Assembly (NCBI RefSeq): GCF_963921235.1
Contig: NC_086108.1
Coordinates: 54,748,001-54,812,000 of the forward strand
Direction: 5' to 3'
DNA length: 64,000 nucleotides
Source of the DNA: Mobula hypostoma
Taxonomy: Eukaryota
Made by a program: the position numbers and the translations under genes. How positions within the stretch are numbered: the stretch's first letter is position 1; the number at the start of each line of letters is the position of its first letter. Below are positions 1-64,000 of the stretch, piece after piece. Under the pieces are notes generated by a model that saw only the letters and a program-made list of their open reading frames with translations, was not told the origin of the DNA and made no database searches.

Positions 1-3000
1 GGGTTAATATGAGAATAAAAACGAGCTAATTTATCTTTAGACATGTGTGCTCTGTGGACAACTTTAAACTGAATTAAGGAGTGTTTGGAACAGTTAGAGG
101 AAGTATTAACTAGTTGTAAAATATGAGCCCAGTCATCCGCCGAGATAATGAGGCCCAATTCCTTTTCCCAGTCGGTCCTAATCTTATTGAATGGAGCCAT
201 CCTAAATTTCATGATAATATTACAAATAATAGCCGTTACACCTTTCTGACACGGGTTGAGGTTAGTGATAGCGTCTAAAATATTTGTAGGGGGTAATGCC
301 GGAGGGGAAGAAAGTATGGTATTTAGGAAATTTCTAACTTGCAAATATCTAAAAAAAAACGTGTCCTTGGTAAATTATATTTGTTAGGTAACTGATTAAA
401 AGACATAAGGGATCCATCTGAAAGTAAATCAAAAAACCGTGATATACCATTAGTCTTCCAAATTTGAAAGGCACGGTCCATAGAGGAGGGAAGAAAAAAT
501 ATATTGCCAATAATAGGAATTGCTAGCACAAATTGATTAAGATCGAAAAATTTTCGGAATTGAAACCAAATGTGTAAGGTATGTTTAACTATCGGGTTGC
601 AAACCTGTTTATAACGTTTCAAATCGGAAGGAAGAGAAGAACCTCATATAGAGCCAAGTGCATAGCCTTGAACAGAATGTAATTCCAAAACTACCCAGTT
701 AGGAATGGATAGTGTATCTTGGTCGAATAACCAAAATTTCATGTGTCAAATATTAATTGCCCAATAATAAAATCTAAAGTTAGGTAATGCCAAGCCTCCA
801 TCTCTCTTAGCTTTCTGTAGATGTATTCTACCCAATCTCGGAAATAAATGAAGAGAGTTTCGAGTCTACCAAAAAAGGATTTTGGAACAAAAATCGGTAA
901 TGCCTGAAATATATACAAAAATTTTGGCAGAATAAACATTTTAACAGCATTAATATGACCAGTCAAAGTTAAATAAAGTGGAGACCATTTATAGGAAAGT
1001 TGTGTAATATAGTCAATTAAGAGTAAGAAATTAGTCTTAAATAAATCCTTGTGTTTACAGGTAATTTTAATCCCAAAATATGAAGAATGATTATTAACCA
1101 ATCTAAGTGGCAGGTTCTGATATAAGGGAACATGCTTATTAATAGGGAAGAGTTCACTCTTACTAAGATTTAATTTGTATCCTGAAAAGAGACTAAATTG
1201 TGCTAATAAATCTGGATGCTGGAGTAGATTTTTGAGGATTAGAAATATATAAAAGTAAGTCATCAGCATAAAGTGATACTTTATGAGACTTTAACCCACG
1301 AGTTATACTAATAATGTTAGGAGATTCTCGAATAGCAATTGCAAGAGGTTCTAATGCAATATCAAATAATAAAGGGCTAAGAGGACAACCTTATCTGGTA
1401 CCTCGAAAGAGAGGGAAAAAAGGTGAATGAAGAGTGTTAGTACGAACTGAGGCCGTAGGAGAGTGGTATAACAATTTGATCCAGGATATAAATTTCGGGC
1501 TGAAGTTAAACATTTCAAGCACCTTAAATAAGTAGGGCCATTCGACCCTGTCAAAGGCTTTTTCAGCGTCAAGGGAAATGACACATTCCGGATCGTTTTG
1601 TGACGGGGTATAGACAATATTTAAAAGTGTACGAATATTATAAAAAGAGTAACAATTCTTAATAAAACCTGTTTGGTCTTCCGAAATAATATAAGGAAGT
1701 GCTTTTTCTAGTCTATTTGCTAATAATTTAGAAAAAATCTTAGAGTCAACATTTAGCAAGGATGTTGGTCTATAAGATGCACATTGAGCAGGGTCTTTAT
1801 CCTTCTTTAGTATGAAAGAGATCGAGGGTCTATAAAAGGATTCTGGTAGTTTACCAAGTTTTAATGAGGCCTCCAGAATCCTGGATAACCAGGGGACTAA
1901 TGAGGGTGCAAACAAATTTTTTTTAATTCCACGGTAAACCCATCAGGGCCAGGAGCTTTCCCCGAATTCATAGAGAAAATAACATTCTTGATCTCGTCAG
2001 TAGTAAAGGAAGATTCTAACATAGAGGGTATATCATGTGTAATCTTAGGGAAATCTAGGTTATCTAAAAAGTCACACATATGTTTAGAATCTCGTGGAAA
2101 TTTGATTGATAACATTTTTAAAGTTAGCCAAACCTTATGGCTCTTCTGGAGGGGGTGAGGGCTGTCTTTGGAAAACTCACAGTCCCTTCCTGATAATTCT
2201 TCTCTCGCCCACCTCCTGTCCCCTGCTTTCTCGGTTCTCTTACTATTTCCCAAGCAAATTGGGATAACTGCTCAGCCAGGCTTTCCCTTGATTTGACCAC
2301 GCTAACGGGCAACCCTCTGTTCTTCATGTCTGTCGTCGCCTCTTCCACTGTCTGATACAGTTGCATCTCATCTTCATAAAACAACCGCAGTTTAGCAGGG
2401 TATGGAGTTTGGAATCTAATCTTTCCTTGCTTTAATATTCACTTTACTTCAGAGTATTCCTCACATTTCTGTAGGACCACCAGGGGGTAATCTTGATCAA
2501 AATATATTAATTTCCCCTTCAGAAACACCTTCTTCTTTTCCCAGGCCCTTCGTAGAATCTCCACCTTGGTATTGTATGGAAGGAGTCTAATTACTATAGA
2601 GAATGGCTTATCTTCTCTGTCTTCAGTAGGCCTCGGGAGGAGCGCACGATGCGCCCTCTCAATTTCAAGTTCCATAGTTGAGTCCAGCACCACCCGCAGC
2701 AACTTTCCTACAAACTCCATCATAGACAAACCCTTTGCTCCTTCGGGAACATTGTATATCCTGATATTTTTTTGTCGTGATCTTCCCTCCTGGTCAAGCA
2801 GTTTACTTTCTTGTTGATTTAATATTTTTATTGTCTTACTTAGTATCCGTTCCATGTTTTGCACGCGATCTTCCACCTTCTCAATTCGTGTCTCTGCCAC
2901 CACTATTTTTTGATTGACATTGGTGAGCTCTGACTTGATATCATTTAGTTGCTGTTTTATATCTTTTTGGAATCCCCATATCTCTTCCAGAGTTTTTATC

Positions 3001-3270
3001 ACATTTGCTGCTTCGACTGAACGAGACCCATCATCAGCCTCACGAGCACGCGTTCGGGTAGGACAGCCACCTGTTGCACCCCTCTCATCCATAGGCTCCG
3101 CAGTGATGCTTTTATTATCTCCATTCTTTTTCCCCATTCTTGCCCCCCTATCAATTCAGATATTTTCGAAAGATCTTATATTTGATGGATTAACGGGGCA
3201 AAATATACGTTTTTCCAGAGGAGCTATTGATTTAAGCTGTCATTCTGGACAATGATGTCACCGGAACCAC
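1..3270 (-). mobile_element. L1-clade LINE, decayed: ORF1 (~2124-3137) plus RT part of ORF2; runs off the left edge
   Basis: ORF1 motifs NIRIYNVPEG, EIERAHR, YFDQDY; ORF2 motifs GPDGF, SLDAEKAFDRVEW, YADD at 1259-1270; multiple frameshifts. Confidence 0.9.
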
Positions 3271-3560
3271 TTGTGGGGGTTGTTTTCAAGGTCCTCTGCC
3301 TTTGCTATTATTTTTGCTTGACCTCTATTGCTCCTATCAAAGGAACTGAGATGCTCATTGCCTTCCTGGATGCTATGTCTCCATTAAGCACTACAGCCAG
3401 GAACAGGCTCTTCAGCTCATGATGTTGTGCAAAACTAGTACTCAAATGCCTCATTAAATTAATGCCTATCCTTCTATTCTTTGCACATACATTGCTTATC
3501 TGAGAGCATCTTAAACACCTATCATACTTGCCTTCACCACTACCCCTGGCTGGCAGTGCA

Positions 3561-3569
3561 GAGAGAGAG

Positions 3570-3632
<63 letters not shown>
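3561..3632. repeat. (GA)n(GT)n compound microsatellite
   Basis: Directly visible. Confidence 0.98.
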
Positions 3633-3635
<3 letters not shown>

Positions 3636-4469
3636 CCTGCCCTGCACATCTCCTTTGAACTTAACCCTTCTCACCTTAAATGCATCTCCTCTAGTATTTT
3701 GATCCTGAGAAAAAGATGCTATCTGTCTACTCTCTATTCCTCTGATAATCTGATAAACTAATCCTCTGCTTCTGCTCCAGAGAGAGCAACCCAGGTTCGC
3801 CCAACCTCTCCTTGCAGCATGTACCGTGTAATCTAGGAAAGCGTTCTGTTAAATCTATTCCGCACTCTCTCCAGTCTTGACATGATTCTGATAACGTGGC
3901 AACCAGGACTGAGTACATTACTCCAGATACAGTTTAACTCAAGTTTTATAAAGCTGCATTTTGGCAGGATTAAATTCCATCTGCCATTTCTCTGCCCAAC
4001 TGCAACTAATCTACATCCTGCTGTATCTTTTGGCAATCTTCTACACTATCCACAATACCACCAATCTTTGTATCATCTGCAAATTCAGTAACCCATCATC
4101 TACGTTTTTATTCAGTTCGTATATGTACATTACAAACATTAGAGTTCCCAGTAAGGATCCCTGCAGAACGCCACTAGTTACAGACCTCCAGCCAGAATAA
4201 GTCTCATTGATCACTCCCCTCTTGTCTTCTATGGGGAAGGCAGTTCCGAATCTGAACAGCTAAGTCACCATGGGTACCATGCAACTTAATCTTCTGAATG
4301 AAACTGCCACAAGGAATCTTGTCAATCCTCTTACTAAAATCCAGACAGTATCCTAGAAGCAGAATTGTGTTTATTATTGCTGACAAATGTCGTGAAATTT
4401 GTTTTGTGGCAGTGCAATATGTAAAAATTATTCTAATTTACAATAGGAATATATAAAAAATAAATAGTA

Positions 4470-5890
4470 CATAAAAAGAGCAAGATAGTGAGGTGGTGTT
4501 CATGGACCATTCAGAAATCTGATGGCGGAAGAGGAGTTCCTAAGATGTTAAGTGTCTTTCTTCAGTCCTACACCTCATTGATAGTAGTATTGAGAAGAGG
4601 GCATGTTCTGGATGGCGAGGGTCCTTTTTGATGGATGCTGCCTTGAGGTATTGCCTTTTGAAGATTCTTCAGTGCTGGAGAGACTGGTGTCCATGATGGA
4701 GCTGGCTTAGTTTACAAATCTCTGCAGCTTTTTCTGCCTGTGCGTAGGTGCCTCCATACGGATTGTTGAGATGCAACCAGTCAGAATGCTCTCAACAGTA
4801 CTTAACAAATCTCCTCAAACTTCCAATGAAATATAGCTGCTGCTGTGCTTTCTTCATAATTACATCATTATGTTGGTCCCAATATGGATCTTCAGAGATG
4901 TTGACAACTTAGGAACTTGAAGCTGCTCACCAGTTTTCACTGTTGACCCCTCAATGTGAACTGCTGTGTGTTCTTATGATTTCCCCTTCCTGAAGTCCAC
5001 AATCAATTGCGTGGTCTCACTGACATTGATTGCAACGTTGTTGCAAAGCCACTTAACCAGCTGATCTGTCTCACTCCACCTCACCATATGAGAACCTGCC
5101 AACAACAGTTGTGTCATGGGCCACACAGTCATGAGTGTAGAGAATGAGTGAAGCACACATGCTTGAGGTGTGCCTGTACTGATTGTCAGTGAGGAGGAGA
5201 TGTTATTTCCAATCCACACTGACCAGAGAGGAAGTCAGAGATCTGGTTGCAGAGGGAGATACAGAGCCCCAGGTTTGGAAACTTATTGATCAGTACTGAG
5301 GGGATGATGGTATTGTTTGCTGAATGTAACCTATAAACAGTAGCCTGACATAGGGCTTGCTGTTTTCCAGGTGGTTCAAGGCTGAGTGGAGAACCAGTGA
5401 GATTGTATTCACTGTAGAACTGTTGTGGTGGTAGGAATATTGCAATGGGTCTAGGTTCTTCCTCAGCCAGGAGTTAATTCCAGCCATGACCAACCCCTCA
5501 AGGAATTTCACCACAGTGGATGTGAATTCTACTGGGTGATAGTCATAGAGGCAGCTCATCCTGCTCTTTTTGTGCACCAATATGATTGCTGCCTTTTTGA
5601 AGCTGGTGGGGACTTTGACTTCATCAGTATGAGATTGAAGATGTCTTTGAACATTCCAGCCAGTTGGTAGGCACAGGTTTTCAGTGCCCTACTACGTATA
5701 CCACTTGGTCCTGATGCTGTGCAAGGGTTCACCCTCTTGAAAGATGTTCAGACATCAGCCTCTGAAACATATCAGAGGGACGCCAAATACCGCAGGGATT
5801 TGCACAAGTATTCTCCCTTTCAAAGTGTGCATAAAAGGTGTCCAACTCGTCAGGGAGTGAAGCATCACAGCCATTTATGATGTTAGTCTA
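4470..5890 (-). mobile_element. Rex1/Babar-like LINE fragment
   Basis: DYHPVEFTSTVVK, LDPLQYSY...LHSALNHLE...YVRLLFI, ISTGTPQACVL, LIVDFRK. Confidence 0.8.
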
Positions 5891-6340
5891 GAGATCTACC
5901 TCCTTTGATCACTTTCCTCATCTGCTCAAAAAACTCTTATCATGTTATTACGACATGACTTGCCTTGCACAAAGACTGTTCCTAATTAGGCCATAGTTTT
6001 ACAAATGCTCATAAATACTGATCCTAAGAATTGTTTCCGGTAGCTTCTGTATTACTAATGTAAGACACACCTTCTTGGTTTCACTTCTTGAATAATGGAA
6101 CAACATTAGGACCTTTTTAGTGACTAGAGGGGGCATAAAACTGTAGTCAAAGCCCCATTAATCTAACCTTTGGCCTTTCTCAATAATCTATAGCATATCA
6201 CATCAGGACCTGTGGACTTATCCACCTCTCAAGAGACCCGACTCTACCTCCTCTTTTATCTGAAAGTGCCCCACGCACTCCACACTGATTTCACTACCCT
6301 CCATGTCCTTCTCCTTGGTAAGTATCAACGCAGAGTACTC

Positions 6341-7611
6341 CAATCACAAACGAGAAAATCTACAGATGCTGGAAATCCAAGCAACACACACAAAGTGCTG
6401 GAGGAACTCAGCAGGCCAGGCAGCATCAATGGAAAAGAGTACAGTTGATATTTTGGACCAAGACCCTTCATCACGACTGGAGGAAAAAAAGATGAGGAGT
6501 TAGAAGGGAGGGGAGGAAGAAGCACCAGCTGATAGGTGAAACTGGGACGGGGGAGGTGTGAAGTAAATTGCTGGGAAGTTGATTGGAGAAAGAGATACAG
6601 GGCTGGAGAAGGGGGAATCTGATAGGAGAGGACAGAAGGCCATGGAAGAAAGGGAAGGGAGAGGAGCACGACAGGTAGGCGATGGGCAGGCAAGGAGATG
6701 AGCTGAGAGGGAAAAGGGGATGGGGAATAGAGAGGGGGTGGGAGGAATTACTGGAAATTTGAGAAATCAATGTTCATTTCATCAGGTTGGAGGCTCAGGT
6801 TGGACATGGGAATGGGGCGGGGAATTAAAATGGGTGGCCACTGGGAGACCCCGCTTTTTCTGGTGGACAGAGTGCAAGTGTTTGGTGAAGCAGTCTCCCA
6901 AGCTATGTTGGATCTCACCAATGTACAAGAGGCTACACCGGAGCACACCTGCCCCTACGCCTCCCCCCTCACTGCCATTCAGTGCCCCAAATGGTCCTTC
7001 CTGATTAAGCATTGCTTCACCTGTGAATCTGTTGGGGTCATCTATTGTATCTCGTGCCCCCAGTACTAAGCTCCAACAGCCAGAAAAAGCAAGATCACCC
7101 TGTGGCCACCGATTTTAATTCCGCTTCCCATTCTCACTCCGACACATCCATCCATGGCCTCCTCTGCTGCCATGATGAGGCCACACTCAGGTTAGAGGAA
7201 CAAAGCCTTGTGTTCCTTTCTTGAACTTCCGGTAATACCTCACCCCCTTCTCTATTCCCTATCTCCCTCTTTCCCCCTCTCACCTTATCTTCTTGCCTGC
7301 CCATCACCTCCCTATGGTGCTTCTCCCCCCCCCCTTTTCTTTCTTCCATGGCCTTTTGTCCTCTCCTATTAGATTCCCTCTTCTCCAACTCTGTATCTCT
7401 TTCACCAATCAACTTCCCAGCTCTTTACTTCACCCCTCCCAGTTTCACCTATCACCTTGTGTTTCTTCCTTCCCTCCCTTCTAAATCCGTCTTCTCATTA
7501 TTTTTTCACCAGTCCCGTTGAAGGGTCTCAGCCCGAAACATCGGCTGTTTACTCTTTTCCATAAATGCTGCCTGGCCTGCTGAGTACCTCAGCATTTTGT
7601 GTGTGCTATAA
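6341..7611. mobile_element. Two Penelope-like 3' fragments in inverted arrangement
   Basis: GIY-YIG remnant CSLLYIGE...LPVATHFNS on - (6782-7012) and YCISC on +; termini 6370-6480 and 7508-7605 are reverse complements; agagtactc repeated at 6332-6340 and 7612-7620 (candidate TSD). Confidence 0.8.
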
Positions 7612-7712
7612 AGAGTACTCATTTGGGATCTCACCCACAACTTCTGTGTCCAAGCACATGTTTTTTTTATTCATCCATAAGTGGCCTTACCATCTCTCTT
7701 GTTAAAAGCTTG

Positions 7713-7715
<3 letters not shown>

Positions 7716-7763
<48 letters not shown>
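7716..7763. repeat. (TG)n(TA)n microsatellite
   Basis: Directly visible. Confidence 0.97.
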
Positions 7764-7764
<1 letters not shown>

Positions 7765-8552
7765 AATATAGAATGCCTTATGATTCTCTTTAAGCCTGCT
7801 TACTAAAGACTTTTCATGGCGCTGCCACTTTCCTAATTCACCTTTTTTGGCTTTCAAATAGTCCTCAAGGGATCTGTTTGATTTTCAGCTTCCTGAGCAT
7901 TAATAAATTTCCTTTTTCTTCTTAATTAAATTCACCACTTCTCAACATCCAAGCTTTCCTTACCTTGCCATCATTTCCCACCCTTCTTACTGGAACATAC
8001 CTGTCCCATACGCTGTGCAGTTGTTCTGTAAACATCCTTCACATGTCAGATATAAACTTGCTAATAAACAATTGTTCACAATTAACTCTCCCTAACTTCT
8101 GCCTAATACACTCATAATTTGCCCTCTTCCCATTTAATACTCTCCCGTTTCATACTTATGTATTGCTATCTTATAATTTAAGGGGTTGTGATCACTCTTC
8201 CCTAACTGTTCTCTTATTGAAAGGCCAGTCACCTGGCTCGGCTAATTGCCCAACACCAGGTCCAGTATGGCCTCTCCTCTCATTGGGCAATCTATAGTAT
8301 TGGTATAAAAAGCCCACCATATGTACCTAATAAATTTTGCCTCATCTAACCTCTTGCACTAAAGATATCACAGTCTCTGTTAAAGAATTTGAAGTTGCCC
8401 ATGACAAGAGCCCTGTTTTTACACGTTTCCCTTATCTGTCTGTATATCTGTTCCTCAATATCATGGTATCTATTAGGGAGTCTGTAATATAATCCCATTA
8501 GAGTGATTGCACCTTTCTTTTTCTGTTCTACCTATGCAGCCTGCCATTACGT

Positions 8553-8930
8553 CCTGAATAAGTGCAGCTGTGATACTCTTCCTGATTAATAGTGCAGCTG
8601 TGATACTCTTCTTGATTAATAATGCAGCTGTGATACTCTTTCTGATTAATAGTGCAGCTGTGATGCTCTTTCTGATTAGTAGTGCAGCTGTGATACTCTT
8701 TCTGATTAGTAGTGCAGCTGTGATACTCTTACTTGATTAATAGTGCAGCTGTGATACTGTTCCTGATTAATAGTGCAGCTGTGATACTCTTCCTGATTAA
8801 TAGTGCAGCTGTGATACTGTTCCTGATTAATAGTGCAGCTGTGATACTCTTCCTGATTAATAGTACAGCTGTGATACTCTTCCTGATTAATAGTGCAGCC
8901 GTGATATTGTTCCTGGTTAATAGTGCAGCT
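8553..8930. repeat. 30-bp minisatellite, ~12.5 copies (cctgattaatagtgcagctgtgatactctt)
   Basis: Direct tandem repeat without spacers. Confidence 0.97.
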
Positions 8931-10967
8931 CCCCTCCTGTCCAGCATCTGCCACGCAATTCTCTTCTACCTCCTTTTATATCTTTTCTGAAGCATCAAAA
9001 CCCTGGAACATTAAACATCCAATTCTGTCCTTCTCGTATTCAAGTCTCTGTATTGACCACAGCATCATAGTTCCATGTAATGATCCATGCTCTAAATTGT
9101 TCACCCTTGCCCATAATATTCCAAGCATTAAAATACAAATATTTTGTCTCATCTCCCCATTGCATGTATTACCTCAATTCTGCCTGTCCTTCCTTACAGA
9201 CTTACTGGACATGATATCTACATTCCTCTCAATCCCTCCACTTGGACCTGGTGTTCTGTTCCCATCCCCATGCCAAACTAGTTTACCCCCTCCCCTGTGG
9301 CTCTAGCAAAGGTCTCAGCCAGGATACTTCCCCTCCAGTTCAGGTGCAGCCTGTACTCTTGTTGAGGTTGTTCCTGCCCCTTGAACCTATTCCTCAGCAA
9401 CACATTCACCTGTTCTATCTTTCTATTCCTGATCTGAACAGCTCTTGGCAGCAGGAGTAATCCCGAAGTTACTGCCTTTGAGGTCCTGTTTTTCAACCTC
9501 TTTTCTAACTCCCTCTACTTTCTGCAAATGACCTCCTTCCCTTTTCTAGCAATGCCAATGTGCACCACAGCCTCTGACTATTCCCAGTTCCCCTTTGAAT
9601 GTTCTGAAGCCATTCCAAGATGTCATCAACACTGACAGCCGGGAGGCAGCATACCTTCCTGGTGTCTCCTTTGTGGCCAGAGAATCTCCTGTCTGTTCCC
9701 TTAAGTATTGAACCTCCTATTGCGATTGCGCTGCCTGACATTACCAGCCCCAGTGCCACTGACCTGGTGGCTGCAGCTGTAACTTGGCAGGTCATTTTCT
9801 CCACCACCCACCGGCTGTATCCTAAGGAGTATATGTTTCCGCGAGAAATGGCCGCAGTAGCAACCTGCACCGTCTCCCTGTTCACTCCACCTTTTCTGGG
9901 GATCAGCTGACTATCTGCTGCCTGCACCTTGGCTGTGACCACCCTTCTGAGTGGTCACGAGACAGGAATTTTCATCGCTTAAGTGAACTGAGCATATCCT
10001 TTTTGTTTTATTTGTGCCTTGAAAATCTTTGCTTCGATGGGAAGCAAAGTGACTTGTGTGTTCTGGGAATTTGTCAGGCATGCAAACTATATGGCCCATG
10101 CATTTGAATTGACTGAGCGTAATTGAAGCCTCGTTATTGTGGGTATTGATGTGGGAGAGCATGATGACAGCAACATGAGAGAATTGTAGTTAATTCTTGC
10201 ATGGCTCACACATGAAGAAAAATATTTGCAATGGTGGAACCAGCAATTGCAGCTGATCAGGGGCAAGCCATAAAGAGCTGCTACGGAAGGAGGAAGAGGG
10301 GGAATCAGTTCAAATTTTGATCACAAACAGGAACTCATCACCATCAAGTTACAGTTCATTGTTAAAAGTTAAACTTTTTTTTCTACTTATGATGGCTAAG
10401 CTAATTTCAGTTGAATCTCCTTGTTGTTTAAAGTTTATCTATGTACCCTTAAGAGAAAATCTGCAATACAGTGACTGCAATTACATATTTCTATTGTTAA
10501 AGAAATAGTTCAAACAAACCAGACTTGTAACATTTTTTAAAAATGATAGATGTTACCTGACTCGGCAGCTTGTTTTCGTGAATGTTTTAGGTACTTAATT
10601 TGTTTGAACATTACCAGATGAGAGAGATGATCGACACATCATTTGGATTTGACCCAGGTGGTGCCATTTGTATGTTGAGGTAGTGCTCTGTATGCCTGAC
10701 TCTGTGTAATACACACTGTATGGAATGGTTGTGATGCTGGATCATGCAGAAAGGAAGGCTGTCAGGCTGAGATTCTGGAGTAAAATTAATAGAAATGGGA
10801 GAAAGGGAGAAGATTCTTTCTTACCCCCTTGTCCCCCCCATCTCCCTTCACAAACCACTCTGAAAGTTAATTTTGCCTCCGTGTTTATTTATTGGAGATT
10901 GTTAGTTCGAGTTTCTGTATTGCGTAATTTGAATATTGGCTTTGTTTCTTTGTTTTAATCTTTCCAG

Positions 10968-11101
10968 GATGGGTGCCCTGCCTCTGCCATTTTAGTGTGT
11001 GGAATGTTCTGTTTCTGCCATCTGTTCTCTTGCCCAATTCCAGCCATCCAGTTGCTGAATACAAAACGACCAGGGCCTGCACTTTGGCCTTCACATAGGA
11101 G
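10968..11101 (+). CDS. DNAJC6: Auxilin exon, PTEN-like domain (DGCPASAILVCGMFCFCHLFSCPIPAIQLLNTKRPGPALWPSHR)
   Basis: tttccag acceptor and AG|gtaaga donor; resembles human auxilin DGRAASSILVGAMFIFCNLYSTPGPAIRLLYAKRPGIGLSPSHR; phase-2 join to next exon. Confidence 0.92.
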
Positions 11102-11156
11102 GTAAGAGATTTTAGAAATCAACTACTAAAAGTAGCCTTTCCTGGGTATTGGAATA

Positions 11157-12709
11157 CAGGTGTCCCCCGCTTTTTGAACGTTCGCTTTATGAAACCTCAC
11201 TGTTACGAAAGACCTACATTAGTACCCTGTTTTCACTAACAGAAGGTGTTTTCACTGTAATGAGAAAAGCAGTGCGTGAAAAAAATCAGCGCGCGATAAA
11301 AGACAGCGCGCGCCCCGAGCAGCCGCTCTCCCCCGGATTTGGAACTGCATTCCAGCCGGCATTGCTTAAACATGTGTCTGTGAGCAGCTGTTTGCAAGAT
11401 GAGTTTTATGGTGTCGAAAAAGCCTGAAAGAGCTCGTAAGGGTGTTACACTTAGCGTAAAACTAGCCATAATTAAGTGTTTCGATCGTGGTGAACGAAGT
11501 AAGGACAAAGTGAGTTTGGCTTGTGGAAGCTGATGAAGATGATGTTGAAGAGGTTTTGACATCCCATGACCAAGAACTGATAGATGAAGAGCTGATGCCA
11601 TTGGAAGAGGAAAGGATTACAATCGAAACCGAATGAGTAATGATAAAGTACGACTTTAATTTTGAAATGGTACGTTGGTTTAGGGGATATTTGCAGGATG
11701 GTTTGAGTGCTTACAAAGAACTGTATGATAGAAAAATGCACAAGGCTCAGCAGTCAAGCAAGCCTTCCACATCAGCCACAGCAGACGACGAACCTCGACC
11801 TTTGACATCGAGGCGGCTAGTCATAGGAGATGAGCTACCTGCTCTAATGGAAACAGACGATGAGATGACACCCCAGTGTCCCACCACCCCAACCCCCAGG
11901 CCGCGGACAGATACCGATTCGCGGAGAATGCAGTGGTAGCCGGGAGACACACAGCACATCTTTAAGAAAAAAGCCAAAATAAACATGTATAATTAATTAG
12001 ATGCCGCCCGACACATAATTGTCGGCCCAGATCAGAGGTGATGATGCAATCGGCACTGATCTGGGCCGATAATTACGTGCCGGGCAGCACCTAATTAATT
12101 AGCATGTTTATTTTGACTTTCTTCTTAAAGATGTGCTGTGTGCCTCCCGGCTACTGCTGCATGCTTCACGGATCGGTATCAATTCGCTGCCTGGAAGGTG
12201 GGGGCCACTGCACCACCCAAACACCGATGACTCAGTCTAACACACCACCATCAGTGTGCTCCGCGCTTTCCCAATCCCAGTAAGTGATACTACACTGTAC
12301 ATACATTATTTCTATTTTATATCGGCTGTGTATTTTTACGTGTTATTTGGTATGATTTGGCAGCTTCATAGCTTAAAGGTTACTGGAGAGCGCTTGCGCC
12401 GTGTTTTTGCCGATGGCGCTTGCGTGAGATTTTCGCTACGGAGAACAGTTCAGGCAATAATTGTGGAAAAGTATTTCTACTTTATATAAGCTGTGTATTT
12501 ATCATATCATTCCTGCTTTTACTATATGTTACTGTTATTTTAGGTTTTATCTGTTACTTGGCATGATTTGGTAGGTTATTTTTGGGTCTGCAAACGCTCA
12601 CAAAATTTTCCCATATAAATAAATGGTAATTGTTTTTTCGCTTTACGACATTCCGGCTTACGAACCGTTTCATAGGAACGCTCTACCTTTGGATGGCGGG
12701 GGAAACCTG
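11157..12709 (+). mobile_element. Non-autonomous Tigger/pogo-like DNA transposon (internally deleted)
   Basis: TA|CAGGTGTCCCCCGC ... GCGGGGGAAACCTG|TA TIRs with TA TSD; residual transposase N-terminus (RKGVTLSVKLAIIKCFDRGE) and acidic C-terminus (DDVEEVLTSHDQEL). Confidence 0.9.
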
Positions 12710-13395
12710 TATCTCTACTGATTTTCATTTCATAATATACTCTTTGCACTATAATGATGAAGGGAACTTTGCAGTCCCTCTACAACCAATCTACATGGAG
12801 CATTCAAAAAGCTGAAGAGACTACATGTTCCCAAGAATATCCCTGTCCTCAGTAATGCTGGCATCTAGCATGTGAGTGCCAGATAAAAGACTGAAGCATT
12901 TACAGTTATCTTCCATCAGCACTGCTGAATAGCTGTGTTATAGAATTAGCAAAGTTACTCTTTCATAATTATAGTAGTGGTATCCACCAGAAGATGCTAA
13001 AAGCTGCCCAATTATAATAGATCGACAAACATAGACAATTCAGCCTGGTCAGTTATTGTACAGTCATGCTACGTTCCTTCATTCAGCTGACATAGGACAT
13101 TTTTCAAAATGATTTTGTTAAGTTCTATTAGCTCTTACTCTCTTGTTATTCAGTCTGTTATAATTAGAGAAATAATAATCTGTTTCATTCTGCATCTCAT
13201 TATTTCTGATCTGTTCCAAGTCTTAGCTGTGATGAGCTCCTTCCAGAAAGATTTTTAGCTGTAATTTGAGGAATTACCCTCATAACTTGCTGTTGTTAAT
13301 TCACCAACCTTCTAGTTTTAAAGTTCATATTGAAGATAATGTTTTTTTCATTTAGGCAATGATGGTATATAAAATTGCTGCCTTTTTCATTTTAG

Positions 13396-13590
13396 GTATA
13401 TTGGATATATCTGTGAAATGGTTTCTGATAAACCCAAGCTCCCACATTGCAAGCCCATCGTCATTAAAACCATCACAGTGAGCCCAGTCCCTTGCTTTAA
13501 CAAGCAGAGAACTGGCTGCCGACCTTTTTTTGAGGTTTTTATTGGTGAAACAAAGATTTTTACTACTGCACAAGAATATGATAAAATGAG
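13396..13590 (+). CDS. DNAJC6: Auxilin exon (RYIGYICEMVSDKPKLPHCKP...TAQEYDKM), PTEN-like/C2 boundary
   Basis: tttttcattttag acceptor, AG|gtatga donor, 195 bp, phase 2-2; overlaps ORF 13418..13738. Confidence 0.95.
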
Positions 13591-14364
13591 GTATGATTCT
13601 GTCTTTAGCAAGTATTTTAGAGTATTTTCCCATAAAGACATTACCATCTGTAAATCTACGTATTTGATCAGTGGGCATTCTGAGTCCTGGTATCTGCTTA
13701 AAACATTAGACGTTGGAAGCTATTGTTTGCAATTTTAGTATCAATATTTTTGTCTGTACGGTCACTGCATACATAGATTTAATAGAATAATTAACTATGA
13801 TACATAATGTTGACAAATAGTTGACAATTTGAGTGTAACATAAGGATGTTTTTTAATCAGTGAACAAAATTTATTTTCTATCCAAACCTGTATCTAGTTT
13901 ATAAAAATGATTATTAAGTACAAAAATCCTGAAGACGATAGCAAAGCAAGCTAAATGCTGGAAATCTGAAGTAAAACCAGAAAATGTTGGGATTTCTCTG
14001 CTGAAAAGCTTTCACTTTCACTTGGTCAGTAACAACTATTGTGCTATTGCGTAGAATGGAATGAATTTTAGGGGCCGTGCACAACATGCTGATGTGAATG
14101 ACCCTGAAAGAATGTCCAGACCAGGGATCCCCAAACTGGAGTCCATGGACCCCTTGCTAATGGTATTGGTCCATGGCAAACCAAAGGTTGGAAACCTTCC
14201 AGACAAGACAAACTTCCCCCTGAAACAAGCTTCATACAGTGAATAAATAATTCCCTGTTAAGCATTCCTTTGAGAAACATCCTTTCGTGACAAATTATTG
14301 GAACTACAATGATCTGATTGTGCCTTGTTGCCCTGGTCTGTTCTAAAGAGAACTGAACCTACGT

Positions 14365-14593
14365 AACACACATCAAAGTTGCTGGTGAACGCAGCAGGCC
14401 AGGCAGCATCTCTAGGAAGAGGTACAGTTGACGTTTCAGGCCGAGACTCTTTGCCAGGAGTCCTGACGAAGGGTCTCAGCCTGAAACGTCGACTGTACCT
14501 CTTCCTAGAGATGCTGCCTGGCCTTCTGTGTTCACCAGCAACTTTGATGTGTGTTGCTTGAATTTCCAGCATCTGCAGAATTCCTGTTGTTTC
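14365..14593. mobile_element. PLE-derived fold-back insertion with hammerhead motifs
   Basis: ~95-bp inverted arms (14365-14459 / 14461-14555) plus PLE 3' tail; candidate TSD aacctacgtaa / aacctatgtaa (14356-14366, 14594-14604). Confidence 0.85.
14459..14494 (+). ncRNA. Minimal type-I hammerhead ribozyme motif, intact core
   Basis: agtc-CTGACGA-agg(gtctcag)cct-GAAA-cg-TC-gact; predicted GUC cleavage after 14490. Confidence 0.75.
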
Positions 14594-14846
14594 AACCTAT
14601 GTAAATTGTATTCTCTCTGGGAGAAAGTGGTCAGTAAATTCTGATGGAAATTAATATGCTGATGTTTCTGAGGTTACAGATTATCTGCATCATGCCTTGA
14701 GTGTAAAATCTAGTGATACCTTTGGAGTATTTTGCCTTTTTCTCCACCTGTCAAGGGCTTTTAAAGCAAAATAGGATTTTTCTTTTTATAAAGTAATATC
14801 TTTAATTTTAAAATATTACTAATTTTAAATTTCTTAAATCCTAAAG

Positions 14847-14964
14847 AGAGCATCGAATCCAGGAGGGAAAAGTCTTCGCTTCTTTGGGTGTTAGTGCCCA
14901 TGGAGATGTTGTTGTTGCTGCCTTTCATATGCGGTCAACAATTGGTGGAAGACTTCAAGCAAAG
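14847..14964 (+). CDS. DNAJC6: Auxilin exon, C2 domain (EHRIQEGKVFASLGVSAHGDVVVAAFHMRSTIGGRLQAK)
   Basis: aag acceptor, AAG|gttaga donor; RSTIGxRLQAK motif of auxilin/GAK; frame consistent. Confidence 0.95.
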
Positions 14965-16455
14965 GTTAGACAGTGTTGTAGCTTCATTTTTTGAATAGGG
15001 ATGTGTGAATTGTTCTACTCTTATGTTAGCAAACCTTTCCTGTTTATGGTTACTAATATAAAACGCTGTTGCTCTGGATCAGTTAAATGATTTTTGCATC
15101 ATTAAAGCAATGAAAAACTCTTACTGTTTCACTAATCTTTCATTAGGAGATTGTGGCATGTGCTGAAATGAAGCTGAGGGTTTTTGTTTCATATTTCCAG
15201 AATCATACCAAATTTCACATGATGCAGACCAGCCACATTTGGTCCTGGATTGTTGAACCTATTATGCACCAGTTCAGCACCAGTCATGATGCAGGGTTTC
15301 AACTTAAGATGTCAACAGTTCCTTCCCCCCCCCCAACCCCCTCACTTTCCATCTGCTTAATCTGCTGAGTTCCATTAGCAGGTTGCTTATTGCAAGAGAT
15401 ACTGAAGTCTGGTCAAAGAAAAAAGGAAGTTCATGATAAATTTAGGAAGTTGAACTCAGAAATTAGACAAGACCCTTGAGGAATATAAAAGAAGTAGAAA
15501 ATCAGCAAAACAAGAAATATAGAGTACTAAAAATGGCCATGAAGTGTCGTTGGCAAGTAAGTTTAAGGAGAATCCCAAGCCATTATATATTTGGAGCTGT
15601 AGGATAGCTTGGGAAACTGTGGGTCCACTGAAGGACAAAAGAGATTTCTGTGTGGTGTCAGAGGAAATGTGCAAAGTCCTCACTTGTTGTTGGAGAAGGG
15701 AATGGATGATGGTGAAATTAGAGAGAGGTATGCTGGCAAGTGAGGAGGTTGAGGAGGTCTTGATACCGTCTTTGTAGCCTCATTAGCCACGGGCAAGGTT
15801 CCAGAAGTTTATGTTTTTCCTTTGTTACAGAGCAACAGAGAAAAACTAGGAAATTATAGACTAGTGAGCTTTGCAACATTAGTATGGAAATGATTGTAGT
15901 TGATTCATAGGAACAGGATTTACTTGCATTCTCAAAAGCATGGACTGATTAGGGTTAGTTAGTCTGGCTTTAGAGGGGAGATCACATCTTTCAAATTTGA
16001 TTGAGTTTTATGAGCTTCTGATGCAGATGATTGATGAGGGGAAGGCAATGGATGTTGCGTATGTGTAAACACAAGAAAATGCAGCAACGTGAAATCTGCT
16101 CGACCTGCTGAGTTTCTTGGAAGAGATTGTCCGTTGTGTAATGGCCTTCAGTAAAGGAGTTGGCAAGGTTCCTTGTGGTAGATTAGTCCAGCAAATTAAG
16201 TGACATAGAATCCATGGTGAGCTAGTAAATTGGTAAACCTTCCTTATCAATCATCATGCTACTGGGTAGATTTAAACAGTGCACTTTAGTAAAGCTTTGT
16301 GGCTTTCGAATCTGAAACTGACAGTATAGTCCAATGCAATAAATTATATTCATTATATATTTCTAACTTTAGTTGTATTTTCTCTATGCTGTTGCTGATC
16401 CATGACTTTATTACTAGAATTTTATGTTTTTGCTGTGCTTGCTTTCCCAATTTAG

Positions 16456-16535
16456 CTAACAAACACACAGATATTTCAGATTCAAGTCCACACTGGATTT
16501 ATTGCTCCTGGAACAACTGTTTTAAAGTTTACAAA
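16456..16535 (+). CDS. DNAJC6: Auxilin exon, C2 domain (LTNTQIFQIQVHTGFIAPGTTVLKFTK)
   Basis: tttag acceptor, AA|gtgagt donor; matches auxilin TNTQIFQLQFHTGFI. Confidence 0.95.
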
Positions 16536-17046
16536 GTGAGTAGGAGCTTATTGTACTTTTAATCTAACCAAAATAAATTTCTGGGCATTTTTCTTTTGAT
16601 AAGTATCGTTTTGTGTCCTTAGAACAATATTTATCAAATGTTAATGTCAATTGCAAAATTATTTCTTCTTCTTTGCTACCGCCACCCTCTGCCGCTCAAC
16701 ACAGTCCAAACAGAGTCATTTATTACATTGTTATTGACTCAAGTCATGTTATAACCCAGCTCTCTTTCAGAATTTTCTGTCTGACAGCTCTTGTTGTTCA
16801 TTACTCATTACAGTCGGTTTATTTTGGTAGTCAAAAATGAAATTGCATTTGCAGAATTGTATTTGTGCATCTTTATCAGGTGGAAACTAGGTAGCAGATA
16901 ACTCAATACTTGGGGATGCGGTGGGAGTGGGGGGGGGGAGAGGGTGGAGCAGAGTCTGTGACTACAAACAGGTCTCCAGGGCGAAGCTGCCATCCATGGT
17001 CGGTGATGTCTCAGTGGTTGCTGAACATTCTCAATGAGGAGGGTGA

Positions 17047-17260
17047 AAGAAGAAGATAACTCTCAGTGGAGTTATCGGGACACCGTCATTTGACGGCGTT
17101 TTTTTTTAGCAGGCTTTCTTATTTTTACGAGGCTGAGTTGCTAGCTTGTCGCTCAACCCAGCACAGGTGGAAAGCGTGCAAGGGAGCCGGCTGGATTCGA
17201 ACACGGGAGCCTTTGCTCCGAAGTCCGGCGCTGATGCCACTAGGCCACCAGCCGGCCAGG
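17047..17260 (-). mobile_element. tRNA(Arg-TCG)-derived SINE with (TTC)n tail
   Basis: Minus-strand A box TGGCCTAGTGG, GACTTCGGA loop, B box GTTCGAATC; TSD ggagggtga at 17038-17046 and 17261-17269; second copy at 52024. Confidence 0.88.
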
Positions 17261-18820
17261 GGAGGGTGAGCAACCAGAAATTATTGTGCATGTTGGCATA
17301 AATGATATGGGTAGGGAAAAGGATGAAGTCCTGAATTGTACTTCAGCATAGGAAATGGGAGCAGAAGTAGGTCATCTGGCTCATTGAACCTGCTCTGCCA
17401 TTCAGTAAGATCATGGCTGACCTGGCTGTGGGCATGGCTCCACCTACCTGCCTTTTTCCTATAACCCTTAATTTCTGAACTATGCAAAAATCCAACTGAG
17501 TCTTAAATGTATTTAATGATTTAGCCTATGTGTTAATAAGAGTAAGAGAATTTGGCAAATTAATGCGTTGCTGAAAAGTTGGTGCAGGGTTTTGATATTT
17601 TGGATCTTTAGGAACCCTAATCAGTATTTTTGCAATATGTGACTCTTATTTCATAAAAATAAAACATGAAGATGCCCAAGAAACATAATCAGATTGGGGA
17701 ATAAGCAAACAATACCCAGAAAGGAGAAGAGGAAATAGCAGAAGGGACAAAGGCAAACCTTAAAAAGGGAGATTGAACGATTTGCTTAGGAGAAATGTCA
17801 ATGGAAAGTAGGACAGTTATCCAAATATCGTTGGAATCAATGTTCATTTATCGAAGTTAACCAACTGATTTTTTTTTTTGCCTCACTATTTTAGAATTCC
17901 TGAATTGTTCTCTGATGATCAGTTATTGAATTAGGTTAATTGCATCTCATTGCATGTTTGGTGTACAATTATTGTGCATTAAGAAAACATTGGTTCCCTT
18001 GTTGCTGAAATTGTCTAGATTGCAGAGCAGTTTGTTGTGACAGTAGTGTGGACAGAAGTTCATGATGAATATTGTGCCTCAGTAGGCATAATCTGGTACA
18101 TTCAGGACTTGTGTGCCTGATTAACAGGTTTTTCCAGACAACAAGTTGGTATGTCCTTATAATATCTTAGTATTTTGTAAAATTTCACTTTTTTTAGTGT
18201 CTTGTACAATTGTAATAAATTTTCCTGGTAGGTTTATTTGGAGTGTGGGAATTGGGTGGATAGAGTTGATGGTATAATGAGGTAAATGGATTACAGGGGT
18301 TGATGGTATTGCTCTGAGACATTGCTGATTCAATATGCTGAATGGCTTCCTCTGTACCAAGGAATTATGGAATATTTTTCTCTGCTCTAAAGCTTTCTTC
18401 TCACTGTGAATCACAAGGTTAGTTTTGCATTATCTGCAGATTTCTTTATCACACATTCTGCATTTAGGTCTAAATCATAATATATTGGAAAGAGCTTGGG
18501 ATTGAGTGCTGAGCCCTGTAGAATCTTGTGAGTAATAGCCTTCAAGCTTTTTCCCCCACATAAATAATCATAGTCAAATATTTTTGCTTCTGAGCTAATT
18601 ACAGATCCAATTGGCCCCTCTCATTTGTATCCCCGGGTTATTATTCTGTTGAGCAGACCACCATGTGTATGTAACCTTATTGAAAGCTTTGCAAAAATCC
18701 ATGTAAGTGCATTCATTGCTCTACTCCAACTGGCTTCCCTGTTGCCTTCTCAAAAAATTCAGTCGCATTACTGAGGCAAAACCTTCCCTTAACCTGTCCA
18801 TCTTGACTGCTCATGATTAA

Positions 18821-19463
18821 ACATAGAAAACCTACAGCACAATACAGGCCCTTCGGCCCACAAAGCTGTGCCGAACATGTCCTTACCTTAGAAATTACCT
18901 AAGGTTACCCATGGCCCAGCTAAGCTCCATCTACCTATCTAGGAGTCTCTTAAAAGACCCTATTGTTTTTGCCTCTACCACCATTGCCGGCAGCCCATTC
19001 CACGCACTCACCACTCTCTGCGTTTTTTTAAAAAAAACTGACCCCTGACATCTCCTCTGTACCTACTTCCAAGCATCTTAAAACTGTGCCCTCTCGCACC
19101 AACCGTTTCAGCTCTGGGAAAAAGCCTCTGACTATCCACACGATCAATGCTTCTCATCATCTTATACACCTCTATCAGGTCACCTCTCATCCTCCGTCAC
19201 TCCAAGGAGAAAAGACCGAGTTCATTCAACCTATTCTCATAAGGCATGCTCCCCAATCCAGGCAACGTCCTTGTAAATCTCCTCTGCACCCTTTCTATGG
19301 TTTCCACATCGTTCCTATAGTGAGGCAACCAGAACTGAGCCCAGTACTCCAAGTGGGGTCTGACCAGGGTCCTTTATAACTGCAACATTACCTCTAGGCT
19401 CCTAAACTCAGTCCCATGATTGATGAAGGCCAATGCACCATATGCCTTCTTAACCACAGAGTC
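18821..19463 (-). mobile_element. CR1 3' fragment inserted in an older CR1 remnant
   Basis: MRGDLIEVYK...RLFP C-terminal motif; candidate attaa TSD. Confidence 0.85.
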
Positions 19464-20688
19464 ATTAATCTGTGATATTTCTCAAGGAAATCTGTGATAA
19501 TTTAGAATGAGCTTCAGTAATTTGCCTACCACTTAAAACTGAGCAAACTGATCTGCAGTTTACTTGGTCATCCATTCTTTTTGAACCATAGTGTAATACT
19601 AACAGATCTATAATCTACTGACACCAACCCTGTAGCCATGGATTATAAAATGGTAGTCTGTGCTCTGCAGTTTTCTTCCTTGTTTCTTTCAGCAAGCTCG
19701 GATATAGTAAAATTCAGCCGTACTGATCATCAATTGTCAAAGGTGATAAACTGCATCGCACTTTGTATTATGCTTGGTGAATTCCAGAATTTCAACTCAT
19801 TCTCCTGTGAGCATCATCATTCTCCGAAACAAAATATTCAAAGCAGTATAGTGCTTCTGCATGAATAAAGAGAGAGATTACATTTTTAGTTAATTGATTT
19901 TTAATCAGTTTTTGTTCAGTTAATTAGAAATATTGGATCATTAAAATTAGGACCTTCATTAGCTGTGTAGTTCTGCATTGGTGCAAGACTCTGACCAAGC
20001 GACAGCAAAGCTCTGAGCATTTGTTTACATGCCAATTTAACTTCAGAATTCTAATGGAGCAGGTTCATAAATTGTGTATTGATTTTCATAACACATCAAT
20101 GATTAAGGAAGTAAGTCTGCAGAAAGCGATGCACAGGAGATGCATTTTGAATGTCTAGTTTTGAAATCTTTGGTTTCCTGGACAGTTTAAAGGTTAGACT
20201 GATTGAAGGTCTACACTATAAATAAGTACAACTTTCTAATATCTGGGAAATGGAGAACTTCCAAATAACATTGTGTTTCTAAGTTAACACTTCACGTTCA
20301 TAACAATAGCAGCTACAATTCACCGTTCTGATGCAATCCAATGTATCCTTGAACAATATGTCTAAAGCTTCTTAAACCATTAACTCAAACTTTTTTTTCA
20401 AATCATGTTTTCAATAACGCAAATTCACTTGTTTCTGTTCCTCTATAACAGCAGTAGAAACTGATATTCAAAGGCTGCACTATATTCTTCCACTCCTTTA
20501 AGAGCTGGATCTATTTCTAGTTAAGTGACAGCTGAAATACTGTGTTAGGAAAATAAATGTATTGTCTATTTCTAAAAGATTACAAATTGTTAACATCTCA
20601 CATTTAAAAATTGAGATTTTATAAGGATAAAAAAATTCAAAAATATCCATTGGTAATAACTACCTGCTGGTTATTTTTTGAAATTCAG

Positions 20689-20879
20689 ACCTGAGTTGGA
20701 TGCTTGTGATTCTCCAGAGAAGTATCCCCCAATGTTTCATGTGATACTGGAAGTGGAGGTTGAAACCTCTGATAAAAGATTTGACCTGACTCCACCCTGG
20801 GAGCAGTGGGACACCAAAGATCTTGAACCCAAAATCCTTTTTTCAAGCCACCAAGAGCATCAGGAAACTTTCGCAGCAG
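20689..20879 (+). CDS. DNAJC6: Auxilin exon (PELDACDSPEKYP...DLTPPWE...LFSSHQEHQETFAA)
   Basis: ttcag acceptor, G|gtattg donor; PELDACD, DLTPPWE and SSHQEHQ are auxilin-like rather than GAK-like. Confidence 0.95.
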
Positions 20880-22134
20880 GTATTGATGTAATTCTGTCTG
20901 AGAGGGTATACAATTGATATTATATGATCATGAAGACACGTAGTCCTCTTTTATTGTCATTTAGTAATGCATGCTTCATATTTTTGAAATATTGTTCATA
21001 TTTCAATAGTCATGAGTGTAATGTTCGGTTTGGGCACAATTTCTGCATCTCCTTTGCTTGACAGATAACTAATTGATAATGGCATTGTATATTGAGGTAA
21101 GTACTGGATAGTGTTTTCTTGGTACTGGGACTGGGCATGGTTTGACTGGTAGGAAGGTAGTATGTTGTATGTAGTTTGATGTTGGAGAAAATTTATGTGT
21201 AATTTTTTCAGGTTATTAACTGAGTAGGATAAAAGTAATGAATAATTCAGATATTCCACAGTTAGCTCTTGTACAGTTATCAATTTTTTAAAATTTAGTA
21301 ATAGTTGAGATGTGTGCTGCCATTTACTGTAGCTATCACCAACAGATAATGACCTTGCAAATTTACATATGGGGACAGATAAATCTTTTTAAAACAGAAA
21401 AGCCTAGATTTCTTGATGTTAAGAAGGATTATTGTTTCCTCATTTCTGAATAGCAGAACAATTGATCTTGGCTTCCAGTGCAAAGCTTTGCATTTTGGGG
21501 TGCTTTTGTGACTATTCTAATACACAAGACCCCTCCATCTCCAGGTTTGCTTTCCAGATTTCTACAGTTCATTTCCATTCAGTGAAGCTTGGACATGCTG
21601 AAGCTTACCACATAATGCAAAAAGCAGGAAGAGAGTTTGATATGAGCAAGGGACAGCTTTTAAACATTTGTGGGGTGAAGGAGGGTTTTACTGTAGATTA
21701 CATTTATCAATTTGATCAAACTTGTATTCAATGGTATCAGTCTAAGAAAAGAAGCAGGCAAAGACAGCCTGTGTATCAAATTTCATGATTTTTAGGGCAT
21801 TCAAAACACCTAACAGCAAATAAAATTCTTGTTAAGATTGGTCCATCTTGTAATGTACTTATGAAGTTATGCAACCAGTTTATACACACCAAGATCCAAC
21901 AGATAGTATAGTGATCAGGTTATCTATTCATTGTGATATTAGCTGAAGAGTGTACAGTATGTTGGATAGGCACAGGGAACAATGTGCTTACTTTAGAAGA
22001 TAAATGGCTCAGTATAATTTCTCAATGACGTATAGCATTTCCGACTGTGCGATACTCAGTGTTGAATAGGAGCAACACACATCAAAGTTGCTGGTGAACG
22101 CAGTAGGCCAGGCAGCATCTCTAGGAAGAGGTAC

Positions 22135-22170
22135 AGTCAACATTTCGGGCTGTGACCCTTCGTCAGGACT
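22135..22170 (-). ncRNA. Hammerhead motif in the PLE 3' UTR, same sense as the PLE ORF
   Basis: Minus strand agtc-CTGACGA-agggtcacagccc-GAAA-tg-tt-gact. Confidence 0.7.
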
Positions 22171-22775
22171 AACTGAAAGAAGAGCTAGTAAGAGATTTGA
22201 GAGGGGGAAGGGGGAGATCTGAAATGATAGGAGAAGACAGGAGGGGGAGGGATGGAGCCAAGCGCTGGAAAGTTGATTGGCAAAAGAGATATGAGAGGAT
22301 CATGGGACAGGAGGCCTAGGGAGAAAGAAAAGGGGGAGGGGGGAAAAGCCCAGAGGATGGACAAGGGGTATAGTCAGAGGGACAGAGGGAGAAAAAGAAT
22401 GTGTGTATATAAATAAATAACAGATGGGGTACGAGGGGGAGGTGGGGCATTAGCGGAAGTTTGAGAAGTCAATGTTTATGCCATCAGGTTGGAGGCTACC
22501 CAGACGGAATATAAGATGTTGTTCCTTCAACCTGAGTGTGGCTTCATCTTTACAGTAGAGTAGGCCGTGGATAGACATGTCAGAATGGGAATGGGACGTG
22601 GAATTAAAATGTGTGGTCACTGGGAGATCCTGCTTTCTCTGGTGGGCAGAACATAGGTGTTCAGCGAAACGACCTCCCAGTCTGCGTCGGGTCTCGCCAA
22701 TATATAGAAGGCCACATCGGGAGCACCGGATGCAGTATATCACCCCAGCCGACTCACAGGTGAAGTATCACCTCA

Positions 22776-23001
22776 AACAACAGGAATTCTGCAGATGCTG
22801 GAAATTCAAGCAACACACATCAAAGTTACTGATGAACGCAGCAGGCCAGGCAGCATCTCTAGGAAGAGGTACCGTCGACGTTTCAGGCTGAGACCCTTTG
22901 TCAGGACCCTTCGCCAGTCCTAACGAAGGGTCTCGGCCTGAAACGTCGACTGTACCTCTTCCTAGAGATGCTGCCTGGCCTGCTGCATTCACCAGCAACT
23001 T
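22776..23001. mobile_element. PLE-derived fold-back element nested in the GIY-YIG region of the Penelope copy
   Basis: 15-bp direct repeat tgaagtatcacctca (22761-22775, 23002-23016); inverted arms each with a mutated hammerhead core (CTGACAA, CTAACGA). Confidence 0.9.
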
Positions 23002-24974
23002 TGAAGTATCACCTCACCTGGAAGGACTGTCTGGGGCCCTGAATGGTGGTGTGGGAGGAAGTGTAAGGGCATGTGTAGCTCTTGTTCTGTTTACAAGGAT
23101 AAGTGCCAGGAGGGAGATTGGTAGAGAGGGATTGGAGGGGAACGAATGGGCAAGGGAGTCGCGTAGGGAGCGATCCTGCGGAAAGCGGGGGTGGGGGAGG
23201 GAAAGATGTGCTTCGTGGTGGGATCCTGTTGGAGGTGGCGGAAGTTACGGAGAATTATACACTGGACCCGGAGGCTGGTGGGGTGGTAGGTGAGGACAAG
23301 GGGAATCCTATTCCTAGTGGGGTGGCAGGAGGATGGAGTGAGAGCAGATGTGCGTGAAATGGGGGGAGATGAGTTTGAGAGCAGAGTTGATGGTGGAGGA
23401 AGGGAAGCCCCTTTCTTTAAAAAAGGAGGACACCTCCCTTGTCCTGGAATAAAAAGCCTCATCCTGAGAGCAGATGCGGCAGAGACAGAGGAATTGCAAG
23501 AAGGGGATGGCATTTTTGCAAGAGACAGGGTGAGAAGAAGAATAGTCCAGATAGCTGTGAGAGTCAGTCGGCTTATAGTAGGCATCAGTAGATAAGCTGC
23601 CTCCAGAGACAGGGACAGAAAGATCTAAAAAGGGGAGGGAGGTGTCGGAAATGGACCAGGTAAACTTGAGGGCAGGGTGAAAGTTGGAGGCAAAGTTAAT
23701 GAAGTCAACGAGCTCAGCATGCGTGCAGGAAGCAGCGCCAATGCAGTCGTCGATGTAGCGAGGGGAAAAATGGGGGACAGATACCAGAATAAGTTTGGAA
23801 CATAGATTGTTCCACAAAGCGGACAAAAAGGCAGGCATAGCTAGGACCCATACAGGTGCCCATGGCTGCACCTTTAGTTTGGAGGAAGTGGGAGGAGCCA
23901 AAGGAGAAATTGTTACGAGTAAGGACTAATTCCGCTAGACAGAGCAGAGTGGTGGTAGAGGGGAACTGGTTAGGTCTGAAATCCAAAAAGAAGCGTAGAG
24001 CTTTGAGACCTTCCTGATGGGGGATGGAAGTATATAGGGACTGGACATCCATGGTGAAAATAAAGCGGTGGGGGCCAGGGAACTTAAAATCATTGAAAAG
24101 TTTAAGAGCGTGAGAAGTGTCACGAACATAGGTAGGAAGGGATTGAACAAGGGGGGATAAAACCGTGTCGAGGTATGCAGAAATGAGTTCGGTGGGGCAG
24201 GAGCAAGCTGAGACAATAGGTCTACCAGGACAGGCAGGTTTGTGGATCTTGGGTAGGGGGTAGAAACGGGAAGTGCGGGGTTTGGGAACTATAAGGTTGG
24301 TAGCAGTGGATGGGAGATCCCCTGAGCGGATAAAGTCGGTGATGGTGTGGGAGACAATGGCCTGGTGCTCCTTAGTGGGGTCATGATCGAGGGGTAAATA
24401 AGAGGAGGTATCCGCAAGTTGTCGCTGTGCCTTGGCAAGGTATAGATCAGTACACCAGACTACAAAGCACCCACCTTATCGGCAGGTTTTATAGTAAGGT
24501 TAGGATTAGTGCGGAGGGAGTGGAGAGCAGAGTGTTCGGAAGGAGTGAGGTTGGAATGGGAACAAGGTGTGGTGAAGTCGAGACGGTTGATGTCCCGTCG
24601 GCAGTTAGCAATAAAGAGATCCAGAGCAGGCAGAAAACCAGAGCGGGATGTCCTTGAAGAGGAGGTTGAAGACGGGAGAAGGGGTCATCAGTGGGGGTGG
24701 GAGAGTCCTTGCCAAAGAAGTGGGCTCGGAGACGGAGCCGGCGGAAGAAGAGTTCCGCGTCATGGCGAACGCGGAACTCGCTGAGGTGTGGGCGAAGGGG
24801 GACAAAGGTGAGGCCCTTACTGAGGACAGAGTGTTCTGTCTCAGACAGTTGAAGGTCAGAGGGGATGGTAAAGACCTGGCACAGATGAGAATAGGAGTGT
24901 CTGTTTAAATTTAAGTTTATATCCCTTGAGTGACATTTGGAACCCCAACTTTTTGATTTGGGCTCAAATAAGAT

Positions 24975-26720
24975 CGTAGGACATATGAGTAGAATTAGAC
25001 CATTTGGCACATCGAGTCTGCTTTGCCATTTCATCATGGCGACACCATTTTTCCTCTCAGCCCCAGTTGCTTGCCTTCTCCATGTATCCCTTCATGCCCT
25101 GACCAATCAAGAATTTGTCAACCTCTGCCTTAAATATATATACAGACTTGGCCTTCATAGCTGCCTATGGCTATGAATTTCACAGATTTGCTGTTTTGGC
25201 TAAAGAAATTCCTCCTTGTCTCCATTCTGAAAGGATGCCGCTCCATTTTGAAGCTATATCCTCTGGTTTTAGACTATCCCACCACAGGAAACATTCTTCC
25301 CACATCCACTCCATTAGGCCTTTCATAATTCAATAGGTTTCAATGAGGTCACCCTTCATTCTTCTGAATTCCAGTGATTACAGACCCAGTGTCCTCAAGT
25401 GCTCTTCATATGACAAGGTGTTCAAACCTGGGATCATTTCTGTGAACCTCATTTGAACCCTGTCCAGTTCCAGCCCATTCTTTCTATGATAAGAGGTCCA
25501 AAACTGCTCACAATACTCCAAGTGAAGCCTCACCAGTGCTTTATAAAGCCTCAACATTACATCCTTGCTTTTATATTCTAGTCCTCTTGCAATGAATGTT
25601 AACATTTCATTTGCCTTCCTCACCACAGACTCAACCTGCAAATTAACCTTTAGGAATCCTGCACAAGGACTCCCAAGTCCCTTTGCACCTCAGTTTTTTT
25701 AATATTTTCTCTCCATTTAGAAAATAGTCAACCCTTTCATTTCTTCTACCAAAGTCCATGACCATGCACTTCCTGACACTGTATTCCATGTACTATTTCT
25801 TTGCCCGTTCTCCTAATTTGTCTAGGTTCTTCTGTAGCCTCTCTACTTTCGCAAAACTCTCTGCCTCTCCACCTACCTTCATATCGTCTGCAAACTTTGC
25901 AACAAAGCCATCAATTCCATCATCCAAATCATTAACATATAATGTAAAAAGAATTGTTCCCAACACAGACCCCTGTGGAACACCACTAGTCACTGGCAGC
26001 AAACCAGAAAAGTCTCTATTTATTCCCACTTTTTGCCTTCTGGAATCAGCCACTGCTTTATCGCTTTATCCCTGCTAGAGTCTTCCCTGTAATATCGTGG
26101 GGTTGTAGCTTGTTAAGCAGCCTCATGTATGGCACTTTGTCAAAGGCCTTCTGAAAATCCAAATACACAACATCAACTGATTCTATCCTGCTTGTTATTT
26201 CTTCAAAGAGTTCCAACAAATAATTTGTCAGGCAAGATTTGTCCCTGAGGAAACCATAAAATAGGACTACCGCCTATTTTATCATGTGTCTCCAAGTACC
26301 CTGAAACCATATCTTAACTATTGACTCCAATATCTTCCCAACCACTGAGGTCAGACTAACTTCCTCTTTCCTTTCTTGAAGAGTGGAGTGACATTAGCAA
26401 TTTCTCAGTGTTCTGGAACCATTTCAGAATCTAGTGATTATTGAAAGATCATTACTAATGCCTCCACAATCTCTTCAGCTTCCTCTTTTCCCAAAAACCT
26501 CCTCTCTCGTGATGGTAACTTCACACAATTTATGACCCCTGACATCTGGAACTTCCACGATAGTACTAGTGTCTTCCAGAGAGAAGACTGATGCAAAATA
26601 TTTATTCAGTTCATCTGCCATTTCCTTGTTGCCTATTACCAATGTCATTTTCCAGCAGTCTGATATCCACTCTCACTTCTCTTTTACACTTTATGTATCT
26701 GAAGAAACTTCTGGTATCCT
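24975..26720 (-). mobile_element. CR1 LINE 3' portion, decayed
   Basis: TSGVPQGSVLG, KFADD, LYKALVRLHLEYCEQFW. Confidence 0.9.
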
Positions 26721-27083
26721 CAGTACTGTGCTTAGAGGAGGATAAATATGTGGAAATGTCTTTAAACTGGAGAGAGTCTATAACTAGTTTTCAATGCAGC
26801 AATTTGTGCGCCATTTTGATAAATGTTTTACAAAGCAGAACAATGCTAAGAAATATCAACAGTGCAAATTTTGGTGTCTTATTGTAAAACTGTTTTCTTC
26901 AGTAGTTAACAGAATAGAGTTGGAATAGATGCTGATTTGTTACAGGCACCCTTGACAAAATATATTATTCACTGTTGGTTATGGGGATCCTTTCTTTTTT
27001 GCTGATGTTAAGGCTCCCTGATGAGAACTGAAAGTCTTGAATAATTGATTTGCCAGTGATGTAACTGACTTTTTTTCTTGCAG

Positions 27084-27170
27084 GCAAATCTGTGGCAGAT
27101 TTGGAAACTGCATCAGATAATATTAAGAGCATGGGACAAAGTACATTTTTTCCATCCCTGGGCCACCAAG
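27084..27170 (+). CDS. DNAJC6: Auxilin exon (GKSVADLETASDNIKSMGQSTFFPSLGHQ)
   Basis: ttttttcttgcag acceptor, G|gtattt donor, 87 bp phase 1-1; resembles GQSGFFASLCWQ. Confidence 0.88.
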
Positions 27171-27816
27171 GTATTTGTGTTTTGGATAATCCTCTAATAA
27201 GTACTCCGACTCGTTCTCATAAATTTATTTTCAAGGTACATTGTAACTGTAAAGACGAAATGAGTATTGCATAACATGGGTGGCTGGCCTAATATCAACA
27301 CTTGCACTCCATTGTTAAAGGTTAATCATACTCTATTTCCTATAGCCACTTAAGTTTTGTTTGAGAAGAAAGCCAGTGTACATTAGGGGTTGAGACTGAG
27401 ATCTTATTGTTAATTTATCGAAGGAAAGTGATTTTTTTTTCCCTCTCTCACCACTTCTTCCAGGGAAGTCTATCATTAGGATCGGGGCAATATATTTTTT
27501 TTAATGTTCATATTTGTTATTGATGGGAGGGGTATGGAGAGCTTATAGTCCAGATACAGATTGATAGGATTAAGCAAAATAATAGTTTGGCATGGACCAG
27601 ATAAGCTAAAGGGCCTGTTTCTGTGCTCTTGTGCTCTGACTCTGAGCTGTGAAACAGAAATCATCTTGATTTCAGATTCATGTCAGAGATAATTAAAAAT
27701 TTTGCACAGAACAAGCAAAAATAGCATTTTCTTCAAAATTAAATATGACCTTTTCTAATTTGATAATCTTGTTTAACAGAATTACAGTGTAAATCATCTT
27801 TGCAATTGCTTCCTAG

Positions 27817-28218
27817 AAACAAGAGGTGACAAGAACGGTGCTAATCCACCTTCAGAAGACCGAGCAGCTCTTGTAAATGAAGATAGCGAGCCATCTGACG
27901 ATGAACTTCTGTCACTCTCCAGCCAACACAGTACTGCTAGCACAGAGAAACAGCATAGGATACAGCAAAGTTGCAAAGCACAGGCACCTTCTCAGTCCTC
28001 AGCCCCTGAAAGTGTGGATCTTCTTGGCTTAAATGGAGATGTTGCAGGCCAGACCTTTCCTCCTGTTGCTCAAGCCAGGTCTATGCCGACCAACTCTGAC
28101 TTGCTCAATGATTTGTTCGGCAGCACCTCCTCTATTCCATCAGCTCCAGGTTCAGCCCATTCTACCCCTCGAAGGTCTGCAGGCTCTCCCTCTCTATCAC
28201 CATCGAGAATCAATGAAG
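27817..28218 (+). CDS. DNAJC6: Auxilin exon, clathrin-binding region (EDRAALVNEDSEPSDDELLSLSS...VDLLGL...DLLNDLFG...STPRRS)
   Basis: ttcctag acceptor, G|gtattg donor, 402 bp open; DLL motifs. Confidence 0.93.
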
Positions 28219-30008
28219 GTATTGATTGTAGCTGTGTAACAACGCTGCAGAATATTAAACTAAGCTCTATGCAAACTGAATTATTTTAGTGGCCTTTCAA
28301 TATCTAAATTAAATTAAAATGTGATTTTGTTATGTTAAGATATATTTTATAGTATTTTAATATGCCTGCATCAGTTTCATTACATATTTAATACACAGAC
28401 TGAGAAATTCCTTGGCCATTGTGGTGTACACCATATGAGAAAATGAAATCTTCATTTTGTTCATTACACTAAGAGCTGGTGTTTGATATGGGTTCAGGCT
28501 CTTGCTGAGTTAACTGATCTCATCTGGTGCGGCAGCAGGGGTCTTGGCTGAGATTGACTCTTCAGAAGTGGCATTGGGCAGGGTGGAAAATCAATCTGCA
28601 AAATTTTTCTTGTCAATTGAACTTAATTATGATGGATCCGAATTAAATGTTTTGACATCTGTCAATCTTATTCTCTGCATTTTTTCCCTGATTTTCTGGA
28701 TGTGGGAAAGATTGCTATTTTAATTTAGTGAGATAACATTTTGTTTCATTTATCTATTTGGTATGCAGTGCTATGTTACTCGATATCTGATTACATTCAT
28801 TATGTAATGTTATTATGCTGCTTGCCAAATGTAGTCTTTGCAACATGATGGTTTTTATTTAGAAGAAAAATATTCTTTTCATTTTTCTCTTTTAGTATTC
28901 CCCACCTTTCATTTCAGCTTAAAATGAAGTTTTGTTTATTGGGTTCCTGAAAAGTTGGTAACTCTAAAAGTTGAGTAACACATACACAATGCTGGAGGAA
29001 CTTGGCAGGTCAGGCAGTATTTAAAGATGGAAATGCAGTAAATACCTAACATTTTTGGTCAAGACCCTTCATCAGGACAGGAAAGAAAGGGTACAATATG
29101 AAAAGTTGGCAGGTAATATGGCATTTGAGTATGTCACACCCTCAGAAATACAAGAATCTGTAAAGTTGTAATTGTTAATAAGTGGCAGCCTAAAAGCCAA
29201 TTAGATTTCATCAGAGGTAGAAGGTAGTGTTTCTTCATCACCATTATCCTGCCCCTCCCTCCCCCACCACCCTGCAATCCTGAGGAGGACTGTTTGACAT
29301 AAACATGGAGAAGTGTTGCAAACTTTGTATTGTGAATTCTTGAAAATTTTTCCTCACCGTTTGGGGAAAATGTGGGGCATGTAATTTCACAACCTTTCAG
29401 CATTTTGGCAAGCATAATTTTGACTTTTCAAATCTGTGGACCAGTTCAGCCAGGGTATTGCATTCTTACTGAACAGATATAAAGCCAGTGTCCAGTTAAC
29501 CTTCAAATGCCATATGCTTGTACTAATACAACCAGACTGCGTGCAGTTCCAATTCCTAAAAAGAAATAGCAAGACCTAGAATCTGTGTTGAAAAGTTTGA
29601 AGTGCGTTAATTTCAATTATACGGATTAACGTATCAGAGGTACACAAAGCGTCAACTGTGCTCTTACTGTTCATGTGTACAATGCAAGCTGAAAAAGTTG
29701 GATTGCTGCCTGTCTGTTCAATCGTACTACTTCTGGAAGTAGTCAAAAATAAATTAATTGGCCAGCAGCTGACTTCCCTCCAAACGTCACAAGTTTCTGA
29801 ACCTCATCTGGTTGAACCCACAAACTCCATCTTTTGTTAAGTGATTGTTTGGCTAAGTGACCTTTAGAGTTGATTTTCGTGCTGGTTTATTTTCCAAGTT
29901 GCTTCTCCCTTTCAAACTAGGTAATGTGACCAGATAGTATAGATCAGAAAGTTTCCAAGTGAGCATGTTAGAAATTTAATAATTATGGACAACACGAAGA
30001 ATAGAAGG

Positions 30009-30168
30009 GCAACACACACAAATGGAAAAAAGTCAGTGCCAAAGGGTTTCGGCCTGAAACGTTGACTGTACTTTTTTCCACTGATGCTTCCTGGCCTGCT
30101 GAGTTCCTGCAGCATTTTGTGTGTGTTGCTTGGATTTCCAGCATCTGCAAATTTTCTCTTGTTTGTTG
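30009..30168. mobile_element. Short PLE-derived fold-back remnant
   Basis: gcaacacacacaaa / tttgtgtgtgttgc inverted ends, partial hammerhead (gggtttcggcctgaaacgttgact), near-TSD gaagaata(g)aagg. Confidence 0.7.
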
Positions 30169-30529
30169 GAAGAATAAAGGAACTAATGTTCTGTTTGTTT
30201 AAAGATTTATGCTCCTGCTATGTCAGAAAATTATTCATTTTATTTGCATTTTATGGTATTGTGTGATTCTACAAAATGATCAGGCATGAGCTAAACATTA
30301 TTTAAACTGGTTGACTGGAAATTAGGATTATTCCCAACATCCAAGTTAGTGATTAATGGTTTCAATGATTATATCCATAAGAAACTTGAATGTATTTCTT
30401 GCTCTAATTAAGTTAAACATTTAGTTATAACATGTGTATTAATGGATTGCATGGATGTGTGGGGTTGTTTAGAAATGTAGTTTTGTTTATTGGGTTCCTG
30501 AAAAGTTGGTAACTCTAAATGTTGAGTAT

Positions 30530-31330
30530 CAGGGGAACTTGGCAGGTCAGGCAGCATTTAAGGATGGAAATACAGTAAATAGCTAACATTTTTGGCCAAG
30601 GCCCTTGATCAGGACAGGAAAAGAAAGGGTACAATATGAGAAATTGGCAGGTGATAGGTGGAAGCAGTAAAAAGTTGGAAGAAAAAAGAATGTAATAGGT
30701 GAGGACAATGGAATAAAGGAAAGGAGGTATGGAACTGGAGGGAGGTGAAGGGCAGGTCATGAGTGTGGGAAAGGAGAAGAGAAGGGGTGAGAGAGCTGCC
30801 AGAATGGGAGAAAACAGAAATGGTGGTGTTGGTGGTGGAGTTAGGGCTGGGGGGGGAGGTGGAGGAAACAGAGGAGAGTGGTTGTCAGAAGTTAGAGAAA
30901 TCAATGTTCATGCCCTCTGGTTGGGGAATACACAGAGAATAAGAGGTGTTGCTCCTCCAACCTGGCTTTGCCCCCATCGTGGCAGTAGAGGCCATATCCT
31001 CTCCTATCAGATTTCTTCTTCATCCCTTCCTTTACCTTTTCCACCTATCTGCTCTCAGTTTCTCACATGAAGCCCCCTCCCCCACCAACCCACCTTCCCC
31101 TTCAACTGTTCTCATCTATCAGCTGCCAGTTTGTACTCCTCTCCTATTCCCCCCCAACACCACCCCCACACGACCACCACCTTATTCTGGCTTCTGCCCC
31201 TTCCTTTCCAGTCCCGATGAATAGTCTGAAATGTTGACTATCCATAGATGCAGCCTGACCTGCTGAGTTCCTCCAGCGTTTTGTGTGTGTGTGTCTCAAG
31301 ATTTCCAGTATCTGCAAAATTTCTGTCAGT
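30530..31330. mobile_element. Old inverted pair of PLE 3' ends
   Basis: Purine-rich then pyrimidine-rich halves; PLE terminal sequence at both ends in opposite orientation. Confidence 0.65.
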
Positions 31331-31372
31331 TCCAATTGTTAACATGTTTAATTAACTATATTGTTATCTTAG

Positions 31373-31549
31373 GAACAACATTTGATCCCTTTGATTCTCA
31401 TGCCAACCAAAACAATCAAGATTTACTTGGTGTTTTTCTCAGTCGGAGTGGTGCAACTTCTCCGGTTGGGCAAGCAGAGCCATTCCTGCACACAGCCAGG
31501 GCACCATCTCCTACACCACATAGTCCTGCTGGTGATCCTTTTAACATGG
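31373..31549 (+). CDS. DNAJC6: Auxilin exon (GTTFDPFDSH...QDLLGVFL...PSPTPHSPAGDPFNM)
   Basis: atcttag acceptor, G|gtaagg donor, 177 bp; DPF and DLL motifs. Confidence 0.93.
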
Positions 31550-33822
31550 GTAAGGATTCAATGGATGAACTTTTAACTAAAACTGAATGCTTAATTATTA
31601 CACTGATGTAAGTGTTGGTGAGCAATTGTTTTTACTTTGCTTCTGTCCTACAAAGAATGTAGTTATGTTTGGTCAGTGCCAGCATACAATGAAAATGTTT
31701 TATAATGTTAAGAACAAATTTTTAATTTAAAATAAGATGAATTATTGTAATACAAAAATTTTAGTTGCAAATGCTTTTCAGCGTGGCATTGTACTTGTAT
31801 GAAGGAGAGTTATGCAGTTATTTGTTATCCTCGAGTTACCTTGTGCCTGAAGCCACTCACCACCTGGGAATGCTGGGAATGTCAGGAATGTGCACCTCTG
31901 GTTCTTTAAAATGAGTCATAGTTATTGCACAGTATGGAACCAGGTTCTTCAGCCAAACATGTCCAAACAGCTTCCTGATCTAGTCCCATTTCCCCGCAAT
32001 GTTTTTCAAACACTTTACTGCTTGCTCTAGCAAGGACTTCTCTTCCCCCTGGAGTGCAGAAGGAGGCTGAGTGGTAAACTTTATAGAAGTTTATAAAATC
32101 ATTTGTGGAATAGTTAAGGTGAGTCGCTAAAGTCTTTTCCCTAAGGTGGGGAGTTCAAAATTAGAGGGCATAGTTCTAAAGTGAGAGGGAAAAGATTAAA
32201 GAGGACTTTTAAAGGTGGGTATAATTCTACTTTTAAAAGGTGTTTGGACAGTTATATGGATAGGAAAAGTTTAGAGGCTTATGCACCAAATATGGGCACA
32301 TAGGGCTAGCTCAGATAGCTAAATTGCTCTATCAACATGGATTTTAGAAGTATCAGCTTTACTTTTTACAATGAAAAATCATATTATTAATATTGTTAGC
32401 TAGATAATTTTCTGATTAATGGTTAAATTATGGTGACCTGACTGCAGCAATAGGTTTGACAAATAAATTCTTAAAGTGTTTTTTTGAAACATTGCTGTCA
32501 TTTGAAATGAATGGTCTATGTCAGACTGAGTTGCATTTTAATGGTTGCAAGTGTGCAGCTGTATTGAGAATTTAATTCACAATTGTTAGGTGAACAACTG
32601 GGTGTGTGGCAATGGTACAGTCAAGATGTTCCTGAGCTACAGTTTGAGGTATCTTGGAGCAATTTTGCACTAAATTTGTGTTGCAAATAATAAAACATGA
32701 AGGGGAAAAAAACATATTGGGGCAGAACACCTGGTGATCAAAGGAGATAGAGAGACCCTCTGAATGAAAAGCTCTACTTACTTTCAGATTGAGAAATCTG
32801 CAGACGTTGGCACTGAACTGACATGGGCTCCATGAGGCCAGCACTGGATTGGAAAATTTTAGTTACGGCAAGCGATTGGATTGGTTGGATTTGTTCTCTT
32901 TGGGGTAAAGTGGAAGAGATGTGATCTGGAGGTATACATAAGATTACGAGAGACAATGTTAGAATGAATAGTCAAAACCCTTTTCCATTCCTAGTGATAA
33001 CAATAACAAGAGCATAATTTGAAGTGAGAAGTAAGAGTTTTAAAGGGGGTATAAGGGTTAAGTTTTTTTTTCTGGCAGTGGTTGATATCTGAAATACACT
33101 GCCAGAAGACTGGTGGATTCAGATACAATTACTATGGTTAAGAGCCAACCAGACCCTTTCTTAAAAAAAAAAGTAAGACAAAAAAGATAATAGTCCTAAC
33201 ACAGGTAAATGGGATTGGTGTAAATGGGCAAAACATTACCATGGACATGATGGGCTGAATGGCCTGTTTCTGTGCTGTATGATTCTATGACTTTATGCTG
33301 CTGTTGCAATTTCACATTCCACTCAGTTTTTTGGTTTATCCTCCTCTATGAACAATAAGTCAACTACTCAAAAACATTTGATGGTATAATTTCCTTGGCT
33401 CACAATTGAGAGTGTAAAAAGTGGAGATAACTTGAAATGGAAGGTAAGTGAAACTGGAAAACATTGGCAATATGTAGCAAACCAGGCAGCATCTGCGGAG
33501 CGATGAAAGATGTGTAATTTCAATTCTCTTTCATCTGCCCTCTCCGTGCTTCCCTACTTGCAGCATTTTGTGCTTTTATTTTAGACTTCTGATCATCTGA
33601 ATTATTTTGCATTTGTGCCAGTGTAGCATTTTATACTCCTGCCCTGACGTCTTCTGTAAATGGAGGTTAACGTAAGACGCTTTTTTATGCCTGGTCCCAG
33701 TGACGTCTAGGTATTTGTTTCAATATTTAGCTGACTCCCTTGGGTGTATGTTGCAATAATGCTGCAGATTTTGTTTTAAAGAAAAAAATTGTATGATACG
33801 TTGTTAAATATTGTTTACTTAG

Positions 33823-33954
33823 GTAGAATCTCCCCTGTCCTGCCATGTACTCCAGCTGTCTCCGTTCAGCCAGATCTTATGGGAGGATGGAGCTTGGGAT
33901 CTTCCAGTTCATCTGCTGGTTCAGCAGCCTGGGCAAACAGAACAGCCTCCTCAG
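33823..33954 (+). CDS. DNAJC6: Auxilin exon (GRISPVLPCTPAVSVQPDLMGGWSLG...NRTASS)
   Basis: tttacttag acceptor, G|gttaaa donor, 132 bp in frame; resembles TPAVNIQPDVSGGW. Confidence 0.85.
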
Positions 33955-35748
33955 GTTAAACATAGCATTCTGCAACAAATATATTTTATGCATCTGTTGA
34001 CAATAGCTAGCTACCTGGGATTGTCAAGGATTGAATTCATCTAAGCAACCCATGCAAAATGCTGGAGGAAACCAGAAAGTCAGTTCCTCAAGCATTTTAT
34101 GTGTAGTACTCAAGATTTCCAGCATCAGCAGAATCTCTCTTGACCTTGGATTATGTGATTTCATTTTCTGTTGCTGTGTGGTACTGCCATAGTTCTTCCT
34201 GTACCTCTTCTTTCCCCCTTATTCTGAATCAACAGATGGTCTTCCAGCAGAGTTATGGTTTCCTGGTGTTTGAGTTATTCTTTGGCTTTTGTAACTTAAT
34301 CTTGCAGGGACAACGTGTAAACAAAACAACTTGAGGAAAGCTGAAAAGAGAGTACTAGAGTACAGGAAGCCGTCAAGAGTGTAAAGACCATGTGTGTTTC
34401 TAGGAAAAGTTAATTAATGCTGAGAATGGTTGTAGGCAATGATTTATTGACTGTTTCTTGCTGCACTGAGTAGCTGTTGCCATAAATTGCTAATGTTAAT
34501 GAAGTGAATTTATGCCAATGTATTTAAATGGATTACAGTACAGATTTTGATCCTACAATGTTGAAGGATCAGTTGGAATGGAGGAGGTACTACAAGTAGT
34601 GGTGTTTCCATGTGCCTGCAGTTAATTTCTTTTGAAGCTAATGGAAGTGTAGGTGATGTAAACTACAATGTTAAAAGGGGACCACATATTTAATTTGTTG
34701 TGTTGGGATTCCATGCAAGCAGATTGGCTTTGTGTTGAACATTTTTCTTTCCACTGTTGGAACTACACTTATTCAACAAAGAGGAGAATATTCCACTATA
34801 CTCCTGATTTGGGCCTTGTGGATGGTGTAAAGATTTTGTGGAGTCCAGAGACAAGCCACTTGCTGCAGTAAGTCCCACCTCTAATCTCTTCTTGTGGTTG
34901 CAATTATGTGTGGCTGGTTCAGTTGATCTTTGATCAATTGTGACCTACCCAGGATGTTGATGATGGGGTTGCTCAATGATGTTATTGCCATTGAATGTCA
35001 GGGAGGTTTGGTGGGGTGAAAGAGTTAAAATGCCATTCAATTCCAATTGAGTTGTTGTGCTGTTGGGATTGCACTAAGGCTAGAATAGGGAAGGACAGCA
35101 GATTTCATTCCTAGCAACATCAGTGCATCTGTTTGGTTTTGGTACATTTTGCAGCCTCATGGGCAATTTTGTAACAGTAGATTTTTTTGCCAAGTTACAA
35201 AATGCATTTTGATGGTAGAAATTGAATAAATTTCAGAAAGTCTCGGCGTCCTTGATACAAGACTTGAACGTCAAATAACTGTGTTAAGTAAATATGGTTG
35301 CCTCTAGGCAGGTGTCCATAGCACAGTAATATTTAAAATTTGCAAGTTATTGGTAGTGACACTGATCTGAGGAAATGAGAAATGCATCAGAGAGTGCTAT
35401 TACAAAGAGAATGGAGTAATGTGCTTTTACCTGCAACCAAACATCAAAGAATTAATGCTAGGAGAGATTTAAATATTAATATTGGTTCCTTAAACAGAAA
35501 TATGGCAGTCAGCTTTCATACACATGAAGATCATCCAAAACATTCAATTAAATCGAGCTTTCAGGTGAAAATGTTGGATAGGGTTGTGTTCCACATTGAC
35601 TGTACCCTGCACAGGTATTTGTGGAACAATGACGAGGCTAGGATTAATTACAAAAATGTCAGATATCATTTACCTAGCTGGCACTGAATGCTTGCTGAAA
35701 ATCTCGGGAAAAAGTGATCAAAGTGGAATAAAGTCACAGAAATCAGTA

Positions 35749-36262
35749 AACACACATAAAAGTTGCTGGTGAACGCAGCAGGCCAGGCAGCATCTCTAGG
35801 AAGAGGTACAGTCGACGTTTCAGGTCGAAACCCTTTGTCAGGACTAACTGAAAGGAGAGATAGAGATTTGAAAGTGGGAGGGGGAGGGAGAGATCTGAAA
35901 TGATAGGAGAAGACAGGAGGGGGAGGGATGGAGCCAAGAGCTGGACAGGTGATATGAGAGGATCATGGGACAGGAGGCCTAGGGAGAAAGAAAAGGGGGG
36001 GGGGAGAAAACCAGGGGATGGGCAAGGGGTATAGTGAGAGGGACAGAGGGAGAAAAAGGAGAGAGAGAAAAAGAATGTGTGTATATAAATAAATAACAGA
36101 TGGGGTACGAAGGGGAGGTGGGGCCTTAGCAGAAGTTAGAGAAGTCGATGTTCATGCCATCAGGTTGGAGGCTACCCAGATGGAATATAAGGTGTTGTTC
36201 CTCCAACCTGAGTGTGGCTTCATCTTTACAGCAGAGGAGGCCGTGGATAGACATATCAGAAT
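35749..36262 (-). mobile_element. 5'-truncated Penelope-like 3' end
   Basis: Highly similar to 22073-22590; hammerhead at 35810-35845 has a mutated core (CTGACAA). Confidence 0.88.
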
Positions 36263-36789
36263 GTCTATCTGTAGACACGCAAGTAAACATGGAAGTTTGT
36301 ATAAAGAGAATATTACAATTTTGTATACCTGATTGAATTTACTGATTCTGCAAGAAAGTAAGGTAGACTTAAATCAATAGAAGCAGGATTATAGAAATGG
36401 CTCCTTCAAAGCAAGGCAGCTCAACTGGGTAAGATGTCATGAAAAATATGTTTTTTCAGAAATCACTATGATAATCAAAATTCATAAACATTAGCACAGG
36501 TTTTGATATTTGTGACCTTCATGATATATTCCTAGTTTTGTGATGTTTTGTGACAGTACATATTGCCAAAATGAGGTAATGGTCTTTATCCTCATAATGT
36601 TTAGGTCATAGTTTACTCAAGTGACTTTGGCTTTGACTGTGGAGCAGGTTATTGCCATGCCTTCAGGACAATATAGTAATGCATACTATTGGTGGTGGGT
36701 GAGGTTATAAGTGACTTACTGTATAATTTTAATGTATAGACCAAAAATGAGTTAGTATTTACATTTTGCTTTCATCTTTTTGCAAACAG

Positions 36790-36924
36790 GAGGGGTCATG
36801 GGTGTGAGCAGGTCAGCCAACACAAGTCCTACAAGCTCTATACAGAGTACCCCGACACGTCAGTCCAAGCCACAGACACTGGATCCCTTTGCAGACCTGG
36901 GTGCGCTTGGTGCCAATTTAGCAG
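36790..36924 (+). CDS. DNAJC6: Auxilin exon (GGVMGVSRSANTSPTSSIQSTPTRQSKPQTLDPFADLGALGANLA)
   Basis: cag acceptor after a T-rich tract, G|gttagt donor; QSKPQTLDPFADLG matches auxilin. Confidence 0.94.
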
Positions 36925-37900
36925 GTTAGTTCTGTCAGATATATTAACTTGTTCCTCTTTGTGGAGATGTTGGTGAAGAGGAAACTGCCTTGTGGTGCAG
37001 CAAATGCCGTTAAAGAAAGCTCTTAACATGGAAAATTGTTCCGTGCTAATTTCAGGAAACCTGAGGAAAATAGATACTAGGCTAAATAATTCAATTTTTG
37101 TTGTGTATGTGGATGATCTGGATAACCAAATATTTATTCAGTTAGAGGTTTTAGTGAGGTTCTAAATTTAGGAGGAAGAGGTGGGATTTGGTGGAGAATT
37201 TCTGACAATGGGCTGTCAGTGGTGATTGTAAGCAGCTGCTAATAGAGGCCACCGGATGGACAAAATGCACTTATTATGGTCTGTGAGGTTTCACAGAATG
37301 TAGATTCGAGGCGGACTTAGATGTTTATATGTAAGTGGTGGAAAATACCAGTTCTTTTTCAAGTGATTGAAATTTTAGTTTAGATAGAAAATGAGTGCAG
37401 ACTGCAATGATCTAGACAGGGTGAAAGTGAGAATGTGTTTAATTTGCTGCCTGTCTAAAGAAAGGAACTATTCCTTGGTATTATGTTCAGTACTGTACTG
37501 AAGAAACCTGGATTGAATATTTGTAAGTATGTAGAATACAAAAACAATCTCCAGACTTTAATTGGAATATAACTAGAGAATGCACATTATCCTGGGATTC
37601 ATGTGTTGCTTGTCCGTGGGTGAGAACAGCAAAGCAAGTGTTCACTTAATAACCTTTTTTATCCCATGTCTGTATTTACTGGGTTGGCTTCCTGGTATCC
37701 TTTTTATTTGGGTGATTTATATTGGAGGCCAATTTCAATACAACCTGGAGGGTGTGCTTGAGCATCTTTGTATTATAAATTTGTTGTGCTTAGAGAATAA
37801 CACATTGGTATAATATAGCTGCACAATAGATACTTCAGAATTGAAGTTGAATCAGGCAGTGCACAATGAGCGTCTGGAGGTCAGCAGAGGAAGTGGATAT

Positions 37901-39215
37901 TAGAACATAGAACATAGAATAGTACAGCACAGTACAGGCCCTTTGGCCCACAATGTTGTGCCGACCCTCAAACCCTGCCTCCCATATAAGCCCCCACCTT
38001 AGATTCCTCCATATACCTGTCTAGTAGTCTCTTAAAGTTCACTAGTGTATCTGCCTCCACCACTGACTCAGGCAGTGCATTCCACGCACCAACCACTCTC
38101 TGAGTAAAAAACCTTCCTCTAATATCCCCCTTGAACTTCCCACCCCTTGCCTTAAAGCCATGTCCTCTTGTATTGAGCAGTGGTGCCCTGGGGAAGAAGT
38201 GCTGGCTATCCACTCTATCTATTCCTCTTATTATCTTGTACACCTCTATCATGTCTCCTCTCATCCTCCTCTCCAAAGAGTAAAGCCCTAGCTCCCTTAA
38301 TCTCTGATCATAATGCATACTTTCTAAACCAGGCAGCATCCTGGTAAATCTCCTCTGTACCCTTTCCAATGCTTCCACATCCTTCCTATAGTGAGGTGAC
38401 CAGAACTGGACACAATACTCCAAGTGAGGCCTAACCAGAGTTTTATAGAGCTGCATCATTACATTGTGACTCTTAAACTCTATCCCTCGACTTATGAAAG
38501 CTAACACCCCATAAGCTTTCTTAACTACCCTATCCACCTGTGAGGCAACTTTCAGGGATCTGTGGACATGTACCCCGAGATCCCTCTGCTCCTCCACACT
38601 ACCAAGTATCCTGCCATTTACTTTGTACTCTGCCTTGGAGTTCGTCCTTCCAAAGTGTACCACCTCACACTTCTCTGGGTTGAACTCCATCTGCCACTTC
38701 TCAGCCCACTTCTGCATCCTATCAATGTCTCTCTGCAATCTTTGACAATCCTCTACACTATCTACAACACCACCAACCTTTGTGTTGTCTGCAAACTTGC
38801 CAACCCACCCTTCTACCCCCACATCCAAGTCGTTAATAAAAATCACGAAAAGTAGAGGTCCCAGAACAGATCCTTGTGGGACACCACGAGTCACAATCCT
38901 CCAATCTGAATTTACTCCCTCCACCACCACCCTCTGCCTTCTGCAGGCAAGCCAATTCTGAATCCACCTGGCCAAACTTCCCTGGATCCCATGCCTTCTA
39001 ACTTTCTGAATAAGCCTACCGTGTGGAACCTTGTCAAATGCCTTACTAAAATCCATATAGATCACATACACTGCACTACCCTCATCTATATGCCTGGTCA
39101 CCTCCTCAAAGAACTCTATCAGGCTTGTTAGACACGATCTGCCCTTCACAAAGCCTTGCTGGCTGTCCCTGATCAGACCATGATTCTCTGAATGCCTATA
39201 GATCCTATCTCTAAC
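37901..39215 (-). mobile_element. Young 5'-truncated CR1 LINE
   Basis: Uninterrupted 393-aa RT C-terminal ORF (37968..39149; DFSKAFDKVPH, GVPQGSVLGP, FADN); (CTATGTT)n 3' tail. Confidence 0.95.
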
Positions 39216-40109
39216 AATCTCTAAGAATTAAAGGAGTTAGCCACAATAGAAAACTTTTAGAAAACTGGTTATATTTTCCATTAATAAAAATCTTATTAAT
39301 TGTCCAAAAGTGAACTGAGGCAAAAGCCACAACTTGAGGTCAGAATTGAACTTGTGTCTCTGGCACTGAGATCACCTTCTATTAGTTGTATCAAAGGCCA
39401 GTTTTGATTTGTACATCCACCTCATCTGCTCAAGTGGTTTTTTTTCTGTTTTTAAAAATGTAAAACGTGAACTAATATCTTAAGAACATTGCATATATTT
39501 AAATCCCATACAAAGTGATACATGAATGACAAAACAATTATTGAAAGCCTGATAAATAAAAGCTAGCTTCTTGCAGTAGACTGTATAGGCAATCAAGGGT
39601 TGTATTGTGTTTGGGAAGACAATTGCAAGTGCCTTGTATAGACAATGAAAGTAACTCTCAATTCTTTAGAAAGTAAATCAGTAGTGTTGTCCTTGCCCAT
39701 TACCGCTGGATAATAAAACAAAAGTTCAAAGTAGATTTATTGTCAGGGTTGTATATATCACCATATACAATACTGAGGTTCATTTGCTTGCAGACATACT
39801 CAATGAACCCAATAACCAGAATAGAATCAATGAATGACTGCACCAACAGGGCAGACAGCCAGTGTGCAAAAGACTACAAACTGTGCAAAAAAAAAGAAAG
39901 AAAATACAAGAAATAATAGATAAATAAGCAATAAATATTTGAGCAGCTGCCTTGAACCACTTGCAGGCTTGCTGTTGAAATTGCTGTCACAGGACTGTTG
40001 GGTAGGGTGTTCCAGGATTTGGATCCAGCAACGATGGAGGAATGGCAGTGTTTACCCTGGTCAAACTGGGGTGTGATTTGGAGGGGAACTTGTAAGTGGG
40101 AATACCTAG

Positions 40110-40345
40110 GCAACACAGTGGCATAGCAGTTAGTGTAACACTATTACAGAACCAGTAACCCAGGTTTAATTTCGTTGCTGGCTGTAAGGAGTTTGTATGT
40201 TCTCCTGCGACCATGTGGGTTTCCTCTGGGCGCTCTGGTTTCCACCCACATTTCAAAGACCTGTCGGTTAGTAACTTGAATATATGACTGTACATGGGCA
40301 GTTTGGGCTTGTTGAGCAGGAAGGGTCTGTTGCCATCCTGACTCT
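40110..40345 (+). mobile_element. tRNA-derived V-domain (HE1-like) SINE, decayed
   Basis: tgggtttcctctgggcgctctggtttccacccaca V-domain-like core after a tRNA-like head. Confidence 0.7.
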
Positions 40346-41289
40346 AAAAGGTTCAAGGTACTTAGTGTATTACCAGGAAATTAGGCTGCTTTGTTTTGAA
40401 TGGTGCTACATTTCTTCAATGCTGTTGGAACTTTGGAAAAGTCATTGACCTGAAAGTTTAACTCTGTTTCTCTCCACAGATGCTGCTGACCTAACTATTT
40501 CCGGTGTTTTCTGTTTTTTTTAATTTCAGATTTTCAGCATCTGCAGTAGTTTCCTTTATCTGATATATTGAATGTGAGAATGAGAACTGAAGTTCCAGCC
40601 TGGCGACTTGGTCTTCATTATTCAGATAGCTTAGTGAGTGGTGGTGCCACCAGGCCAGTATTGACAATTGTCACTGAAGACCTCCAAACACAGGACATTT
40701 TAGCCTTGTTGCTTTCAGTATTCCAAGTAATGTTCAATATGGAACATCGACAAAATTCATTAAATAGTAATATGGAGGAAACTTTCTTGCCAATCCTTGA
40801 CTCAGTGCCATGGTATTTCATGGGTTCTGGGGATGACATTGAGAATTACCAAAACTTGCCCTGCTGTTAAATACCACTCTACTGCCACCTGGTGGAGATG
40901 ACCTGTTGATAGAAGGCGGCAAAGACAGGCATGGCGATTGTGGGGCCTGACATTTTCAGTAGGGTGTGAATCCATGGTTAGGACTGCATTTAATAGTTGA
41001 TTGACTAACACTGTGGTAGCTCTCCCAGATTTAGTTACCAGCTCCTAGGTGTTCAGAGGAGGAACTTGCAAGGTTATCTTAGCCTGAGGAGAATGTTACC
41101 CTGTCTGAATTTGGTTCATCACTCGATGTTTGATTATTTAACTATTAAATCTTTTTTGGGCTGCTGCATTTCCTTCATTTTTAAACATTGCACTTTGCTA
41201 CGGTATAAAATAGAATATTCTGCAGATTTGAACATCATTCATGTTAGAAACTATTTTTAATATTTAAATGTTATGTGATCCAAAAACAG

Positions 41290-41589
41290 GTGGTTCATCA
41301 TTTTCGAGCAAACCCACCACACCTACTGGGACATCAGGAGGATCATTTCACCCAGTGGCGTCTCCACAGAAACAATCCCCTCAACCCGTAGGAGGAGGTT
41401 CTTGGCAACAGAATGCGGGATTTGGTCGGCAACAAGGTTCATCTGCATGGCAACAGCCACAAACTAAACCGTCAAAGCCCCAGCAGCCAGTACCCCAGTC
41501 ATCTCCACAAAATAGACCTAATTATAATGTGAGCTTTGCTAGTGTCATTGGTTCTAGAGAAGAACGTGGATCAAGAGGACCAAATTTTG
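41290..41589 (+). CDS. DNAJC6: Auxilin exon (GGSSFSSKPTTPTG...SSPQNRPNYNVSF...GPNF)
   Basis: cag acceptor, G|gtaagt donor, 300 bp; within ORF 41268..41648. Confidence 0.93.
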
Positions 41590-42069
41590 GTAAGTATGAA
41601 AGCTTTTCTCTACTTTGCTCTTTAATATCTTCCAAGCAAAACAAGTGAATAGAATAGTAAGTATTAGAATAACCAAATGATGGCTCTTTTTTTCCCCTTG
41701 TCTTTAGGAATGTATCAGATTAATTTAGGTCTGAAGTTAAACAGGCGCATAAATTTGTATTTAAATTATCACTGCAATTTGCTGCTATGCTAACTGGTCT
41801 TTAATATCTCAATTATATGTAATTAAGATTTTTGTCTCTTCTGGTGTTTTCCTTTATTACAGATTAATAGCAAACAGTTTTTTTCCCTTTACATTAGTTT
41901 CTGATTTCATTTGCTTAATTTTTGAGACATAACAAAAGGGGCTGATTTCCTGCGAAGTGACTTGATCTGATTGCTATTGTGTGTTCCTGTAGGTAGTTCA
42001 AAATAAACAGTTGTAATGAGCATTATAAACACCTGTTTTTGATCCTATGGAAAAGAAGATAGGAAAGGA

Positions 42070-42219
42070 TCAACACACACAAAATGCTGGAGGAACTCAG
42101 CAGGCCAGGCAGCATCAATGGGAAAGAGTACAGTTGAGATTTTGGGCTGAGACCCTTCGGCAGGCTTGGATTTTTGTGTTGCTTGGATTTACAGAATCTG
42201 CAGATTTTCTCTTGTTTGT
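42070..42219. mobile_element. PLE-derived fold-back insertion
   Basis: Perfect 12-bp TSD gataggaaagga (42058-42069, 42220-42231); inverted PLE end plus sense tail. Confidence 0.85.
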
Positions 42220-42955
42220 GATAGGAAAGGAGCATATTAACTAGTTACTAGTTAGTAAACTTCATTGAGGAAGGTAGGAGGACTGTTCCAATCTGTCTGG
42301 ATTGGGGGGGAAAACCAGCACAAATTATGTTTCTGGCGTCTGTCCAAGGACATCAACGAGAATGTATTTGCTTGTATACACTAACTGTATCCAGAAGCTT
42401 GAAACAGAAAATTCACTGTGATTTATTGCACAGTTGCTCTTAAGCATAACTTGTGTTGAATTGCAAATGTATTACTCCATCCTTATCTCCAAATTCTCCT
42501 GAAGTTGGACTTGCTATCGAGCTTGTCTCTTAGCTTCCACCTAACATCTTTAACTGCACTAGAAAAAGAATGCCAATGAATGCATTTGGCAAGAACCATT
42601 ATTCTCGTTTTTATATGGCTTATGAATCAGATCAGTTGAAATGATTTTTTTTCTTTCAAAAAATTCTGTCTGTAGTTGCATTGTTAGACAATAAGCCCAC
42701 TTTGGATGTGTCTCATTCATAAACTAATGCAACCTACTGAAGTAGTCTTGCTTTATTTTCGCAAGATTGTTGTTGTGACTGTGGTTCTCTTTAAATAATA
42801 TAATGTTAGCATTTAGTTGAAATAAAAACGCTGACTATGCAAATAGTGGTTGTTCGAAATGGTCTTCTAATTAATTTATTGATCATCTCGCTATTCTAAT
42901 TTGCCCGACTCTAAAACTTCTTGACTTATGGTAAAGATTTTCCAATTTATTTTAG

Positions 42956-43104
42956 GAACTCGGCCAAAGGTTGCAGACAGTAACTTTGAGGACTTGTTGT
43001 CAAGCCAAGGGTTTGCATCCCAGAAGGATAAGAGAGGTCCAAAGACGATATCGGAAATGAGAAAGGAAGAAATGGCTAAAGATATGGACCCTGAGAAATT
43101 GAAG
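42956..43104 (+). CDS. DNAJC6: Auxilin exon (GTRPKVADSNFEDLLSSQGF...EMRKEEMAKDMDPEKLK)
   Basis: ttttag acceptor; non-canonical AAG|gcaagt donor needed to keep frame with the next exon. Confidence 0.93.
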
Positions 43105-44170
43105 GCAAGTGACAGATTTTAGTTAGATTGACAATAATAGAGAAGACCTGTCATATTTAGTTTTACGTTTCATTTTGCAGGTAACTTTATGTAGCACTAT
43201 TTTACTTAAAAATTAATATGCTGTCTTGCATTTTTTAGAGCTTGTCATATTGGAGGAAATGTACTACCATGGATTGAAAATTAGTTATGTATGGAAAACT
43301 GAATTGGAATAAGTAGATCTTTGAGGTTAGAAGTTCCTCGGTCCTCTGTTATTTACTATATATGTTACTGAGCTAGAGGAGAGGCAGATTGTCTGATACC
43401 TAAGTTTGCTGATGGCATAAAAATAAGTGGAAGAGCTGTAAGGAGAATATTTGTTATTGTGCAACAGGATGGTGAGAAATTGTAAATGGGTGAAGCCTTG
43501 GCCAGTTGAGTATAATGTGAGAAAGTGTAAGGTCATACACTTGTGCATTTGGTAAAGATCAAATTCTGAATGGAATGTGACTACACATGACTGAAGTACA
43601 GAAGAATCTATGTGTTGTTCCTGACATTAACAAAAAAGGAGCAGCCAGGTGTAACAACTAGACAGGAGGATTAAAAGCATTTTGATCTTTATTGCAGAGG
43701 AATTAGAATGTAGAAAAAGTTCAGTTGGTTTCAATTGCATAGGATGTTGGTGAGGACAGATGTCGAGAATTAATCTGTTTACCTGGTAGCTTCAGATAGC
43801 TTCCAAAGGATGAGATGAGAGTGATGTCCTGTCAAGAGAGACTAAGCAGGTTGGTCTGTGAAGTTTAGAAGAATGAAAGGTGTATTAAAACATAAAGATT
43901 CTCAGGGGGTTTGACAAAGTAGATGTAAGATATTTTCACTTGTGCGTAAGTCTTCAAAACATTAAACTAATTCAAAGGAAGAAAAGGGAGTTTGGGAATG
44001 CGGGTCCAACCTTGGGTTCACTTTAAGCAAGTTGTGCACGTATCACACAATAGCGTGATGAGGTATACAATTCATGTACTTTTACATATAACCCTTAATG
44101 AATTATTTAAACAAACAAGAATGCTTAATCTCCTCCCTGCTTAGCTATAAACTCCAACCCAATAGAGAAT

Positions 44171-44879
44171 ATAACTATATAATATAACCATTTAATAATT
44201 ACAGCACGGAATCAGGCTATCTCAGCCCTTCTAGTCTGTGCTGAAATCTTACTCTCATCTAGTCCCACCGACCTGCACTCAGCCCATAACCCTCCATTCC
44301 TTTCCTGTCCATATAGCTGTCTAATTTAACTTTAAATGACAACGTCGAACCTGCCTCAACCACTTCTGCTGGAAGCTCGTTCCACACAGCTACCACTCTC
44401 TGAGTAAAGAAGTTCCCCCTCATATTACCCCTAAACTTTTGCCCTTTAACTCTCAACTCATGTCCTCTTGTTTGAATCTCCCCTACTCGCAATGGAAAAA
44501 GCCTATCCACATCAACTCTATCTATCCCCCTCATAATTTTAAATACCTCTATCGTCCCCCCTCAATTTTCCCCGCTAAAGAATAAAGACCCAACTTGTTC
44601 AACCTTTCTCTGTATCTTAGGAGATGAAACCCAGCTAACATTCTAGTAAATCTTCTCTGTACTCTCTCAATTTTGTTGACATTTTTCCCATAATTTGGTG
44701 ACTAGAACTGTACGCAATACTTCAAATTTGGCCTCACCAATGCCTTGTACAATTTCAACATTACATCCCAACTCCTATACTCAATGCTCCGATTAATAAA
44801 GGCCAGCATACCAAAAGCTTTCTTCACCACCCTATCCACATGAGATTCCACCTTCAGGGAACTGTGCACCATTATTCCT
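44171..44879 (-). mobile_element. CR1 3' fragment inside the Gypsy element
   Basis: LYKALVRPNLKYCVQF, FFTQRVVAVWN; candidate agaat TSD. Confidence 0.88.
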
Positions 44880-45160
44880 AGAATGCATCTCAATTACACG
44901 CAGTTTATTATACAATACAACTACTGCATACTGACATCTCAGCATTGTAAATTTTAAATTTTCCTATTCAGACCAAAATATTTAATTGCTGTGGTGGATT
45001 TCTTATTCTTGTGGGATAATGTCTTTCCTGACAAGGAGGATCACTGCTTGGCAGGTGAGACTTGTGGCTGCGAAATGATCTCAGATTCTGAAGCCTCCTG
45101 CATGGTGGTTGTAGGAGTTGACTCTGAGACTGTAGGAAATGGTTCTGACAGCTCTGGGCA

Positions 45161-45728
45161 CCTCTCTTATCCTTCCTTTTTCTTCTAGTTTTGTGCATCT
45201 TGATTTTGGGAACGTGCATTTAGTTCACTGCAGTAATCTCTTATTAATCCTTCTATTGCTCCCTTTATGATCTGATCTGTCCTCCTGGTTTCCTCGTCCA
45301 CAACATCATCTCTTGAATCCACTCTTTTCATATCTGCATTGACTGCTTTCAGTTTGGCCTTCCATTCATCCAGCTGGACTTTGGTCTTTGCATCTACTTT
45401 TATAAGCAATTATTTGTCTCCCATTTGAAGTTCATGCAATAACCCGAATGCACACAGAGTAGATTCTGTTTCTCTATCCTCACAAAAGCTGAATGCTTGC
45501 AACTTTCCTGACGCTCCTTGAACTCTCTTCCAGCTTCAAACATGCCATATTTAGCGAGTAACGTCTTATTAACATATCAGAAGCTTTCTCGGGTGTGTAG
45601 CCTACAAAAACTGTTGTAGTCAGAGTCAGATCACTGCTTTCGTCACTTTCACAATTCTTCTGAGCAGCATGGTCCTTCCTTGGTCCAATATGCTTTCTAA
45701 CTAGAAGCACAGAGGTTGGCACCAACAC
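45161..45728 (-). pseudogene. RBM25: Intronless RBM25 fragment (RRM and flanks) inside the Gypsy element
   Basis: Minus-strand frames give VLVPT..KHIGPRKDH..TTTVFVGYTPEKASDMLIR / SWKRVQGASGKLQAFSFCEDRETESTLCAFGLLHELQMGDK*LLIKVDAKTKVQLDEWKAK..DEETRRTDQIIKGAIEGLIRDYCSELNA, collinear with RBM25; stops and frameshifts. Confidence 0.9.
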
Positions 45729-47216
45729 ACGTTTGTCCTCTGTTGGGCAGCGGTTTATGGTGTTCAGCATGGAGGCAATTGTGGCATCATCCAGTGCCTT
45801 TCTTAATTCACTTTCAGTTGACTCTATTACAGGGGATGTGGCATTCATTTGGTGAATAGATCTCCAATCAAGTTGGAGTTGTCTCAGCCTATCGCACTCC
45901 CACAATGCTCGTCCTTTGGATTTTACCACATACGAGCTCAATGTGGCTTGTTGGTTGTTGTACTTCACAATTACAAATGTCATTCCTGCAGGAGTTATCT
46001 TTTCTCCAGTATGAGTTCTTTGTTGGATATCTGCAGGCTTCAGTTTGGTATCTTAGAAATGCCATTAAAACTTATTTTGTGGAATGACAAACAGCTGAAC
46101 CAGTATCCAATTCCATTTTAATTACAATAATTTGCCATTCACTTCTGGCATGTCTTATTGCTTGTCTATTAATAATTTTCAAACTGTAAATCTCAAGACT
46201 ACACAAACCTGTGTCACTCTCATCATTATCCGATTTCTCATCAAAGATGTGCAGATTAGTGTTATTTTTTAAACTGCAACTTGACTTTTTAGCTTTTACT
46301 CTTCCTTGTGCAGTCCATTTATTTTTGTCTGCCCACTGTGCTCTTTGTATGTGTCTTATTTTGTTGCATTTTCTTCAAATTTCGCCTCTAACCCTGCATT
46401 GGTTTGGTGTATGTGAACCCCTGCCACAATAGTAACATAATTTGTTTGGCCAAGCTGCTTTCTGTTCTGTACTTTTCTTCACGCTCACTTTAATTCCTGA
46501 CTACAACTGAATGGCGTCTCTGTCTGTGGTTTCCATTGAAATAGCAATTTCTATTGCTCTTTTGAATGTAAGTTGTGCTTATTTAAGAGCTGTTTTTGAA
46601 TGCTTTCTTTAAAGATTCCACAACCTTAAACAATCTCTCAGTGTATCATTAAACCCATTACTGAACTGGCAACACTCAATCACTTCAATTCTGTCATGTA
46701 TGCTGAAATAGATTCCCCTCTTTTTGATTCCACATATGAAACCTAAAATCTTCTGCAATCAACAATGTATTCAGTTCTAAATGTTCCTGCATTACTTTCA
46801 CAATATCAGTGAAGCTCATTTTAGATGGCTTGGTTGGAACAGACAAATCAAACTGTATACCTTTAATCCAATGCATTCAGCAAAATTGATACTTGTTCCT
46901 TGTTGGCTGTTTCATTTGTTTTAAAATATTGCTGAATTAAGTCAGTATATATATTTGAGTTATCTTTTGTGTAATCAACCATATCAATTTTTCCAGTGTA
47001 GCCAGCCATTTCTGCTATTTTTTAGTGATTATTACCACACGGTACTCACTCTTTATGAACCTGTGAATTCCTCTATTTACTGCCTTGTTTTAAGAAAACT
47101 TGATCATGTCCTCCCTTCAGAAGAACATGTGCTGTACGTTTTTAAAACTCTTTAAGTTCTTCGCTGCACTTTTTTTTTAAAGGTTGAATGTCGTGCTGAG
47201 CTTCAATAGGTTGGTA

Positions 47217-50200
47217 CAAGTGTCCGCCGCTTTTCAAACGTTCACTTTACAAAACCTTACTGTTACGAAAGACCTACATTAGTTACCTGTTTTCACTAAC
47301 AGAAAGTGTTTTCACTGTTACAAAGAAAGGCAGCGTGCGATAAAAAAGCAGCGTGCGATAAAAGGCAGCGCGCCCCGAGCAGCTGCTCTCCCCCGGATTC
47401 GGAACGGCATTCTCGCCGGCATCGCTTAAACACGTGCCTGTGAGCTGCCATTTGCAAGATGAGTTCGAAGGTATCACAAAGGTAATGCTACGGTTGTTAT
47501 GGGGGACTTCAACATGCAGGTAGACTGGAGAAATCAGGTTGGTACTGGACCCCAAGAAAGGGCGTTTGTGGAGTCCCTCCGAGATGGATTCTTAGAACAG
47601 CTTGTACTGGAGCCTACCAGAGAGAACACAATTCTAGATTTAGTGTTGTGCAATGAACCGGATTTGATCAGGGACCTCGAGGTAAAGGAGCCATTAGGAG
47701 TTAGTGACCATAATATGATAAGTTTTAATCTACAATTTGAGAGGGAGAAGGGAAACTCGGAAGTGTCAGTATTACAGTTGAACAAAGGGAACTATGGTGC
47801 TATGAGGGAGGAGCTGGCCAATGTTCAATGGGACGATACCCTAGCAGGGATGACAGTGGAACAGCAATGGCAAGTGTTTCTGGGAATAATGCGGAAGGTG
47901 CAGGATCAGTTCATTCCAAAGAGGAAGAAAGATCCTAAGGGGAGTAAGGGGAGGCTGTGGCTGACAAGGGAAGTAATGGACAGTATAAAAATAAAAGAGA
48001 AGAAGTATAACATAGCAAAGATGAGTAGGAAGCCGGAGGATTGGGAAACTTTTAAAGAGTAACAGAAGGTAACTAAAAAGGCAATACGCAGAGAAAAAAT
48101 GAGGTACGAAGGTAAACTAGCCAAGAATATAAAGGAGGATAGTAAAAGCTTCTTTAGGTATGTGAAAAGGAAAAAAATAGTTAAGACCAAAATTGGGCCC
48201 TTGAAGACAGAAGCGGGTGAATTTATTATGGGGAACAAGGAAATGGCAGACGAGTTGAACAGGTACTTTGGATCTGTCTTCACTAGGGAAGACACAAACA
48301 ATCTCCCAGATGTAATAGTGGCCAAAGGACCTAGGGTAATGGATGAATTGAAGGAAATTTATATTAGGCAGGAAATGGTGTTGGATAGGCTGTTAGGTCT
48401 GAAGGCTGATAAGTCCCCGGGACCTGATAGTCTGCATCCCAGGGTACTTGAGGAGGTGGCTTCAGAAATCGTGGACGCATTGGTAATCATTTTCCAATGT
48501 TCTATAGATTCAGGATCAGTTCCTGTGGATTGGAGGCTGGCTAATGTTGTCCCTCTCTTCAAGAAGGGAGGAAGAGAGAAAACAGGGAATTATAGACTGG
48601 TTAGCCTCACGTGGGTGGTGGGAAAGATGCTGGAGTCAACTATAAAAGATGAAATTACGACACATCTGGATAGCAGTAACAGGATTGGTCCGAGTCAGCA
48701 TGGATTTATGAAGGGGAAATCGTGCTTGACTAATCTTCTGGAATTTTTTGAGGATGTAACTATGAAAATGGACAAGGGAGAGCCAGTGGATGTAGTGTAC
48801 CTGGACTTTCAGAATGCCTTTGGTAAAGTCCCACATAGGAGATTAGTGGGCAAAATTAGGGCACATGGTATTGGGGGCAGAGTACTGACATGGATTGAAA
48901 ATTGGCTGGCTGACAGAAAACAAAGAGTAACGATTAACGGGTCCCTTTCGGAATGGCAGGCGGTGACCAGTGGGGTACAGCAGGGTTCAGTGCTGGGACC
49001 GCAGCTGTTTACAATATATATTAATGATTTAGATGAGGGAATTAAAAGTAACATTAGCAAATTTGCCGATGACACAAAGCTGGGTGGCAGTGTGAAATGT
49101 GAGGAGGATGTTATGAGAATGCAGGGTGACTTGGACAGGCTGGGTGAGTGGGCAGATGCATGGCAGATGCAGTTTAATGTGGATAAATGTGAGGTTATCC
49201 ACTTTGGTGGTAAGAACGGGAAGGCAGATTATTATCTAAATGGAGTCAAGTTAGGAAAAGGGGAAGCACAACGAGATCTAAGTGTTTTTGTACATCAGTC
49301 ACTGAAAGCAAGCATGCAAGTACAGCAGGCAGTGAAGAAAGCTAATAGCATGCTGGCCTTCATAACAAGGGGAATTGAGTATAAGAGCAAAGAGGTCTTT
49401 CTGCAGCTGTACAGGGCCCTGGTGAAACCACACCTGGAGTACTGTGTGCAGTTTTGGTCTCCAAATTTGAGGAAGGACATTCTTGCTATTGAGGGAGTGC
49501 AGCGTAGGTTCACAAGGTTAATTCCCGGGATGGTGGGACAGTCATATGTTGAAAGATTGGAGCGACTGGGCTTGTATACTCTGGAATTTAGAAGGCTGAG
49601 AGGGGATCTTATTGAAACATATAAGATTATTAAGGGATTGGACACGCTGGAGGCAGGAAGCATGTTCCCACTGATGGGTGAGTCCAGAACCAAAGGCTGC
49701 AGTTTAAGAATAAGGGGTAGGCCATTTAGAACGGAGTTGAGGAAAAGCTTTTTCACCCAGAGAGTGGTGGATATATGGAATGCTCTGCCCCAGAAGGCTG
49801 TGGAGGCCAAGTCTCTGGATGCTTTCAAGAAAGAGATGGATAGGGCTCTTAAAGATAGCGGAATCAAAGGTTATGGGGATAAGGCAGGAACTGGATACTG
49901 ATTGTGGATGATCAGCCATGATCACAGTGAATGGGGGTGCTGGCTCGAAGGGCCGAATGGCCTACTCCTGCACCTATTGTCTATTGTATCGGAAAAGCCT
50001 AAAAGAGCTCATAAGGGTGTTACACTTCGCGTAAAACTAGACATAATTAAGCGTTTCGATCGTGGTGAACGAAGTAAGGACAAAGTGAGTTTGGCTTGTG
50101 GAAGTTGACGAAGATGATGTTGAAGAGGTTTTGGCATCCCATGACCAAGAACTGATAGGTGAAGAGCTGATGCAATTGGAAGAGGAAAGGATAACAATCA

Positions 50201-51372
50201 AAACCGAATTCAGTAGCGAAAGTGAAGTCGTCCAGGAACTGAATGTGAAGCAACTGCGTGAGATTTTCGCTGCAATGGTAAAGTACGACTTTAATTTTGA
50301 AAGGGTACGTCAGTTTAGGGCATACATATTTGCAAGATGGTTTGAGTGCTTACAAGGAACTATATGCTCTAAAAATGTGCGAGGCTCAGCAGTCAAGCAA
50401 GCCTTCCACAGCAGAGGACGAACCTCGACCTTCGACATCGAGGCGCGCAGTCATCGGAGAAGATGAGCTGCCTGCCCTAATGGAAACAGACGACGATGAG
50501 ATGACACCCCAGTGTCCCACCACCCCAACCCCCAGACCCCGGACAGATACCAATTCGTGGAGAATGCAGCGGTAGCCGGGAGGCACCCAGCACATCTTTA
50601 AGAAAAAAGCCGAAATAAACATGCTAATTAATCAGGTGCCACCCGGCACGTAATTGTCGGCCCAGATCAGAGACGATTGCCGATTGCATTGCCTCTGATC
50701 TGGGCCAACAGTTACGTGCCGGGCGGCACCTAATTAATTAGCTTGTTTATTTCGGCTTTTTTCTTAAAGATGTGCTGTGTGCCTCCCAGCTACCGCTGGA
50801 CCCCTGGATGGTTCGCGGATCGGTATCGGTCGGCAGCCTGGAGGTTGGGGGACCACTGCCACACCCCACCCTGCAACGACTCAGTCTAACACACCATCAT
50901 CAGTGTGCTCTGCAAGCTGTCTTCCCAATTCCTGTAAGTGATACTACACTGAACATACATTATTTCTACTTAGGCTGTGTATTTTTACGTGTTATTTGGT
51001 ATGATTTGGCAGCTTCATAGCTTAAAGGTTACTGGAGAGAGTGTTTTTGCCAACAGCGCCTGCATAAGATTTTCTCCCGAGAACGCTTGCGTAAGATTTT
51101 TGCCATGGAGAACAGTGCCGGCAATGATTGTGGAATAGTATTTCTGCGTTATATAGGCTGTGTATTTATCATATCATTCCTGCTTTTACTATATGTTACT
51201 GTTATTTTAGGTTTTATGTGTTATTTGGCATGATTTGGTAGGTTATTTTTGGGTCTGCGAACGCTCACAAAATTTTCCCATGTAAATGGTAATTGCTTCT
51301 TTGCTTTACAACATTCCGGCTTACGAACCATTTCATAGGAACGCTGTACCTTCGGATGGTGGGGGAAACCTG
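47217..51372 (+). mobile_element. Second Tigger/pogo-like non-autonomous copy, split by a CR1
   Basis: TA|CAAGTGTCCGCCGC ... GGGGGAAACCTG|TA; collinear with 11157-12709. Confidence 0.9.
47476..49985 (+). mobile_element. Young 5'-truncated CR1 LINE (partial EN + RT)
   Basis: ORFs 47499..48062 (MGDFN, SDH) and 48099..49901 (FADD) share a frame, split by one TAA; ctattgt tail; TSD gtatc (47471-47475, 49986-49990). Confidence 0.96.
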
Positions 51373-51689
51373 TAGCTGCCTTGGGTTCATTTTAAAAATA
51401 CCTCATTACCAATGTTATGTTTTGTATCTTCAAATCATTGAACTAATTTAAAGGAAGACACAGGAGTCAGGGAATGTTGGTCTAACTTCGGTTTTACTTT
51501 AAGTGAGGCATACACATATCACACGGTACCGTGACACATAGAGTACACGTATTTATGCATATAACCCTCAATGAATTATTTAAACTAGCAAGAATGCTTA
51601 ATCAAACAATGTACATACGCGATTACTCAAATATTAAATACACAACAGACTGGTATTGGTTCAAGACGAGGGCTGGTCATTTAAAATTT

Positions 51690-51960
51690 ATTTATTTAAT
51701 TATTGAGGTACCATGCGAAATAGGCCCTTCTGGCCCTTCTAGTCGTGTTGCCCAGCAATCCACTGATTTAACCTGAGCCGAATGACGGGACGATTTACAA
51801 TGACCAATTAACCTACCAACTGCTGGATCTTTGGACTGTGGGAGGAAACCCATGCAGTCATGGGAAAAATGTACATACGTACCCCTTTCATGCAGTGGCA
51901 GGAATAGAACCCCGTTCACCGGTACTGGAGAGCATCGTGCTAACCACTGCACTACCATAC
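51690..51960 (-). mobile_element. V-domain SINE remnant
   Basis: Minus strand tgggtttcctcccacagtccaaaga core and tRNA-like head gtagtgcagtggttagcac. Confidence 0.65.
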
Positions 51961-52023
51961 CCCCCCCACCCCCCACCCCCGAGGTATTATTCTAGGTAGG
52001 TGTATTGGACTTTGCAATTCTTT

Positions 52024-52247
52024 GAAGAAGAAGAAAGCCCTTAACTCCGAGTGGAGTCATCGGGATGCCGTCATGATAGCATTTTTTTTTAGCAGGCATT
52101 CTTACTTTTACGAGGCTGAGTTGCTAGCTCGATGCTCGACGCTCAACCCAGCATGGATGGAAAGCGTGCAAGGGAGCCGGCTGGATTCAAACTCGGGAGC
52201 CTTCGCTCCGAAGTCCGGCACTGATGCCACTAGGCCACCAGTTGGCT
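52024..52247 (-). mobile_element. tRNA(Arg)-derived SINE, second copy
   Basis: Perfect 13-bp TSD tttgcaattcttt (52011-52023, 52248-52260); similar to 17047-17260. Confidence 0.9.
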
Positions 52248-53996
52248 TTTGCAATTCTTTACTTTCCCAAGAGTGTTGGGAAATAGATTATTTGAAATAT
52301 TTAAAGTGGAGGTTGATAAATTTTGAAAGGTTGGGAAATTGAAGGCTATGGAGATCTGGCACAGAGGAAGAATCGAGATGGGGGTGGATCAGCCCTGATT
52401 ATATTAAATGGTATTGCAGGCTTAAGGGAGCAGGTAGCCTGTTCCTATTTTTGTGTTTTTAATTATTTAGGTGTAGTGTGGTCTTCCAGGACAGATGACC
52501 AACCTGCCACTAAGCCTCTTGCCAGTTGTCTGAAACTGGCCCCGGAAAACTGAATGATAGCTTGTTTTGACTATAGGAATACATAAACTCGAGTTTTTTT
52601 TCTACTAGGTTGACCATCTTTTAGAAGAGAATGATTGGTTATTTGAGTTAATGTGCTCCTGAACAGTAAATCAGTTATAGGAAAGCAAATTGAAAACCTT
52701 GTTGTCTACTCAGATACATTTAAATGACCATTGTTTGCCTTCAAAATCAAAATGAAGAAAAAAATTAACAAACATAATTCTCCATTGTTTTCAAAAATAC
52801 AGTTTTACTAAAAGCTAGTGCATATTTAGTTTAAGGTCTACGCATTTTTGTAAATTACTACACTTTTTTTTCCAGATGAACACCAGGTCTTAACTTCATT
52901 TATGTCCAAAGGAAAAGGTAGATTTCCTTCTGGCTTATGAGAAATTAAACAAATAAGATATTATTTCTTGAACAAATTCACCCTCAATGTGACTGCACTA
53001 TGATAGTAAGAATGAAGTAAGAAATACTGGAATTTAAAAATAAAAGCCTTAATCACAGCTAAACAACTTGTAAGATCAAAAGTAATGTCTGTAAATGTCA
53101 GGACTCAAATAAAGAGGTACACCAGGATTATGCTTCAATTAAGAATCCAGATATCTCAAGAGCATGGGCACCATGATGATGTAGTAGGTAGCATGCCACG
53201 ATTACAACTTGGGGTATTCTGGAGTTTGGAGTTCAACTCTAGCGCCATTTGTAAGGAGTTTCTACAATCTCCAATGAACCTCCAGGTGCTGCAGTATCCT
53301 CCCACAGTCTAGTGACGTACTGGTTAGTAGGCCAATTGGTCATTATAAATTCCCCTCTGATTAGGCTAGGGTTAAATAGGTGGTTTGCTGGGTGGTGTGG
53401 TCCGTTGAGTTGGAAGAGCCTGGTCTATGTTGTATCTATGTATGTGCAAGAGATTGGGTTACATAATCTGTTGTCTTGTCACCAGTGGGCAAGTAACTCA
53501 ATGTAATGAAGAATAATGAGATGAAATTGTCTCTCTTCCTGTCTACAAAGGTCATGTGCAATACGAATTTAGGAAACCACATGTCAATTTCTAGCAATTT
53601 AATAAAAGTCCTATAAAATGTGTTATTTAACCCAAATAGCTGTGTGACTTTCTGGTTTGGGAAGTGGTATATTCTGTTCATTAGATATTTTCGTGAAACA
53701 GTGTTTATAAGGTATTCACTTGAAGCAAAATAAGTTTTCTTTATTCTTCATCAGTTACATATCCTGAATGCGAGTTGATACTGTGTCGTAAAAGTCAAAA
53801 TTGTTCTAACCCCACGTGCAAGTAATTTATTTTGGTACTTTAGATAAAGCTAGATTCAAAATGTATTTTAGAATATTTTGTACCTAAAATATCTTTCTAG
53901 ATAAAGATTCTTCACTTCAAAGTCTGGTCCCTAGAGGTAAATTTCATCATCAGTCCTGCTTATCACTCAAGATTAATTTTATTATTTCAATTTCAG

Positions 53997-54173
53997 CTAC
54001 TGGATTGGATTGAAGGGAAAGAAAGAAATATACGAGCATTACTGTCAACTATGCACACTGTTTTATGGGAAGGGGAAACAAAATGGAAGCCTGTTGGCAT
54101 GGCAGATCTCGTAACTCCCGAACAAGTGAAAAAAGTCTATCGGAAGGCAGTACTTGTTGTTCACCCCGATAAG
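53997..54173 (+). CDS. DNAJC6: Auxilin J-domain exon ([24 protein letters not shown]...[13 protein letters not shown])
   Basis: tttcag acceptor, AAG|gtaagt donor; HPD motif; near-identical to the auxilin J domain. Confidence 0.97.
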
Positions 54174-55655
54174 GTAAGTTCTACAATTATCTGGTATCAA
54201 TACTTGGTAATCTTGATTAACTTTTGCCTCCTGCAAGCAGTTGCTGATGCATTGCAGGTAATAGACCATAGACAACATAGTCCTGAATTTCCATCTTCAG
54301 AATGGCTCTGGCAGCCTTTGACAGAAATTGAAGGTGGGAGTGTTGATTTGGTTTCTGCTGCATGCAGTGTGAAGTAGCTTTAACATGTTTTGTCATTTGA
54401 CATACTATGTCATTTGATTTTAATTGCATTTCAGTTCTGAATTTGTTCACCATGCAGTGGATTATGAATTTTGAAATCTAACAGTTCGCATAAGGCAATC
54501 CACCAATGGCCCACCTGACAGGCAAAGTTTTTTTGCCACAGTAAAGATGAAAATCATAAACCAGGAAATGGAAAACACATCTTGCTCTCAGTACTCCTGA
54601 AGTTAATAGTGGAAAGAGCCATAAATTGCTTTAAAAAATCTGTTGGAAAAAGTTGCTGGTGATATGTGTGTTGCTTGAAATTCCAGCATCTGCAGATTTC
54701 CTCGTGTTTGCGCTTTTAAACTGTTAGAGGAACTTGGTGGGTCTGGCAACATCTGTGGAGACAAAGGGATAGTCATTAATTTAGGTGAAGACCCTGCTTC
54801 AGGATTAAGAGTGTAGGCAGGAGATTGCCAGCATTCAGAGTTCAGAAGAGGGCTATGGAAGGGGCTTCCATGTGATGGATGAAACTAGGTGAGGAAGGAG
54901 ACGGAGATTGGGTCTGGTGGAGGTGGAGGAGGAGGATTGGGTGGAGTCTGGAATCATTGGCTGCTGGGTGATGTTAGAGAAAGAGGTGCCAGATGGAGTC
55001 AGGTTGGTGGGAGAGAGCAAAGGATAGAGATAGACACAAAGCTGGAAGATGAGCAGAAGGAAGAGGTTGCAGATACTCGAGTCTGATAAGGAAGGTGATT
55101 GGTGGAACGAGGTAAAGGAGGAATGAGGGACCAACTGGAGAAGGGGATAAGAGCCAGTAGATGTAGTGTGTGGGTGAGAGGAATGAATTTGGGGTTGGTG
55201 GGGCATAAGGAGAGGAAAATGGAGCAATGGGAGTTTGGGTGACTTGGAAAATTGTTTGTACCATTGACGACTATCTCAGGTGAAAAAATAAGGTTATTTA
55301 CCTCTACTTAGCTTTTGGTATTCCTTTGCTTCTATACATGCTACTTGAGTTTGTTCAGGAGTTTTTTTTCCCATTGCCGATTTAGCAACTGTTGTCTCTT
55401 ATATCTACAGGAGCATTTGCATTTGTAATCTTTAGATGCTCCTTTGACATCTATTCGAAATGGATTTACTATTATAACATATCTTGAGATACAGTAGAAA
55501 ATTTGTTGTGCATACTGTTCATGCAACTCAAATCTTTGTTTTTATCTTGTTCTACATCAATATAATGTAGAAATTAAGTATAACAGCAATAAAGAAAGCA
55601 ACACTCACAACAGGCTGGAGGAACTCAGCAGGTCGGGCAGCATTCGTGGAAATGA

Positions 55656-55695
55656 TCAGTCAACGTTTCGGGCCGGAACCCTTCGTCAGGACTGA
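55656..55695 (-). ncRNA. Minimal hammerhead ribozyme motif, intact core, antisense
   Basis: Exact reverse complement of 55753-55792. Confidence 0.75.
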
Positions 55696-55752
55696 AGAGG
55701 GAAGGGGACCCTCCCCCCCACCTTCTTTATAGGGCCTCTGCCCCTTCCCTCT

Positions 55753-55792
55753 TCAGTCCTGACGAAGGGTTCCGGCCCGAAACGTTGACTGA
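55753..55792 (+). ncRNA. Minimal hammerhead ribozyme motif, intact core, DNAJC6-sense
   Basis: tcagtc-CTGACGA-a-ggg(ttccgg)ccc-GAAA-cg-TT-gactga; 6-bp stem I; predicted cleavage after 55786. Confidence 0.78.
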
Positions 55793-55949
55793 TCATTTCC
55801 ACGAATGCTGCCTGACCTGTTGAGTTCCTCCAGCGTGTCGTGAGTGTTGCTTTGACCCCAGCATCTGCAGAGTATTTTGTGTTTAAATAAAGAAAGGGTC
55901 GTGCAAGTAAACAATAAGGCACAAAATCATAGCGAAGTAGCTGAGTTCA

Positions 55950-56850
55950 GGAGTCCTTTTTATTTTGGAGAACTACTTAGTAGTCTTATAACAGTGGATA
56001 GAAGCTGTCCTTGGTTGTATGTGCTTTCAAGCTTTTGTATCTGCTGTCCAGTGGGAGATGGAGATGGAGGAATATTTGAGGTGAAGCAGTCTTGATTATG
56101 CTAGCTGCTTTACTGAGGCAGCAAGAAGTATAGATAGATGCCATGAAACGGAGACTCTGATATTCTGACCTGTGTTCACAATTCTCTGCAGTTTCTTTGT
56201 GGTCATGTGTGAGCAGTTTTCATACTAAGCTGACGTGCACCCAGGTTCTATAAGTGTATCAATAAAAAAAAAATTGGTAGGTATTGACAAGGACATGCCA
56301 AAATTCTTTAGCCTCCTGAGGAGGTAGAGGCATTGTTGAACTTTCATGGTCATGGTATCTACGTGATTGGACCAGGACTGGCCGGTAGTGATGTTCGCTC
56401 CTTGGACCCCGAAGTTCTCAATCTGAACACCATTGATGTAAGCACTATGTGCACCATACCCCTTTCTGAAGTCAATGACCAGTTCTTTAATTTGCTGCTA
56501 TTGAGGGAAAGATTGTTGTTATAACCCTGTTTTACTATGCTCTCTAATTTTTCCTGACCTCTGACTCATTGTTAAGAGATGTGGCCCACTGCGGTGGTAT
56601 CACCTGCTAACATAAATGGCAGAACCTGGCCATGCAGTCATAAGTGTACAGAGAGTGGTGTACGGAGCTGAAAATCCAACCTTGTGGAGCATCAGGGTTT
56701 AGAATAATTGAGTTGTTACTACCTACCCTTATTGCAGTCTGTTGGTCAGAAAATCAAGGATCCAGTTGCAGAGGGAGGTGTTAACTCCTAGGGTCCAGAG
56801 TTTGGTCATAAGTTTGCCTGGAATTACGGTATGGAAGATGGAACTGTAGT
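55950..56850 (-). mobile_element. Rex1/Babar-like LINE remnant
   Basis: Similar to the 4470-5290 remnant (aaggatccagttgcagagggagg, ctgaagtcaatgacca). Confidence 0.6.
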
Positions 56851-56859
56851 CAATAGACA

Positions 56860-58228
56860 CACACACACACGTGCGTGTGCTTCCGCCGGTGCTATAGTTA
56901 CGTTATGGACGATCTCGGCGTCCGTCAGGTGCTCATATGTTGGGCATTCGTCGTCGGCAGAGTACCACTGGTGTAGCTCCTCTTTGTTCCATTCAGACAG
57001 CTTCTCTGCCTCACGCACATCTTCCTCTGTGAAGCTGAACAAATCTGGCTCGTCATCATCTTCTTCCATGGTGGATTGGCGTGATGAAGAGGCTGGCCCC
57101 AGACTCTTTTCCCAGCATTTCTCTACAGATGACAAGCTGACTGCTGCCGAGGCCTTCCCACCTAAGTGGCAAACTTCCTTCACGTTCAGGCTTTCCAGAT
57201 AGGCATCAAGCGTTGTTGGGTCGTCTACAATTCTACAAATTAATTCCCGCCTGTAATTCTGCTTGAACATGGAGATGATCCCCTGATCTAGGAGCTGGAC
57301 CTTGGACGTAGTGTTCTTGGGGAGGTAAGAAATTCGGATCTTTCCGTCACGGCTTACTAGGTTGGCAGCTGGCGGACGAGCGGGACAGTTGTCAAGCAAA
57401 AGAAGAGCTTTGGGTTCTAGCTTTTGCTTACACAAATGAGCGCGGACGGCAGGGACGAAAGTTTTGTGAAACCAATCCTCAGATGACTCCTGTCATCCAA
57501 GCATTGCTGCTGTGTGTGTACTTGAACAGTAACAACTTCATGTTGACATGGTGGAAACAGCAGGACGAGCGAGAGTTGCCAATCATGACCGGTTTTAACT
57601 GATGTGATCCAATCTTGTTTACACAAAACAACAACATCACGCGATCTTTGCATTGTTTGAACCCCTCATGTCGGTGGGCGTCATCTTTGCTAGTCAGTGT
57701 ACGGTTTGGGATCACCTTGTAGCAGAGGCCTGTTTCGTCACAGTTGTACACTTGTTCTTCCACGTAGCCACCTTCTAAGAGGTTTTAGTTCAGCCGGGTA
57801 TTCATTGGCAGCGGCACTGTCGGCTGAGCGAATTTCTCCTGACACTAACATTTGAGAAATCCCGTGACGGCGTTTAAACCAGTCTAGCCATCCATTGCTA
57901 GCTTTAAACTGTGAGGTTTCTCCATTGATCTGCTTGTGAAACTTCTCCGCTTGAGCTTTGAGAGTAGGACCAGAAATTGGAAGGCCTTCTGAGTGAACTT
58001 GAATGAACCACTCATACAGGGAGTCATCGAGGCTGACATCTTTGGCTGTCTTCAGGCGTTTGGCTTTTAGTCCTGCTTCTTCTTCAACTTTGCAAAGCGG
58101 CGCGCGTAACTTCTCTTCGTGACACTTCCAGCTATGAAGTGCTGATTCCAGTATCCCGAGGTCTCATGCAATTTGAGTCTGACTTTTAGTCTTGATCACG
58201 TCAAGTGCGCGAAGCTTATCTTTCACAG
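56860..58228 (-). mobile_element. pogo/Tigger (TIGD/Jerky-like) transposase coding region, frameshifted, no TIRs seen
   Basis: HTH VKDKLRALDVIK; CENP-B-like DDSLYEWF...FKASNGWLDWFKRRHGI; catalytic motifs YNCDETGL, LLLDNCPA, QLLDQGII. Confidence 0.88.
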
Positions 58229-59069
58229 AAAAAGATTTTCTTTTTGTAGCAGTTTGTTCCATTTTGAGCCAAAAAAAGGTCCAATGACTCACACAAAATG
58301 CTGGTGGAACGTAGCAGGCCAGGCAGCATCTGGTGGAGACCCTTCATCAGGACTAACAGAAAATATCATGGTCAAGATGGTATGGTAATCAGGAAAGGGA
58401 GCATAAGAACATAAAAAAATAGGAGCAGGAGTAGGCCGTCCGGCCCATCAAGCCTGCCCCGCTATTCAATAAGGTCATGACAAAATGCAATGTTGTTCTC
58501 TAAACATTATTATTGTTCTTGATGGTTGAAATTGAGGTGCTGTCATGCAATTTGTTGATGGCACATGTTGCAACCACAGTGAATTGATAACTGGGTAGTG
58601 AAAGCGCAGTGAATCAGTAGTTTTTCTATTTTGAATGGAGTTCAACCCTTGAATGCACCCATCCAGGTAAGTGATAGGTTTGAAAGCATTAACAATTTTG
58701 TAAACATAGGAATGATTTGGAAAGGAGTCACTTGACTTCCCATTTCTAAAACCCAACGTGCTGAAAGGATTAAGCCATTGATGTCTTGAGATGCAGATAA
58801 ATGTGGGAACATTCAATGATTATGATGTAGTTGAAGATAAATAGATCAGATGATTTTCTTCTGTTATTGATGATCATTTCTTCCCAACTGGTATGCTGGA
58901 GCTTCAGCTGTTGCGTAAGGCTTTTCAGGCACTGCCATCACTTGGCAACATGTCCAATAATTGTTGAATTTTAACTTTGATCTCTAGGAATGTAGGGCTC
59001 CATAATATCATATTCAGTTGCCATGGGCTTGCAGTCAAACATGCTTACTGTTACCAGGGCTCCATTTTT

Positions 59070-59257
59070 CAGCAGGCCAGGCAGCATCTATAGGAAGAAG
59101 CGCAGTCGACGTTTCAGGCCGAGACCCTTCGGGTCTCGGCCTGAAACGTCGACTGCGCTTCTTCCTATAGATGCTGCCTGGCCTGCTGCGTTCACCAGCA
59201 ACTTTGATGTATGTTGCTTGAATTTCCAGCATCTGCAGAATTCCTGTTGTTTGCTGT
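59070..59257. mobile_element. PLE-derived perfect palindrome insertion
   Basis: 58-bp perfect arms 59070-59127 / 59131-59188 with ttc loop, then PLE tail; 14-bp repeat ctccatttttcagc (59060-59073, 59258-59271). Confidence 0.92.
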
Positions 59258-60939
59258 CTCCATTTTTCAGCTTTACTTCTGGGTCTGGATCAGGCTATGC
59301 TGAGATGAGCAAAAATTCTGGTGTTCAAACTGTGTTGGTGAGCAGTTGCTACTTGATGCCCTTCAAGCAGGCTGCTTGGCCCGTTGTTGATTTGATTAGG
59401 AGCAGGATGCATGTGTGTAATTTCAGATTTTGTCCAGTAGATGCCAATATTACAGCTGGAAAGGAAAAAGCTGGCTATAGTGCAATTAAACAGCTCAGCT
59501 GTCATGAGATGATATAACTGGAGTGTATGGAGTCCAGTCAAGTATTATAGAAAACAGATTATAGCAATTAGTAGCACTTCGAACCGTGGAATCTCTGGGA
59601 AATAGGTTGAGTACAATTAGCCTATGACGTTGCCTGAAGACACTCATCAGCCTCCGTGTGTTTTTGTTTATATATAGCTTCAAGTCACCTATTAAGATTC
59701 ATTGCCAGCTGATCATGTACAGATTTTGACCAGATGTGCTAGGGCTTGAGTTTTATTCTGATTCTCCATTAATTGTCAGATAACTTTGCTTTGTTGATGA
59801 CCTTGTGCTTTTCAAAAAAAACAGAGATCAGGAGGAATCTCCTTAGCCTGATGATGGTGAATCTGTGGAATTCATTACCACAGGCAGCTGTGAAGACCAA
59901 ATTATTGGGTATATTTAAAGAGGATGTTGATAGGGTCTTGATTAGTAAGGGGGTGTAAGGTTATGGGGAGAAGGCTGGAAAATGGGGTTGAGAGGGATAA
60001 TAAATCAACCCATGATGGAATGGTAAAGCAGATTTAATGGGTTGGTTGTCTTAATTTTGCTCCTATGTCTTAGATTCTTGTATCTGTGACTTACTATTGG
60101 ACCAAATTTGGTTTCTTGGCAAAATCAAGAGAACGTGATTCACTATGAGATCACAATCAAGGGCAATGCACAATTATACTGGTGATTGTAACATTTCATG
60201 ATTGCCTTGTTTTTGACCCATCCTTAAGTCTTCTCTGCAAGATGATAGTGCATATTTTTGGTACAAGCAAACTTGATGGAAGCAAGTACTGTTTTAAACT
60301 TTCTCTTCCCAAGTATTCAAGGGTGATCATTCCTATCAAGACTATCTCAGATAGGTAAGCAAGTGATATGTATGTCTGAGGACAATATGAGGTAAATTTG
60401 TTTCTTTATGTTGATTTCTCTACCAACAGGTGCAGGTTCAATATGTCAAATTTTCTCTGTAATCTGCTGCTACTGATTTGCCCTGAATGTTTTCTGCCTT
60501 TGCAACCTCTAAGTGATATTCAACTGAGAGGAGTTATGATCGATTGGTATTAGTTGGAGGGTGGATGATGATTAAGAGCTGATTCCATTTATATTGTTTG
60601 TTCCTGGGTAATTACCACCTACATCAACATCGAGGTGCATCCCTCCTTTCATTTTCTCTTAATACAGCACCTCTTAATCCTCCTGCCTCAGATGTATTGG
60701 ATGGCATGAAGTTCGGGTACTGACATCAAAGATACAAACTCAACTCATTGGAAAATTACTGGCAACCTGTTTGAGCCTGAACACACACAGCACGTGCAGT
60801 CACAAACAGCACATAGTCACAGTCATATTAGCGCATGGCCTGAAGATTGACAAGTTGACAAAGTGTGAGATAAGTGTTTATGTAAGACAGTATAATGTTA
60901 CTGGCACTATTACAATAAAACAAGGGTGGGGGGTGCGGG

Positions 60940-61290
60940 GAGCCTCACTTCCTCTGTCTCCTCAGGAAGTGGAGGTGTACCTGTGTTCTCCTGGCTAAGG
61001 AGCAGCTGTTGAGGCACCACGTAAGATTGTCAGTAATGTGCACACCAAGAAACTTGGTGCTCCTGACTCTCTTCACAGAAAAGCTGTTGATGTGCAGTAG
61101 GGAATGGCCAGCCTGCACCTTCCTGAAGTCCACAATCATTTTTTTAATCTTGTCCATGCTGAGACTCGTGCTGTTGTGTTTATGCCTGTCACAAGCTGCA
61201 TTACCTCCTCCCTGTATGCTGTTTCATCATTGTTGACAAGACCAACCACTGTTTTGTCATTATCATTATGTCATGTGATGTGGTTAGAAC
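60940..61290 (-). mobile_element. Rex1/Babar-like 3' fragment
   Basis: KMIVDFRK...KFLGVHITDNLTW...HFLRR. Confidence 0.7.
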
Positions 61291-62289
61291 TGGATTTGGC
61301 AGTATATTTGAGTATATTTAAAACAGAAGTTGATAGGTTCTTGATTAGTAAAAGTGTCAAAGGTTACAGGGAGAAGACAGGAGAATGGGGATGAGAGACA
61401 ATAAATCAGCCATGATGGTATTGCAGAGTAGACTGTGGTTTGAGCAGCCTGGTTCTGCTCCTATGTGTTATTGCATTTAACTTTTTTTAAAATTCTCACT
61501 CCATTGTTTTAATCCTCTCTCAATATTTTACATCCTCATTTTTATGACGATTGATTTACATTTCCAGGTCTCAATTTTCCACGGTCCAGTGTGTCTTTCA
61601 ATATGGTTAAAGACATGAAGATGTTCACCTTGATGTTAATTTTCCCCGAAGAGGGTGTTACACAGTTCAGATATTTGACTGACAAGAATTTGCTCTGCAA
61701 AAGCACAGTGGACGATTATGGCCAAGTGCAAGTGTGGATGAATAGCTAATATTTTTTTTACTCCTAGAAGGAATTTGATCCTGGAAAGATAAAGGCGACT
61801 TGTGTTTCCAAACTTCAAGGAAATGATTGTCAGGGTATATAGAAATGATGTAGTTCACGAACAATACTCTGAGATGTTTTCGGTTGAGGATGAGGCTAAT
61901 TTACATTATGGAAAAGTTAACGTATATTACCACATTTTGTATATGCTGACACTGGATGATTAAAATGAGGATCTTTTTTTAAAATAAAAGACGATGAAAA
62001 AGATCAATTATTCATTGCTGAAAGAATAAATTGGTCAGTAACATCTGGTAATTTCAGAAAAGGCTAGAAATGCTCAAAATCTAGCAGCTGCTGTAAGAAA
62101 CAGTTAACTTTTCAAGTTGATGACCTTTCATTAGGACTGTAAAGTAAATATCCTGAGAAAGTGATATAGATTAAGTTTTGATTATCCTGTGTTTGAGTGA
62201 AAGTGATTCTCTGTGAATTTTGTCTTATGTTAAATATTTTCTTTGAGGTAAAGTGATTGAGGACTTTATAAACCCAGCTTAGGTATTTA

Positions 62290-62402
62290 CGAAGGGTGAT
62301 TGATAAGTTTGTGGCCTAAGGTAGAAGGAGTCAATTTTAGAAAGCCTAGCACATTTATTTTTCAACATAGTCTCCTCCTACATTTATACACTTAGTCCAG
62401 CA
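62290..62402 (+). mobile_element. Probable mariner-like transposon left end, interrupted by CR1
   Basis: TA|CGAAGGGTGATTGATAAGTTTGTGGCCT resembles mariner-type termini; partner TIR not in the window. Confidence 0.45.
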
Positions 62403-64000
62403 TTAAAAAAGAAGTATAACAGAGCTAAGGTGAGTGGGAAGACGGATGATTAGGAAATTTTTAAGGAGCAACAGAACTTAACTGAAAAGGCAATACGGGG
62501 AGAAAAAATGAGGTATGAACGCAAGCTAGCTAGGAATATAAAGGAGGATAGCAAAAGTTTTTTTAGGTATGTGAAGAGAAGGAAGATAGTTAAGAACAAT
62601 GTTGGGCCCTTGAAGAATGAATTGGGAGAAATTGTTATGGGAAACAGAGAAATGGCAGACGAATTTAATAAGTACTTTGGATCTGTCTTCACTAGGGAAG
62701 ACACAAGCAATCTCCCAGATGTATGGATGGGCCAAGGACATAGGGTAACAGAGGAACTGAAACAGATTGACATTAGGAAGGAAATGGTGATGATTAGACT
62801 GATGGGACTGAAGGCTAACAAATCCCCAGGTCCAGATAGTCTGCATCCTAGGGTACTAAAGGAGGTGGCTCTGGAAATTGCGGATGCATTGGTGATCATT
62901 TTCCAATGTTCCTTAGATTCAGGATCAGTTCCTGAGGATTGGCGAATGGCTAATGTTATCCCACTTTTTAAGAAGGGAGGGAGAAAACAGAGAACTATCA
63001 CCCTGTTAGCCTAACATCAGTAGTGGGGAAGATGCTAGAGTCCATTATTAAAGATGAAATAGCGGCATATCTTGATAGCAGTGATAGGATTGGGCCGAGT
63101 CAGCATGGATTTACCAAGGGCAAATCATGCTTGACTAATCTATTGGAGTTTTTCGAGGATGTAACCAGGAAGATAGACGCGGGAGATCCAGTGGATGTGG
63201 TGTACCTTGACTTTCAGAAGGCATTCGATATGGTACCACATAGGAGATTGGTGGGTAAAATCAGAGCTCATGGCATTGGGGGGAGGATATTGACATGGAT
63301 AGAAAACTGGTTGGCAGATAGAAAGCAAAGGGTAGCAGTGAATGGGTGTTTCTTGGAATGGCAGGTGGTGACTAGTGGGGTGCCACAGGGCTCGGTATTG
63401 GGACCACAGCTGTTTACGATTTACGTCAATGATTTAGAGGAAGGCATTGTGAATAACATCAGCAAGATTGCTGATGATACTAAGCTGGGTGGCAGTGTAA
63501 CATGTGAAGAGGATGTTAGGAGAATTCAAGGTGACTTGGATAGGCTGGGTGAGTGGGCAGAAACTTGGCAGATGGCGTTTAGTGTGAATAAGTGTGAGGT
63601 TATTCACTTTGGGAGCAAGAACAGGAAGGCAGATTATTATCTGAACTGTGTGGAGTTAGGTAAGGGAGAAATACAAAGAGATCTAGGAGTACTTGTTCAT
63701 CAGTCTCTGAAGGTGAATGAGCAAGTGCAGCAGGCAGTGAAGGAGGCTAATGGAATGTTGGCCTTTATTACAAAGGGAATGGAGTACAAGAGCAAGGAAA
63801 TCCTTTTGCATTTGTACAGGGCCCTGGTGAGACCGCACCTGGAGTATTGTGTGCAGTTTTGGTCTCCAGGGTTAAGGAAGGACATCCTGGCTGTGGAGGA
63901 GGTGCAGCATAGGTTCACTAGGTTAATTCCTGGGATGTCCGGACTGTCTTACGCAGAGAGGTTAGAGAGACTGGGCTTGTACACGCTGGAATTAAGGAGA
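62403..64000 (+). mobile_element. CR1 LINE, same family as 47476-49985; runs off the right edge
   Basis: MRYERKLARNIKEDSKSFFRYVK, KSPGPDSLHPRVLKE; RT motifs with frameshifts. Confidence 0.95.

Follow-up and report, generated by a model that had tools for sequence, protein, structure and literature searches.

The window analysed here, a 64,000-nt stretch of the Mobula hypostoma genome, carries on its minus strand (51647..43938) an old and defunct member of a family of short, non-autonomous LTR retrotransposons of the Ty3/Gypsy type, whose insert is almost certainly a spliced piece of the host RBM25 mRNA that was captured and then amplified as an LTR-element family. Measuring ~2.9–3.3 kb, the family element still has its LTRs, gag and protease, together with a PBS-like site, the tail of the polyprotein and a polypurine tract. 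Judging from sequence comparison, the RBM25 insert stands in for the RT, RNase H and integrase; the relatives P0058, P0069 and P0137 display RVT_1, then RT_RNaseH, then integrase domains, and an RT-bearing relative, L059, shows 82% DNA identity to window 45960..45780 and then continues into the RT (..LDDAT/AVFKDSIGKLK.., with the slash marking the crossing). As RBM25 exons occupy the place of an RT, RNase H and integrase core of its own, the element is classed as a non-autonomous derivative, and its copying would have depended on enzymes that autonomous relatives supplied in trans. The original prediction had proposed that an RBM25 fragment free of introns, in the same sense as the element, replaced these enzymes, and this is borne out both by the passage of L059 into the RT and by the presence of five RBM25 exons without the four introns that separate them in the host.

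In the direction of the element, the 5' LTR (51413..51647, minus strand), which starts with TGTTGTG and ends in ..AACA, aligns to both LTRs in all seven of the other copies compared. Next come a PBS-like motif led by TGG (51411..51399) and the first part of the leader (together 51372..51412, minus strand), which were recognized by comparison with other copies: in nine of ten of these the motif lies 1–2 nt past the 5' LTR, near TGGTGA(T/C)GAGGT, with variants such as TGATGATGAG, TGGAACGAGG and TGTCGATGAGG, the window version being TGGTAATGAGGTA. The leader is interrupted by a nested plus-strand LINE of ~4.2 kb (47193..51371), not part of the family, which looks far younger than the element it interrupts; the homology to the family breaks at ~51372 and resumes at ~47192/47177. 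This LINE codes for an endonuclease and an RT (ORFs at 47463–49901; Pfam: Exo_endo_phos_2, E 4.9e-7, and RVT_1, E 6.2e-31), with an open 612-codon RT frame immediately after a 199-codon endonuclease frame. The sequence immediately upstream of gag, where an LTR and PBS had originally been placed, is in fact the 5' end of the nested LINE, and the true 5' and 3' LTRs lie at 51647..51413 and 44130..~43938, respectively.

Beyond the LINE, the leader and gag (46400..47192, minus strand; ATG at 47009, CCHC knuckle near 46440) are marked by stops and frameshifts, and were delineated by tblastn with the Gypsy-type gag-PR protein P0057 (E 5e-46, spread over three frames); the zinc knuckle is recovered as zf-CCHC_5 at E 6e-4, under the Pfam cut-off. 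Positions 45777..46148 (minus strand) hold the aspartic protease (LDTGSAV) followed by a linker, whose end, ..LDDAT, represents the last codons of Gypsy origin; this part has 45–52% identity to P0057 (E 4e-25) and P0058 (E 6e-22). On the far side of the RBM25 insert, the 3' internal region (44881..45160, minus strand), which carries the C-terminal tail of the polyprotein (..ERHYPTRIRNPPQQLNI), is colinear in other copies. The last ~17 codons of this region correspond to the very C-terminal end of P0057 (pairwise E 3e-4, ~40 residues); no protein-level match was assigned to the first ~120 nt after the 3' join, where a 'PELS' likeness to P0057 gave no alignment. Hence, the gag, zinc knuckle, DTG protease and Gypsy tail that had been read from the sequence are indeed present. 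A second nested segment, a 5'-truncated LINE tail (44193..44880, minus strand), is absent in other copies and again no part of the family, and in translation it is similar to the C-terminal portion of the ORF of the plus-strand LINE. It is among the most abundant repeats in the genomes sequenced in the runs considered below; in their contigs its summed depth is ~1.5 million as against 15–25 thousand for the RBM25 family part (40–100x). The element closes with the polypurine-tract region (..AGCAGGGAGGAG; 44131..44170, minus strand), 87–95% identical to the stretch preceding the 3' LTR of other copies, and with a 3' LTR (43938..44130, minus strand) that lacks its first ~45–50 nt and aligns to the 5' LTR as well as to the LTRs of other copies. 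The two LTRs of the window (51603..51427 versus 44130..43951) are 77.2% identical over 180 nt. A direct-repeat search of 43500–48500 recovered no LTRs, since the 5' LTR lies outside the range searched.

The whole element is genuinely antisense in an intron of an auxilin-family gene, as indicated by a plus-strand exon (42925–43122) that matches bovine auxilin (1n4c; E 8e-17). The antisense placement proposed earlier thus stands, whereas the naming of the gene as DNAJC6 was too specific, given that the exon could belong to DNAJC6 or GAK. A separate observation concerns C75:934507-943494, where a degenerate 17-nt pattern recurs ~70x within 9 kb at a spacing of ~57–370 nt; this indicates a tandem repeat array with no relation to the RBM25 family.

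The RBM25-derived segment itself (45776..45161, minus strand) is colinear, in a single block, with five consecutive exons of the host RBM25 gene at 84.5% DNA identity; this figure comes from a single HSP between window 45774..45173 and the host exons spliced in silico (positions 3–603), which crosses four exon–exon joins. The corresponding introns, all absent from the window segment, measure 3,425, 1,738, 2,778 and 4,824 nt in the host and are all GT-AG. The segment begins with an in-frame copy of a 48-nt cassette exon (45729..45776; host C1:99832633..99832586; 91% identity over 44 nt). When window 45728..45173 was compared with the host by blastn, it matched the four consecutive exons that follow at 82–86%, namely exon A with the start of the RRM (45553..45728; host C1:99829160..99828990; 85%, E 8.5e-53), exon B (45496..45552; host C1:99827251..99827194; 86%, E 3.6e-13), exon C (45335..45495; host C1:99824415..99824255; 85%, E 4.4e-50) and exon D (host C1:99819430-99819254; 82%, E 5.0e-43). 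The last of these segments (45161..45334), like the others on the minus strand, additionally holds the last bases of a piece of exon G, reached via a purine-rich internal deletion that defines a short-form subfamily and was itself defined by comparison with long copies such as L041. The alignment to the host locus that the original prediction called for thus spans four exon–exon joins without introns, and the segment does not map to a single exon. The extent first given, 45161..45728, was correct as to its RBM25 identity but too short, as the segment starts 48 nt further upstream, at 45776, with one more RBM25 exon.

At the protein level, the peptides previously attributed to the RRM region of RBM25 are found in the minus-strand frames. 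The ORF at 45185–45409 retrieves RBM25 proteins with E 1e-17 to 1e-25, including those of many fishes at E 1e-17 and 63% identity; the best match is P0001, a 220-aa protein named 'RNA-binding protein 25-like' (E 1e-25). Pfam recovered no RRM from the fragmentary ORFs of the window, and detected one in P0001 only. The tail of the protease, the cassette exon and exon A form one open frame of 190 codons in the window. Searches with this junction ORF among proteins of other species gave three matches, each confined to the RBM25 part, and no chimeric protein.

The genome searched for RBM25 and for copies of the family comprises 3.48 Gb in 200 contigs. A C-terminal RBM25 query detected one locus only, on the minus strand of contig C1 (8 candidates, 3 exon matches), and an N-terminal query placed the first coding exon at C1:99840514-99840627; the exons were mapped by tblastn and blastn over 28 kb of this locus. 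On its upstream side, the cassette exon of the host (C1:99832633-99832586) has a polypyrimidine tract and cag, and on its downstream side gtaacc. The peptide it encodes (..MLYTMNRCPTEGKQ) is identical to the N-terminus of P0001, which makes it an annotated exon in a second species. The 48-nt cassette exon (VSMLYTMNRCPTEGKQ) is missing from the gar RBM25. P0001 joins it to exon A via an alternative acceptor 12 nt upstream, which contributes CFTQ, and its own end comes from read-through into the intron that follows exon D. The host and P0001 differ at six exon-A residues, and the window agrees with the host at all six, pointing to the lineage's own RBM25 gene as the source. The canonical small RBM25 exon (..TPMIPV..) was recovered from the RBM25 intron neither by a degenerate pattern, among the 100 matches listed of 151, nor by tblastn over 7 kb of intron. 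We also considered the converse relationship, that the 48-nt host exon is an exonised fragment of the family, and rejected it: the homology is exactly 48 nt long and bounded by splice sites, and no family sequence lies beside it. At the position of the cassette exon L059 has unrelated sequence (18 of 48 bases matching, by our own count).

The family is large. With the 640-bp RBM25 stretch as query, the genome returned 2,913 first-look candidates; all 41 that were scored match, and the 40 places other than the window do so at 81–85% and nearly full length. Gag, RBM25 and tail are colinear in the 29 loci fetched (73–82% identity), and LTR pairs are seen in eight of the ten larger (10-kb) loci, 2.4–3.9 kb apart and 74–82% identical. 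In a comparison of 42 rows, two pairs of which are the same place found twice, 41 show the same 5' join with Gypsy sequence before it and the same join of the cassette exon to exon A, the exception (L052) beginning further in. A 24-mer across the 5'-side junction has 1,080 matches in the genome at ≤3 mismatches, and one across the 3' junction 3,550, versus 0 for the reversed control of the former and 0 for the control of the latter. The earlier suggestion that the chimera spread as a family is thus amply supported. The 3' join is nevertheless 3.3x commoner than the 5' join, which counts against the explanation we favour; the purine-rich left half of this 24-mer may also occur in autonomous elements, or 5'-deleted derivatives may be common.

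Copies of the family come in long and short forms. A gar RBM25 query finds intronless copies over residues ~71–270, extending to residue 300–413 in 23 of the 54 places scored. The long copies (L041, L045, L051) comprise the cassette exon, exons A–F and the first 31 nt of exon G without the seven intervening introns, which are 1,093–6,053 nt long in the host and all GT-AG. In the short form, to which the window belongs, the lysine-rich end of exon D is joined to the end of the exon-G piece with the loss of ~400 bp. The stretch between exon D and the exon-G end is thus 17–47 nt in 21 of the 42 rows, the window included, versus 342–461 nt in the long forms, and intermediates exist. As the 3' join is identical in both, the short form is a deletion derivative that kept multiplying. 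A further variation was noted in L022 (G000:C2:48803617-48807235; locus positions 633–1035), where the equivalent of window 45146..45103, in the tail region, is repeated at least four times at 51-nt spacing, which amounts to a minor tandem expansion. Family-like pieces were also found in all bins of contigs from four sequencing runs (three organism codes and one guessed RNA), which as contigs are silent on expression and strand; one near-identical pair from organism B differs in 1–2 letters over 203–235 nt.

The two ends of the captured piece differ in character. At the 5' join, the RBM25 sequence begins with the very first base of the cassette exon, i.e., right after the polypyrimidine tract and cag of the host, and L059 reads GCA/GTGTTC at the crossing, with a GT exactly there, as read in this one RT-bearing relative, itself decayed. 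Taking exons of ~130 nt, we estimate a chance of ~5% for a breakpoint placed at random to lie no more than 3 nt from the start of an exon. The 3' join, on the other hand, lies 31 nt inside exon G and, as it is inside an exon, can only have arisen by recombination, for which a template switch in the course of reverse transcription would be the simplest explanation. The exact coincidence with the exon start, the GT in L059 and the low chance of a random coincidence together favour a 5' join made by splicing, and we consider a captured family whose 5' join was spliced from a read-through transcript to be the somewhat more probable account. Under this proposal, the intron of RBM25 that precedes the cassette exon would have harboured a parent element in the sense orientation; a cryptic GT at the protease/RT boundary would have served as the donor by which the read-through transcript of this element was spliced to the acceptor of the cassette exon and thence through the normal RBM25 exons; and reverse transcription, with a template switch inside the last exon, would have joined this RNA to the 3' end of the element RNA. 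The alternative acceptor 12 nt upstream that is used by P0001 appears in none of 41 rows, which fits a single capture event. Two points weigh on the other side. The cryptic donor GTGTTC is weak relative to the usual donor consensus. Further, a search of 35 kb of the host RBM25 locus, 4.4 kb of them in the intron upstream of the cassette exon, turned up no remnant of a Gypsy or other LTR element, with 3.4 kb of the same intron lying outside the search; a remnant of the parent element may have been lost after ~10% neutral divergence.

The original prediction had invoked capture by template switching, which suits the 3' join, inside an exon, but accounts less well than splicing for a 5' join on the first base of an exon. 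A route by two such switches is still a possibility of some weight, though we think it the less probable of the two: both joins would then result from microsimilarity-guided switches in a virus-like particle, between the element RNA and a co-packaged mature RBM25 mRNA, as in the model of Tan et al., 2016, requiring neither an insertion into RBM25 nor a chimeric transcript. It is a documented route of LTR-mediated retrocopies in flies, zebrafish, chicken and mouse, according to the portions of that work consulted here (PMC5131818), and the position of the 3' join inside an exon, as well as the want of a parental remnant in the 35 kb of the RBM25 locus, would follow from it readily. An inspection of the junction for microhomology, as had been suggested, was less decisive: at the 5' join L059 and the exon start have in common only GT.T.C, that is, GT and two spaced bases, which is compatible with a microsimilarity-guided switch too, but provides 2 contiguous shared bases versus a median of 6 bp in the cases of Tan et al. 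as given in the same portions (PMC5131818). Moreover, the 5' switch would have had to hit the first base of an exon by chance.

Turning to the fate of the captured piece, the copies have decayed without regard to the reading frame. Across 40 distinct copies, the per-copy differences amount to 9.8/9.4/9.4% at the three codon positions, and variants common to 10–70% of the copies are distributed 46:40:39. This even spread over codon positions, among private and shared variants alike, implies that there was no coding constraint on the inserted copies or on the lineages that multiplied. None of the 40 copies has kept the reading frame, with a median of 1.5 stops and 3 frameshifting indels per copy, and the window copy has 3 stops and 2 frameshifts. 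By contrast, where at least 70% of the copies are unlike the host, the counts for codon positions 1, 2 and 3 are 3, 0 and 20 sites, which is the pattern expected of change in a constrained host gene since the capture. We conclude that the RBM25 piece is a neutral passenger without present function.

A functional reading, in which the captured RRM piece acts either as a Gag-protease-RBM25 fusion aiding the spread of the element or as RBM25-complementary RNA from antisense intronic copies, could draw on the open 190-codon frame that runs from the protease tail through the cassette exon into exon A, on the antisense position of the window copy in the auxilin-family gene, and on exact matches of 23–64 nt to the RBM25 mRNA among the 42 copies examined. 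We regard it as very improbable in view of the even codon-position spread of both private and shared differences and of the loss of an intact frame in all 40 copies. The frame shared by protease, cassette exon and exon A is a one-in-three event. As for the RBM25-complementary RNA that had earlier been envisaged for the window copy, nothing supports such a role: this copy, whose longest exact match to the RBM25 mRNA is 29 nt, is not singled out in any way, being one of >1,000 that occur in both orientations.

The least tenable alternative, foreseen in the original prediction as a poly(A)-bearing LINE retrocopy, is that a LINE-made processed pseudogene landed by chance in a Gypsy element that was already there. 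LINEs whose RT ORFs look intact do occur, also inside this element, but the RBM25 piece has no poly(A) tail and, with some ten coding exons yet to follow in the host, stops 31 nt inside an internal exon, for which reasons it is not a LINE-made retrocopy, and with RT, RNase H and integrase replaced rather than interrupted and identical LTR-flanked joins in >1,000 places, such an origin is exceedingly improbable.

Three measures bear on the age of the captured family. The copies have decayed by ~9.5%, third positions have changed by ~10% between the host and the family (20 of 198 sites), and the LTR pairs differ by 18–26%. Their agreement speaks for one old burst soon after the capture. The age would be of the order of 10^8 years if neutral rates near 0.5–1e-9 per site per year apply.

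The capture has close counterparts among known systems. In the acquisition of oncogenes by acutely transforming retroviruses, read-through and splicing generate the 5' side and illegitimate recombination the 3' side. The RBM25 family resembles these in having its 5' join at a host exon acceptor and its 3' join within an exon, and in the loss of pol with ensuing dependence on a helper; it departs from them in being a germline retrotransposon rather than an infectious virus, in carrying a piece without detectable selective benefit, and in that a search of 35 kb of the RBM25 locus failed to reveal the source insertion. Elements of the LARD and TRIM types are likewise non-autonomous, keep their LTRs and cis signals, use enzymes supplied in trans and can reach high copy numbers. 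Their interiors are non-coding or of unknown nature, whereas the RBM25 family kept gag and protease and has a traceable spliced host mRNA as its filler.

Among the work on retroviral capture, Swain and Coffin, 1992, is cited in the account of LTR-mediated retroposition by Tan et al. (PMC5131818). As far as the parts of it consulted extend, the latter describes how, in flies, mosquito, zebrafish, chicken and mammals, discontinuous LTR elements flank host fragments without introns, some of which re-transpose (PMC5131818). Those chimeras agree with the RBM25 family, in the features reported in these parts, in that an intronless fragment of a host mRNA takes the place of part of the internal ORFs while both LTRs are kept, in that L1 hallmarks are missing, and in that the product can transpose again as a pseudo-LTR element (PMC5131818). 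They differ in scale, further spread being recorded in the same parts for two fly retrocopies, each found at two or more insertion sites (PMC5131818), as against 1,080–3,550 occurrences of the joins of the RBM25 family. The coincidence of the 5' join with an exon start also sets the family apart, as it is not predicted by the two-switch model as outlined there (PMC5131818). In plants, the classic case is the maize Bs1 element, which, according to the sections of the review consulted, has fragments of three genes and is reported as an expressed chimeric gene (PMC13317346). It, too, is a non-autonomous LTR element in which transduced host-gene fragments replace its own coding capacity (PMC13317346). 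However, while Bs1, on the same partial account, combines pieces of three genes in an expressed chimera (PMC13317346), the RBM25 family has a piece of a single gene, in a vertebrate, at very high copy number and under neutral decay. Among the matches listed in literature searches on RBM25 with transposable or LTR elements and on non-autonomous LTR retrotransposons of sharks, no publication on this RBM25-carrying family was found. The family reveals no new kind of system, being of a kind already described as LTR-mediated retroposition and in maize Bs1; what is unusual is its copy number, its traceable eight-exon structure and its exon-exact 5' join.

Taking the mode of capture and the subsequent history together, we propose, with about even confidence, that the family arose by a two-step capture as in retroviral oncogenes and then became a high-copy, enzyme-less repeat, preserving a snapshot, ~100 million years old, of an alternative RBM25 isoform whose 48-nt cassette exon is annotated to this day. 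In a bolder version of this proposal, an in-frame Gag-protease-RRM fusion would at first have helped the chimera to compete for packaging. In practical terms, the >1,000 RBM25-like RRM fragments will mislead gene prediction, the mapping of RBM25 reads and annotation as "RBM25-like", probably in related genomes too. The family also shows the 48-nt cassette exon of RBM25 to be old, and provides an internal clock in the form of copy decay, third-position change between host and family, and LTR divergence. It is a very clean vertebrate example of how LTR elements acquire and spread host exons, with both joins readable to the base against a living source gene.

Follow-up and report, generated by a model that had tools for sequence, protein, structure and literature searches.

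The window, i.e. the whole stretch of 64,000 nucleotides of the Mobula hypostoma genome that was analysed, contains a 287-bp insertion downstream of an exon coding for part of a J domain. The features of the locus are listed in Table 1. As had been claimed from the letters alone, the insertion (55599-55885) is enclosed by a duplication of its target, the 11-bp sequence AATAAAGAAAG being present on both sides, and comparison of the arms confirmed that each of them holds one of two opposed and identical 40-nt motifs. The inverted-repeat search returned arms of 113 nt (55595-55707 and 55741-55853) that are 96% complementary and separated by a spacer of 33 nt. The outermost 4 nt of either arm belong to the target-site duplication and the arms inside the element are 109 nt long (55599-55707 and 55741-55849). 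Four mismatches were found between them (55813/55635, 55820/55628, 55835/55613 and 55839/55609), none of which touches the motif: the reverse complement of 55656-55695 is identical to 55753-55792 of the plus strand over all 40 nt. CpG transitions account for two of these four differences, in line with decay after the insertion. The 36 nt located 3' of the right arm (55850-55885) have no counterpart on the left side, and no microhomology able to explain the joining was found at the junction 55707/55708.

Table 1. Features of the insertion and of the upstream host exon (positions in the window).
Feature	Position	Strand	Basis or remark
Host exon, first part of auxilin-type J domain to HPDK, followed by a GT donor	53997-54173	+	Match to 1nz6
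Left 11-bp target-site duplication, AATAAAGAAAG	55588-55598		Sequence reading
Inverted 5'-truncated copy of the PLE 3' end	55599-55707	-	Positions 37-145 from the element 3' end; tail absent
Minimal hammerhead motif, minus strand	55656-55695	-	Predicted cut between 55662 and 55661
Direct copy, truncated in 5' and reduced to the final 178 nt of the PLE	55708-55885	+	93-97% identity to other genomic copies
Minimal hammerhead motif, sense strand of the host gene	55753-55792	+	Predicted cut after 55786
One-sided 36-nt tail, confined to the end of the direct copy	55850-55885	+	Parallels in the accessible parts of PMC8557442 and PMC11167929
Right 11-bp target-site duplication, AATAAAGAAAG	55886-55896		Sequence reading

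The exon at 53997-54173 was aligned with the bovine auxilin J domain (1nz6) with an E value of 1.9e-34, about 58 of the 60 aligned residues being identical. The insertion lies 1.4 kb 3' of the donor of this exon and the motif of its right arm is on the sense strand of the gene. The original prediction located the element in a DNAJC6 intron. An auxilin-type J-domain exon does stand upstream on the same strand, but searches of 54.2-64 kb with short motifs and with Pfam on 83 plus-strand frames, which are a weak test, did not reveal the exon coding for the remainder of the domain, and the intronic position of the insertion would follow from the upstream exon and its GT donor. Farther downstream of the J-domain exon, a 343-aa open frame (62972-64000, plus strand) runs off the end of the window; it strongly matches RVT_1, with an E value of 1.7e-27, and is another retroelement.

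The origin of the insertion was traced by comparing the 287-nt query with its own genome, which gave 1144 first-look candidates. Among the 40 of these 1144 that were scored, most match only positions 110-287 of the query, i.e. the right arm and the tail, with 93-97% identity, and four other fold-backs of similar size are the exceptions. The copies extend upstream into sequence that they share with each other, their 5' breakpoints being scattered at distances of 189 to more than 725 nt from the 3' end that they all share, which finishes in ...TTTTGTGTTTA. Such variable 5' breakpoints combined with a common 3' end indicate a retroelement subject to 5' truncation.

The coding part of this retroelement was read in longer copies. 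In the locus L031 (6055-8681), a match to RVT_1 was obtained at L031:6477-7526 (E = 8.3e-11, 42.4 bits for a cut-off of 29.6). The element's own protein compared with the Pfam GIY-YIG model gave an E value of 0.19 and 12.5 bits, below the threshold of 22.6. The C-terminal region of L031 matches the end of a fish protein, P0001 (BLASTP, 2e-11), and the matching stretch of P0001 is a Pfam GIY-YIG domain (E = 8.6e-11); the GIY-YIG assignment rests on this one homologue, the sole match of the homologue search among longer proteins. The residues VIY...YIGET...R...E...N are readable, together with C-x2-C and H-x5-H. The DKG motif upstream of the core reverse transcriptase (RT), named as diagnostic in the accessible part of PMC8557442, is present as IKPADKGG in 10 of the 11 longer copies (L064-L074), the eleventh being truncated. 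A C-x3-C-x2-C linker is visible between the RT and the endonuclease (EN), and its sequence suggests an element of the Neptune/Nematis type. The full element has a length of about 3.6 kb, and at 3/11 loci (L064, L066 and L070) a fragment of the 3' end, in direct orientation, adjoins the full-length 5' end, forming a partial tandem or pseudo-LTR (pLTR). Taken together, the RT, the GIY-YIG homology, the DKG motif, the linker, the 5' truncation and the partial tandem correspond to an endonuclease-bearing (EN+) Penelope-like element (PLE), according to the list of features given in the accessible part of PMC8557442. In L070 (C5:96990587-96993934, minus strand), a stop-free frame crosses the entire 3.3-kb locus, and the ORF starts with MPTLKKF... 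directly after the upstream tail piece. This open frame suggests that the family was active recently.

According to the excerpts of PMC8557442 at hand, PLE insertions often carry an inverted 5'-truncated copy beside a direct one, as well as a tail of 30-40 bp at one end only. In the first sample of family copies, the inverted arm ends 32-47 nt before the 3' end in 13/13 composites and the direct copy reaches the 3' end. A duplication of 8-15 bp surrounds the whole composite, which measures 273-2881 bp, in the 12 judgeable cases, 11 of them being clear and one having 2 mismatches. The second sample was chosen solely by the last 99 nt of the element and overlaps partially with the first. An adjacent inverted partner was present there in 20 of the 29 copies, and the last 29-63 nt were missing from 16 of the 17 evaluable inverted partners; in the remaining one, L054, the tail is also found on the inverted arm. 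For the mini fold-backs, duplications of 9-14 bp were found in 7/7. The form of the locus is the commonest insertion form of its family and corresponds to a single event. The idea of a fold-back element of its own kind had to be abandoned, the locus having the two-armed form that insertions of this protein-coding PLE usually take.

The orthologous site was recovered in a related organism. A contig of 791 nt (run X9, record 25) spans 55300-55539 and 55893-56191 of the window, with 48 nt between the matched blocks versus 353 nt in the window. The insertion is absent from the site of the related organism, as observed in one contig from one run. The empty target rebuilt from the window has an A+T content of 71%, versus 59% for the window, and this value fits the A+T target preference reported for the Anolis PLE protein in the accessible part of PMC11167929.

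These results lead us to consider, with a probability of about 0.88, that 55599-55885 is a single 5'-truncated insertion of an EN+ PLE, that its two arms likely arose from priming by both nicked target strands and that its motifs are passengers, most likely inactive. The proposed scheme of two nicks and two start sites derives from in vitro work on another PLE clade. In the accessible part of that study (Frangieh et al. 2024, PMC11167929), the Anolis PLE protein cleaves the two strands of the target in vitro and extends them, and reverse transcription begins at two neighbouring internal sites, the interval between them being the tail. By analogy, the element's protein would nick the two strands of an A+T-rich target at positions separated here by 11 bp, and each 3'-OH would prime cDNA synthesis at one of two adjacent internal start sites on the RNA. 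The outer start site would give the direct copy with its tail (55708-55885) and the inner one the tail-less inverted copy (55599-55707). Synthesis of the two cDNAs would have stopped prematurely, at 178 nt from the end for the direct copy and at 145 nt for the inverted one, and they would then have been joined at 55707/55708. Two other routes were considered and rejected. An inverted duplication bearing a tail at one end would not result from snap-back self-priming, and a ribozyme-cut RNA cannot have been the template of the short copies, as both arms of the mini fold-backs pass position 99, the cleavage site.

The motifs carried by the arms were compared with the minimal hammerhead ribozymes (min-HHR) of PLEs, which are defined without helix III (Cervera and de la Pena 2014, PMC4209133). 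Each motif consists of helix I (UCAGUC/GACUGA), CUGACGA followed by one extra A, helix II (GGGU/GCCC), GAAA, a palindromic ACGU replacing helix III, and U17. The CUGANGA and GAAA boxes, H17, a helix I in the range of 4-6 bp and helix II are all present, and so are the other features described in PMC4209133, namely the extra nucleotide between A9 and 10.1, the G10.1-C11.1 pair and the palindromic 15.2-16.2. The description of the motif as a Penelope-type minimal hammerhead with a palindromic ACGU, thought to act as a dimer, is in agreement with that paper, which also reports motifs paired on opposite strands at distances of 100-700 bp. The locus motifs share with the published PLE min-HHR this class without helix III and this opposite-strand pairing. 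In the Schistosoma min-HHR families, helix II has 7-8 bp, whereas that of the locus motif is short, with 3 G-C pairs and one G-U.

The min-HHR descriptor gave 21 matches in 163,847 bases (window and loci) versus 0-2 in 20 block shuffles, at least 18 of the 20 shuffled runs giving zero; these 21 matches are homologous copies of repeats and not independent events. The motif and the approximately 60 nt that follow it form an island conserved among four divergent families (alignment A1), the upstream sequences of which are unalignable. No covariation of the stems was found among the four families of this alignment, whose stems are the same and whose differences concern only loop 2 and H17. Likewise, no compensatory change was found among 51 family arms covering the motif, the variants corresponding to single-sided decay. 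Every feature of the motif is kept in 18 of these 51 arms, and the losses are mostly due to CpG decay. The hammerhead motifs of the locus are passengers, representing the conserved min-HHR of the family. The blocks 55610-55640 and 55796-55826 (GGAACTCAGCAGGTC...GCAGCAT and its complement) receive the deepest pile-up of contigs from four other organisms, and this post-ribozyme block is common to very abundant repeats in related genomes.

The check with the Rfam covariance models was negative: the hammerhead models gave no match at E<=10 in the 1501 nt and 65 nt searched, and none at the gathering score in the window. The hammerheads had been called intact, which is correct for the sequence descriptor, all the elements of which are present, but finds no support in the covariance models. 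This mismatch is expected because the motif has no helix III. The Rfam search produced 32 matches, nearly all of them to microRNA-hairpin models below threshold and on both strands, which we read as the signal of a generic hairpin.

The folding of the corresponding RNAs was predicted. The whole 287-nt element folds at -234.8 kcal/mol versus -93.3 +/- 5.6 kcal/mol for 200 shuffles (z = -25). In the minimum-energy fold of the 40-nt monomer (-14.8 kcal/mol), the core residues G5-G8 are paired with the cleavage site, and the ribozyme-competent fold is at -12.4 kcal/mol. The double-hammerhead fold is at -23.1 kcal/mol versus -34.7 kcal/mol for the minimum of the dimer. In a transcript of the locus, each motif is predicted to pair with its perfect antisense within a 109-bp hairpin more than 200 kcal/mol (about 220) more stable than the ribozyme fold, these thermodynamic values being silent on protein-assisted or co-transcriptional folding. 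Whichever strand is transcribed, the antisense arm is made first. The predicted folds, with the whole hairpin at -234.8 kcal/mol, support what had been stated earlier, namely that the sense motif should be trapped by the upstream arm. They give no support to the companion proposal that the sense copy could cut the nascent DNAJC6 pre-mRNA, as both motifs are buried in the predicted hairpin; the stability of this hairpin and the earlier synthesis of the antisense arm make a cut in the auxilin pre-mRNA unlikely.

The activity of such motifs has been assayed in other systems. Monomers of min-HHR were inactive and dimers had a low activity (PMC4209133). The Anolis PLE motif is described, in the accessible part of PMC11167929, as active only with the element's protein and dispensable for insertion in vitro, and the same excerpts report no RNA-seq ends at the cut site. 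On the basis of the predicted folds, the locus is most likely devoid of both ribozyme activity and function.

Other explanations of the locus have to be weighed against a single PLE insertion. In one of them, the sense hammerhead (55753-55792) would be an active intronic ribozyme that cuts the auxilin pre-mRNA during its synthesis, either by itself or together with another copy. The motif is perfect for the descriptor and located on the sense strand of the gene, and PLE hammerheads can cleave with the element's protein (accessible part of PMC11167929). We nevertheless judge such an activity extremely improbable: a motif devoid of helix III needs a partner copy and the nearest ones are tens of kb away (14459, and 22171 on the other strand), transcription produces the antisense arm before the motif and the resulting hairpin is predicted to be about 220 kcal/mol more stable, published min-HHRs showed no activity as monomers and a low one as dimers (PMC4209133), no Rfam hammerhead model is matched, and the position is not conserved, the site being empty in the related organism. 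The same near-perfect 109-bp hairpin could designate a hairpin-RNA gene, from which small RNAs resembling microRNAs or siRNAs would be produced, or a substrate of ADAR, and many microRNA models are indeed matched below threshold, the best with 50 bits for a gathering score of 82. All these matches remain under the gathering score and are symmetrical on both strands, as for any long hairpin; moreover, there are thousands of similar loci, the site is not conserved, and any such RNAs would be a by-product. No paper on small RNAs from Penelope hairpins appeared among the entries listed by a literature search. This reading of the locus is in our opinion very unlikely.

The long inverted arms and the flanking duplication are also those expected from a DNA transposon of the Foldback or MITE type, in which the arms would be terminal inverted repeats and the hammerhead-like motif would be due to chance. 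That interpretation is already contradicted and retains almost no credit, as the two ends differ, a single one bearing a tail, the arms are the 3' end of an RT-encoding element, their lengths vary from about 60 to more than 690 nt with constant outer ends, and the length of the duplication is not fixed but ranges from 8 to 15 bp among copies. Finally, two independent PLE insertions could have landed head to head by chance, since copies of the family are very numerous and 4 of the 109 arm positions are mismatched. Against this coincidence, which seems to us barely credible, one duplication encloses both arms here as in 11-12 of the 12 other composites and in 7/7 mini fold-backs, and the tail is regularly missing from the inverted arm; 2 of the 4 differences between the arms are CpG transitions, which fits decay after the insertion.

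Conserved intronic hammerheads have a stable helix III, match the Rfam models and are kept at orthologous sites. The locus has in common with them a hammerhead motif on the sense strand, downstream of a protein-coding exon, but its motif has no helix III, no Rfam match and is missing from the site of the relative.

A particular class of junctions was found at the 5' edge of the ribozyme. The pattern of two facing ribozyme cores within 0-6 nt occurs in at least 515 places of the own genome, versus 0 for the reversed-pattern control. In the sampled copies, the arms meet inside the ribozyme in 7 of 29; 4 of these 7 share the terminal base of their inverted arm, namely the G of GUCCUGA located at 130 nt from the 3' end. 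With a spacing scan restricted to the family, 52 places were obtained for gaps of 30-59 nt, 8 for gaps of 60-70 nt and 15 for gaps of 71-100 nt. Among the 50 listed places of the 30-59 scan, the longer arm ends at positions 129-132 in about 23, an approximate count made by eye. The arm ends of the mini fold-backs, for example in L034, L050, L061, L062 and at 14365-14555 of the window, pile up at TCAGTCC/TTAGTCC, 2-3 nt upstream of C3 and at a distance of 129-131 nt from the 3' end; we take this sequence to resemble the Pol II initiator consensus. This pile-up may be explained by a run-off where the element's own RNA begins, or by a stop at an RNA structure. As a tentative and rather doubtful extension, the 5' edge of the ribozyme might mark the start of the PLE template RNA, the hammerhead region doubling as promoter and leader; the mini hairpins might then be run-off copies from the RNA 5' end, and the longer arms of the window might come from read-through RNA.

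Further sequences related to PLEs are present in the window. A second fold-back, from a different family, occupies 14365-14594; its arms (14365-14459 and 14461-14555) have 95 nt, are 93% complementary and stand 1 nt apart. It possesses a one-sided tail and a duplication of about 10 bp (AACCTAYGTA). The hammerhead of its right arm (14459-14494) is intact for the descriptor and the core of the left-arm one is mutated. The part 14365-14555 of this fold-back turns at the same 5' edge of the ribozyme as the mini fold-backs. A third min-HHR copy, belonging to another family, is located at 22134-22171 on the minus strand, and its helix III has decayed to AUGU. The conserved post-ribozyme block is matched more weakly at 6359-6438, 30043-30149, 31248-31290 and 42071-42115.

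The single PLE insertion found at the locus is of a known kind, i.e. an ordinary, lineage-specific, two-armed PLE insertion. As far as the accessible parts of PMC8557442 and PMC11167929 describe them, the EN+ PLE units (Penelope/Poseidon, Neptune, Nematis) resemble the parent of the locus by their RT and DKG motif and probably by their C-terminal GIY-YIG, and its family by the heavy 5' truncation, the partial tandems and the adjacent inverted truncated copy. They resemble the locus itself by the one-sided tail (36 nt here), the A+T-rich target and the hammerhead near the 3' end, and there is no difference of kind between them and the locus. In the same excerpts, the ORF of the Anolis Poseidon starts inside the ribozyme, whereas the ORF start of the family studied here is read outside it. 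The animal non-LTR retrozymes, as described in the accessible part of Li, Clavereau and Pollet 2026 (bioRxiv 10.64898/2026.07.22.740005), share with the locus a hammerhead-bearing sequence related to the pLTRs of PLEs. They are tandem and non-coding units, whereas the locus is the truncated end of a coding element and is inverted, not tandem.

The locus is a decaying, lineage-specific scar of a retroelement, with no sign of cutting or regulating host RNA. With its intact duplication and the empty site of the relative, it offers a clean example of the two-armed, one-tailed footprint of PLEs. This footprint separates PLEs from LINEs and from DNA transposons and helps annotation, such hairpins being easily miscalled as MITEs or microRNA precursors. 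The counts of arm stops obtained across the family may aid work on the RNA starts of PLEs and on the joining of their cDNAs.
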